A stretch of 59,369 nt of DNA, filler included, from Dugesia japonica (GCA_001938525.1; 4 parts of 4 records of this genome joined end to end with filler, not necessarily neighbours in it), one strand, 5' to 3'; shown: positions 1 through 59,369, numbered from the whole stretch's first letter. A program made the numbers and translations. Notes: a model not told the origin generated them from the letters alone.

Positions 1-35
<35 letters not shown>

Positions 36-50
36 TATAATAATAATAAT
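1..50. repeat. (TAA)n microsatellite
   Basis: Near-perfect TAA run at the window start, followed by TGTGAGAA. Confidence 0.95.
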
Positions 51-681
51 TGTGAGAAAAATTCATAATTATGAAAATTTTGAATTGTTTTAATTGTTAG
101 AGTTATGTAAGTGGCAAAATTTAAATTAACAATGATGATGGACATCAATCCGTCAAACATAATATAAAAAGAAAACGAAAGAATCAAACGAATGAAAGAA
201 CGAATAAGAAGAGGACAACAATAACTACAATTTATGATAATTACATTAGAAAATCAGATTTCAGTGGTACTTATGTTAGTTTCCTGTACATGGTTAGGAT
301 CATTAAATTAAAACCGTTCAAATACCTAAAAACAGAAGTAAAAAACACAGTTAAACAAATTAATAATTCCTGAAACCTTACGTTGTCAAACCAACAAATT
401 ATTTGTATGATGTTATTTCCAATTTTTTTATCAATACTTAAATTACCAGCCATGATTATCTTAAATTAAAACTAAAATATTTCATTCTAAGAAACGAACA
501 AAGCTAACTTGTAATATTTAAACAAACACAAATTTTATAAATATAATACTTATTACAGTAATGATTACTACATACCTACATTTGCACCACCCGGTATTTA
601 ACCCTTCAGTTGGTTTTTTTTTCGAAATCTGGTTAATGACATAAATAGTTTGAAGTTGAAAATATTTTTTTGTAAATGATA

Positions 682-872
682 CACTCAACTCTTTTTTTAC
701 ACGGTTTTGAATTAACATGGTTCCAAATTGTATGTGCGATTAGATAACCTTTGCTCGTATTTTTTGTGTCTAGTACGAATTATTTTAATATGTGTAGCAT
801 GTATTTTTTATTCGGTTCTTTTATACATGATTTCTTGGAAACGTATCTACCGTGTAAAAAAAGAGTTGGGTG
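682..872. mobile_element. Tc1/pogo-type MITE, 191 bp
   Basis: 23-bp TIRs CACTCAACTCTTTTTTTACACGG (682-704) and CCGTGTAAAAAAAGAGTTGGGTG (850-872), 1 mismatch; TA on both sides (680-681, 873-874). Confidence 0.85.
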
Positions 873-2084
873 TATATAAAATGTAACACTGAACACATAT
901 TTATCATATTGGTCTGTGTAAATTTCTGAAATTTGCAATATTGTTTTTATTTGTTGTACAACTGAAAACATTTAATTGTTGTCTGTCTGATTGTTAGTAA
1001 TCCGATATTATCTTCCTATCACAGTAATTAAATTTTAATAATTATTTAGTAAAATAAAGAAATAGCAATATCTTTTGTATTTTTTTAAAAATATTTTAAA
1101 AAAAAACAAACATTTCAGAAAAAATACCAAACATTATTTATTTTGAATTGTAAATGTAAAGTCAAAAGCGAAAATCAATAATACAATTTTAAATTTTACA
1201 ATGAATAATTGTTGTTAAGCGTTAAAACGATAAAATATTTAAAAAAATAATTATCTCAAAGACAATTAAAATCACAAAAATTATTGGTTTTGATTATTAT
1301 TATCAAAATCAGTGTTTTTTTTCTAAAGTACATAATATTTAAATATCTATTATTTTAGAAAAATAATATATTTTTTTTACCATAGAAATAATTCAAATTA
1401 GTCAGTTTATAACTTGAGGGAAAAATTTAAAATTTATTCATAAAATTTTTGATCAATAAAAACAAATGAATAGCAAATATTTTAATAATTTAGTTAATAT
1501 TTCATAATCCACTAGATGATGGTTGATTAATATTTAATTAATTTTTTCAACTTTATTTCGTTATAATAAGACCAAACAAACACTATTTTCTACAAATGGA
1601 ATTTTAATTCCAAAATTAATATTGATAAACATTTGTATGAGGAGATGAGAACATGGTGATATTGAGACATGATTTATTTATTATATTTCATAAAATAATA
1701 GAAAATAGATTTATTTATTTATAATAATTTTTTTAAAAAAAATTAATCGAAAAATATAATTAGTAAAAATGAAAATTGGAATAGCAAAAATAGGAAAATA
1801 TTTAATTTTAAAATCAAATTCTCTGAGGTATTTCTACAAAATACAAACTGAACAGAACACAAAAGAAATTTGAATTTATAAAATAAAATAACATAAATTA
1901 ATAACTTCATTTGTTGTTAAGGTTTTTTAATGAATTTTCAGCACTCATCTAATTAAGGGAAAAAGAAATCAACAGAAATATACTTGAATGAAATGCTATC
2001 AGTAATTAAAATTGAATTTTTAGAAATTTTAAATAAATTTCTTTTTTTTGTTGAAATTTTTATTTTTATTAAAAATGGATTAAA

Positions 2085-2340
2085 AATAAATCTCATTGAA
2101 ATAAAAAAAAGGCTTCGATCAAAAATAAAATTTATTTGAAAAGAAATTCAAATTTTCGACAATAGTCTTCTTCAGGAACATGATGACTTCTTGATGGATT
2201 CAACGCAATAGATCTTTGTTACTCAATTCTTTAGATTTTATCGAAATTTTATTGGCTTATTTTAATTATGAATTTTAATTTTGAATTTACTCTCAAAAGT
2301 TTTTTAATTAAATCAAAAAGTCTTTTAGATATTTAATTAT
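2085..2340 (+). repeat. Dispersed repeat family A, copy 1
   Basis: GCTTCGATCAAAA...AAATTTTCGACAATAGTCTTCTTCAGGA...ATAGATCTTTG matches 55950-56200 and, inverted, 6385-6537. Confidence 0.85.
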
Positions 2341-2819
2341 TAGTTGGGTTTTGATATAATTTTCATATATTAGACTTTTTTAAAGTTTTTATTTCCCATT
2401 ATAAATTTTTATATATTAGTGATTTTTAAAATTTTATTCGATTATAATTTTTATATATTAGAAATTTTGAAATTTTTTACAATTATATTGTTGGATTTTT
2501 AGTATTTTGATATTTCGAATTAATATGAACTTTACACTTTCACTGTTCATTTTAGTGAATAACTAAATCCGATCTATCGTCTAGGGGCATACCTAAAAAC
2601 CGCAAGAATTTGTGTCACCTCTGTGACATGCCCCTCTTTTTCCCAGGTTCAGCGCGACTTTGCGGTATCGCGTCTTAACGTTTTCTTTCATTAATTCTAA
2701 CAAATATCTCTCTGATTTGCTCAGTATTCATTCACGGTAATTATGAAAATTAAAACTGGTCATACATAATCACTATGCGAAAAAAACTCGACATTTAAAC
2801 AGTTTTAACATTTATCGAG

Positions 2820-3135
2820 ATTTACAGCGACAGTTGCCTCTTTTTCTCGAATCCACCAACTATCTAACCATCAAGATCCACAACGCCATCTTTAGTTGAG
2901 TCTTCTTTCGACGGTTGATAATTCAGCCACAATGTTCGTATCGTGTTAAACATTGTGGATTTATCACCTCCGCCACCAATCTGTTGGCCTGCTAGAGGGC
3001 GAGTTCTTTTTCTTTCAATTGTGTGTACTTTCCTTCGAGTTTGGTTTGTGTCCCTTTAAGACGGAGTGTCTCATTTCGTAGTTCTAGTCTCTCTTCTTTC
3101 CATTTCTTGATATCCATGACATCTTTTGTTGACAT
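2820..3135 (-). pseudogene. Degraded small coiled-coil ORF
   Basis: Manual translation from ATG 3135: MSTKDVMDIKKWKEERLELRNETLRLKGTQTKLEGKYTQLKEKELAL*QANRLVAEV..., then a frameshift; lies in a GC/CpG-richer island. Confidence 0.45.
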
Positions 3136-3569
3136 TCGATTCTCCTGAGATTTATTCACTAAAGCATAATGAAAGTTGTAAATTATTTTAATATTATAAC
3201 CGAACTAAACATGTAGACAAATCAATATTATCATTAATCATTTAATCAATGCTAGTTAAGATATTAAAACGGAGGATATCAGAACACTCGAATTCAGAAA
3301 TTTTCATTTTTATCTTTTCACATCGCGACCTCACAGCTATCACTCATTTCACTTCACTAAAATTTATCTGTTAATTACTGGTACTTTTAAACAATAATAC
3401 TGAATGAAGAAAAAAATAAATAACGATATCAAACACTACTGCCTCTGCAACATTTTACTTTGACTTGTGGCTTACATATCACGCTTTTTAAAATAATTAA
3501 ACTCGCTACAATTGATTGAAAAATAATTAATTTAGGAATCACGCTGTAATAATTTTATTTATGAAAATT

Positions 3570-3914
3570 TTAATCAGCTACCAAACCACTCAGGCCAATC
3601 AAATCTCGCATTATTTCCTGTTCTTCTGCTTCGTCCGCCATCTCCGTAGCATTAGCCAGTATATAAGCATTAACTGTCTTCGGCGACGTTTCCGCGAGCT
3701 CCTCTTTGAGTCGCTTTACCTGTGCTATCAGGGACTCTCGAACCCTTTCTATCTGGCATTCTAGCGTTCGGAATTTGGTGTTCAACACTAACAACTGCAA
3801 TTGACCAATCTCGTTATCCGTCTCTAAGCTTTTTATTTCTCGGCGTTGCGTTTCCGTTTCCTTTTCTATCATTGTCTTTACTTCACTCCACTCAATCGAT
3901 GTAGGGCCAAACAT
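3570..3914 (-). CDS. Small coiled-coil protein with acidic C-terminus, probably element-encoded
   Basis: 114-aa ORF, GC-richer than flanks, heptad pattern (EIKSLETDNE...QVKRLKEELAE), acidic tail EMADEAEEQE. Confidence 0.5.
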   Translation of the reverse strand: MFGPTSIEWSEVKTMIEKETETQRREIKSLETDNEIGQLQLLVLNTKFRTLECQIERVRESLIAQVKRLKEELAETSPKTVNAYILANATEMADEAEEQEIMRDLIGLSGLVAD

Positions 3915-4445
3915 AACGAGGTCGTTTGAGATTTCGTCTACTTTTCGTCATCTAATAAATGCCAAACAAATAATATTGATTAAGATAAATATGAATAGGT
4001 TTGAAATATTAATGATATTTTTTAAGACGATTGCTTTGCATGAGGCCTCCGCTTTAATTTAATTAATTTCCTCCGCTTCATAACACGAACCAGGGAAGAT
4101 ATTCACTAGAAGCAAACATCTTTCCCCGTTATCGACAAGCTCTATGAAGAATTTCCTTAAAAATTTCCACTGCCAAAAGTGAAATGATTTAGAACTCTAA
4201 AATTTATGTCAAATTTATAAGTGATGTCTAGATTTTTTTACTTTGTGCACGAAAACGAAGCCACATAACCTTATCTCAGTATTGCATTCATAATATTCTA
4301 TCAATCACACTACAGAAAAATCTTTTACGATTAACATTCTGTTTGCATATGAAAACTCTCGATGCATTTAAAAAGAAAACTTCAACATTGATTAAAATTC
4401 AATATTAATATTTTCTTGTTTTAATATCGGATAATGCTTAAGTCA

Positions 4446-4476
4446 TAATAATAACATTAATAATAATAATAATAAT

Positions 4477-4518
<42 letters not shown>

Positions 4519-4568
4519 NNNNNNNNNNNNNNNNNNNNNNNNNNNNNNNNNNNNNNNNNNNNNNNNNN

Positions 4569-4628
<60 letters not shown>

Positions 4629-4637
4629 TAATAATAA
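4446..4637. repeat. (TAA)n microsatellite containing an N gap
   Basis: TAA run on both sides of the gap 4519-4568. Confidence 0.95.
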
Positions 4638-4640
4638 AAA

Positions 4641-5706
4641 TGTTGGGGTGAAACACCGGATTAAGGCAAAGAGAATGGCGTAAGTAAGCACGAAATTCGA
4701 AAAATTTACATAAGAAAGGAAGAAGGATTTATTTACTCATAACATTTCTTTGCCACAACCCGGAACTCGGCCAATCCGATGGAATCAATCATTGGGAATG
4801 GCACTCATACAATAGTATTAAAACATAAGTTATAAACAAATATAATTTTTACTTTTTCTATTTATCTCTGCGGCTATCTTTTCCTTTAAAATTGTCAATT
4901 AAAATTGTAACTTTTAAATTCTTTAACAAAATTTCTTAATTCAAATCAATATATGTAATTTTCAAATTATGCTTATAAATCACAAAATTTTTATTATTTA
5001 GTTCTGCTCTCCTTTCTCCTCGTCATACCGTTTTATTTCTTGTTGGAGAAAGGAATTGTTTGGCTCTCGATTAGCCTGCGTGCTTCCTGATTCGCTGCCA
5101 CTGTTCTGAATTCGGTGTGCGTAGCTCAGTGTTTTTGCACACGAACTCTTTTTGGATTTTGGTAAATTTCAACCGTCACCTCATTTGACCTCTGATGAAT
5201 CCGTTGATTTCCATCCAAAGTCCTTGTCGGAACTCCTGGTGAATAATCAGTTTCGTTTTTTATTTGCGACTGTTATCATCAGATTCAGACAAGGTAAGAA
5301 GATGACTGGACCAAATTAATTAATTTTATAATAATATGAAACGCTAATTAGAGTTATTTATAATAAATAAAACGGGTCGTAGAGGCACTTCTAATATATT
5401 ATTATATTATTGTAGATTATTTTTATTATTTAATTCTTCATTTATTTTAGCTCATATAAATTTCATTTCTGTGTGATGAAATTTGCGTCCTCTACGCCCG
5501 ATTTTCGATTTTCAATATTTTCGTAAATAATTTCATAATAATTATACTAATAATAATTACATAATAATAATGATAATTTCGTACATAATAGTTCATTTTC
5601 TGGTCCAGAACATCTACTTTGCCATCTATTGTCCGTATTTTTACTCATTTATTTCCCCACTTTTCGGGGCTACAATTTCTATTTCTTTATGTGTTTCAGC
5701 CCAACA
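4641..5706 (+). mobile_element. Solo-LTR-like element, TG..CA, 1066 bp
   Basis: Starts TGTTGGGGTGAAACAC and ends GTGTTTCAGCCCAACA (16-bp inverted termini, 1 mismatch); CCAAT at 4771 and TATAAAT at 4974; same terminus as 11995 and 26754; no clear TSD. Confidence 0.7.
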
Positions 5707-5776
5707 ATATTATAATAAAAATTTTTAATTTTTTTTTGAAATTTTTTTTGTTTTTTTAAATTATTTACTATATATA

Positions 5777-6071
5777 CAGGGTGTTAGTTATACATGGGGT
5801 AAAATTTTTTGGTTAAATGTAAAATTAAAAAGTAAGATAGGAATCCTAAAATGCTTCCTTCCGGTCGAAAAATGGGAACAAAGAAATTTAGTATTTCATC
5901 GACTTCTAATTTTTTCCATTAGTTTACATTTAAATTGAAAAATTTTCCTTTGTTCCCATTTTTCGACCAGAAGGAAGCATTTTAGGATAAAAGTTCATGA
6001 GACATTCCTATCTTACTTTTAAATTTTACATCTAACCATAAATTTTTGTCCCATGTTTAACTAATACCCTG
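5777..6071. mobile_element. Palindromic Tc1/mariner-type MITE, 295 bp
   Basis: Arms of more than 100 bp, CAGGGTGTTAGTTATACATGGG...TCGAAAAATGGGAACAAAG, inverted on the right; left arm lacks ~16 bp; TA flanks. Confidence 0.9.
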
Positions 6072-6384
6072 TAAATATAAACAGGGTTTTATTTATGTTA
6101 TATTCAAAAGGTAATATTGTAAAATTTTAAAATCAATTTTAAAATCCATTAAAATAGAATTATTTTTTTTTAAATTTATTTTTTTAAAAAAACATTTAAA
6201 AGTTTCTTTCAAATTTGTATTAAAAGAATTTTTTTTATTAATATTATTTGATTTTTTACAAATATATTTAGTTTAAACATATTATTTATTGATATTGATA
6301 TAAACTATTTTTTTCAAAATTTTTTAATTATTGCAATTGTTGAACACCACATTGATCTGAGGTTTATCCTCTTTAATTAATATT

Positions 6385-6537
6385 AATGTTCCTAAAGAAG
6401 ACTTTTGTCGACAATTTGAATTTCTATACAAATAAATTTTATTTTTGATCGAAGCCTTTTCTTTATTTTAATGAAATCTCAAATGCGATAAATGATTAAG
6501 TCCAACAATTATTCTCGCAATAATTGTAATTATAAAA
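6385..6537 (-). repeat. Dispersed repeat family A, copy 2
   Basis: Reverse complement of 55885-56040 (AAGTCCAACAATTATTCTCGCAATAATT; TTTGATCGAAGC). Confidence 0.85.
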
Positions 6538-6830
6538 TAAATTTATAACATTCTATTGATTTTATAACCTTATGCATTTTTGTAATAATGAATGCAATGA
6601 ATATTGATTTGGGAAAGAAAAAGGTATTCTGAAGTTTAAAAAATTCCGATTACTAACTAAAAATATCATTTTGATCTAAGCTTTTTTATTAATTTGAAAT
6701 TAAAAATAAATGAATTAAGAAAATAAAAAAAACAATGGAATTTTACTGTATTCCCATTTAAATTTATGCATACTCTTTGTATGCACCTAATTATTTCTAG
6801 TTTGCTTGTTAAAGTTTTTATATTATATTG

Positions 6831-7138
6831 AAGTGCTGCTCAACCAGGCGATCGCGACACGAGTTTCGGTAAATATTCTTCTACAAACTGAAAATGTTAA
6901 CTTCTAAAAGATTTTTTTTAGCAAACAAAAATAATAATTAAATAAATTAATGAAGAACTACTAAATTCTTTGTTTTTCTGTTTGCTTTTTTGTTATTAAT
7001 TATCAGCAAGTGTTCTATTTTACTTAATAAGTTCCTAAGTAAACTAAGTAAAGATCTAAATCCTTTTTTTATGAGTAGATTTCGAAGTAATTAAATTTAA
7101 AAAGTTGATCTTTAGTACAAAAAGGTTGCGCAGGCCTG
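6831..7138. mobile_element. Possible degraded hAT (Charlie/Buster-like) MITE
   Basis: Ends aAGTGCTGCTCAACC and AAAAGGTTGCGCAGGCCTG resemble hAT TIRs; no convincing 8-bp TSD. Confidence 0.35.
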
Positions 7139-10100
7139 TATTGTATTATTAGTACTATTACACAATTCTGAATATTTAAACAACTTATTGTGTAAATAAA
7201 AGACATTATTTAAAATTATCTTAACATGCTAAAAAAAAGGACTATACTTCTAAAATTCAGAAAATAATTATCAAATTGATGTTCACAATGTAACATGACA
7301 GCAATAACCATCCCTAATGAAATGGTCGTTTTCAGACTCGGATGTCATAGCAGTAGAAATGTTCAATTACTAGCGTATTGTGACAAGCCAAGTGTCACAT
7401 TTGCGAACATTATTTTATTGTATTATTTTAAACTTGAAATATAAATATATTATTAAGCAGAGAAAGTGTAATATAATATAAAAAATATAATAATATAATA
7501 AAATAATAAAATAATATATAAAGTTATATTTTAATAATAACAAATAACAAGAAAAATAAAAAGTTGAAATTAGTGAATATAAAATAATTATCTAATATTC
7601 TAATAAATTGTAAATTAAAGTGTTTGTTCGTTTCCCCCAGAGTTTTTGTATGCAAATTGATAATCCTTTTCCATTTCTTCACTACTTATGAAAATTTTAA
7701 TTAATTTTTCAGATTCATATCAATTTGGCTACCAGAGATGTAGAATTATTTAAGAAAAGAAACGTCTGAGTGTATTCAAAATTATATTCAAATTTTTGTA
7801 ATTTCGTTTGCGAGGGAATCGAATTTATTAAGATTATTTTATTAAAATCAATATTTCATTTATTACTGACTGATTTCATAGACATTTCAGATATTCAATT
7901 AATAATATTAATTATTACTATGGTCCATATTCTACGATTCAATTAGTTGTTTATCTTCTAAATTGTAAATATTTCTAAATTTCTATCATATAAATTGTAA
8001 ATTTATATATAAAAGTAAAAAAGTTTTTTGATAAAATTTTAAAATAAAAAAAAACATTTTAACTCATTATTATGTATATTTTTTGTGAGAAATGAAATAA
8101 ATAATTACAATAAAACAAATTGGAATTAAATTTAAGAAAAACAATACATTTTAATATATAAATCGAAAGTATCACAATTCTTGCAGCGAATTCTTTAAGA
8201 TTTTTAAAATTATTGCCCGGATAAATTGTTCAGAAATGTTTATTATTTAGAACTTACCAATCCATTTCGTGATTTTTAATTGGGTTGTTTCAGTTAATTA
8301 TTCTAATCATTTGTAATTGTAAGTAGAAGGCAGTAATTGAAGCATTGTAATATAAAAATAATGGATTGAAATTCGTTGTTTTAATTTTCCGGAGTTAATT
8401 TAGTTTTTTTTTTAAACGAAATGTAAATTTTGAAATGAACTTTGTAATGTGTAGATTAATTTGGAAACATCGATATCGATTATATTTTATATAATTATAA
8501 TAAATTATTTTTTGGTAAATACTTTTGATACTTGTAAAGATATTTTACTAATTTGGTATAATTCAATTGTTGTTATAGTTTATAATTAACGAATTTTTGT
8601 AATTCACATTTTCTCGTTTAATCTGTAAATCTTTATTAAAAATTGTTAATCAATTTTGCATGAACATTATCATTTATTTATCTTTAAGTCATTTGCTTAG
8701 TTGTTAATAATTTCAGAATTATTGAATTTTACGATAAGTTTATTACTATCATGTTAGAAAATGGAATAAAAGTAAATCATGGGGTTTTTAACCCTAACAG
8801 TAATAATGTAAATTAATGATACAGTACAAAATCAATTTCTTTTTTAATTTTAAATTTACCTTTAAATCGACTGGGTGTCGGAACACTTATTACTTGGTAA
8901 TCCATTTGAGGCCAATCTATACAATTCACTTTCGATCATTTTAATTTTCGTAACTTTTCCAAATTACAAAAGATACTTTTCTTTGTTACTGGTAGTTTAA
9001 TGTGAAATTTCCATAAAGTAACTTCAGTTAAGTTTAACATACTTTTACTCTTCTGTTAAGTAGTGTATTTGTATTAATTGTTTGAATTTAGTTTACAACT
9101 TCCTTTAATACTGATTAAACAGCAACAAAGAAATATAGTCGATCTATTCACTGGAAAGTTTCTAGAAATATTTCTAAATAATAAAAATTTCAATCACATA
9201 ATGAAAAAAATAACGATTTTCCTAATTTTATAAATAGTAAATTCAAATTATTCCATTTTGTGTGATGCAGTTTTTTAAATATTATTTATAAGAGAGCGAT
9301 AATCAACAAAATTTTCTCAAACCGTAATAAAATTCAAAAATCTAATCTTATGTAAAATGGTATTATTAAACTTTGTATTAATCTGATAATTAATTAGATT
9401 GATTTAAAACTTTTTTTATTAAATTTAACTTTAACATAAGTCATAACAATTACTTATAGTCTATTAAACTTCTTGATTTCAAAAGATAGCTTAAATTTTT
9501 CATCTTTAATGATATTATAATTAATTTTTTACTTTAAATAATACTTTGACAATTAGAATATACTTAAGTTATTAAAATGAACATATATTGAAAAAGAATT
9601 CATTAATATAATTACTTTTTAACATTTCATTAATTTGTTATTCAAATTTACTGCTGAATATGACTTATTAATAAATATATTTTTTTTATTATTGAAACTT
9701 CAACTGTTTATTAAAAATTTACTACTTAGATTAAAAGTGCAAACTGTAACGTGTTATATTAAAAATTTAATACTTGTGTAGGATGTTTAGATACAATATT
9801 ACAATAATATTTATGGTTGCTTTGACTATGCGTAATTTTTTTCATGCATACATACATACATACGTATATTTACCCTATTGATTTAACATCGTATCATATT
9901 GAGTAATTCTTTTATGTACATACCATAATTTTAATTTACTATAAAAAAAAGTTAAGTCTCATGTTTTAATGAAATGGAATAATTTATTTTTGTTTAAATT
10001 AAAAGATTTTAATGGCTTTTTGTTTAAATGAAGTGTAATTTTTGTTTAAATTAATTAAAATCTATCGATTTCTTTTTCTATAATGTATATTTTTTCAGAG

Positions 10101-10140
10101 CAATATTAGCATTAGCAGCGCCGGGCAATATTAACAATAA

Positions 10141-11995
10141 TGTTGGGGTCTCACCTGAGTCGAGTGGAGGAATAACTTGGCTGAAGAAAAAACAGCCCTC
10201 AGGGGAACCCTTTCAAGAATTTAACCCACCGTCCCTGTGGTAGGTTTTCAGTTTATAGCGGTTGACCCCTTCTCTTAAGGCGGGGTACACACCTACAAAC
10301 CTTTATATTCGGGTTCATTATTTTCCCTTTCATTATTAACGAAAGAAAGAAATATTTGACGAAAATTCTTTTAAAGTAAATCCAGCGCCCCTGGATCTAA
10401 CCACTGGTCTGGTTCGGTCACCAAAAAGTTGAAGGCGGCGATGTCGTCATCGTCATCCCATTGTGTTATATTTGGATTGCCTATTCGTCGAGATAAAGCA
10501 GCGATATATTGTTTCAAGAACTCGACCTTCCTTAGCAATATCTGCTTGTTTTCGTTTTCTAGGGCCTTAGTTTGATTCACCAAATCGTTTTGTTTGCGAA
10601 TTATTAGATCTAATTTCTTGATAAATTAGGCTCTTTAAAGAGCCTTATCTGCTTTGCGCTTTAGATGGCGTTCCAACAGCAAACGGCGCATGATTCGGCG
10701 ACACCTTCGCAAGCTGGTGGGGAAAATAATTCGTGGCACTAAATAAGTAATCATTAATGCTGAAGTAACCACAGTGAAAGTTATTGAATTATTCAAGTGG
10801 GCACTAAGTTAACGCATAACTTATCAGAGACTAAGAATATGCAAATTTTATTTGTAAAAAATAAAAGCTTAGACACCACGATTGGCATTGGTCCGGGTTC
10901 CCTTNNNNNNNNNNNNNNNNNNNNNNNNNNNNNNNNNNNNNNNNNNNNNNNNNNNNNNNNNNNNNNNNNNNNNNNNCATGGCTGGACCGGATGACTTCGG
11001 CAAAAGACTCTACTTGCGCTTTCCACGTTCGTTCGGGTTAGTGGCTGATATGAGAGTCGATTTCTGTTGTGAACTGAGAATCCTTATCGTCAATTAATCT
11101 TTTTCAACCGGCTAGTTGTGGTTTTCAAATTCTATTAATAATTCGGTTTAATCAATTCAGCAATGGTTTTGATCTTACTAAATAGGTTTTAACAAATTGG
11201 ATAATCGTTCTTGGTTGAGTGTTAAACGCTGGTTGCGGTTTGCTTTTCCAAATTACTATTTATTGATAACAGAGAATAATGGTTTGTGAGCTCAAAATTG
11301 ATATTTTATTATCTAATTTTCTAAAATCTGGGGTTCCTTTTATACCATTTGTTTTACACCCAAACTTCTTCTAGATTTGTTGGTTATTTTTGGGTTAACG
11401 TTTTTCTGATTCTATTGGCTACTGAGTCACTTTTTTGAAATTTTTCTTAGAATTTGGTGCTGCCATTGGCAGCTATTTTTAAAGAGACATCTGACAATTG
11501 TGTCTTTGTTATATTTTTATTTCTAGTTTTTCTATTGGCTGGATCTTGGAAACCTTGCAGTACCCTTCTGGGAGGTGATATGTTTTTCTTCTTTGTGATT
11601 TCAATTGTATCTTGATGTTCTCTCTTCATTTTTTCTTGTCCGAGTTNNNNNNNNNNNNNNNNNNNNNNNNNNNNNNNGATAAAACAGATTTTTAACTAAT
11701 TTCGCTTCTTTTTTATTTTAAAATTAATTAATTTTCTTTCGTTAATTAATTATTTTCCATACCGCTTTTTTTTGTTGTTTATTATTAAATTAATAATTGT
11801 TCTTAATTTTCAACCGTAGGTTGCTTTTATGTTACCCAGTTCTTCATATTCATCTTGGATTTTAATTCGTTCTCTTCTAATGATGCTTACAGGTTTTATA
11901 TTTCATTATTGATAACTATAGTGGTTCTGCTACCCCTTTTCTGTTGATTTGGTTTTTCGGTCCTATTCCCGTTTAGTGGGTGTTTCACCCCAACA
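10141..11995 (-). mobile_element. Long solo LTR (1855 bp) with 4-bp ATAA TSD
   Basis: TGTTGGGGT...ACCCCAACA termini; ATAA duplicated (10137-10140, 11996-11999); the empty site is present in the inverted copy near 16615-16632; minus-strand CCAAT boxes, TATAAAAG (11337-11344), AATAAA (11305-11310). Confidence 0.85.
10371..10754 (-). pseudogene. LTR-internal basic/leucine-zipper-like ORF with acidic-aromatic tail, two premature TAA
   Basis: Single frame: MITYLVPRIIFPTSLRRCRRIMRRLLLERHLKRKADKAL*RA*FIKKLDLIIRKQNDLVNQTKALENENKQILLRKVEFLKQYIAALSRRIGNPNITQWDDDDDIAAFNFLVTEPDQWLDPGALDLL. Confidence 0.55.
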
Positions 11996-12094
11996 ATAAT
12001 ATTCGATGCTCCATGGACAGTATTAGCATTAAATATTCCCTGGGCAATATTGATATTTAATATTCCCAGCGCGATATTAATATTAGTTGCTCAG

Positions 12095-12235
12095 GTTTCA
12101 TACTAATATATGTTCAATGGCTCATACTATTAGTTGCTTTAGGGCTCATACTGTTGGTTGTTCAATGGCTCATACTATTCGTTGCTCAAGGGCTCATACT
12201 ATTGGATGCTCCCTGGCTCATACTATTAAATGCTC
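12095..12235. repeat. 24-bp minisatellite
   Basis: GGCTCATACT recurs at 12119, 12143, 12167, 12191 and 12215. Confidence 0.9.
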
Positions 12236-13459
12236 TGAAATTAGAAAATCCCTGAACAAATCTTTTAATTCTCCTGACATTTGATGTTCACAGTTTCATT
12301 AATATTAGCTTCTCACCAAAAGAAACGATTAATATCCCAAAGAAAACCATTTTCAATATTTATGTTTAAGTAAAATTGCTCTTCGTCTTAATAATAATAA
12401 TTAATGAAATCCGTATACTATTTGTATTCTAAGTAAACTTATTATTAATAATATTATTAAAATTATTTTCATACATTGTTTCAATAACAGTTTTGTTTGA
12501 ATTTCTTACCATTACATTACATCATTCGACATGTACAGTCTGACGGAACGAATCCACCAAGGTCCGTTAGCATCCAATCGAGTCAGTTCATAATTTAACT
12601 TACCGATCAGCTTGTGTAGTTTGAACTAGACTAAGCTCGATTAAAGCATGTGCATCTCTGGTTCACATCCGGTTTCAAATATACATTGCTACAATGGTAT
12701 AACCATTATAAGATAAAACTGTTAGTCGTCATCGCCAATATTTGGCTAGACTCATATCTGCAAAATGGTAAAGAATTAAAAGTCAACTGTTATTGAATAA
12801 ATCTTTAAATTAAATCATTTAAGAAAAGCATTACTAAAAAAGTCATTAAGTTAAATCATTTAAGAAATAACATTACTATTTAAATAAAATTTAATCCTTA
12901 CTTATTGTCAAAGTTCACAGTAATGATTATAAATCGTAATAACTTACCATATCTCCAATAACTTTAATCAAATAATTAAGAATTTATAACGTTTACAATT
13001 ATCATCTGAAAATCAATTTATTAACTTAAAAGAAATTATTAATTTAAAATTGTTAACTTTAAATAAAATCATTACGAAATTTATTACCGTTTAATTTAAA
13101 TAAAATAAATCCTTACTTATTTTCATAACTTATCAAATTTTATAATAATATTGATCACAATAAATTTTCATATTTTATGTATTACAAATCATAATAGGTT
13201 TTCCTAAATAATCTAAAATAAAATTAATAATATAGCAAATTAAATACAAAATCTTACTTGATATTGTTAAAATGGCGAAATAATGATGAAATAATATGAA
13301 ATTATTCCATTCAAGTCATATTTAATTAATATGTTTAAACAAAATTATTTAATAATAAATAATTGTTTGACATATTTTAATTAATATAATTTAACAAAAA
13401 ATCAATTTTAAAAAACATTAATTCTGTATGATCAATTTAAATTTTAATTTATATTAATT

Positions 13460-13692
13460 TTTTAACTGTTTAGTTTTAATTCGTATTAATTTAAAGCTGC
13501 TAAACTTTGATTCAAATTAATTTCGAACTGATAAATTTTAATTTGTCTTAATTTTAAACTGTTTAATTTTGATTCCTAATAATCATAAGCTGCTTAACTT
13601 TGATTCATATTAATTTCAAGCTGTTTAATTTTGATTTGTATTAATTTAGAACTGTATAATTTTGATTCTTGTTAAATTTAAACTGTTAAATT
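13460..13692. repeat. 31-bp degenerate tandem array, ~8 units
   Basis: CTG anchor at 13466, 13497, 13528, 13559, 13590, 13621, 13652 and 13683. Confidence 0.9.
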
Positions 13693-13719
13693 CTTATCTT
13701 AAATGTTATGAATTTTAAG

Positions 13720-15860
13720 GTTTATAATGAAAGTTGTATTTTCAATGACGAGTTCTTTACTTTCTATATAGTTGTCTCTAATTTTCTATGATAACTCGTG
13801 TATTTACCATAATTATAATTGTATATTCTATGATGAAGTGTCTATCTTTTGTAATGAAACTATAATTTTCCATGACAAAGTGATTATTTTCCATGTTGAA
13901 GTGTTTATTTTCAATAATGAATATTATATTTTACACGGTGACTTAGAAATTTAGTGTGTTTTAGAATTTATGTGATGAAATGTAATTTAATAGAGTTGAC
14001 TTTGAAATTTCAATGTGATGAACTATATTTTTAGTGTGAGGGATTATAAGTTTCACTGGGTGGTTTGAAATTTTATCTGAGGACTTAGCGATTTTATTAT
14101 CTTCTATGTAATCTTTGAATATTATTGAATACTTCTGTATAATTTATAAAAATTTTTAATAGAAATACTTCTATGTATTTTTAAATAAATTTAATGACTT
14201 CTATATAACTTTAGCACAAAGAATTATAATTTTTATGTACTGGTTTAGAAATTTAATGTGTCTACTGAAAGTTTTACTGGGGTTGAATGAAATTTTCTGA
14301 GAATGAAAATTTTAGTAAATTGTGCTACAATTCTGTGTGATGGATTGTAATTTTAGTGTGATAAATTATATTTTTTATGTTGGCTTAGAAATTGTATGTG
14401 TTGACTTAGAATTTTACTTGTTCAGTTATATGGGTTGAATTAGACTTTAGTGAGACAAATTATAACTTTAAAGCGTTAAATTAGAAATTTCAATGTGATG
14501 AACTATATTTTTGTGTTACATTATAAGTTTAACTTGTTGGTTAGAATTTTTATGTGTTGACTTAGAATTTTGTGTAATGAATTATAATTTCAATGTAATG
14601 GATTACAGTTATAGTGCGACGGAATATAATTTTTATGTGTTAACGTAGAAATTTTATGCGTTAAAACTTAGAACTTTATTTGTTGAGTGTTAATTTTTAT
14701 GGGATAAATTAGACTTTTGTGAGATGGATTATAATTTTAAAGCGTTCACTTAGAAATTTCAATGTGAGGAATTAAACTTTATTGTGATGGATTACAAGTT
14801 TTACTTGTTGGTTAAATTTTTATATGTTGACTTATAAATTTTATGTAACAAATTAAAAATATGTGCATATTTAGATATTTTATGTGTTGGCTTAAAGTTT
14901 TATGAGATGTCTAAGAATTTTGTGTAATAATAGTAATTTTAATGCAAGGATTATAAGTTTTATGTGTTGACTTAGAATTTGGTGTAATCAAATATAATTT
15001 CAATGTAATGAATTACAGTTTTAATGCGATGGATTGTAATTTTTATGCGTTAAAACTCAGAATTTTACTTGTTGAGTGTTAATTTATATGGATTGGATTA
15101 GACTTTTGTGAGATGAATTATATATTTTAAATATTGACTATTAATTTTTTTTGGACTAGAAATAGAATTTTGTGTAAATGAATACTATTTTAGTGTCCCG
15201 AAATGTAATTTTAGTGCGATAGATTATAATTTTTATATGTTGACTTAAAGATTTCACATTTTGAGTGGTAATTTTGTGTGATGGCTTAGAATTTTATGTG
15301 ACAGAATATAATTTTAGAATACGGATTAATATTTTTAAAGCGATGATTTAGAAATTTCAATGAGATGAACTATATTTTTAGTGTGATGGATTATAATTTT
15401 TTTTGTGATGGAATATAATTTAATGTGTGAATTAAACGTTTTGTGTGTAGACTTAGACATTTTATTAACTTCTTTGTAATTTATGAAAATGTTTAATGAC
15501 CTCTATGTAATCTTTGAAAGTTATTGAATACATCTAAGTAATCTATGTTACTTTTAATGACTTCTCTATAAGTTTAGTGCGATGGATTGTAATTTTTGAA
15601 TTGGCTTAAAGCTTTTAAATGCTAAGTGTTAATTTTTTATGTGTTGGTTTAGAAAATGTATTTCTAAACTTTTAATTTTTGTGATTGAATACAATTTTAA
15701 TGTGATGAACTATAGTTTTTATGTGTTGACGTAAAATTTAGTATGTCGGAATGTAATTTAATATGGTGGGTTACAATTGTAATATGTTTGATTGAAATTA
15801 GAATGTTATGAGTTCTAATTTTCAAATTAGGACTTTCAATTTTATGTGTAGAACTTATAG
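13720..15860. repeat. Degenerate ~21-bp tandem array with higher-order repeats
   Basis: Units such as TTTTATGTGTTGACTTAGAAT and TTTTAGTGTGATGGATTATAA; GAAATTTCAATG(T/A)GA(T/G)GAA recurs near 14005, 14484, 14753 and 15351. Confidence 0.85.
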
Positions 15861-16869
15861 AAATTTGATTATATTTGTATAATAGTATAAAATTTATATG
15901 TCTTTATGATAATATCATTATAAAATCCTAAAAGAACTATAGAAAGTCCTTAAATCATATACTCAAAGACTTATTATTTCAATGATATAAGATATTCCCC
16001 GAACAATATAAATGTTGAATTTCCTCTAGGGCAATATTAATATTAATAGTAATGTTAACATCCCCTGGACAATTTTAATGTTAATGTTAATATCCCTTGG
16101 ATAATATTAATGTTAACGTTAACATCCACTGGGCAATATTAATATTAATATTATCGTTAGAATCCACCTGGTAATATTAATGTTAATATCTTCTGGACAA
16201 TATTTGGATCATGATGTTCTCAAATGATGTTAGATATAATGAGAGTTAGTCAGTTACAGTGTGATAAAGCCAGTTGAGAGTGATAGAAAACTTATTGTGT
16301 GTATGATAATTTTATTGAAGAGAAAGATTTCCAGTGTGAAGTGGAAGAGTACCAGTAGAGAGTGTAGAATATCAATAGAGAGTAGGAGAAGACCAGCTGA
16401 TAGTGAGTGAATACCGATGAATAGAGGGAGAAAACCAGTGTATAGTGTCAGAAAACTTGTAGAGAGTATGTGTATACTAGTTGAAGCAATTAGTAGTATG
16501 AGGCATGATCATATATTAGTATGAAACCTGAGCAACTAATATTAATAGCGCCCTGGGAATATTAAATATCAATTTAGCCCAGGGAATATTTAATGTTAAC
16601 ATTGTCCGGGGAGCATCGAATATTATTGTTAATATTGCCCGGCGCTGCTAATGTTAATATTGCTCTGTAAAAATATACATTAAAAAAAAGAAATCGTTAA
16701 TTTTACTTTAAAGAAAAATTTCACTTCATTTAAACAAAAAGCCATTTAAATCTTTTAATTTAAACAAAAATAAACTATTTTATCTCATTAAAACTAATAA
16801 TAAATAATTTTAAACAAGAAAACATTAAACAAATACATCAATTAAAACAAAGGTTTGAATTACGTAACC

Positions 16870-17103
16870 ATGACATCACCATGACGCAGCTATGACATCA
16901 TCATTACATAATCACAAAAGCATCATGTAATCTACACTCACACAAAATTGCGACCAATCAAAACGCTTAAAATCGGGCACAGTATAAAAAGAGTGGATAC
17001 TGTGACCGTGCTGACCTATCCAAAAAACAATGACCAATCAAAACACTTAGAAATCGGGCACCGTAAAAAAACATGGGGATATTGTGCCTATGCTGACCTA
17101 TTC
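16870..17103 (+). promoter_or_regulatory. Cluster of ATGACATCA/ATGACGCA motifs and a duplicated CCAAT module
   Basis: Three ATGAC motifs at 16870-16900; 80-bp-period duplicate GACCAATCAAAAC..AAATCGGGCAC..TGCTGACCTAT at 16952 and 17032, the first with TATAAAA. Confidence 0.5.
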
Positions 17104-18206
17104 ATCTTCTATAACTTATACTAAAATATCCAGTATAAAATTAAATTACTACATTCGTTGGATTATTACATCAACTGTCACAATATTAACAAGCTTTTAA
17201 TTTCAATTTCATTTTTGTTTGTTCGTAAATATTTCTCACTTGTTTGTGTTATCGTAATTTCTGATAAAGAATTTATATGAAAAAGTAAAATGTTTATTTT
17301 CACTTTTATTTCAGCTTTTTCTATTGATTGGTTATTTGTCGTTTTTGATACTTTTCAGTTTTTTTCAATTTTACTAGAAATTTCTGTACATTTTTGAATT
17401 TTATCTAAATGACTATAATAATTGTAAATTAATCAAAATCACGTTTGTCATTAATCTCCAAACAACTTTGGATGTTAACAACCAAAACTTTATTAAAAAG
17501 TTCTAGTTATACTAAAAAAAAATTTTCCCGCATTGTTGAGATGTCTTTGGGATTGCACAAAGTTAAATCTACAATATTGTGAGTTTAATTTGATTTTTTG
17601 AAAAGAAAATTGAAATCCAACTGATAAGTATAATTAATATTGTACGCGTTGCCTCGTTCNTTAATATATTTAATATAAATAAAACAATATGGATAAAATA
17701 TATTATATAGTCGTCCTTAATTTGTTAAAATAAAAATTACTTTTTTTAAACATTTATTCACGTTCAATAATACAATACAAGCGTTATGATTTTTATCTTT
17801 TGGTCTGTAACTATAGAAGTCTTAGACCATTTTTAAATATTTTTATTGTATGTTTTAAGTGAGAATTATATCGCTATTTATATTAGTGATTGTACATCAA
17901 ATGTTTAATGTTTATTTAAAATAATAAATGTCTTCGCTAAAATGATCTTGCAAAAATAAAAAATTTCTATAATTTTTATAAAGTGCACATGGAAATTTAC
18001 CATATAAAATTTCATAATAATTATAAGGAAATAATTATTAATTAATAATTTCAGCCAATAGAAAGTGATTAAATTGAATATTAAAATTGAATTAATTTTA
18101 ATCACTTATAATTTTATAATGTAACATGTGTTGTAGTAGTGAAATAAATTATGTCTAAAAATATTAGTTGTGATTTGGAAAATGAATTATCAATTTAAGA
18201 TTTACC

Positions 18207-18510
18207 TAACATGGTGGCAGCGGTTAAAACCGATTCTATCACAGGTTATTACCGAATGTGTTATGTAGAGGAGATTGTTGAGAAATTAATCAAGCGGTGC
18301 GAATTTTATTTTGACAGAACAGGAGAGATTAGTTTCTTGTTTGTTAGATGATGAATTGTAGGATGAATATGTAAAAACGTTTAAAAAGTTGAAGGTTTTC
18401 AGGCTCGTATATGTATGGAATTTGAGAAAGAGAATGATGTCATTAAAGACTTTCAAAATTTGAAAAAATGGTGTTAGTAGATCGAGTAGAGAAAATCAGA
18501 TAAAAAATTA
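18207..18510 (+). mobile_element. Ty3/gypsy remnant: LTR end, tRNA-Leu PBS and degraded gag start
   Basis: TAACA then TGGTGGCAGCGGT (18212-18224), complementary to the 3' end of eukaryotic tRNA-Leu (...ACCGCUGCCACCA); downstream LLPNVLCRGD..EKLIKRCEFYF..LLDDEL resembles the gag near 26240. Confidence 0.7.
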
Positions 18511-19834
18511 TGGTTTTTCTAAAACATACAATTTTTATTAAAATTTAGTTAATTAAGACAAACTCATTTTTAATGTACCCGAGAGAGACTTATATTATTA
18601 TCATATGAAATTAACTCATTTTAATGGAATTATACTCTAGGGAACGATTGATTAATTGTCTAAAAATTTTAACCAATTAAAAAGCCTGAAATTATTACCA
18701 ATTAAAAAGCCTAAAAATTATCATCATCTAAAAACTTTGAAAAATTTAACCAGATAACAAGCAAATGAAACAGAAAACTCAATCAGATTTTCATTAAATA
18801 CATTTTTTAGTTTGAAAATGACTTTATCTTATTATTTAGTTTAACACTGTTTTTCTTCTAATTTTTATTGTTCTTCGGGATATACTTCAATATTTAGTTT
18901 GTTTTTTCTATATAACTTTTTATCTATATGGTTTGGTAATTTTAGGTTATTTCCCTACTGGCCGTAAAATTTCATATCTAATAGCATCAATTTCTATACA
19001 TTTTGAGTGACGTTTGATATTTTCGAAAAATGTTACCAAACCCGGGAGGACAGTTGTATATCTTCGCTAGGAAGCCTTTTTAGCGAGAAAATTTTAAGTC
19101 GATTGATGTAAAAATATCTATATGTTGTAAAAATTGAAAAAATTATTTTTGAAATTTTAGTTGTTCCGGATTCCCATAAAAAATTGATTTAAAAAAATTT
19201 AAATTTTCATATTATTTAAACAGCATAGACTGTTCACGTGTATTCCTATAAAAAAATCCCAGAAAATTTTTTCCCAACTAAAAAGCTTGAAAAATTTTTT
19301 TTGGCATGAAAAAATACTACCGTTTAAAAAGACTAAAAAAATATTGGGCTACTTAATCCTATTAAATAAAATTTCAGCGATAAAATCGATCTAATTACTT
19401 AATTTGTGTGCAAAATATTTGTCCAACTAAAAACATTGGATAAATTCTATATCAATTAATCCTATTTCATAATATTACCTAATATGACATCATTTTTTAA
19501 ATTCCCAACAAAATGCACAAGGATTTAGTTTCTTTACATCACTAATCTTGGGGGTACTGAACGTGTGCTGGCCTAGTGTGCTACTACATATCTACTAAAG
19601 AGTTCATTATAAATAAATAATTCAATTATAAATGTAATTACACACATTAATAAATCAGAAATTAGTAATTCAAAAATAAATATAGAAAGAGAATTATATT
19701 TTCAACCACCAAGAATTTGCTATGTTGGTAATTGGAGTATGTATAGAGAAAAACAAAAAACCTGGCTTAAAACCAGGTGAGAACTGAAAGTATTTTTTTC
19801 AATTAAAACAATTAAACTTGTTTTCACTGACATA

Positions 19835-20455
19835 ATATACGATTAAAATCAATTAAATTGTTATTTCCTTCTAAATTTTTCTAAATATTATTGAATCACT
19901 CATTTTATGTGTTATTGCTACATATATTGGATTAAACATCCTTTCAGTTATTTTTTTAACCAAATGAAACTGTATTAATTATAAATGAATATCAAGCCTT
20001 TTGTTCTTTACCATTTATATATGAATCACGAATTAAATCATAACTTATATTTATTGTATATTCATCAAAAATATTTATTCCATTATGATTAATTATAAAA
20101 TTATCTGCGTTAGCCACATTGGTTGATAAATATATTCTATTAAAATTAAAACCTAACATGTATGAAAAAATGATGTATTAGAAAATGTTAATTCTTTCTA
20201 AGTTTTTAACTTACATCTTGATGTTGAATTATCTGCTTTTATAATTATATTGTATTTAGAGACTTTTCTTTAATTTTATCAATTTCATATGCATCAAATC
20301 AATCTTTCAAATTTTTCCATTTAAATAAAATACATTATTTTCTATTATATTATAAATTATATTATAACAACAAAACCATAATAATCCTAATTCATAATTA
20401 TACAATAGAATTAATTCTAAAGAAATCGGAAATTTTATTGGAAAATCACTTTTTT
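19835..20455 (-). pseudogene. Polinton/Maverick minor capsid (penton) protein remnant
   Basis: Manual translation across frameshifts: SDFPIKFPISLE..NYELGLLWFCCYNIIYNIIENNVF..AYEIDKI..IIIKADNSTSRC..MLGF..INIF..INISYDLIRDSYINGK..YSF..ITERMFNPIYVAI..NNNLIDFN, the ordered motif series I recall for Polinton mCP. Confidence 0.75.
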
Positions 20456-20759
20456 ATTTGAGTTTTGTGCTGAAATACTTGATCAATATTTATATGATAA
20501 TAATGAAATTAACTTAGATATTTTCCATTTTATAAATTTTTTGGGATTTTACACTTTGTGTTTTGATTTCTTATGTGATTAAATCTAGGGGGTCGAACTT
20601 TATATAAAATTTAGTAAAACCCCTAGATTATTAGAACATTAGAATCAGATTAGTATTTATTTTAATGAAATTAGTAACTATTGCTTATAGGTTTGTGTCT
20701 ATGAGTCTATATATGCAAGGCTAATGGATGTAGTAAGCAAGTAAGCACACTAACCTAAT

Positions 20760-22160
20760 ATAATAAAGTGAAACCAATGGAACACAGTTAAACTACTGGA
20801 TAGAGTAAACATACTAGTAAATTAACCTAATTTGATAAAGCGAAAACCAATGGAACACAGTAAATCCAATGTGTTACAGTAAAACCAGTGTTATATAGAA
20901 AGTCAACGAATATCACACATAGTACTTGATCGAATTAAATTGTTACATTAAATTATTTGACTTATTACTAATTTATCAATTGAATATACATCACGACGAA
21001 TCATCTATACACTAATTTCATTAAGCCATAAATACATTGTAGTTACCTACAAGCACGTTATCATCGCATTTACACAATTTGCAACAACATATGTACGAAT
21101 TACAACTACCTATGAATAAACTGTAGTCATCTTTAAGCAAATTATCACTGATTATGTGTAAAATATAGTAAACTATATATAAATTGTTGCAATCTATGTG
21201 TAAATTATAACCACCTACGTATCAATTAAAACATTAGTTTGTAATTTTTTAAAACTTTTATTTTAATAACTTGATTTTATAAATTCATATAGATCTTCCG
21301 AAAACATTAATAAGTCCATAAGTAATTTCATTATAATATATAGACCCAAGATTAAAATATAGACTAATTTTTATTGAGATTTATTAAATTTCCATTAATT
21401 TTAGTAAAGTTTATTAAATTATTTCGTGGAATTCAGTGTTGTATTTACACATTAGACCAATGGTTATAGTAAAATAGTAGAAACCAATGTGTTAATACAG
21501 ATCACTTTATTAAATTTTCATTAATTTCCTTAATTTCTCTAAGTTTTATAAATTTCACAGAGTTTAGCAAGGGATACAGAAAGCCAGTAAATACAGTAAA
21601 CAAGAGAATATAGTAAGCCCATAGGTACAGAAAATCGATCTGATACAGAAAAGTCCTTGTGGTACAGTAAAATCAGTGTAATATAGTAAAGTCAATGAAT
21701 ACTACACTTTAAACTTAATCCAATCAAATTGTTCAAGTAAATTATTCAACTTATTACTAATTTGTCAATTGAATATGCATCAAGTCTAATTATCTATACA
21801 CTAATTTTATTAAACCATGCATGAATTGTAGACACCCATGCGTAAATTACGATTACCTGTGTACGAATTTCGACCCTCTGTGTGAAAATTGTTACTATTT
21901 ATTGTATATTGAGACAATAGTTTGTAATTTGCTAAATAGAAATTTCTTTTTGATAACAGAAATTTATAAAATTTTTATAGATTTTCACAAAATAATAATA
22001 AATATATACTTAGTCCATAAGTAATTTCATTAAAATGTATAAATCCATAATTAAAATATAGACTAATTTTTATTAAGTTTTGTTAAATGTCCATTAATTT
22101 TTTAAGTTTAATAAATTTTTATTAATTTTTCTAAAGTTCTTTAAAATTAATTAATTGCAT
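20760..22160. repeat. Diverged ~0.75-kb tandem duplication containing 21-bp subrepeats
   Basis: 20877-21420 matches 21665-22130 (CTTATTACTAATTT(A/G)TCAATTGAATAT; AGTCCATAAGTAATTTCATTA; ATTAAAATATAGACTAATTTTTATT); ~21-bp units internally. Confidence 0.8.
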
Positions 22161-25016
22161 TAAAATTTATCTAATATAATAGATTTAATGGATTTATAGT
22201 ACTTATTAGAGTTCAGCAGTTGTAAGTAATTTCAATTAAGATAGTAATCGGTCAAGTCAGCCATTCATCGGATTTTCATTTTAATAAATGTTATTTATAA
22301 AAAATATCTTTGTATCATTATTCTGTTATTTACTTTGTTTTTTATACTAATATTGATATTGTTCAGTGAGTAACCCACAAAACGTACTTGTTTTTCAATT
22401 TATTTCATCAAGGCTAAATATTTATGATTTTTAAACATGTTTTTCTTACTCGATAAATTTCTCTATTGAAAAGACGATTTGATGTTTAAATTCGAGTTAC
22501 TCTTTCAAAATTCATTATTTTCTCGGGAGACTCAAAACGTATGTATTTGTATTTGAATATAACTTTTTATATATAAGGTTGGACGATTTTAGGTGATGAT
22601 ATTGTTAATGACTTTCTATCCAATAGATACTTTAATTTTTCATATTTGAGATAATTTCTATTTTTACTTAATTATTTAGAATTACAAAATGTAAACTATT
22701 TTCAAAGTAATTTAAATTGATACTTTTTACTGTATATATTCTTGGTCAGTAAAAAATTCTCTATCGATTATTACTTAGATCATTAAATTAGGAAGAAAAT
22801 TAGAAAAATTAATTTTTTATTTGTGTTGGTTAAGCATTCTCGGGGTTTTTGACCATGTTTTTTCAAGTTTTCTAAGTCAAAATTAGGTTTGGAGATTTTA
22901 GGTAATGTTTATCTTGATCAGTGAAAAATTCTTCTGTTTGGTTAGGATTAGATGAGAAAAATTTCAAAAATTCTCAAAAAATCACATGTTTTTTAACTAG
23001 GCTATTTTTAACTAGGTCAATCATGATCAGCGAAACATTCTCTATCGAATCGACTCGTTTATTATTAAATTCGAGAACAAAATATTTTTCGAAAAAATTA
23101 TTTTTAGTTAGAAATTTTCCCGAGGTCATTCTCAATCGATTGATGTAAAAATCTCGACAAAAAATGTTTTCAAAAATTTTTTTCAAATTTGTGTTGTTTG
23201 CCCAAATTCTCATAAATATTTTTATTATTTTTTAAAAAAATTGAATTATTCAAACAAATTCGTCTGTTTCCGTAAAGATTTCAACCCAAACAGACCAACC
23301 CAAGTAAATTATGGCCCAAAATCACCCAAAAATCAATCTTCTCGAAGAAATCCATTATCAAACCGCCAAAAATTTTATTATTATATGTTTTTAAATAGCC
23401 GAAACGATAATCTAAATACTTTAATTGAAAAATAATTTCTTTTACGATTTAGAAGTAGTATTGCTAATGGCTTAAAGTCGATTACACTAAAGTTCTCGTT
23501 TGAACGAAGCATTCAAAGGAAATGAAGTTTTAATCATATAAATATCATAAAAATCAATATTACAATTGTTTAATAAATAATTAATAATACATCTATCAAT
23601 TTATTCAGTCAGCCATGTCTTATTTCTAAATTCGGGAGACGTTTTTTACTGGAGGGAAAAAAAGACAGACTGGATGTAAAATGCAGAAGTATAAGAAATT
23701 TAAGTTAATTACCACAATTAAATTTATCTTTATATATTTTGTCTTTTTGTTTTAGGATAAAAATATTTTTCATATATACTCAGACTATTGATAAGATTAC
23801 CATTAGTTTCCTTACTTCTTAAAATAAATTCTTTAAATGTTTTGAAACACTCTATTGTTTCTTCTAAGAATGGAATACTGTCATTACATAGTCTACTAAT
23901 AAAACTTCTTTCTTTTACAACAATTGCGAATTATCATTATTTTCATTGTATATATGGTAATTGTTAATTTCTTCTCCAATTTCTGAATAGTTTAATTAGC
24001 AGATGTATTGCCATTTATAAATTCTTCAACTTCGACAGAATCTATTTTCCCTAATTGATTAATTTTATTTTGATAAAAGTTTATAAATTTACTTCTAATA
24101 TTATACTCTGCTTTCCTGGATAATGTTTTCTTAAATTTATTAGAAAACAGTTTAGACACTATTGTATAATTTCTATTTTTCTTCTTTGTAATATATTATT
24201 TATATTCATCATTAGTAAGTTATTTTCAAAAAAAACTCCCATTACTTATTATGAGTCTCAACCTAATACATAATTGTTTTAGTTTATTTTTACTAGTAAA
24301 TTGTTTATCGACTTGTATGTTAGCCACTAATATTTGATAACTTCGAATGTAATTATTAATTGAATTTATTATTATTTCCTTCAAAAGTTGATTTGTTAAT
24401 TGACCAATCGATAAGCTGAACCACAATAAATTTTTAGAGTCGAGAATAAACTATAAACCTGCTTAAAATTATTTTTCCTAAAGTGTTCTTTAACTCAAAA
24501 TTTGATAATTAATACATATTTTATTTACCTTTTCAGCTACCTCAATACCGAATCTACATCACGTTGCGCTAAGCTTTGTTTTAATAAGACAACCGGATTC
24601 CTATAGTCCATGACAGTTCTAAGTTTTTTCCTTGTTTTATTTATATTTTTTTNNNNNNNNNNNTTGAAATACTTTAGAATTCAATAAATTACGTTTCAAT
24701 AATTCATTTTATATATTATATATTTTAGACAATATTGTGATACTTTATCAGAGTGGCGGTTATTTGTTTTTGAATAAAACCATTTAAATAAAAAAAAGTT
24801 TTAACCAATGATAAAAAATTATTAAAGAAATAAGAAGAATTAATCATAATACAGAAATATCATCTCGAACTCATGGATTATATTTAAAAAGAAAATTTTA
24901 AGGGAAAATAAGTGGATATTTAAAAAAATAGTTCCATTATTTTCGTGGAAAATAAAACAGGGGTAAAATGTATTAAATATTTTATATTATTTTATAATTA
25001 CAATTATTGTGAGAAT

Positions 25017-25116
25017 NNNNNNNNNNNNNNNNNNNNNNNNNNNNNNNNNNNNNNNNNNNNTTAATTAATTAANNNNNNNNNNNNNNNNNNNNNNNNNNNN
25101 NNNNNNNNNNNNNNNN
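25017..25116. other. Artificial scaffold-joining spacer N44-TTAATTAATTAA-N44
   Basis: Identical 100-bp construct also at 38442-38541 and 47189-47288; the 12-mer has stops in all six frames. Confidence 0.95.
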
Positions 25117-25209
25117 TTTTATATAAAGATGCACCCCCTAGAAATCATTACCAACATCATCTAAATAAAAAGGGTAAAACCCCAACATCAGTATCAACAT
25201 CAAAATTAT

Positions 25210-26321
25210 CTAATAAATTGCTCCGACCATCGCCTCTTTGGAAGGAGCATAACCTTTTGGGTACTCTATAGCTTTATATTCCCCAATTAGTTCATTAGTT
25301 TGTTCTTCTACTAGTGTATCCCCATTAGAACCGATAGCTGCTATCATTTTTTGATTTTGTCTGTTCCTCTGTTGATCTCTGTTTATGAAATCTCTAGTCT
25401 CATTACTCTGATTTCTGAAATTATCATGTCTCTTATAATTTATATTATCAACTATTCTCGCTTTTTGTCTTCTTTCTAAATTTGTGTAACACTCTGTTGT
25501 TTTATGTCCCCACAGAAGACATCTTCCACACTGAATTGTTGGGCATTCTCTACGCAAGTGTCCCAATGCTCCACATGCATAGCATTAAATACTTCTTTTC
25601 ATTTGGCAATCTCTGTTTATATGCCCTGATTTTTGGCATGTCCAACAAACTGGAATTCGTCTGTTTTCATCATATTTATTTATTTTCATATTTGTATCTC
25701 TCAACTGTCCCTTCTGTACCACATCTCTATAACTCTGGACAATTTTTGTTGTTGAGGTTCTGAGAACATTGATTTGACCAATTGCATTATTTACCTTTCC
25801 AACTTTCTTTATTGTTGATCTGAGTTGTTCTGATGTTCTTAATTCTCGCATTTCTATTTCTTTCTTTACATCTTTATCTCCAACACAATGCATTAATAAG
25901 CATTTTTCTATTTTTTCTTCGTCCAATTTATGAATAATTAACTTTTTTATCAATTTTTTGATTTTATCCATGAATATCTCTGCCGAATCGTTGCCTTGTT
26001 CTTAACTTAAAGCTTCTTTCAGATCTTCTATTAAGAAACTTGGTTTCTGGAAGGCATTTCTGAGCTGTTCTTCAAACGATTTTTCTTCTGCTGTTTAGTA
26101 TTCTTCCAATAACGCTTTATCCAACAAAGTAGTTACCAAAGTTTTCTGCATCTTCAACTTTGTATTTGTGACACTGAAAAATCTTGGCAATTTGTAATGA
26201 ATTCTTCTAGGTTATCCCCTCTATGGAATCTCTCAGGTAATAATATGCTAATTAATAAATCCGTGGTAGTGGTCGCCATGTTAGCTGTCGCTAAGTTATT
26301 GGGTTCAGTTTCCATATCCAT
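25210..26321 (-). mobile_element. gag: Ty3/gypsy-type gag pseudogene with three CCHC zinc knuckles
   Basis: MDMETEPN..LLPERFHRGDNLEEFITNC..; knuckles CWTCQKSGHINRDC, CYACGALGHLRREC and CGRCLLWGHKTTEC; the two track ORFs share one frame and are split by one TAA. Confidence 0.85.
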
Positions 26322-26524
26322 AAAATAATTTCAATAACTTCAAAATTTATATAACAAAAAAAATTAATATTCTAATTCAGAATATTTAAACAAAGTTCTT
26401 CAAGGCTAAATTATTTTAATGTTAACAAATTTACTGGCTATAATAATCGATATTAAATTTATTAAAATTATTTAAAAATGATGATTTTTAAAATTCCAAA
26501 TAAGAGTTTATTTTTAAACTCCTA

Positions 26525-26753
26525 ACAATAATAATAATAATAACAATAGTGATGATAATTGTATTAATGTTATTGCTAATAACAATAACCAAAAATATGA
26601 AAGATAGTATTAATAGTAAAAGCTATAGTCATAATGGTGACAATAATAACTACAATAACAATAGTAGAAAATTTTANNNNNNNNNNNNNNNNNNNNNNNN
26701 NNNNNNNNNNNNNNNNNNNNNNNNNNCCGTAATAATATAAATTATGATAATAA
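26525..26753. repeat. Degenerate TAA-rich microsatellite with gap
   Basis: AATAAT-rich tract with TG-starting element ends on both sides. Confidence 0.7.
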
Positions 26754-29141
26754 TGTTGGGGTGAAACACCCCGGTAAAGAAAGAAAAGGAATAAGAAGCT
26801 AAAAGTAATGAGGGGAAAGCTAAAAAGGAAAAGATAATACAATGGGGCCTTCCAACAACCGGGCAGTTGATAAATTAATAATAAATTTGAATTGAATTAA
26901 GAAAGAAAGTAATTAAAAATAATTAATTAAGACAATTCAGCAAGGAATTAGAAGAAATATGGAAAATATTATTCAAATAATCGAAGGTGATTAGAAAAGC
27001 AATGAATAATCTTCCACAATTTAGAAACACTCCAAATTAAATTTGAATTAATTTAAATATTAAGAAAATATAATTGGAAAATGATAAAGAAAAAATTAAT
27101 TAATAATTACAAGAAAGAAAGTAAATTAAGATGAAAATCAAAAAAAGGCGAATAATTCAGCAACGGAAAAGAAAATCTGAATAACATGGAAGATAAGGAG
27201 TTCATTTTTGTCAGAATCAGAAAGTTAGCACCTTCCGAAAACTTTAAAAGGTCCATAAAGTATGAGCCAATAAGATGTCAAGAAAAGGTAAAAAAAGCAT
27301 GAAGATCATATGGCATCTATGATTAGACACCAATAAGAGACAAAGAAAAAAGAAGATAAAGTCTGAAAATCAGACAATGGGCTAATGAAAGCATGAAAAG
27401 CAAAGTAAAATGCGAAGAAAGTTGGGGTGTTTGAAGAATACTATATAAGCTCCCAAAAACTGTAATAAAAAGTCAGTAGTTAATTTAAATTATCGTGTTA
27501 ATTAACAGACAGTTTCTTGAAAATTTAGTGACAAATAACTTTGCTAATTGAACAAATTTGTTAGACAATTTCGGTGAACATTACTTTTGGAAGCCATTTG
27601 CATAAATTACCGTTATCTTCGTTGCAGGATTTTAACTAATAGTAAGTTTTTAGTTGTATTTTGTGTAATTATGATTGTTTAAAAGTGGTCAAATGATGTA
27701 CTTCGCTTAAAACAATATTGTCCGTGTGCATGGAATAATTTCTGCAACTGCCAACGTGATTGTCTACAATTCAAACATCTGTGAATACGAATCTATCTCT
27801 TTTCTAACCGAGTCAGAGTTTAGTAAAAAGTTTCTGTTATCAACTTGACTTTGTAACTCACTTAGGGCAAACCTGTTTCCATTACGTCTAAATTTCTATT
27901 TCTACGACATTGGAAATCACGCCATAATTCGTACCATTATAAGCAGGCATGTTAATTGATGAATAATCCGCGTGAATAAATAACTATCACCTAGATTGTA
28001 TATCGTCGAAAATTACGACTATCGACAAACTAGTTAACCCCACTCACTCCCGTAGTAATAATCACCTAGCTCAGCTAGCCATAATCTCATGGCTGTCATT
28101 AACAGAATTTTCATTGTCTGTTTTAGTTCTAATAATGGTCTCATTCGCACTGGATAAATGTTGCAATTCTGATTTGAACTTGAGTAATATCACTAGCATT
28201 ATTACAACTGATTAAGCCATCGACAAAACCATTCTCGTTATAACTAATATCAAGAATTTGGTGTTTTTTAATATCATCCCTACTTTTTTTCAGTATTATT
28301 TCTAAAAGTATTATTGGCCTCATTATGTGTATTATTATTATTAATATTATAAACCTCGTCACTGTAATTACTGTTAGACGAGTTTTGAGAATTCATCGGA
28401 TTATAAACATCAAAATTCAACTCCATAAAATTTATTTCAAATAAAAACTATAAACATAAATTTGCAGTTTATTTGGCAGTTTATATTAACAGCATCATCC
28501 ATATAATCATTACTACCATTTTTGGGGAGTGTCTTTATGATCAACTTGATCATGTATTTTATATGATCGACGCAATTATGCTTTCCGCTGATCTTACTAT
28601 TACGGGATCAACTACCATTTTACATACGCCTTGGATTGGATGCAATTCTGCTTTCGATTTTTAATGAATGGAATCTGCTGCAATCTCTGGTAAGATTTGA
28701 TTTCGATTTGTTTCGTGATTATTTCGCAATAGAACACTTTTCAGAAGTTCAGATTAATTTTTTAAGAGTAATTTATTAAATTGTTTTGATCCTTTTATAC
28801 TGTTTTTCAGGTCAGATCAATCTTTCATAGGTTGATTTTTGCTCAATTTCAGATTGATTTTCGATAAAAATCACTGATTTCCCAAGGTAATTTTATTGAT
28901 TTATTAATTATTTCCCCGATGTTTATAATCCATTTCTTTTTACTTTTAGAATATGCTTGTTTTATCAATTTCTCGTTGGATTTATGAAAAGTTGTGGATA
29001 TTTTTGATAATTGGTGAGATATTTCTTTCTTGTGATTTTTTGTTTTTGACTTAAATCTCTTATTTTGTCAGTTTATTTTGTTAGATGTTTTTATTATTTA
29101 AATAAGATTTTTAGACAGGTTGATTGAGTTGTGTTCCAACA
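26754..29141. mobile_element. LTR-like sequence(s) with convergent promoter cassettes
   Basis: Left end TGTTGGGGTGAAACACC with CCAAT boxes, GTTGGGGTGT, TATATAA (27442) and AATAAA (27464); right end GTGTTCCAACA with minus-strand TATAAAAG (28792-28799) and AATAAA (28772-28777); internal boundaries unclear. Confidence 0.55.
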
Positions 29142-29143
29142 CT

Positions 29144-29350
29144 TAAAAAATAGCATGCACTAATTGTAAAGAAAAATATATAGGTGAAATACACTCAACC
29201 ATCCGATCAAGAATTAAGGAACATCTGAAACAAAAAGAAAATAAAGTCTTGAAACACTTTCAACACAAACATAATGTTTTCCTAGCACGACATAATATAA
29301 CATGGGAAATACTAGGAACAGACTACATTTCCACACTTAATAGGAAAAAT
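29144..29350 (+). mobile_element. Penelope-like element GIY-YIG endonuclease fragment
   Basis: *KIACTNCKEKYIGEIHSTIRSRIKEHLKQKENKVLKHFQHKH..ITWEIL, i.e. the CxxC..YIGE..R.KEH..H motif series. Confidence 0.85.
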
Positions 29351-30326
29351 AGATTTTTGTTATGTTTCGTTCCAACATATTTAAAAATCATTTTGAAAAC
29401 ATTTTTTGTTAATGTTTTCTATTGGTTCTCTTCTGTGTCATTCAGTTTTGTACGTGCAAGAACGAGTATTTAAATGAATGGAATCATAATAAAATTTTCA
29501 AACTTTTACCGAAGAAAAAGTCTGTGTTTTTTGGTTATACCGATAAAGATTAGCTTAGAAGTTATTGGGTTATTCAAAAATATTTCAATGTAAGTTATCT
29601 GAAAATTTTGTTGGGGAAGATATTTAGAATATTTCTGCGAGACGAACCTTTACCAGATACATAGAGTCAGCCCAGTTTATCAATAAGTAATTAAATATCC
29701 TAATTCGAAAAACCGGATATGCAAAAAGGTATGATCTAGCGAGACAAGCGTCTTTCTTAATGGAAATAAAAGTGCATGATAAGGTAACACAAATAAAAAG
29801 ATATTCATGCTTACATAGAGTATTAAAATTTAAAATTGAAGAGGTACCTGATAAAGAAGTAGAAAAAACTTAAAATGACAATTAAGAGGTTTTAATGAAA
29901 ATTTTAAATTATTTTAAATTTTGCAATTTATAGTCTATAAAAGTTTTGAGTTGCATTTTGAGATACTTTAATAAATATTTGAAGTTNNNNNNNNNNNNNN
30001 NNNNNNNNNNNNNNNNNNNNNNNNNNNNNNNNNNNNNNNNNNNNNNNNNNNNNNNNNNNNNNNNNNNNNNNNNNNNNNNNNNNNNNNNNNNNNNNNNNNN
30101 NNNNNNNNNNNNNNNNNNNNNNNNNNNNNNNNNNNNNNNTTTTTTTTGTAATTGTTATTAATATTTTTTAGATGAAGTTTAAAGTAGTGCGATCATTATT
30201 TATAAACCATTTTGTTACATCATGGTTACTAAATCATAATTCATGTATTCATACTATGTTAAGTAATAGTAGTTACAGATTTGTTTTATTTCTGTAATTA
30301 GCGCATTTTAAAATTATCTTGAAAAT

Positions 30327-36122
<5,796 letters not shown>

Positions 36123-36177
36123 ATCGAATTGTTCTGTAGTGATGAATTATAGTGACGAATATCATTTCAAATTTTTC

Positions 36178-36731
36178 ATCTATTTTAGTGTCGAAATCAT
36201 TTGTAGAAAAAATTCTAAATTTTTCAAAAATATATGTTTAACGTTTTATAAATGCTATCGAGGTTTATTTTGTTTGATGATTTTTAATGGATTTTGTGCT
36301 TGGTTTCTGATCATGTTACACGGATCGTTTTGGAATTTTAGAAATGCTTTACTGTTTTATTGCTTTTATTATAGTGATTAATATGATTTAATAAATTTAA
36401 TTTTCGTAATGATCGAAATAATTTTTCAGNNNNNNNNNNNNNNNNNNNNNNNNNNNNNNNNNNNNNNNNNNNNNNNNNNATCTATTTTAGTGTCGAAATC
36501 ATTTGTAGAAAAAATTCTAAATTTTTCAAAAATATATGTTTAACGTTTTATAAGTGCTATCGAGGTTTATTTTGTTTGATGATTTTTAATGAATTTTGTG
36601 CTTGGTTTCTGATCATGTTACACGGATCGTTTTGGAATTTTAGAAATGCTTTACTGATTTATTGCTTTTATTATAGTGATTAGTATGATTTAATAAATTT
36701 AATTTTCGTAATGATCGAAATAATTTTTCAG
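36178..36731 (+). repeat. Duplicated RPB1 3' region across a gap (36178-36429 and 36480-36731)
   Basis: 252-bp copies differing by about 4 substitutions; AATAAA at 36390; probably uncollapsed alleles. Confidence 0.85.
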
Positions 36732-37194
36732 TTATAATAGCAGAAATTATTTTTCAATATTTCAATTGACTTGTTTTATCAATGGAGGTTCTTTAAATAA
36801 ATTGAATCTGTTCAAATGAGTAATTATAAAAATTTAAATAAAAGNCAAAAATTTATCACACCTTAGTTTAAATCTTAACAAGTGTAAAAATTGGCAAAAC
36901 TATATTATTCAAANAAACATTGTTTTTACAANATTAAAATTCGATACATAATTAAAAGATTTTTACAAACACTGCTGTTTCATTCAAGAATATTTAAACT
37001 CCATCAACATTACACACCAAACATCATTCACAAATAATGTCTATCATGAATTTTCTTAATTTTAGGCTCTTTAATCTTGTGCGACCTTTACTTTTTGATT
37101 CATCACTCAATATTTTTGAAATTGGATATTCCTCAAAACAGTTTTTATTCTTTTGATCTTAAGAATTTGTATCAAATAACCAATTTTCTCTTTT

Positions 37195-37290
37195 ATAAGC
37201 TTGTCTATCTGTAAACGTATTCAATTTCCGGAAATCCTTGCATAACTGTAAATCCTTCGTTTCTTTATCCAAAAGCACAATTAAGCACAA
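37195..37290 (-). mobile_element. Small gypsy reverse transcriptase fragment
   Basis: DKETKDLQLCKDFRKLNTFTDRQAY, matching KKEKKDIRICLDFRQLN..TKRQAF at ~50185-50270. Confidence 0.65.
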
Positions 37291-37791
37291 CCCAAGATAT
37301 AATCAGTAACTACAACCTATACNNNNNNNNNNNNNNNNNNNNNNNNNNNNNNNNNNNNNCTTATACGATCATATTACACGGATCATTTTGGAATTTTAGA
37401 AATGATTTACTTTTAGGAGTGATGTTTTATAAATGTTTTAAAATTAATCTTTTTTATTAAATGTTTTAATTTAAATTAAATTAATTAAATATGAAATAAT
37501 ATGGAAATCTTGGTGTTATTTGTGTTTTTGATATTTAAACATGATTTTTTATTAAATTAGTCGGTAAAAAATTATAGATACAATAATAAAATTATTAAGC
37601 CTTGTATTCTTATGTGGTTATTTATATTATTTTTATTAACCACCTAGAGATTTGGTTTTAAATATTGAAAAGAATTTAGATGAATGTTTAGAAACTTAAC
37701 TGCAGAAGATAATGTGCAAACTGACAGTAAATTGGGCAGAGTTGATTTAAGAAACCGACAGAACTTAATATTATTTAATTTTCTTATTTTA

Positions 37792-37971
37792 TTACGGATC
37801 AAAGACGAGGACTTTTTGATAAATATTCTTATTGTCAAACATTTGGTGGGAGTGTGGCTGAATGTTCTGGTCATTTTGAGCATATTAATTTAGAGAGATA
37901 ATGAAATAAGAGCTGCTGAAGGAAATAGAGTTGCATCTACAATTTTGCTAAAAAAAGAAAATTTTTTACAA
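37792..37971 (+). pseudogene. RPB1: Internally deleted RPB1 pseudogene fragment
   Basis: 37792-37898 matches 30557-30663 ([35 protein letters not shown]) and is fused to 37900-37971, matching 31222-31293 (NEIRAAEGNRVASTILLKKENFLQ). Confidence 0.9.
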
Positions 37972-38164
37972 AAAACAGCATAATAAAAATCAACAGACTG
38001 GATATGATAAGTGAAAAATGGAGTGTATAACTACATTCAAAATCTGAAAAAATCAAATAATAGTATGTAGATAGTGGCGCACTGAGTCCCCCCTCCNNNN
38101 NNNNNNNNNNNNNNNNNNNNNNNNNNNNNNNNNNNNNNNNNNNNNACTGTCTCAGTATACTCGA

Positions 38165-38420
38165 TTCTGATTGATCGCATTAATGTTGCTATTTATAAGT
38201 GGCTCAGTATATTCACTTGTAATTAGTTAAATTAGTTAAATAACTTAAATTTAATTGCATTTTTTGTTTTAATGTACCAATAAAATAAAGTAATAGCTTC
38301 GATCGAAATAAAATTATTTTAATGGAAGCTATTTCTTTAATTTAATGAAATCTTAAATGCGATCAATTTTTAAGTCCAACAATTATTCTCGCAATAATTC
38401 TTGTAATTATAAAATTAATG
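38165..38420. repeat. Dispersed repeat family A, internally deleted two-arm copy
   Basis: TTGATCGCATT..ATAGCTTCGATC followed by the inverted GAAGCTAT..AATGCGATCAA..AAGTCCAACAATTATTCTCGCAATAATTCTTG. Confidence 0.7.
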
Positions 38421-38441
38421 AACAGAAATTAATGTCTTGTT

Positions 38442-38541
38442 NNNNNNNNNNNNNNNNNNNNNNNNNNNNNNNNNNNNNNNNNNNNTTAATTAATTAANNN
38501 NNNNNNNNNNNNNNNNNNNNNNNNNNNNNNNNNNNNNNNNN
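38442..38541. other. Artificial scaffold-joining spacer
   Basis: N44-TTAATTAATTAA-N44. Confidence 0.95.
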
Positions 38542-39162
38542 TAGGGCAATTCTCAAAAAGGAAACATAGAGTTAAGTCCAGATAAATCAGCATTTCCGTC
38601 TCCAAAACTAGATTTCCATCAAAAAAGAGCATCACTGTTTGTTTGGTGGGACTTTAAAGGACCATTGCATCGAGAGCTATTGAATTCGGGACAAACGATT
38701 AACAATGTGTTCTTTTGTAAACAATAGGATATTTTAAAGTCGATTTTGGCAAAGAAACGTCCTGAATTGATTAAAAGAAAAGGTGTTATTCGTCTTCATG
38801 AAAACGCAAGACTGCACACTTCAAAGATGACTCAATTAAAAATCAGAGAATTAGGGTTTGAGGTTTTGCGACTTCACCCATATAATCCCAATATTGCCCG
38901 ATCAGATAATTACCTTTTTCGTTCTGTCAAATACTTTTTAAGAGGGAAAACCTATGAAAGTTTAAAAGACATGAAATTGGACCTCAAAGTATTTTGTTGA
39001 AAAAAAAGTCAAATTTAATTCGGATGGGATTCATTCATTGGTGAATAGAAAGAGTTATTGAAAATGATGGAAATTAAATAAGTGATTAATTGTGTTTTGT
39101 GAATAAATAAAATAGTTTTGATTTTGATATAAACTTTTCTCATTACTTTTCTGCACACCTAA
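38542..39162 (+). mobile_element. Mariner transposon 3' half, degraded transposase plus TIR
   Basis: VWWDFKG..LLNSGQTIN..KRPELIKRKGVIRLHENARLH..EVLRLHPYNPNIARSDNYLF (HDNARPH and YSPDLAPSD homologues); right TIR CATTACTTTTCTGCACACCTAA then TA, cecropia/Hsmar1-like. Confidence 0.92.
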
Positions 39163-39247
39163 TAGATTTGAGATAGTTAATCGTTTAAATTTTATTATTA
39201 ACACTAACTTTCACTAGAAACTAAATGATTTTCTATCAAAAAATGGA

Positions 39248-39518
39248 TTGGCTACACATTTCGCAAAAGTGACGAAACAAAAATAAAAGCCTTTTAGTAA
39301 GAAGTAATACCTCAGCCTCCCTATAGTCAAGACATCCATCTTTCAGAAAACTATTTGTTCCTATCTCTTCAATACAAATTATTTGACACATTAACAGCTA
39401 TCGAATCTGCACTGACTCGGTTTTTTAATAAAAAACTTAGTATAGGGCTGATATCAAAAGTTTGATCAAATGTTGAGAAGATGTTGTAGATAAATGTGGC
39501 AAATATATTTTCGATTGA
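39248..39518 (+). mobile_element. Second, more degraded mariner transposase fragment
   Basis: HFAKVTKQK..EVIPQPPYSQDIHLSENYLFLSLQ..IKSLIKC*EDVVDKCGKYIFD*. Confidence 0.8.
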
Positions 39519-40229
39519 CTCCTTTTAAATATGTGTATAAATGAATTTGAATTTTCTGAAGAAAACTAATTTTCAATTTGAAGTCTTTGAAATATAAGAT
39601 TTATTAATTAAATTAATATTTATTTTATTTAATATTTACTGTTTTGTAAGTAATGTCTTAAAAAATTCAAAAAAAGTCTAATATTGTAAAATATACATTA
39701 TTTTGAGTGATAAAATATCAAATAACAATAAAGTTAAAAATATCACTAATATTTTGAAATTTGATAATTTAATGAACTAAAATAGTTTTAGTTTTCTCTA
39801 GAAATTAATTTTGTTTTTTTCTCTGCCTTAATATTAGTTAATTTAACTAACAATATTTAAATTAATTTATACCCAAAATCATATGATTTTAATAAAATTA
39901 CTTTTTCATAATTTATTTAATTATATTATTTTTACTTTACTTAAATTATAACAATTTGTTTCAATTATAGAAACATTATTTATAAATAATTTACAAATAA
40001 CTAAGACTAATATAGTTTTATGATTGTGAGTATGTTTTGAAAAGCGAGTTGAAATTTCTGTGCTTTGGTTGGAAATTATTTTTAAAAATAATTTTTTAAA
40101 AAAATTGAATGTCACAAATTTATTAAAAAATTAAAGTAAATTAAATTAANTTTTTTGTACAAAAATTATGAATAGTTAAAGATTAATTTAAATATTTTTA
40201 TACACAATTTATCATAGATTTTTTAGAAA

Positions 40230-40500
40230 TTAAAATTTTGTTTTAAAATCTCGGAGAAATTTTAAATGATGTTTTAATAGCAAATGACTATTTTGTTTTA
40301 AAAATTTTGGGAGAATTTTAAATAATGTTTTAATAATGAATAATTGTTTGTTTAAAATTTTGTAAAATTTTAAATTATACTTAAATAACAAATGATCATT
40401 TTGTTTCAAAATTTTGTAAAAATTTTAAAGGATATATTAATAACAAATGATTACTTGTTTTAAAATTTTGGAAGAATTTTGATAAATAATAATTATTTTT
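40230..40500. repeat. ~55-bp degenerate AT-rich tandem array
   Basis: TTGTTTTAAAATTTTG..AATTTTAAA..AATA.CAAATGA repeated about 5 times. Confidence 0.7.
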
Positions 40501-43337
40501 CTTAAAATTTTCGAATTATTTTAAAATGAAAGTTTAATTTCAAATTTCAAATTTATTAAAAATAATTTCCAATTAGAGCATTGAATAAACAAATAATGAT
40601 GAATATAGTTTTGCTTTGTGAATAAATTTTCTATGGAATTGAGTTTTGACATTAATGATCCGATGGGTACTTCAAACTCATCTAACAATAATAAAACAAT
40701 CCTTTATTCCATTTGGCATAAATTATTATTGTAAAAGATAGAGCATTGCAGAAAAATTTATAATTAAGTGTTATTTATATTGTTGTTATTATTATGTAAA
40801 TATTATAAGTTTTTAAAAAGTTAAATTTTGTTAAAAAAGAGAAATTTTTAAAAACAGTAATGTTTTGTGGAACGAAAATTGTCATTTGAATTATTATTAT
40901 TTATAATTATTTCCGAATGAAAAAAACGTTTATTAATTTTTGAACTAAAAGATATTACCAAATAGTATGAGCATACAATATATACTTATTGTTAGCTCTA
41001 ATCTATATTCATGTTTGAATAACTTATACAATTAGTATGTGTGTCTGACCAAACTGATTAATTATCTAAATTTTTTTGGTCATACTATTTAAATATTTAT
41101 TACTCATATTATTCAGTAATATCCGTTAGTTAAAACTTAGTTAAATTTGGTAATTAATAGCTTATTACTGTAACTTTGTTATAAAGTATAAGTTTGTTAA
41201 GTTATTTGTAAAACTTGTTATAGTAACAATAAATCTTATTTTATTCAAATTACTTTAATAATTTTTCAAATTCTAAATAATAATAATTATTATTATAATT
41301 ATTTTTATTACTATTATGAATATTTTTCAAGACTACTTTCTTGTACAGTCTTGCTCAAAACCAAAGAAAAAGTTTATTTGAAGTATTCAATTTTATTAAA
41401 ATCTTTATTTTAAGTAATTACTTTAGAAATGAAATTCATTGTAATTATCTGAAAATAATTAATGAAACTGTTATTATCAAATTATTTACCACTAGGAAGT
41501 CAAAAGGAAATTTAATTGACATGAACAAGATCAAATCTGCAATTAAAAATCTAAAAAAAATAAATGTAAGTGGAAATTTATAAATGAAAAAAAAATGTAT
41601 TTTACAAATTTTTTTTAAAAAAATATGTAGATATTCATTAAAATTTTACGCTTTATTTAACACAGATAATGAAATGAAAACTGAAATTATTCAAATCAAT
41701 AAATAAAAAATTTAGTTTCATAATTTTTGGGTAAATTGAAAATTGAAATTTTTTTTAAAGTCGTTTTTAGTTTTGTTTATAATTGGCAAATAAGAAATAT
41801 TTAAAGAGCCAATTTCATTTTTGATAAATTTNNNNNNNNNNNNNNNNNNNNNNNNNNNNNNNNNNNNNNNNNNNNNNNNNNNNNNNNNNNNNNNNNNNNN
41901 NNNNNNNNNNNNNNNNNNNNNNNNNNNNNNNNNNNNNNNNNNNNNNNNNNCCCAATAATTTACTGTCGAGAATTTTAATTCCTTCAATGAAAATGATTTA
42001 ATTTACTTTATATCCATACTACCATTTAAAAACAATGAAATGTGTATGTATTCTTGTAAATTACATGCTAATAAGTTGTTGACAATAGTTAATTATCATA
42101 TATCAGTTTGTTTACTCACACAATGTGAAATAAAAACACTGTTAACGTACGCGTAGAGAAATAATCGTATTACTGTATTTGTTACCACAAAACTACAAAT
42201 TTGAAGTTAGAAAAGCAATTGCGTTATACGTTCGTGCTATATAATTCAGGCTAAATTGCTTATGAATTATTGTTTAGGTTTGGGATTGTATGTTAATTAC
42301 GATTCTGGCAAAGATAGAAGATGTTCCAAATTTTAAAACTTTACTTTTAAAACTTTATAAATATGATTTTGTATAGAGATATTATTATTCCACTTTTTAA
42401 TGACACAAATTACATGTCAAAATGACCATATCAATTAGACGTGTGTTTTCTTTGAACCTTTTAAATTTGGTTTAAATGAATACTTGGTGTTATTTTAAGG
42501 CTTATTTTAAAGAAACTAGTGAAACTAAAGTTATACAAAAAGTTAAGTACAATCGAAAATTGAAAATTAAATTTATATTACTTGTTGGACAAGGTATATA
42601 TTTTACANNNNNNNNNNNNNNNNNNNNNNNNNNNNNNNNNNNNNNNNNNNNNNNNNNATTGATCGTTTTACAGAATTCATTTAAAATAAAAGCTTCGATC
42701 AAAATTTTTTGTTTTTTTAATTGATATTTAATATTTCATAATTTTACATAATATAATATATAGAATTTATTCAATAAATTTGTATTTTGTGAATCAACCA
42801 GTGAATTTCCATTTAGATCTTTGACAGTTATAAACATTTGATCAATAGTAAATATTCCACTANNNNNNNNNNNNNAACACTAGCTAGTATTGCTAAAAAA
42901 GTTGATCAGCTTTTCTTTGGTGCCTAGAGTATACAATCCACAATCCAATAAGCAAATTTCGAGTAATTTGATAACCTGGGTAGTATAATTCTCTAGTAAT
43001 TGTATTCACTACTAGAAATAACACATATAGAGTAAATAGTCATACGAAATTGCTTTATTTTAAATAAATTAGTCAAGAAAATGGAGGACAATTCAAATAA
43101 ATTAAATATTTGAGTACTTTTAATGGAAAGATTAAATATATCATCAGTAAGTGAATAAATTGAAGCCGTGATATTAATTAGTATAATTTTATAAATAAAC
43201 CATGAAATCATAGCGTGGGAAAAGTAGGGCATTTGAAATAAATCCCTGTAACCGGTTTAAATTTAATAGTTGAAGTGTTTGAATTGAAGTTTTTATAAGA
43301 GCCTATTTAACTTATTAATCAGAAAACAATAATCGGG

Positions 43338-45127
43338 AATATTTCTTATGTTAATGGTATAGATATGAAGTTAGTTGAAATATTATTATCCTATCTTTTT
43401 GTGAATGGTGTCTCATTCAAACTACAACTTTATATGCGTTTTTTGATTATTAAGTTTGATCAGTAAAGTTTCAACAGATTTTATTGGTGTTATAAAATTT
43501 TTTTTTTAATTTGACGTTTTAATAACAAGCTTTATAATAATTTCAATAGAAAATTTATCAAAAATTGTTTTGTTCTAATTATGAACCTAAATTATAAATT
43601 GAAAAATTATTTAGGAAAAAACATATAACTTCAGTAAAACTTCAATAATAAAAAAAATAATAAAAAAGAGTAAAAGTTGATATATATATATATATAATAT
43701 ATAGAAACGACGATGATTCACAATGAGATAAAATAAAAGATGAGAAATAAGCTCACAAAATAAAATATCAGAGAAAACAAGAAATCGGAATAATTTAAAT
43801 AATGAATAGGTAATTTAATGGAAAGAACGAGTAAATCAGTATTTTAAAGAAATAAATAAGGAAAATAAATTATTTACTAAATTAAGAAGGTTAATTAAAT
43901 AATAAAATTAGATTAGAATCAAGTTGAAAAGAATACTAATTTGTTTTACGTAAAAAATAAATAACTTAAATAACATGTAGTAATTTTTAGAATTTCTTAA
44001 ATGTAATAAAATACGTAATGTTAGAATAAACCCACTAGGTATACAGGAACAATCAGAAACAAGAAAATTCCAATCTACCTAAAATCACAAAGAGTCAGAA
44101 CTTCAACGTTACAATGATAGGAGACTTTCAGGATCGGAAATCATAAGAATATAAGTCAACCAACCACAGAAGACAACAGTTTAGAATCGACAATCAANNN
44201 NNNNNNNNNNNNNNNNNNNNNNNNNNNNNNNNNNNNNNNNNNNNNNNAATATTTCTTATGTTAATGGTATAGATATGAAGTTAGTTGAAATATTATTATC
44301 CTATCTTTTTGTGAATGGTGTTTATTCAAACTACAACTTTATATGCGTTTTTTGATTATTAAGTTTGATCAGTAAAGTTTCAACAGATTTTATTGGGGTT
44401 ATAAAATATTTTTTTTAATTTGACGTTTTAATAACAAGCTTTATAATAATTTCAATAGAAAATTTATCAAAAATTTTAATTAATTCAGATTTTTAATTGT
44501 TTTGTTCTAATTATGAACCTAAATTATAAATTGAAATCATATTTAGGAAAAAACATATAACTTCAGTAAAACTTCAATAAAAAAAAATAATAAAAAAGAG
44601 TAAAAGTTGATAAATATTTATATATATATATATAGAAACGACGATGATTCACAATAAGATAAAATAAAAGGTGAGAAATAAGTTCACAAAATAAAATATC
44701 AGAGAAAACAAGAAATCGGAATAATTTAAATAATGAAAAGGTAATTTAATGGAAAGAACGAGTAAATCAGTATTTTAAAGAAATATATAAGGAAAATAAA
44801 TTATTTACTAAATTAAGAAGGTTAATTAAATAATAAATTAGATTAGAATCAAGATGAAAAGAATGCTAATTTGTTTTACGTAAAAAATAAATAACTTTAA
44901 TAACATGTAGTAATTTTTAGAATTTCTTAAATGTAATAAAACACGAAATGTTAGAATAAGCCCACTAGATATACAGGAACAATCAGAAACAAGAAAATTC
45001 CAATCTACCTAAAATCACAAAAAGTCAGAACTTCAACGTTACAATGATAGGACACTTTCAGGATCGGAAATCATAAGAATATAAGTCAACCAACCACAGA
45101 AGACAACAGTTTAGAATCGACAATCAA
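43338..45127 (+). repeat. ~0.87-kb near-identical duplication across a gap (43338-44197 and 44248-45127)
   Basis: Copies differ by scattered SNPs and a ~21-bp indel and both abut the N gap; probably haplotype duplication. Confidence 0.9.
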
Positions 45128-45570
45128 CCGAAAATAATTAGTTTTGACGACAGTTACTATAAAATGGTATATAAAGTTAAAAATGACAATCAAGTTAGTT
45201 ACTAGCTGATTATTTGAAAGTTTATCAGAAATTTACTGAAGGGGGAAACATGTATAATACTAAATCAACCAACCATCACAATAGTGTCAGCAATTTTTTG
45301 AAACAACAATAAACAGATTATTTCAGTAGATCGATCCCCCTTATGCTGTTCTATTGTTTTTTCGTAATCATTGGATTAATTAATGTATTAATATTTTAAA
45401 TATTTAGTTGTAGTAATAATTGGTTTTATTTTCATTATAGTTTGAGTTTAGAATGTTATATAATGCTTTTATGAAAATCGTCCAAAAACAATTTATTTTC
45501 ATTAAAAACGCTATTAATTTCAGGTATAATTTATTCACAACATTCAAAGATAAATTTATAAAATAAAATA

Positions 45571-45760
45571 CAGTTATCCTTCATATAACGCGTATCTAAA
45601 ATATCAAATTTGGAAATAATTATAAATAAAGCTTAGTTAAGTTAATTCTGCATAAACAGCGAGTTACACGGGGTTCAGGTGCGCGCTATATGGGAGTTCT
45701 TCTATAGCGCGTTTTCCTATAACGCGGTAGATACGTACCACTTTCTTCGACGGATAACTG
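45571..45760. mobile_element. Pogo/Tigger-like MITE, 190 bp
   Basis: TA|CAGTTATCC...GGATAACTG|TA; internal hairpin CGCGCTATA/TATAGCGCG; shares ACGTATCTACCG (inverted) with the 682-872 MITE. Confidence 0.65.
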
Positions 45761-46668
45761 TAATCTAAAGTGCTTTAAATTATTTAATTAAATAGAGATT
45801 AAAGAAGTATTAACTAGTTTAGAAAAGTCTTAGTGATAATGTTTTACTTATTAACAATATTTAAAAATTCCAATTTCAAGATATTAGGAATTAATCAGTT
45901 TAACTTAAGGTATAATAGAGAGTAATTAGTGCCATAAAGATTCAAAATAGTTATAATTATGGTAATAGTAACTAATATACCAAACAAATATATTTTAACA
46001 CAAATCTTAACATTTATAACATATGTGTCATAATATTTTTGGACCATCTTCCAACTAAATATTTGATTCAATGTATACATAACTCTTTACACTTGGACGC
46101 AAAACATTCTTTTATAACTACGAACTTTTGAGACACTAATAATTTGCCTCAATTTTATTAATAACAGTTTTAACTCGTATCTCTCAATGTATTCGATTTA
46201 ACTCGCGTTTATGTGGTTATGAAAGTAAGAAGTCTTAAGCAATTGATATCGTTGTACGTACGACATAGTCATATCATTCTGATTACTTGTCAACCACATG
46301 TGTGACAGTCATTATGTCTAGGTATTGATAAATAATAATTAATTTAAATAGGAAAATATATAGGAATGGAATAGAAGTCTTAGAAGACCAATCCACAGAT
46401 CAATAACAAGCGATGTAAAGAAAGTGGGCATCCCATCATAGAGAGACAGTAGATGTCTTCCAAAAATCGAGAACTAATATTTCGACAAATGAAATATATG
46501 AAGGATTCTACAGAAATAGGACTGAATAGGATAAGTATTAATGCAAGAACAATGGAAATAATCATTAAGTTTTTAATAAAAATTTGATATAACTAATAAA
46601 ATGCTGTCGTTATATGAGAACCGAATCAAGGAATATGTTAAATTAAAATTAGTGTTAAATGTTATTAC

Positions 46669-46815
46669 GGCCTATCCATAAATTATGTTAACAAAATCGG
46701 AATGGAGAAGGTTTGAAGAAGTGTGACAATTGTTGACAAAGCGAGAATGTCCAAAATCAATTTTTTAGGAAATTTAATTAATTTAAGAACTTAGTTAAAA
46801 TTTTGTTAATTTATA
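46669..46815. mobile_element. Possible PIF/Harbinger MITE remnant
   Basis: GGCCTATCCATAAATTATGT resembles Harbinger MITE termini; the right end is only partial. Confidence 0.3.
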
Positions 46816-47188
46816 TGTAAACGTTTGTTCACGTATTTTTCATTATGCAAGTAACTGAATGTTTGTCAGTTGTTGATTAATTAATTAAGTTAATTATTAT
46901 TATTTAATATTATCATGAAATTCAAAAATTTTAAATAATGAACCTTGTTTTGAAAGTAAACAATTTCAAAGTTTAATTATGTAAGTATAAATATTAAATT
47001 TTAATTAAAAATTTTGTTTTGAAACACAAATACCAACATAAGAGAATAATTCTAAATTATATTTTATTGAATTTTGGCGAGTACTTCCTTTTCAATGTAA
47101 TTCAATTCCAACAAATGTAGACAAACAAAAAATTCTTCCATTTTTCTAATTCTAATAATGTCAAATTCAATTATTAAGATTTTGAAAA

Positions 47189-47288
47189 NNNNNNNNNNNN
47201 NNNNNNNNNNNNNNNNNNNNNNNNNNNNNNNNTTAATTAATTAANNNNNNNNNNNNNNNNNNNNNNNNNNNNNNNNNNNNNNNNNNNN
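47189..47288. other. Artificial scaffold-joining spacer
   Basis: N44-TTAATTAATTAA-N44. Confidence 0.95.
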
Positions 47289-47371
47289 GGTCATGAATTA
47301 CCAATTGAAATAATTCATTAAAATAGAAAATATTTTAAATTAATCTCATTTACAAACGTTGTCACAGAATT

Positions 47372-48156
47372 ATGATAAAATATTTTATAATAAATATTTT
47401 ATGCTTGTCATTATCAAAAGTGGCCAAGTTTCAACAATGCGGACAAGTTTTTGTTTATGTTTCAAATACTACTGAAACATTTTGTGGTGCTTGGGATAAN
47501 NNNNNNNNNNNNNNNNNNNNNNNNNNNNNNNNNNNNNNNNNNNNNNNNNTGGTGCTTGGGATAAATGTTATTCTATGAATTCCAGATTAATTGTAGAAAA
47601 TGATATTTCGACTATCATAAATTGTCAAATTATGCAAAATAATACTCATTATTATATTGGATTAACTGATCTTATTTATGAGAGACGAACTAATAAAACA
47701 GGATGGGTCGGTTCTAAATAATCTCAATTACTGGGGTGGAAATGATCCCAACAATTATAATAATTGCGAAGACTGTGTAGTGATATGGAAAAATAAATAA
47801 TTAAGTGTATATTGTAATGGAAAATATCAATATATTTGTGTTGGCAACGCAACATATGGAACTCATTCCAACTATTTCATGAGTACAACTGATCAACCAA
47901 CATATAATATTGATGGAGAATCTGGTTGTTATGATTTGATGAAAACAAGCAGCATTTTAGAATGTGGAACAAAGTGAACATCATTTGTTATTATAAAATA
48001 TTAATATTAATTATTAACAGGGCTATTGATAAATCATTTTACAAATCGTTCTATTTCGACAGTGTACAAAATGATTGCGTTTTGATGAAATTTGTTGATA
48101 GCACACTGCCTTTGACATTCAATAATTCTAATAGACAATGGAGAAAATTTCTGTAG
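47372..48156 (+). pseudogene. Secreted C-type lectin plus PAN/Apple-like protein, disrupted; intron 47974-48020
   Basis: Signal-like MIKYFIINILCLSLS; FCGAWDKC..YYIGLTDLIYERRTNKTGW, frameshift, YWGGNDPNNYNNCEDCV..*..CNGKYQYIC; then GCY..SILECGTK, 47-nt GT-AG intron, AIDKSFYKSFYFD..NDCVLM..WRKFL. Confidence 0.8.
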
Positions 48157-49499
48157 TTCCTGATTGTTTCACTTTATCACTGCACTGAAACATTGCAATT
48201 GTTTTCATTTTCACATTTTNTTGATTTATTTCACATTATATTGGTTTTATTTCATCTTTGTTTTGGAAGTAAATAACATAAATAATAAAAACGATTTATT
48301 TAATATTTTAGTTCTTCTTTATATTTTTTCCCACTCAACAATCCAAATACATTCATTATTACCGTGAATAATAATTTTGTTTAAAGTACAAACTATTATG
48401 GTAAAGAAAAAAAAATATTTAAAAAAAATTTTTGAAAATACAATATTTTGCAATATTTCTTAAAATTTGTATTAATAAAAACTTAAAATAAATATTGACA
48501 AAAATATTTGATTGGTTAAATATCTTAATTTAAATAAATCTAAATCCAAATGTTGATTGCCAAATGGAATTTCTTCCTTGAGTTTTTGTGTTGTTAAATT
48601 TATAGTTGTCAATGGAGTTTTGGAAAATCCTAAAGATTATTGCATGCGTTATGTTATAGTTTTCTCTAACTAGGTTTGTGTGTATTTGATTGCTGAAAAA
48701 TCAGTATAAATACTGATTCAATTTTAGTTTGAGAAACAATAAAAAATTTATTTATAAAAAAATGAATTAAAATTTTGCAAACATTGTGCTTTAAAGATTT
48801 TAGTGTACTTTATATCAGATTCAATAAAATTCATTTAAAGAGAATATTAAAATATTAAATTTCAAATATTTTTTATTGTATAACTTTATTTTTGATAAAA
48901 TCTGAATTAAGATATCCTTTAATATTAATAAATGATAATATTTTTTATATTCAAAGTTTTGTTTTTGTTCTCGTCAAATAAAAAAAATAAAAGAATAATG
49001 AAATTTTTTTATAATTATTGTAATTATAATTATAAATTAGAATGTTTGGACAAAAACCAATCGAGATTCTATTAATTGAGATATTAATTAATTTATTTAT
49101 AATAAATCGCGTCTAAGTGATGACTAATTTCACAATATTTATAATTTTCCACTCTATTTAAACATTTTATTTTTTAAATAAAGTCAACATTACAAATTTT
49201 TTTTTAATGAATATAAGACAATTCCGCAGCTCAGTTCTTTATATTACACAAAAGTGTATCGTAATTATCTCAAGCAATCTGAAGAAAACACCCTGTTGAT
49301 TTTTACTAGTACTAATTTTAGAAGTACTAATGAGTTTGTTGGAACCATCAATTGTTAAATCCAGTGAGTAATTTTTCTCAAGGGGTTGAAAAGTAAGATG
49401 ATATCGAGAAAGTTACAGAAAAAGTATACAGGTTCTTAAAGAGTGAAAATTTTGCGGATGATAGAAATGTAGAATGGGTTGAAATAGTTGAAGCAGAAC

Positions 49500-51000
49500 A
49501 GAGAACCAATATTTTTGTCCCATAAATTGCAAGGCAGACCAAGTGTTACCATATCAATTCAAGAAAACAAAGTTGAATGTCTATTAGATACAGGGGCTTG
49601 AATTAACGTGATACGTTTTAGTTTTTTTAATAAATTACGAGAAGTTCATTTAGAAATGAGTGATGAAAGACTGCGTTGTGCAAATAATAGTACACTTGAA
49701 ATTGTTTGAAAAGTTAGAACTGGAGTGATTATTGATGAAGTTACTGAAAGAGTGACACCAGATCTGGTAGGGGAATAGATATGCAAAGTATTTTTAAATA
49801 CTAGCTTATGCGAAAGGTTGATAGCAATAAGGATGAAAAAGTCGAAAATTACATTTGTAATATTGAAGCGAAATTCGGAAGACAAATTAAAAAAAGAGAG
49901 CGATTGACAAAAGCCTTAAATACTTTGAAGATTAAAAATGATCAGTGGTTATTGAAAATAATTGGAAGTAAAGAAGATGTTTTTATGACAGATAATTGGG
50001 ATGTAGGACGCACTTATCTGATAAATCACAAAATAATCACAAGTGGTGAACCAATCAATGTAAAACCGTACGGGCAACCAATGAACTTAGGATCTAAAAT
50101 TGAAGAAGCTATCCAAAAAATTTTCGAGAATAATATTATACGGAAAGGCAACTCTCAATGGAATACCCTACTGATTTGTGTTTGGAAAAAGGAAAAGAAA
50201 GACATAAGAATATGTTTGGATTTCAGGCAATTGAATTAATCGGATGGAGTTACGAAAAGACAAGCCTTTGTGTCTATGCTAATGTCGATGAAATTCTGAA
50301 CAAGTTAAATAAAACGTAATACTTCAGTTCAATAGATTTGGGAAATGCATACTATCAAGTAGAGCTTGTAGAAGAATCTCAAGAAAAAACGGCGTTTTCA
50401 ACAACGCACAGACAATATTGTTTTAATAGAATGCCATTTGGCATTGCAGCAGCACCAGGCGGAATCAATGGAGCCATGGTATATCTGTATGACATTCTAA
50501 TATTTACGAACAATACAGATCAACACTTTGAAGTAATTGAAAGGTTATTGACGGAAATAATGAAGGCTGGTCTAAGAATTAATCCAGAAAAGTGGATTAT
50601 CTGAGTAATTATCTGAGTAGTCTAGACATGGTGTTGGAATATAGAAAAAGAATTCAACATACTATTGCAGATACGTTATCTAGACCAAAATGTGAGGTAT
50701 GTGTACAATGTCAAATGTCACATGAAGATGACAAGAAGGAGAAGATTAAAAAGAGGTTTCTGAACATAATTGAAAAAAAGAAGAGCAATTAAACATTTCT
50801 AAGGAAACAGAGTTAATTAAGAAAATTAAAATGTCGGATGATAAAATACATGAGACAATAGAAGAATTACAAAAATTAATATTTCATGCAGAAGTTGTGA
50901 AGGTATATGAATATATGAGAAACAAATACATGGCGAAGAATTTGTGNNNNNNNNNNNNNNNNNNNNNNNNNNNNNNNNNNNNNNNNNNNNNNACTTCAGC
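49500..51000 (+). mobile_element. pol: Ty3/gypsy pol remnant, copy 1 (protease, RT, RNase H end)
   Basis: CLLDTGA protease; HKIITSGEPINVKPY..ICLDFRQLN; YYQV..EKTAFST..RMPFG..VYLYDILI; ADTLSR; internal deletions. Confidence 0.92.
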
Positions 51001-51231
51001 AACTAAAGAGAAGAAGATATAATTACATACTCCAGTTGAACCTGTAATGACAGCACACGTGTTTGATATTATGCAAATTATATTTCCACATCTATATATT
51101 AGATTAAAAAGCATAAGAAAATACGAAATAATGGTGGATGCAGAAAATCATGTAATAATAAAACAGAATGTTAATATTCCATTTATTTCCAAAACAGTTC
51201 TACTTGAGTCAATAAAACACTAACACCAACC

Positions 51232-53540
51232 GTGTTAACGAGTGTTAATACGGGATTCGGAAAAACAGAGACTCGTGAGATTTATAATGATAATCAATTT
51301 TATAGAATTTCAGTATCTGAAAATATAGATTTAAGTAGAGTTGGTGAATATTTTATCAGAGGCATGATGATGGACCACTCACATAAAAGAATTACTTATG
51401 ACACGAGTAAAGAATGGAATTTTACCAGGGATAAAGATAAAATGGCCATGGGAAAACTTTTAGTAACAGATGGAATTACAATCGATATGGATACATGTGG
51501 GTAAGACTATATATGTTAGAAAGAAGATGTAAGACTCTACACACTGGAACTACACTTGGATATGTAGAAGAGTTAAATCAAAATGAAGAAGTGTTTGGAA
51601 TAGTATCAGTCAGACAATTGTCCTCTTAGAAACAAAGAACAGAAGTAGAAATTACTAACAATATACTGCAGAAAATTCAAAATGATATGGAAGTTGCAAA
51701 CAATTACTGTGATGTGCTCAAAATATTAGCCATCCTTGAATGTAATAAAGATGTTTTTAGTTGATATAAGATGGATGTGAGAAAAACTGATATGATTGAA
51801 TATAAAATAGAAACATCCGATAGAAGACCAATTGCTTTCAAGCCACGAAGAATACCAAAAGGACTCGAAGAAGAAGTATAATACATGGTAAAATATATTG
51901 GTAAATGTTAGTGTTGTAAAGCCGTGTACTTCTCCGTGAAACTTTCCAATTGTAGTGGTGAAAAGGAAAAACGGTGATAACCGTATTTTTGTTAACTACA
52001 GGGCACTGAATGCTAAAAAAACCGACCAATATTTCCTATACTATCATCAGAGAAAATTTTCGACAGTATTGCTGGAGTTAGCTATTTTTCCACTCTAAAA
52101 CTTTCGAATGGATATCACAAAGTACCGATAGCTAAGCAAAATCAGGAAATAACAGCATTCAGCACAAAGTTTGGACAATACGAATTTACTAGAATGCCGC
52201 TTGGATTATGCTCAGCACCAGAGACATTTTAGAGGCTTATGAGGCTTAAATGAAAATTTGAAAAAGTGCTTAATTTATTTAGACGATGTTTTAATATTTT
52301 GTTAAACTGTAGAAGAGCACAATGAAAGACTAAGTCAAATATTGAGAAGAATAAGAGAAGCTGGACTTAAATTGGCACCAAATAAATGTAAATTTTTACA
52401 GGAAAAAATACAATATCTCGGACAGATAATAACTAAAAATGGAATCGCAACAGATTCTGATAAAATAATGGCAATTCAAAAATGGGAGAGTCCTCAATTT
52501 TGTAAAGAGCTTCAAACATTTTCTGGGTTTTGTAATTATTATAGGCAATTAATCAAAAATATGCAAATTTATCAGAGCCTCTCAGTTCAATGCTGAGGAA
52601 AGAAAAACAAATTTCAGTGGACGGATGAAAATAAAGAATATTTTTACAAGCTACGTAAAAGGTTGACAGAACCACCAGTATTAGCTTTGCCAAAAAATGA
52701 TGGAAAATATATCTTGGATACAGATGCTTCTCACAATAAATTTGGCACTGTACTTTCTCAAGTGGCTAGGAACGAGTATTATACTATACTATGCATTGAA
52801 GACACTAAAAAAATGTATCACAAGAAAAGAGCTTATGACAATAAATGTGTTTTTGTCCTCAAGTTTAAGCACTATTTAATGGGATCACAATTTGTGGTAC
52901 GAACAGATCACCAAGCATTAAAATGGATGCTTAATTGGGATAGCCCAAATACGTCACAATACTGCATATAGAAAGCTGAATTGTAAATCTTTGATATGAT
53001 CGTAGAATTTAGAAAAGGTCGTGAATATATATTAATGATGATGCACTTTCACGATTACCAGATTGCGAACAGTGTTTAATAAAACACGAGGATCCAAAAA
53101 GAAAAAGAAACGTTAAAATNNNNNNNNNNNNNNNNNNNNNNNNNNNNNNNNNNNNNNNNNNNNNNNNNNGCGAACAGTGTTTAATAAAACACGAGGATCC
53201 AAAAAGAAAAAGAAACGTTAAAATATACAAAACAACAGACAAATATGAGGAACAAAGTATACACTCATAAAAGTTATACATAAAATATACCAGGAAGACA
53301 AAGAAAGGATATAAACATACGTATAATGCTTCAGACTCTAGAAAGAGACGAGAAAACACATCTTGACGTAGAGGTAAATAAGGAAATACAATTGTATTGG
53401 GAGAAAAAGAAAGAACTGCAAATACCTGGTGAGATGTTATATTCAGAAAAGGATGAGAAATATCTTCCTATTGTGCCCAGACATAAAAGAGAAGAGGTCA
53501 TTTGGAAATATCATAAGTTTTTTGGGGTATCCGGGAGTTG
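51232..53540 (+). mobile_element. pol: Ty3/gypsy pol remnant, copy 2 (PR-RT linker, RT, RNase H, integrase start)
   Basis: RMPLGLCSAPETF, IYLDDV (52276), LKLAPNKCKF..YLGQII, PPVLALP..LDTDAS, KHYLMG..TDHQALKW, DDALSR. Confidence 0.93.
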
Positions 53541-55884
53541 AGAAAACAAAAGGGTTGTGGCGAGACTGCCCTATATATCTACTTACGTTTCAGTTATTTA
53601 GAATAGATATTAATTGTTAGTTGATCCAATTCAATAATGCCAATAAAATATGTACAATTCAATTATTTATATCACTTTATTAGTATATGTCCAAAGATTG
53701 TCAAAATATAATATATAATTGAATAATTAATCTAATTTCAAGTAACTCCTTTTGAGATTTGGTTAGATTTGGTAATATTTAAAAATATTTTAATTATATG
53801 TTTATTATTTGCTATTATAATTGTTAGTTGCGTTTGGAAAACCCATCATATCATCCATATCAAAATTTGAATTCATTATAACACTTTATTAAAATCAAAA
53901 CTATAACATCATTAGTTAATTAAACAANNNAATTTAAAAATTCATATTTAAAAACGGAAAAATCAAATATTTAATTTTATATTTTATATATTGAAATTAT
54001 ATTTGATTTTTTAAAAAATATATATTAAAAAAAATCTTTTGTTCATTTGATTTTATATTTTATTCTTTTTAAATTATATTTAATTTTTTAAAAAAAATAC
54101 GTTACAATAGAAATTTAATATTTCATTTTTTATATTCAAATTATATTTGATTTTTTAACAATATATTAAATAAAAATNTTTTGTTCATTTTATTTTATAT
54201 TTTAAAAAATCCGTAAATTTTAGTAATTTNTTTTATAGTTTATTTTCTTGATATAATTTTAAATATACTTTTGATTTTACTAAATTCCGTTTTCAAAATG
54301 ATTTTTCTACTTTTTATATTTTTAAACAGCTGTTTTTTAAAAATTAAAATAATAAGTTTTTTAAATCAATTTTTTTGAAAATCATTACAATTCCCCAATA
54401 ATGTTGATGGACTCTAAGGCTTTTAAAGATCCTTTGTTCGAACAGTGACAAGGTTACACCTTAATCTAATAAATCAAACACTATATTATATTTTTCAGTA
54501 TAATTTGAATTTTTTATATTAAATAATAAAAAATAAAAGATGAAAGACAAAAAATAATTTTTAAGTTTACCGCCAAAAAATTTGATCCACGATAACTAGT
54601 AATTTAGACAGTTGATGTGAGTGCACTTGATCACTCTGATACACACTAAAAAATATTTTTAAATTTCCACATCAAATGAAAACCAAACTTGATCTCCCTG
54701 CAACAGATTAAACCACAGCTTCCCACAAGTGGGTGCTTGATAACTCATAGTGAGCCAGTGTGTTCATATCTACTTACTCGGTTTCATTGATTTTAGTTGA
54801 ATAATTACTCAGAGATCAAATCAAGCTTATTTTTGATAAATTACAGTCTATTTGTTAAGGAATTTCATAGAGAAAGTCAATTTGATAAAGAATTTACTAG
54901 GAAATGGTCAAATTTAAATTTTAACATTAGTCGCTCTCCATAGAACTTTAACATTAATGATTATAAAAATATTTATAAAGAAATAATAAATTTTCTAAAA
55001 ATTAATAAATAAATAGTAAATAATAGATTTTTAGTTACTAATTTTCATACATTGATTCAATAACAGTTTTATTGTCATTCCATGTCCTCACAGTACCTCC
55101 TCTGATATGTGCAGTCCAATGGAGCGTATCCATCAAGGTCCGGTAGCATAAAATTTGAGTCCGTTCATAATTGAACTTATCGATCCGGTTGCATAGTTTT
55201 AACTATAATAATAATAATAATCAAAATCCTAAATCTAATTTATAATAAATTACTTTATTAAAATAATATTATAAATTAATTAAGTATTAAATTCATAAAT
55301 AAATATGTTATAATAAATAGTAAATAAATTTTTTATAAAATCTTACCACTAAACAGTGTGAATTAAAGAATTAATTATATGAAATAAGTGATGGACAGAT
55401 TAAACTATTACCTGAATAATCATTGGGTAAATGATGATATTGAGTACTATGTATGTTAAGACTTGATGATAGCGAAAGTTGTGTACTATGACTTAAACCT
55501 TATGATAGTGAATATTATACTAAGTATGATTAATAGGTGAATAATACACATTAATTTGATTGAACAGATATTTTCTAAGGATTTTATTATATTAAGGTGA
55601 AAAATATGTGAATGATTGACTGAATTATTTGGTTTGATTGATAGTACAATCAAAGTACATTTGATTGAGTAAACAATTAGTTGATTATAGGAGTAATAGA
55701 GTAACATTATAATAAACCCATAGAAAATTAAAATCTAGCTGTTCTCTCGGAGGAATATAAACATCTGAAATCAAAGTGTTTTACTAAGTAACTATATGAA
55801 TGAATCAGTGGGTCATGAATCTTGGTGGTATTAGAACCATCATTACAGAAAATATTGTGAAAATTTTAACCAGTTTAGAAAAGT

Positions 55885-56200
55885 TTTATTATTACAAGAA
55901 TTATTGCGAGAATAATTGTTGGACTTAACCGTTGATCGCATTTAAGATTATTTCATTAAAATAAAGAAAAAGCTTCGATCAAAATAAATTTTCTTTGTAA
56001 AGAAATTCAAATTTTCGACAATAGTCTTCTTCAGGAAAATGATGACTTTTTGATAGATTTGAAACGACAATAGATCTTTGTTCTAAAATTCTTTATATTT
56101 TATCACAATTTTATTAGTTTATAAATTTTAATTTTAAATGAACTCAAGTTAACTTTGAAAATTTTTTAATTGAATCGAAAAATCTTTGAAATGTTCAATT
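55885..56200 (+). repeat. Dispersed repeat family A, longest copy
   Basis: CAAGAATTATTGCGAGAATAATTGTTGGACTT..AGCTTCGATCAAAA..TTCGACAATAGTCTTCTTCAGGA. Confidence 0.85.
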
Positions 56201-57132
56201 AAATAGTTTAATTAAAATTCACACACACACCCACCTCTCAGAAAAATCAAAACTTTACTTTTTCTTATTCACTTTTCTTTCCTCTTCCTTAAAAAAAACA
56301 CACCTCAACAAAACTTTTTTCATTGACATATACTACTTACAGACTTTAAAACTTTAACTATAAAAAAATAAATCAATAATCCATCAAATCAACCCAAAAC
56401 TAACGCCATCACCTACCCCTATACTTCCTCTTTCCAACGACAACTCATTACATAACATTATTACATTATTTAACATAAATAGTGATAATACATTGCATGC
56501 CCCAGTGCGCTTACAGGTCTATGACCCACTTACCTTAGACAATGTATAGACCTATTTTGAGGGCCTGGTCAAATACATCGTCAAAACAGCCAAATTGCGC
56601 CTGCACTTTCCACACAATACAACAATACCCCTATACCAACAAAAAAATTAAACAAAAAAAGAAAATTCAAAAAAATTAAAACAAAATTTAAAATTCCCTC
56701 ATTTATGAAACTGCAAAAAAATTCGATTTTGATCCGATCAAAAATCACTAATCAATAAATCCACGATAACCAGCAGGCCAATTCATAGACCATGCTATGT
56801 ATTTCCTCTAGGGGGCCTGACCCAGTGCGCACACATCTATTTACTGTCATCAAATAGTATTTTCCTTGNNNNNNNNNNNNNNNNNNNNNNNNNNNNNNNN
56901 NNNNNNNNNNNNNNNNNNNNNNNNNNNNNNNNNNNNNNNNNNNNNNNNNNNNNNNNNNNNCAAAAAATTTAAAGTTTAACTTCATTTTCCTTGAATATAT
57001 TACTGCTTAATAAAATTATATTTCAACATAAAAAAATATTTCCGCATAAAAAATTATATTTCCGTGAAAATTTTGAATATATAAACAACATTTGTTTTAT
57101 AAAAATAAAGTAATATCGATTAGAATTTAGCA

Positions 57133-58758
57133 ATGAATTTAGAAAAAAATTGTGAAGAAGAACTTTGTTTGATTTGTTATACGAATTTTAGTAATGAAAC
57201 ATCAATCAAATTAGGAAATTGCCACCATTTTTATTGTGAGCAGTGCGCCAATGAAATTGTATTTAATAAAACAATGAAATGTCCAATCGACAGAAAGATT
57301 TGCGGATATTTAACAATTTTCCAAAAAAATCAAACAGAAATAAGACAATCAGTTCTTCGTTATCAGCTAAATACAATTAAAACTAATCCAGAATTTATTA
57401 TTGAAGACATTGAATACAATTTATCAGCATTTTTTTCTAAATTAGTTGAAAGAATTTTGAAAATTACTTATTTTTTAAATAATATGAAAGAAATAAGTAA
57501 TAATACGTCATCATTTACTTATAATGTCGACGAAATTAATATATGTTTGAAAGAATTACAAATACTAGTAGAGACGTCTGAAAAGCATGTTGTTTCTGAA
57601 CAACTTTTCTTGAATTACAATTTTATTGAACTTAATGAAATTCCGACCAATGAAATTCNNNNNAATGAAATTCAACTCAATGATTTATGTTATAGACTTT
57701 GTTTTACTAAAGATTTATTTTATAATTTCAATTATTTTTCAAAGATAATCGTTTCTGCAGTCTTAAAATTGATAATTAAACAATCATATTCACATAATAG
57801 AAAGAAAATATTTTCTTTAATAACAGAAAATATCGATTTGATTTGTGAAGTTAAAAAAGCAATCAAAACCACAATTATTACTCTAATGCGATTTAATAAA
57901 AATTTTTATGAACAAATCGAACCGGAATTTCATTCGTTAAATGAAGATGTATGTTTAATATGTACAAATTTTATTGTTGGAAATTCGTATGCAATATTTT
58001 CCAATTGTAACCATAAAATTTGTTCTAATTGTGTGAAGATGTATTGCATAATTAAAGGTAATTGTCCATTCCATAACGCTGAATTGACAACTTTACGTTT
58101 TAATCAAAATTCTCATTTGACAAAGTACAAATTTCAAACAACAATAGATTATTTAAAATATTCTGATCACAATATTTTTCTTCGTGCAATGGGAAAATGT
58201 ATAAAAATATCAAAATTATTCATTCGAGAATTAATGAGAATACCTCATTTAAAAGATTTGATGAAAATGATAGAACAATTGAGAAAATTATGTAAATTAA
58301 ATTATAATAATGAAAAAGATATGGAAATATTGAAATTATGTCTTGTTTTCCGACCATTAATTTACAAAAGTTATCAATTAGAATTATTTGAAACATATCT
58401 GGATTATTATACACAAGCAAGAATTTCAATAAGTTTCTATTCTAAGTTTCTGATATATCAAAGAAATATTGACAATAATTCTGATGAAATTTTAAATGTA
58501 AATTTCAAATGTATTTATAAAACTTATTTATTGAATTTAATGGAAAGTTTGCATGTGATCTATAAAAACCTTACAATTCTTTCATCTCTTGAAAACTTAA
58601 GGGATTTTATAGCCCATAATGAAATTCAAGCGGCGAAGATATTTAAGCATTATGTAACATCAAAGCAATGTTTGGCCAAATTATTTCAACATTCTGGATC
58701 GGTGATAGAATTAATCTGGCCTCTAGAATTTACATCGTATATGGAAATGATGAATTGA
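57133..58758 (+). CDS. Intronless double-RING finger protein, putative E3 ligase, 541 aa
   Basis: RING1 CLIC..CHHFYCEQC..CPID and RING2 CLIC..CNHKICSNC..CPFH, each followed by a ~200-aa helical-looking region; 1.6-kb open frame in very AT-rich DNA. Confidence 0.85.
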   Translation: MNLEKNCEEELCLICYTNFSNETSIKLGNCHHFYCEQCANEIVFNKTMKCPIDRKICGYLTIFQKNQTEIRQSVLRYQLNTIKTNPEFIIEDIEYNLSAFFSKLVERILKITYFLNNMKEISNNTSSFTYNVDEINICLKELQILVETSEKHVVSEQLFLNYNFIELNEIPTNEIXXNEIQLNDLCYRLCFTKDLFYNFNYFSKIIVSAVLKLIIKQSYSHNRKKIFSLITENIDLICEVKKAIKTTIITLMRFNKNFYEQIEPEFHSLNEDVCLICTNFIVGNSYAIFSNCNHKICSNCVKMYCIIKGNCPFHNAELTTLRFNQNSHLTKYKFQTTIDYLKYSDHNIFLRAMGKCIKISKLFIRELMRIPHLKDLMKMIEQLRKLCKLNYNNEKDMEILKLCLVFRPLIYKSYQLELFETYLDYYTQARISISFYSKFLIYQRNIDNNSDEILNVNFKCIYKTYLLNLMESLHVIYKNLTILSSLENLRDFIAHNEIQAAKIFKHYVTSKQCLAKLFQHSGSVIELIWPLEFTSYMEMMN

Positions 58759-59369
58759 AAATTACTACATTGATTCAAATGATGAAAGTTTCATTTAATA
58801 AACTGTGGAAAATTTTCTATCTGCTGTTTTTAGACAAATTGATACTCACAGCTGCATAACTGTAGCTTCATATTGTTTCTTATTATTTTAATTTGAATAT
58901 TTCTTATTTTTTCTTACATCTTGTCAATATCAGTGAAATTATTGATTCATATACATCTACAAAATACTTTCCCTATAAAAAATTTTTTAAAAAGTTTTAT
59001 TGATTAAATTGCATCTTTTATCATTATTTTTAATACATGAAAGATTTTAAAAAGATTAAAAGAAAAATTACTTCAACCAGTAAAAAATTTTCTTTAATAT
59101 CGTAAAAGTGGATTAGTTAAAGTCTCATGTTTCATTGATTTAAATTATTTTATGCCAAACTGTATCGAAAACGTATGAATAAATAATATCATTAATTTTA
59201 AATCTTGCACTGGTTTTTGATTATTACAAATTACTTTTAGAATTGTGGGATATTACTAAGAATTGTATAATCTTTCTATGTTAACCTCTAAAACAGTAAA
59301 TTGACGTATGTATTTGATAACAGTCGAATGCGTAATTGAATGTATGGTTATTTGATGTGATCAATTATT

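What the first reader, a model, noticed from the sequence alone, without database searches (positions are those of the whole stretch)
10371..10754. A solo LTR that carries its own bZIP-like/acidic ORF
Seen: inside the 1855-bp LTR, on the same strand as and ~0.6 kb downstream of its TATA box, a 127-codon frame (only two TAA, each one C>T from Gln) encodes an Arg-rich stretch (LRRCRRIMRRLLLERHLKRK), a zipper with Asn in the core (LVNQTKALENENKQILLRKVEFLKQYIAAL) and an acidic W/F/L tail (WDDDDDIAAFNF..DQWLD..LDLL) resembling an activation domain. Established: LTR-associated regulators exist in retroviruses (MMTV sag, HTLV-1 HBZ). Inference: a retrotransposon-encoded transactivator or zipper decoy spread by solo LTRs. 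The canonical bZIP N-x7-R spacing is not evident.
Basis: partly seen in the sequence, partly recalled or inferred. Interest (0 to 1): 0.7.

Follow-up and report, generated by a model that had tools for sequence, protein, structure and literature searches.

The report
Spliced gene cassette inside retrotransposon LTR
This is a broken copy of a real small gene that sits with three others inside the long terminal repeat of a giant virus-like jumping gene; its start codon is likely made by splicing, and its protein, a predicted long helix with an acidic tail, is not a bZIP but likely helps control the element.

Summary
The frame is real (minus strand) but this copy is dead. It lies in an internally deleted solo LTR (10141-11995) of a Burro-like giant Ty3/gypsy element. 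Full LTRs (3.9-4.8 kb) carry four same-strand ORFs downstream of the TATA box; this is the last. Across 99 copies it is under strong purifying selection (pN 0.15, pS 0.74); changes private to one copy are neutral, so selection acts on the replicating element, not on inserted LTRs. Eight contigs hold LTR copies with exactly this intron removed. No RNA read showed the junction. The protein is one predicted 83-residue helix (basic, then coiled coil) plus an acidic tail; bZIP tests fail and no homologue was found. Function is inferred: likely a regulator of the element's own expression. The scan noted this LTR gene array before on other DNA (e1-9268182); the splicing evidence was not in the lines shown to me.

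The parts
10141..11995 (-). Internally deleted solo LTR of a Burro-like giant Ty3/gypsy element
   Evidence: Termini and empty site; full-length relatives 3.9-4.8 kb; same ends joined to a primer-binding site and to a purine tract elsewhere
10137..10140 (.). Target-site duplication, left copy (ATAA)
11996..11999 (.). Target-site duplication, right copy (ATAA)
11338..11344 (-). TATA-like motif about 650 nt inside the LTR, kept across subfamilies
   Evidence: promoter function inferred
11037..11314 (-). Remnant of the ATG-poor leader exon; minor donor at 11179/11178
   Evidence: the matching donor in L086 is used in a 47-nt GT..AG joint in contigs of two runs
11034..11036 (-). Deletion junction that removed the main splice donor, ORF D, ORF A and the first half of ORF B
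   Evidence: comparison with L051 and full LTRs
10869..11033 (-). 3' remnant of ORF B (second coiled-coil gene), spans an assembly gap
10739..10759 (-).
   Evidence: AG in 94 of 97 contexts; YTRAY in 81 of 87, 50 of them 17 nt above the AG
10371..10738 (-). ORF C coding exon (the finding), pseudogenised in this copy
10653..10712 (-). Basic helical stretch (family median net charge +8 over residues 7-33)
10626..10645 (-). Copy-specific lesion: 18-nt palindrome with stops at 10637-10635 and 10628-10626
   Evidence: 1 of 99 copies
10494..10583 (-). Coiled-coil (zipper-like) stretch, part of one continuous predicted helix
   Evidence: 7-residue gap in 2 of 99 copies
10374..10460 (-). Acidic/aromatic tail, predicted mostly disordered (median net charge -8)
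   Evidence: pN 0.17 vs pS 0.61
10141..10370 (-). LTR 3' end (inferred end of R plus U5); the poly(A) signal that follows ORF C in relatives is missing here
   Evidence: AWTAAA in 82 of 89 copies; absent in this copy

Best explanation
The ORF is a decayed copy of the last of four accessory genes carried inside the long LTR of a giant env-bearing Ty3/gypsy retrotransposon; it is likely expressed from the LTR's own promoter as a spliced mRNA whose ATG is formed at the splice junction, and its predicted basic-helix/coiled-coil/acidic-tail protein likely acts as a nuclear regulator of the element's own transcription. Shown: LTR identity, four-ORF order (D, A, B, C), purifying selection in the replicating lineage, conserved donor and acceptors, and genomic LTR copies lacking exactly the intron. 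Inferred: transcription starts below the TATA motif, so that the cassette lies in a roughly 3.4-kb R region; one leader exon splices to any of the four ORFs, each followed by a poly(A)-type signal; an intact solo LTR would therefore be a self-contained four-gene transcription unit. Inferred and untested: oligomerisation through the coiled coil, tethering through the basic helix, coactivator recruitment through the tail. Odds by step: real gene 0.95; splice-made start 0.9; transcription-regulator role about 0.45.
For: Selection: pN 0.151, pS 0.736, codon-position diversity 0.24/0.13/0.48 in 99 copies, other frames give no such signal except the mirror frame; in 38 copies found by DNA or pattern search, dN/dS 0.11-0.26 for pairs with pS 0.1-0.7, shared changes N/S 0.56 versus private 3.45 and neutral 3.54. 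ORFs A and B, not chosen by their own protein score, show the same. Splicing: acceptor AG 94 of 97 and AG|TG 89 of 97; same AG|TG in ORF B (by eye); A before the donor GT in 25 of 28; 6 ATG in 24 leaders against 119 from shuffles; intron-less copies for C on 8 contigs, B on 6, A on 3, two C copies being whole 1.55-1.63-kb solo LTRs with 4-bp duplications; junctions coincide with the donor of unspliced relatives for L022, L247, L232 and, within one base of an A run, L228; no leader joins to two control points inside ORF C. Parent: 482 exact LTR-end/primer-site junctions, control 0; fusion glycoprotein, protease, RT start, integrase, BIR-RING, purine tract, LTR in order on one contig. Protein: helix 7-89 at high pLDDT, tail low; charge +8/+6/-8.
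Against: No RNA read or contig showed the leader-to-ORF C junction: 246 raw reads from 4 runs, almost all partial and under 90% alike, no joints; contigs of 4 runs of guessed RNA status, 15 of 38 joints displayed, the only GT..AG one being a 47-nt intron at a minor donor. No start site or poly(A) site was mapped, so the U3/R/U5 assignment is inferred. Translation is not shown. No homologue or fold match gives a function. Basic helix plus coiled coil plus acidic tail fits several other roles. The branch motif is much less regular for ORF B (27 of 65). Only 13 of 38 DNA-selected copies have an unbroken exon.
Confidence: 0.5

Rival explanations
1. Same gene and splicing, but the protein works like Rev/Rex/Rem or an antiterminator: it binds the element's RNA through the Arg-rich helix and lets full-length RNA escape the cassette's splice sites and poly(A) signals.
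For: If the cassette is in R, genomic RNA must pass four acceptors and several poly(A)-type signals; intron-less LTRs are rare (a few dozen at most among thousands of candidates), so replication mostly uses unspliced RNA. MMTV Rem does this job (PMC3026287, passages).
Against: No clear export signal was identified; no structured RNA element found by Rfam in 3 loci; the acidic aromatic tail fits an activation domain at least as well (inference).
Confidence: 0.2
2. Same gene, but it is a host-modulating or anti-silencing factor (for example against PIWI-linked chromatin silencing), with the tail as a short protein-binding motif.
For: The parent carries other host-modulating genes (BIR-RING); BURRO elements are repressed by nuclear PIWI in planarians (PMC8532177, passages); tail residues are conserved.
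Against: No likeness to any known factor; strong conservation across subfamilies rather than rapid change.
Confidence: 0.13
3. Structural or transport adaptor: ORF C and ORF B coiled coils form a scaffold that moves particles or RNA along the cytoskeleton.
For: Pfam matches are only generic coiled-coil families below cut-off; ORF B ends in an invariant K-G-x-Q-T, a dynein-light-chain-type motif by recall.
Against: B and C are unrelated in sequence; ORF C's basic helix and acidic tail are not needed for this; B-C binding was not examined.
Confidence: 0.08
4. A degenerate bZIP or zipper decoy, like HTLV-1 HBZ, that pairs with host bZIP or MiT/TFE factors.
For: Leu/Asn zipper-like stretch; a weak match to the TFEB zipper (E 0.24); best host bZIP score 8.3 bits.
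Against: Full signature in 0 of 55; no bZIP family among Pfam matches shown; a genome-wide bZIP_1 search returned 12 matches, the 10 translated all with N-x7-R/K and none of this family; profile-profile probability 0.15%; gene is sense, not antisense.
Confidence: 0.06
5. A chance frame in non-coding LTR DNA.
For: This copy is broken and no homologue exists in the databases searched.
Against: Codon-level constraint, conserved start and stop positions, dedicated splice and poly(A)-type signals.
Confidence: 0.02

Closest known systems
Burro / GYPSM1 giant Ty3/gypsy elements of planarians (PMC6431247, section 7 read; Grohme et al. 2018 not held)
   Same: Mononegavirus-type fusion glycoprotein upstream of protease, RT, integrase; BIR domain; extra ORFs; very many copies.
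   Different: The section read describes no genes inside the LTRs. Identity with Burro1-4 could not be compared; gag, BCL2, MATH and ankyrin parts were not located here; host taxon not tested.
MMTV Sag (PMC3026287, passages read)
   Same: [quoted passage not shown]
   Different: One ORF in a 1.3-kb LTR, donor outside that LTR copy (5' leader or env); here four ORFs lie downstream of the TATA motif with donor and acceptors inside one LTR, and two ORFs lack their own ATG. No sequence likeness found.
MDG1-group sORF1/sORF2 of Drosophila Ty3/gypsy elements (bioRxiv 10.1101/2025.03.14.642691, passages read)
   Same: Small selected accessory ORFs at the 5' end of a gypsy element; a short transcript ends at an early poly(A) site; sORF1 is nuclear.
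   Different: [quoted passage not shown]
HTLV-1 HBZ (recalled; PMC10186651 seen as search listing only)
   Same: Retroelement-encoded helical regulator linked to an LTR.
   Different: HBZ is antisense and a true bZIP; ORF C is sense and fails the bZIP tests.
MiT/TFE leucine zipper (TFEB, PDB 7y62)
   Same: Gapless 34-residue resemblance in the zipper.
   Different: E 0.24; no HLH Pfam match among those shown; treated as generic coiled-coil likeness.

Membership tests
Solo LTR of a Ty3/gypsy element | TG...CA ends with short target duplication | tested here: met
   ATAA here; 4-bp duplication in 10 of 11 end pairs after dropping 4 of 15 rows that were fuzzy false ends
Solo LTR of a Ty3/gypsy element | Same ends occur beside a primer-binding site and a polypurine tract | tested here: met
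   482 exact junctions, control 0; purine-rich tract before the LTR in 9 loci. The tRNA (Pro) is named from recall only
Solo LTR of a Ty3/gypsy element | Internal region with PR-RT-IN order | tested here: met
   C640044: protease, RT start (by eye), integrase (Pfam), then LTR
Burro/GYPSM1 | Mononegavirus-type fusion protein upstream of protease | tested here: met
   PF24664 E 4e-21 upstream of the protease on C640044
Burro/GYPSM1 | BIR domain | tested here: met
   PF00653 E 5e-15 and 1e-15, with RING
Burro/GYPSM1 | Total length over 30 kb; gag, BCL2, MATH, ankyrin domains | tested here: inconclusive
   About 15 kb of decayed internal region seen on one contig; assembly too fragmented for the rest
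Burro/GYPSM1 | Sequence identity to Burro1-4; planarian host | not testable with these tools
   Reference sequences not held; host not identified by a test
bZIP | Basic signature N-x7-R/K at fixed distance from the zipper | tested here: not met
   0 of 55 full signature; 16 of 55 have N-x7-R/K somewhere in the first 70 residues, not in the basic stretch
bZIP | Profile match to bZIP families or host bZIPs | tested here: not met
bZIP | Heptad leucine zipper | tested here: inconclusive
   Continuous helix, periodicity 3.5-3.7, one-heptad gap in 2 of 99 copies, but a register skip
bZIP | Dimerisation and DNA binding | not tested
Acidic activation domain | Acidic, aromatic/leucine-rich, disordered tail | tested here: met
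Acidic activation domain | Activates a reporter when tethered | not testable with these tools
   needs a bench assay
MMTV Sag-type LTR gene | ORF inside the LTR behind a splice acceptor | tested here: met
MMTV Sag-type LTR gene | ORF upstream of the LTR's main promoter (U3; recalled) | tested here: not met
   ORFs lie downstream of the conserved TATA motif; no second conserved TATA near the 3' end (TATAAA at about -160 in 24 of 87). Start site not mapped
HBZ-type antisense gene | Antisense to the element (recalled) | tested here: not met
   Same strand as primer site, pol and TATA

The most novel reading that the evidence does not exclude
The LTR is itself a four-gene operon: promoter, one leader exon, four alternative last exons with their own poly(A) signals, in a multi-kilobase R region, with start codons assembled by splicing. 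Thousands of solo LTRs would then each be autonomous sources of regulatory proteins acting in trans on the element and the host, a retrotransposon equivalent of a complex retrovirus's regulatory region moved wholly into the LTR.
Probability: 0.45. Interest if true: 0.82.

Novelty: new variant of a known kind. Interest (0 to 1): 0.68.

Why it matters
LTRs are treated as non-coding control DNA and solo LTRs as spent remnants. Here an LTR carries four selected protein genes with their own splicing programme, and the genome has preserved reverse-transcribed spliced forms that map the junctions without RNA data. It shows complex-retrovirus-style regulation in an invertebrate Ty3/gypsy lineage, gives four orphan proteins to test, and poses a sharp question: how does full-length RNA get past the splice and poly(A) sites in its own first kilobases? 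If the host is a planarian, as the Burro layout suggests, these proteins are candidates for effects seen when PIWI silencing fails.

Tried and rejected
DNA-transposon reading (Ginger-like, from the TGT ends and 4-bp duplication): dropped after the primer-site and purine-tract junctions were found; a first search with too short a spacer found none. First donor guess (about 170 nt below the TATA motif): not conserved across subfamilies; the conserved donor is about 340 nt below it. Donor inside ORF D: none evident. Leader spliced to the U5 region or to the first internal ORF: 2 hits, both explained otherwise, and 0 hits. Of the 11 and 15 hits were point variants at the acceptor, not spliced copies; of 20 hits, 10 were unrelated. 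ORF D was first scored out of frame; its shifted-frame row (0.17) is the true one. Jukes-Cantor dN/dS near saturation (0.03-0.06) is unstable and biased by protein-score selection, so binned DNA-selected values are used. Homologue searches: none; one hit among 1.84 billion representatives was an additive match to a bacterial DUF7507 repeat protein. Fold searches of the helix gave nothing at E<=0.001. ORF A model too poor to use (pLDDT 43). Complex prediction and the protein atlas gave no result (not available). No RNA holder on record as RNA was listed; this is no evidence on expression. The primer tRNA was not identified by a tool (no tRNA gene in the loci). Literature: searches showed no paper on genes inside Burro LTRs; the primary Burro paper and Repbase entry could not be read, and their figures or supplements may annotate LTR ORFs.

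Full report
Observation. The plus strand at 10371-10754 is closed; the minus strand gives 127 codons with two internal stops and the basic, zipper-like and acidic blocks described. The frame lies in an 1855-bp element, 10141-11995, with TGTTGGGG...CCCCAACA ends and an ATAA duplication; a second copy of the host repeat at 16794-16484 shows the empty site. The stops are not simple point changes: they sit in and beside an 18-nt palindrome where this copy is five codons shorter than relatives, a lesion found in 1 of 99 copies.

What the element is. The genome (854 Mb, 648,594 contigs) holds thousands of relatives: 2,989 first-look candidates by DNA (40 scored) and 12,814 by protein (150 scored). 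Copies with both ends are 3.9-4.8 kb when complete and 1.0-3.3 kb when deleted; 10 of 11 end pairs have a 4-bp duplication (4 of 15 rows dropped as fuzzy false ends). The 3' end is joined to a fixed primer-site-like sequence at 482 places, control 0 (tRNA-Pro by recall only), and the 5' end follows a purine-rich tract in 9 loci. One contig carries, in order, a mononegavirus-type fusion glycoprotein (PF24664, E 4e-21), protease, RT start, integrase, further ORFs, BIR-RING, the purine tract and the LTR. This is the layout given for Burro/GYPSM1 giant gypsy elements of planarians (PMC6431247, section 7 read in full). The host was not identified by a test; a planarian is likely from this layout.

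Four genes in the LTR. Complete LTRs carry four same-strand ORFs in their 3' half: D (about 60 aa), A (about 140), B (about 120) and C, the finding. An all-against-all comparison of long copies found these four in 14-16 other copies each; other recurring frames were short, broken, or shadows of conserved DNA. An earlier scan note (e1-9268182) reports five or six genes with two D-like paralogues in a 4.4-kb element; I found one D per LTR in the copies examined, so subfamilies may differ.

Selection. In 99 distinct copies of C, pN is 0.151 and pS 0.736, with diversity 0.24, 0.13, 0.48 at the three codon positions; no frameshift inside the exon is shared between copies. Because many copies were picked by protein score, I repeated this on 38 copies found by DNA or pattern search: dN/dS is 0.61 for the 11 closest pairs and 0.11-0.26 for pairs with pS 0.1-0.7; changes private to one copy have N/S 3.45 (neutral 3.54) and shared changes 0.56. 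All regions, the tail included, are constrained. Selection therefore acted while the element replicated; inserted copies decay, and only 13 of 38 keep an unbroken exon. A and B show the same pattern.

The start codon is made by splicing. Just after them stands AG in 94 of 97 contexts, AG|TG in 89, with a branch-type motif in 81 of 87, 50 at exactly 17 nt (chance rate not computed). ORF B begins the same way; A and D have their own ATG a few bases after an AG (by eye). About 340 nt below the conserved TATA motif lies a donor preceded by A in 25 of 28 cases; the three exceptions are a decayed copy, a deleted copy and a non-member. The leader above it holds 6 ATGs in 24 copies against 119 from shuffles. 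Joining the leader's last A to TG gives ATG. The genome holds such joined copies: C on 8 contigs, B on 6, A on 3 (two pairs are 96-97% alike and may be single events). L258 and L265 are whole solo LTRs of 1.55 and 1.63 kb with 4-bp duplications, L250 one of 2.14 kb. Where an unspliced relative could be aligned, the join falls on its donor (L022, L247, L232; L228 within one base of an A run). Two control patterns for joins inside ORF C gave no true hit. Since RNA spliced from one LTR to the other would lose primer site and purine tract, these copies imply splicing within one LTR of a replicating RNA (inference). A poly(A)-type hexamer follows C in 82 of 89 copies and is visible after A and B (by eye). 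No second conserved TATA lies near the 3' end, so the simplest map is U3 about 0.7 kb, R about 3.4 kb holding the cassette, U5 about 0.2 kb (inferred).

This copy. The deletion junction at 11034-11036 removed the main donor, D, A and half of B; the frame is broken; the poly(A) hexamer is gone. It is a pseudogene.

RNA. No holder on record as RNA was listed. Four raw-read runs laid on one full LTR gave 246 reads, nearly all partial and under 90% alike, many of them poly(A) artefacts, and no joints. Contigs from four runs of guessed RNA status cover all four ORFs; of 38 joints 15 were shown, and the only GT..AG one is a 47-nt intron at a minor donor. The leader-to-C junction was not seen in RNA. 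Expression is neither shown nor excluded.

The protein. AlphaFold2 on 55 unaltered copies gives one helix, residues 7-89, at high confidence, then a low-confidence tail with a short terminal helix (mean pLDDT 80, pTM 0.44). Median net charge is +8, +6, -8 along the chain, hydrophobic periodicity 3.5-3.7, and 2 of 99 copies lack exactly seven residues of the zipper. It is not a bZIP: full signature 0 of 55; only generic coiled-coil Pfam families below cut-off; the genome-wide bZIP_1 search returned 12 host matches and none of this family, and 10 translated host bZIPs scored at most 8.3 bits against the family profile. A TFEB zipper match at E 0.24 is treated as generic. No homologue was found in 5.8 billion proteins (length-limited) or 1.84 billion representatives (one additive false hit), and no fold match.

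Mechanism. Shown: LTR identity, gene order, selection, splice signals, intron-less copies. Inferred: start site, alternative last exons, translation. For function I commit to a nuclear regulator of the element's own transcription (about 0.45), because a basic helix, an oligomerising coil and a conserved acidic aromatic tail are the parts of a tethered activator, and a short spliced mRNA from the LTR promoter is how complex retroviruses make early regulators (established knowledge, recalled). The main rival is a Rev/Rem-like RNA regulator, which the architecture itself seems to need.

Comparison and novelty. LTR-borne or LTR-adjacent accessory genes are known: MMTV Sag lies in a 1.3-kb LTR behind a splice acceptor (PMC3026287, passages); MDG1-group sORFs lie between LTR and gag, unspliced, with an early poly(A) site and a nuclear sORF1 (bioRxiv 10.1101/2025.03.14.642691, passages). 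A four-gene spliced cassette downstream of the promoter inside the LTR, with splice-made ATGs, did not appear in nine searches (listings seen) or in passages of PMC8532177, PMC13524379, PMC11410931, PMC13238120 and bioRxiv 10.64898/2025.12.11.693146. The primary Burro paper and the Repbase entry were not readable and may annotate these ORFs; no supplements were read. The scan itself noted the array earlier on other DNA. Verdict: new variant of a known kind; interest 0.68.

Noticed in passing
window 9963-10144, 11992-12139 and 16484-16794: The LTR sits inside a host repeat whose uninterrupted copy lies inverted 4.5 kb away, giving a clean empty site. The repeat itself was not classified.
   Followed up: partly
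L126:4070-4432 and other ORF B copies: ORF B: about 120-aa coiled-coil protein ending in an invariant K-G-x-Q-T, like a dynein-light-chain-binding motif (recalled); no Pfam family at E<=0.05.
   Followed up: partly
L086:3394-3576 and about 40 other loci: ORF D: 60-aa micro-protein with a basic N-terminal half and a highly conserved acidic motif; two sequence subtypes. It draws most RNA reads.
   Followed up: partly
L116:316-741 and other ORF A copies: ORF A: about 140 aa with conserved W/R/P residues, three length variants; no Pfam match, AlphaFold model unusable.
   Followed up: partly
window 4641 and 26754: Two more ends beginning TGTTGGGGTGAAACACC that do not align further with this LTR family: probably related LTR families. 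One such end abuts this family's end tail-to-tail in L039.
   Followed up: no
L201, L210, L212, L213, L217, L226, L281, L283, about 260-330 nt after the primer site: The first internal ORF also starts just after a pyrimidine tract and AG, followed by short purine-rich tandem repeats; its donor is unknown.
   Followed up: partly
L277:420-6815, L279:867-1910: Several further unnamed ORFs between integrase and the 3' LTR, including long coiled-coil ORFs on either side of the BIR-RING gene.
   Followed up: no
LTR flanks in L003, L010, L014, L037, L051, L108, L112, L114, L169, L172: Many insertions lie in (TAA)n microsatellites; enrichment not tested.
   Followed up: no
P0002-P0012: Polyproteins from public assemblies 50-55% identical in the integrase, one with ankyrin repeats as described for GYPSM1: likely relatives whose LTRs could be checked for the cassette.
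   Followed up: no
L082:5775-9450 and L084 flank: Neighbouring decayed ORFs with C2H2 fingers and DNA-polymerase-B-like text by eye, probably Maverick/Polinton remnants.
   Followed up: no
window 35100-35830: 21-nt repeats encoding YSPTSP-type heptads, the RNA polymerase II large-subunit tail.
   Followed up: no
window 3570-3947 (-) and 12078-12250: A 125-aa coiled-coil-like frame without a family match above cut-off, and a 24-nt tandem repeat in the host repeat beside the LTR.
   Followed up: no
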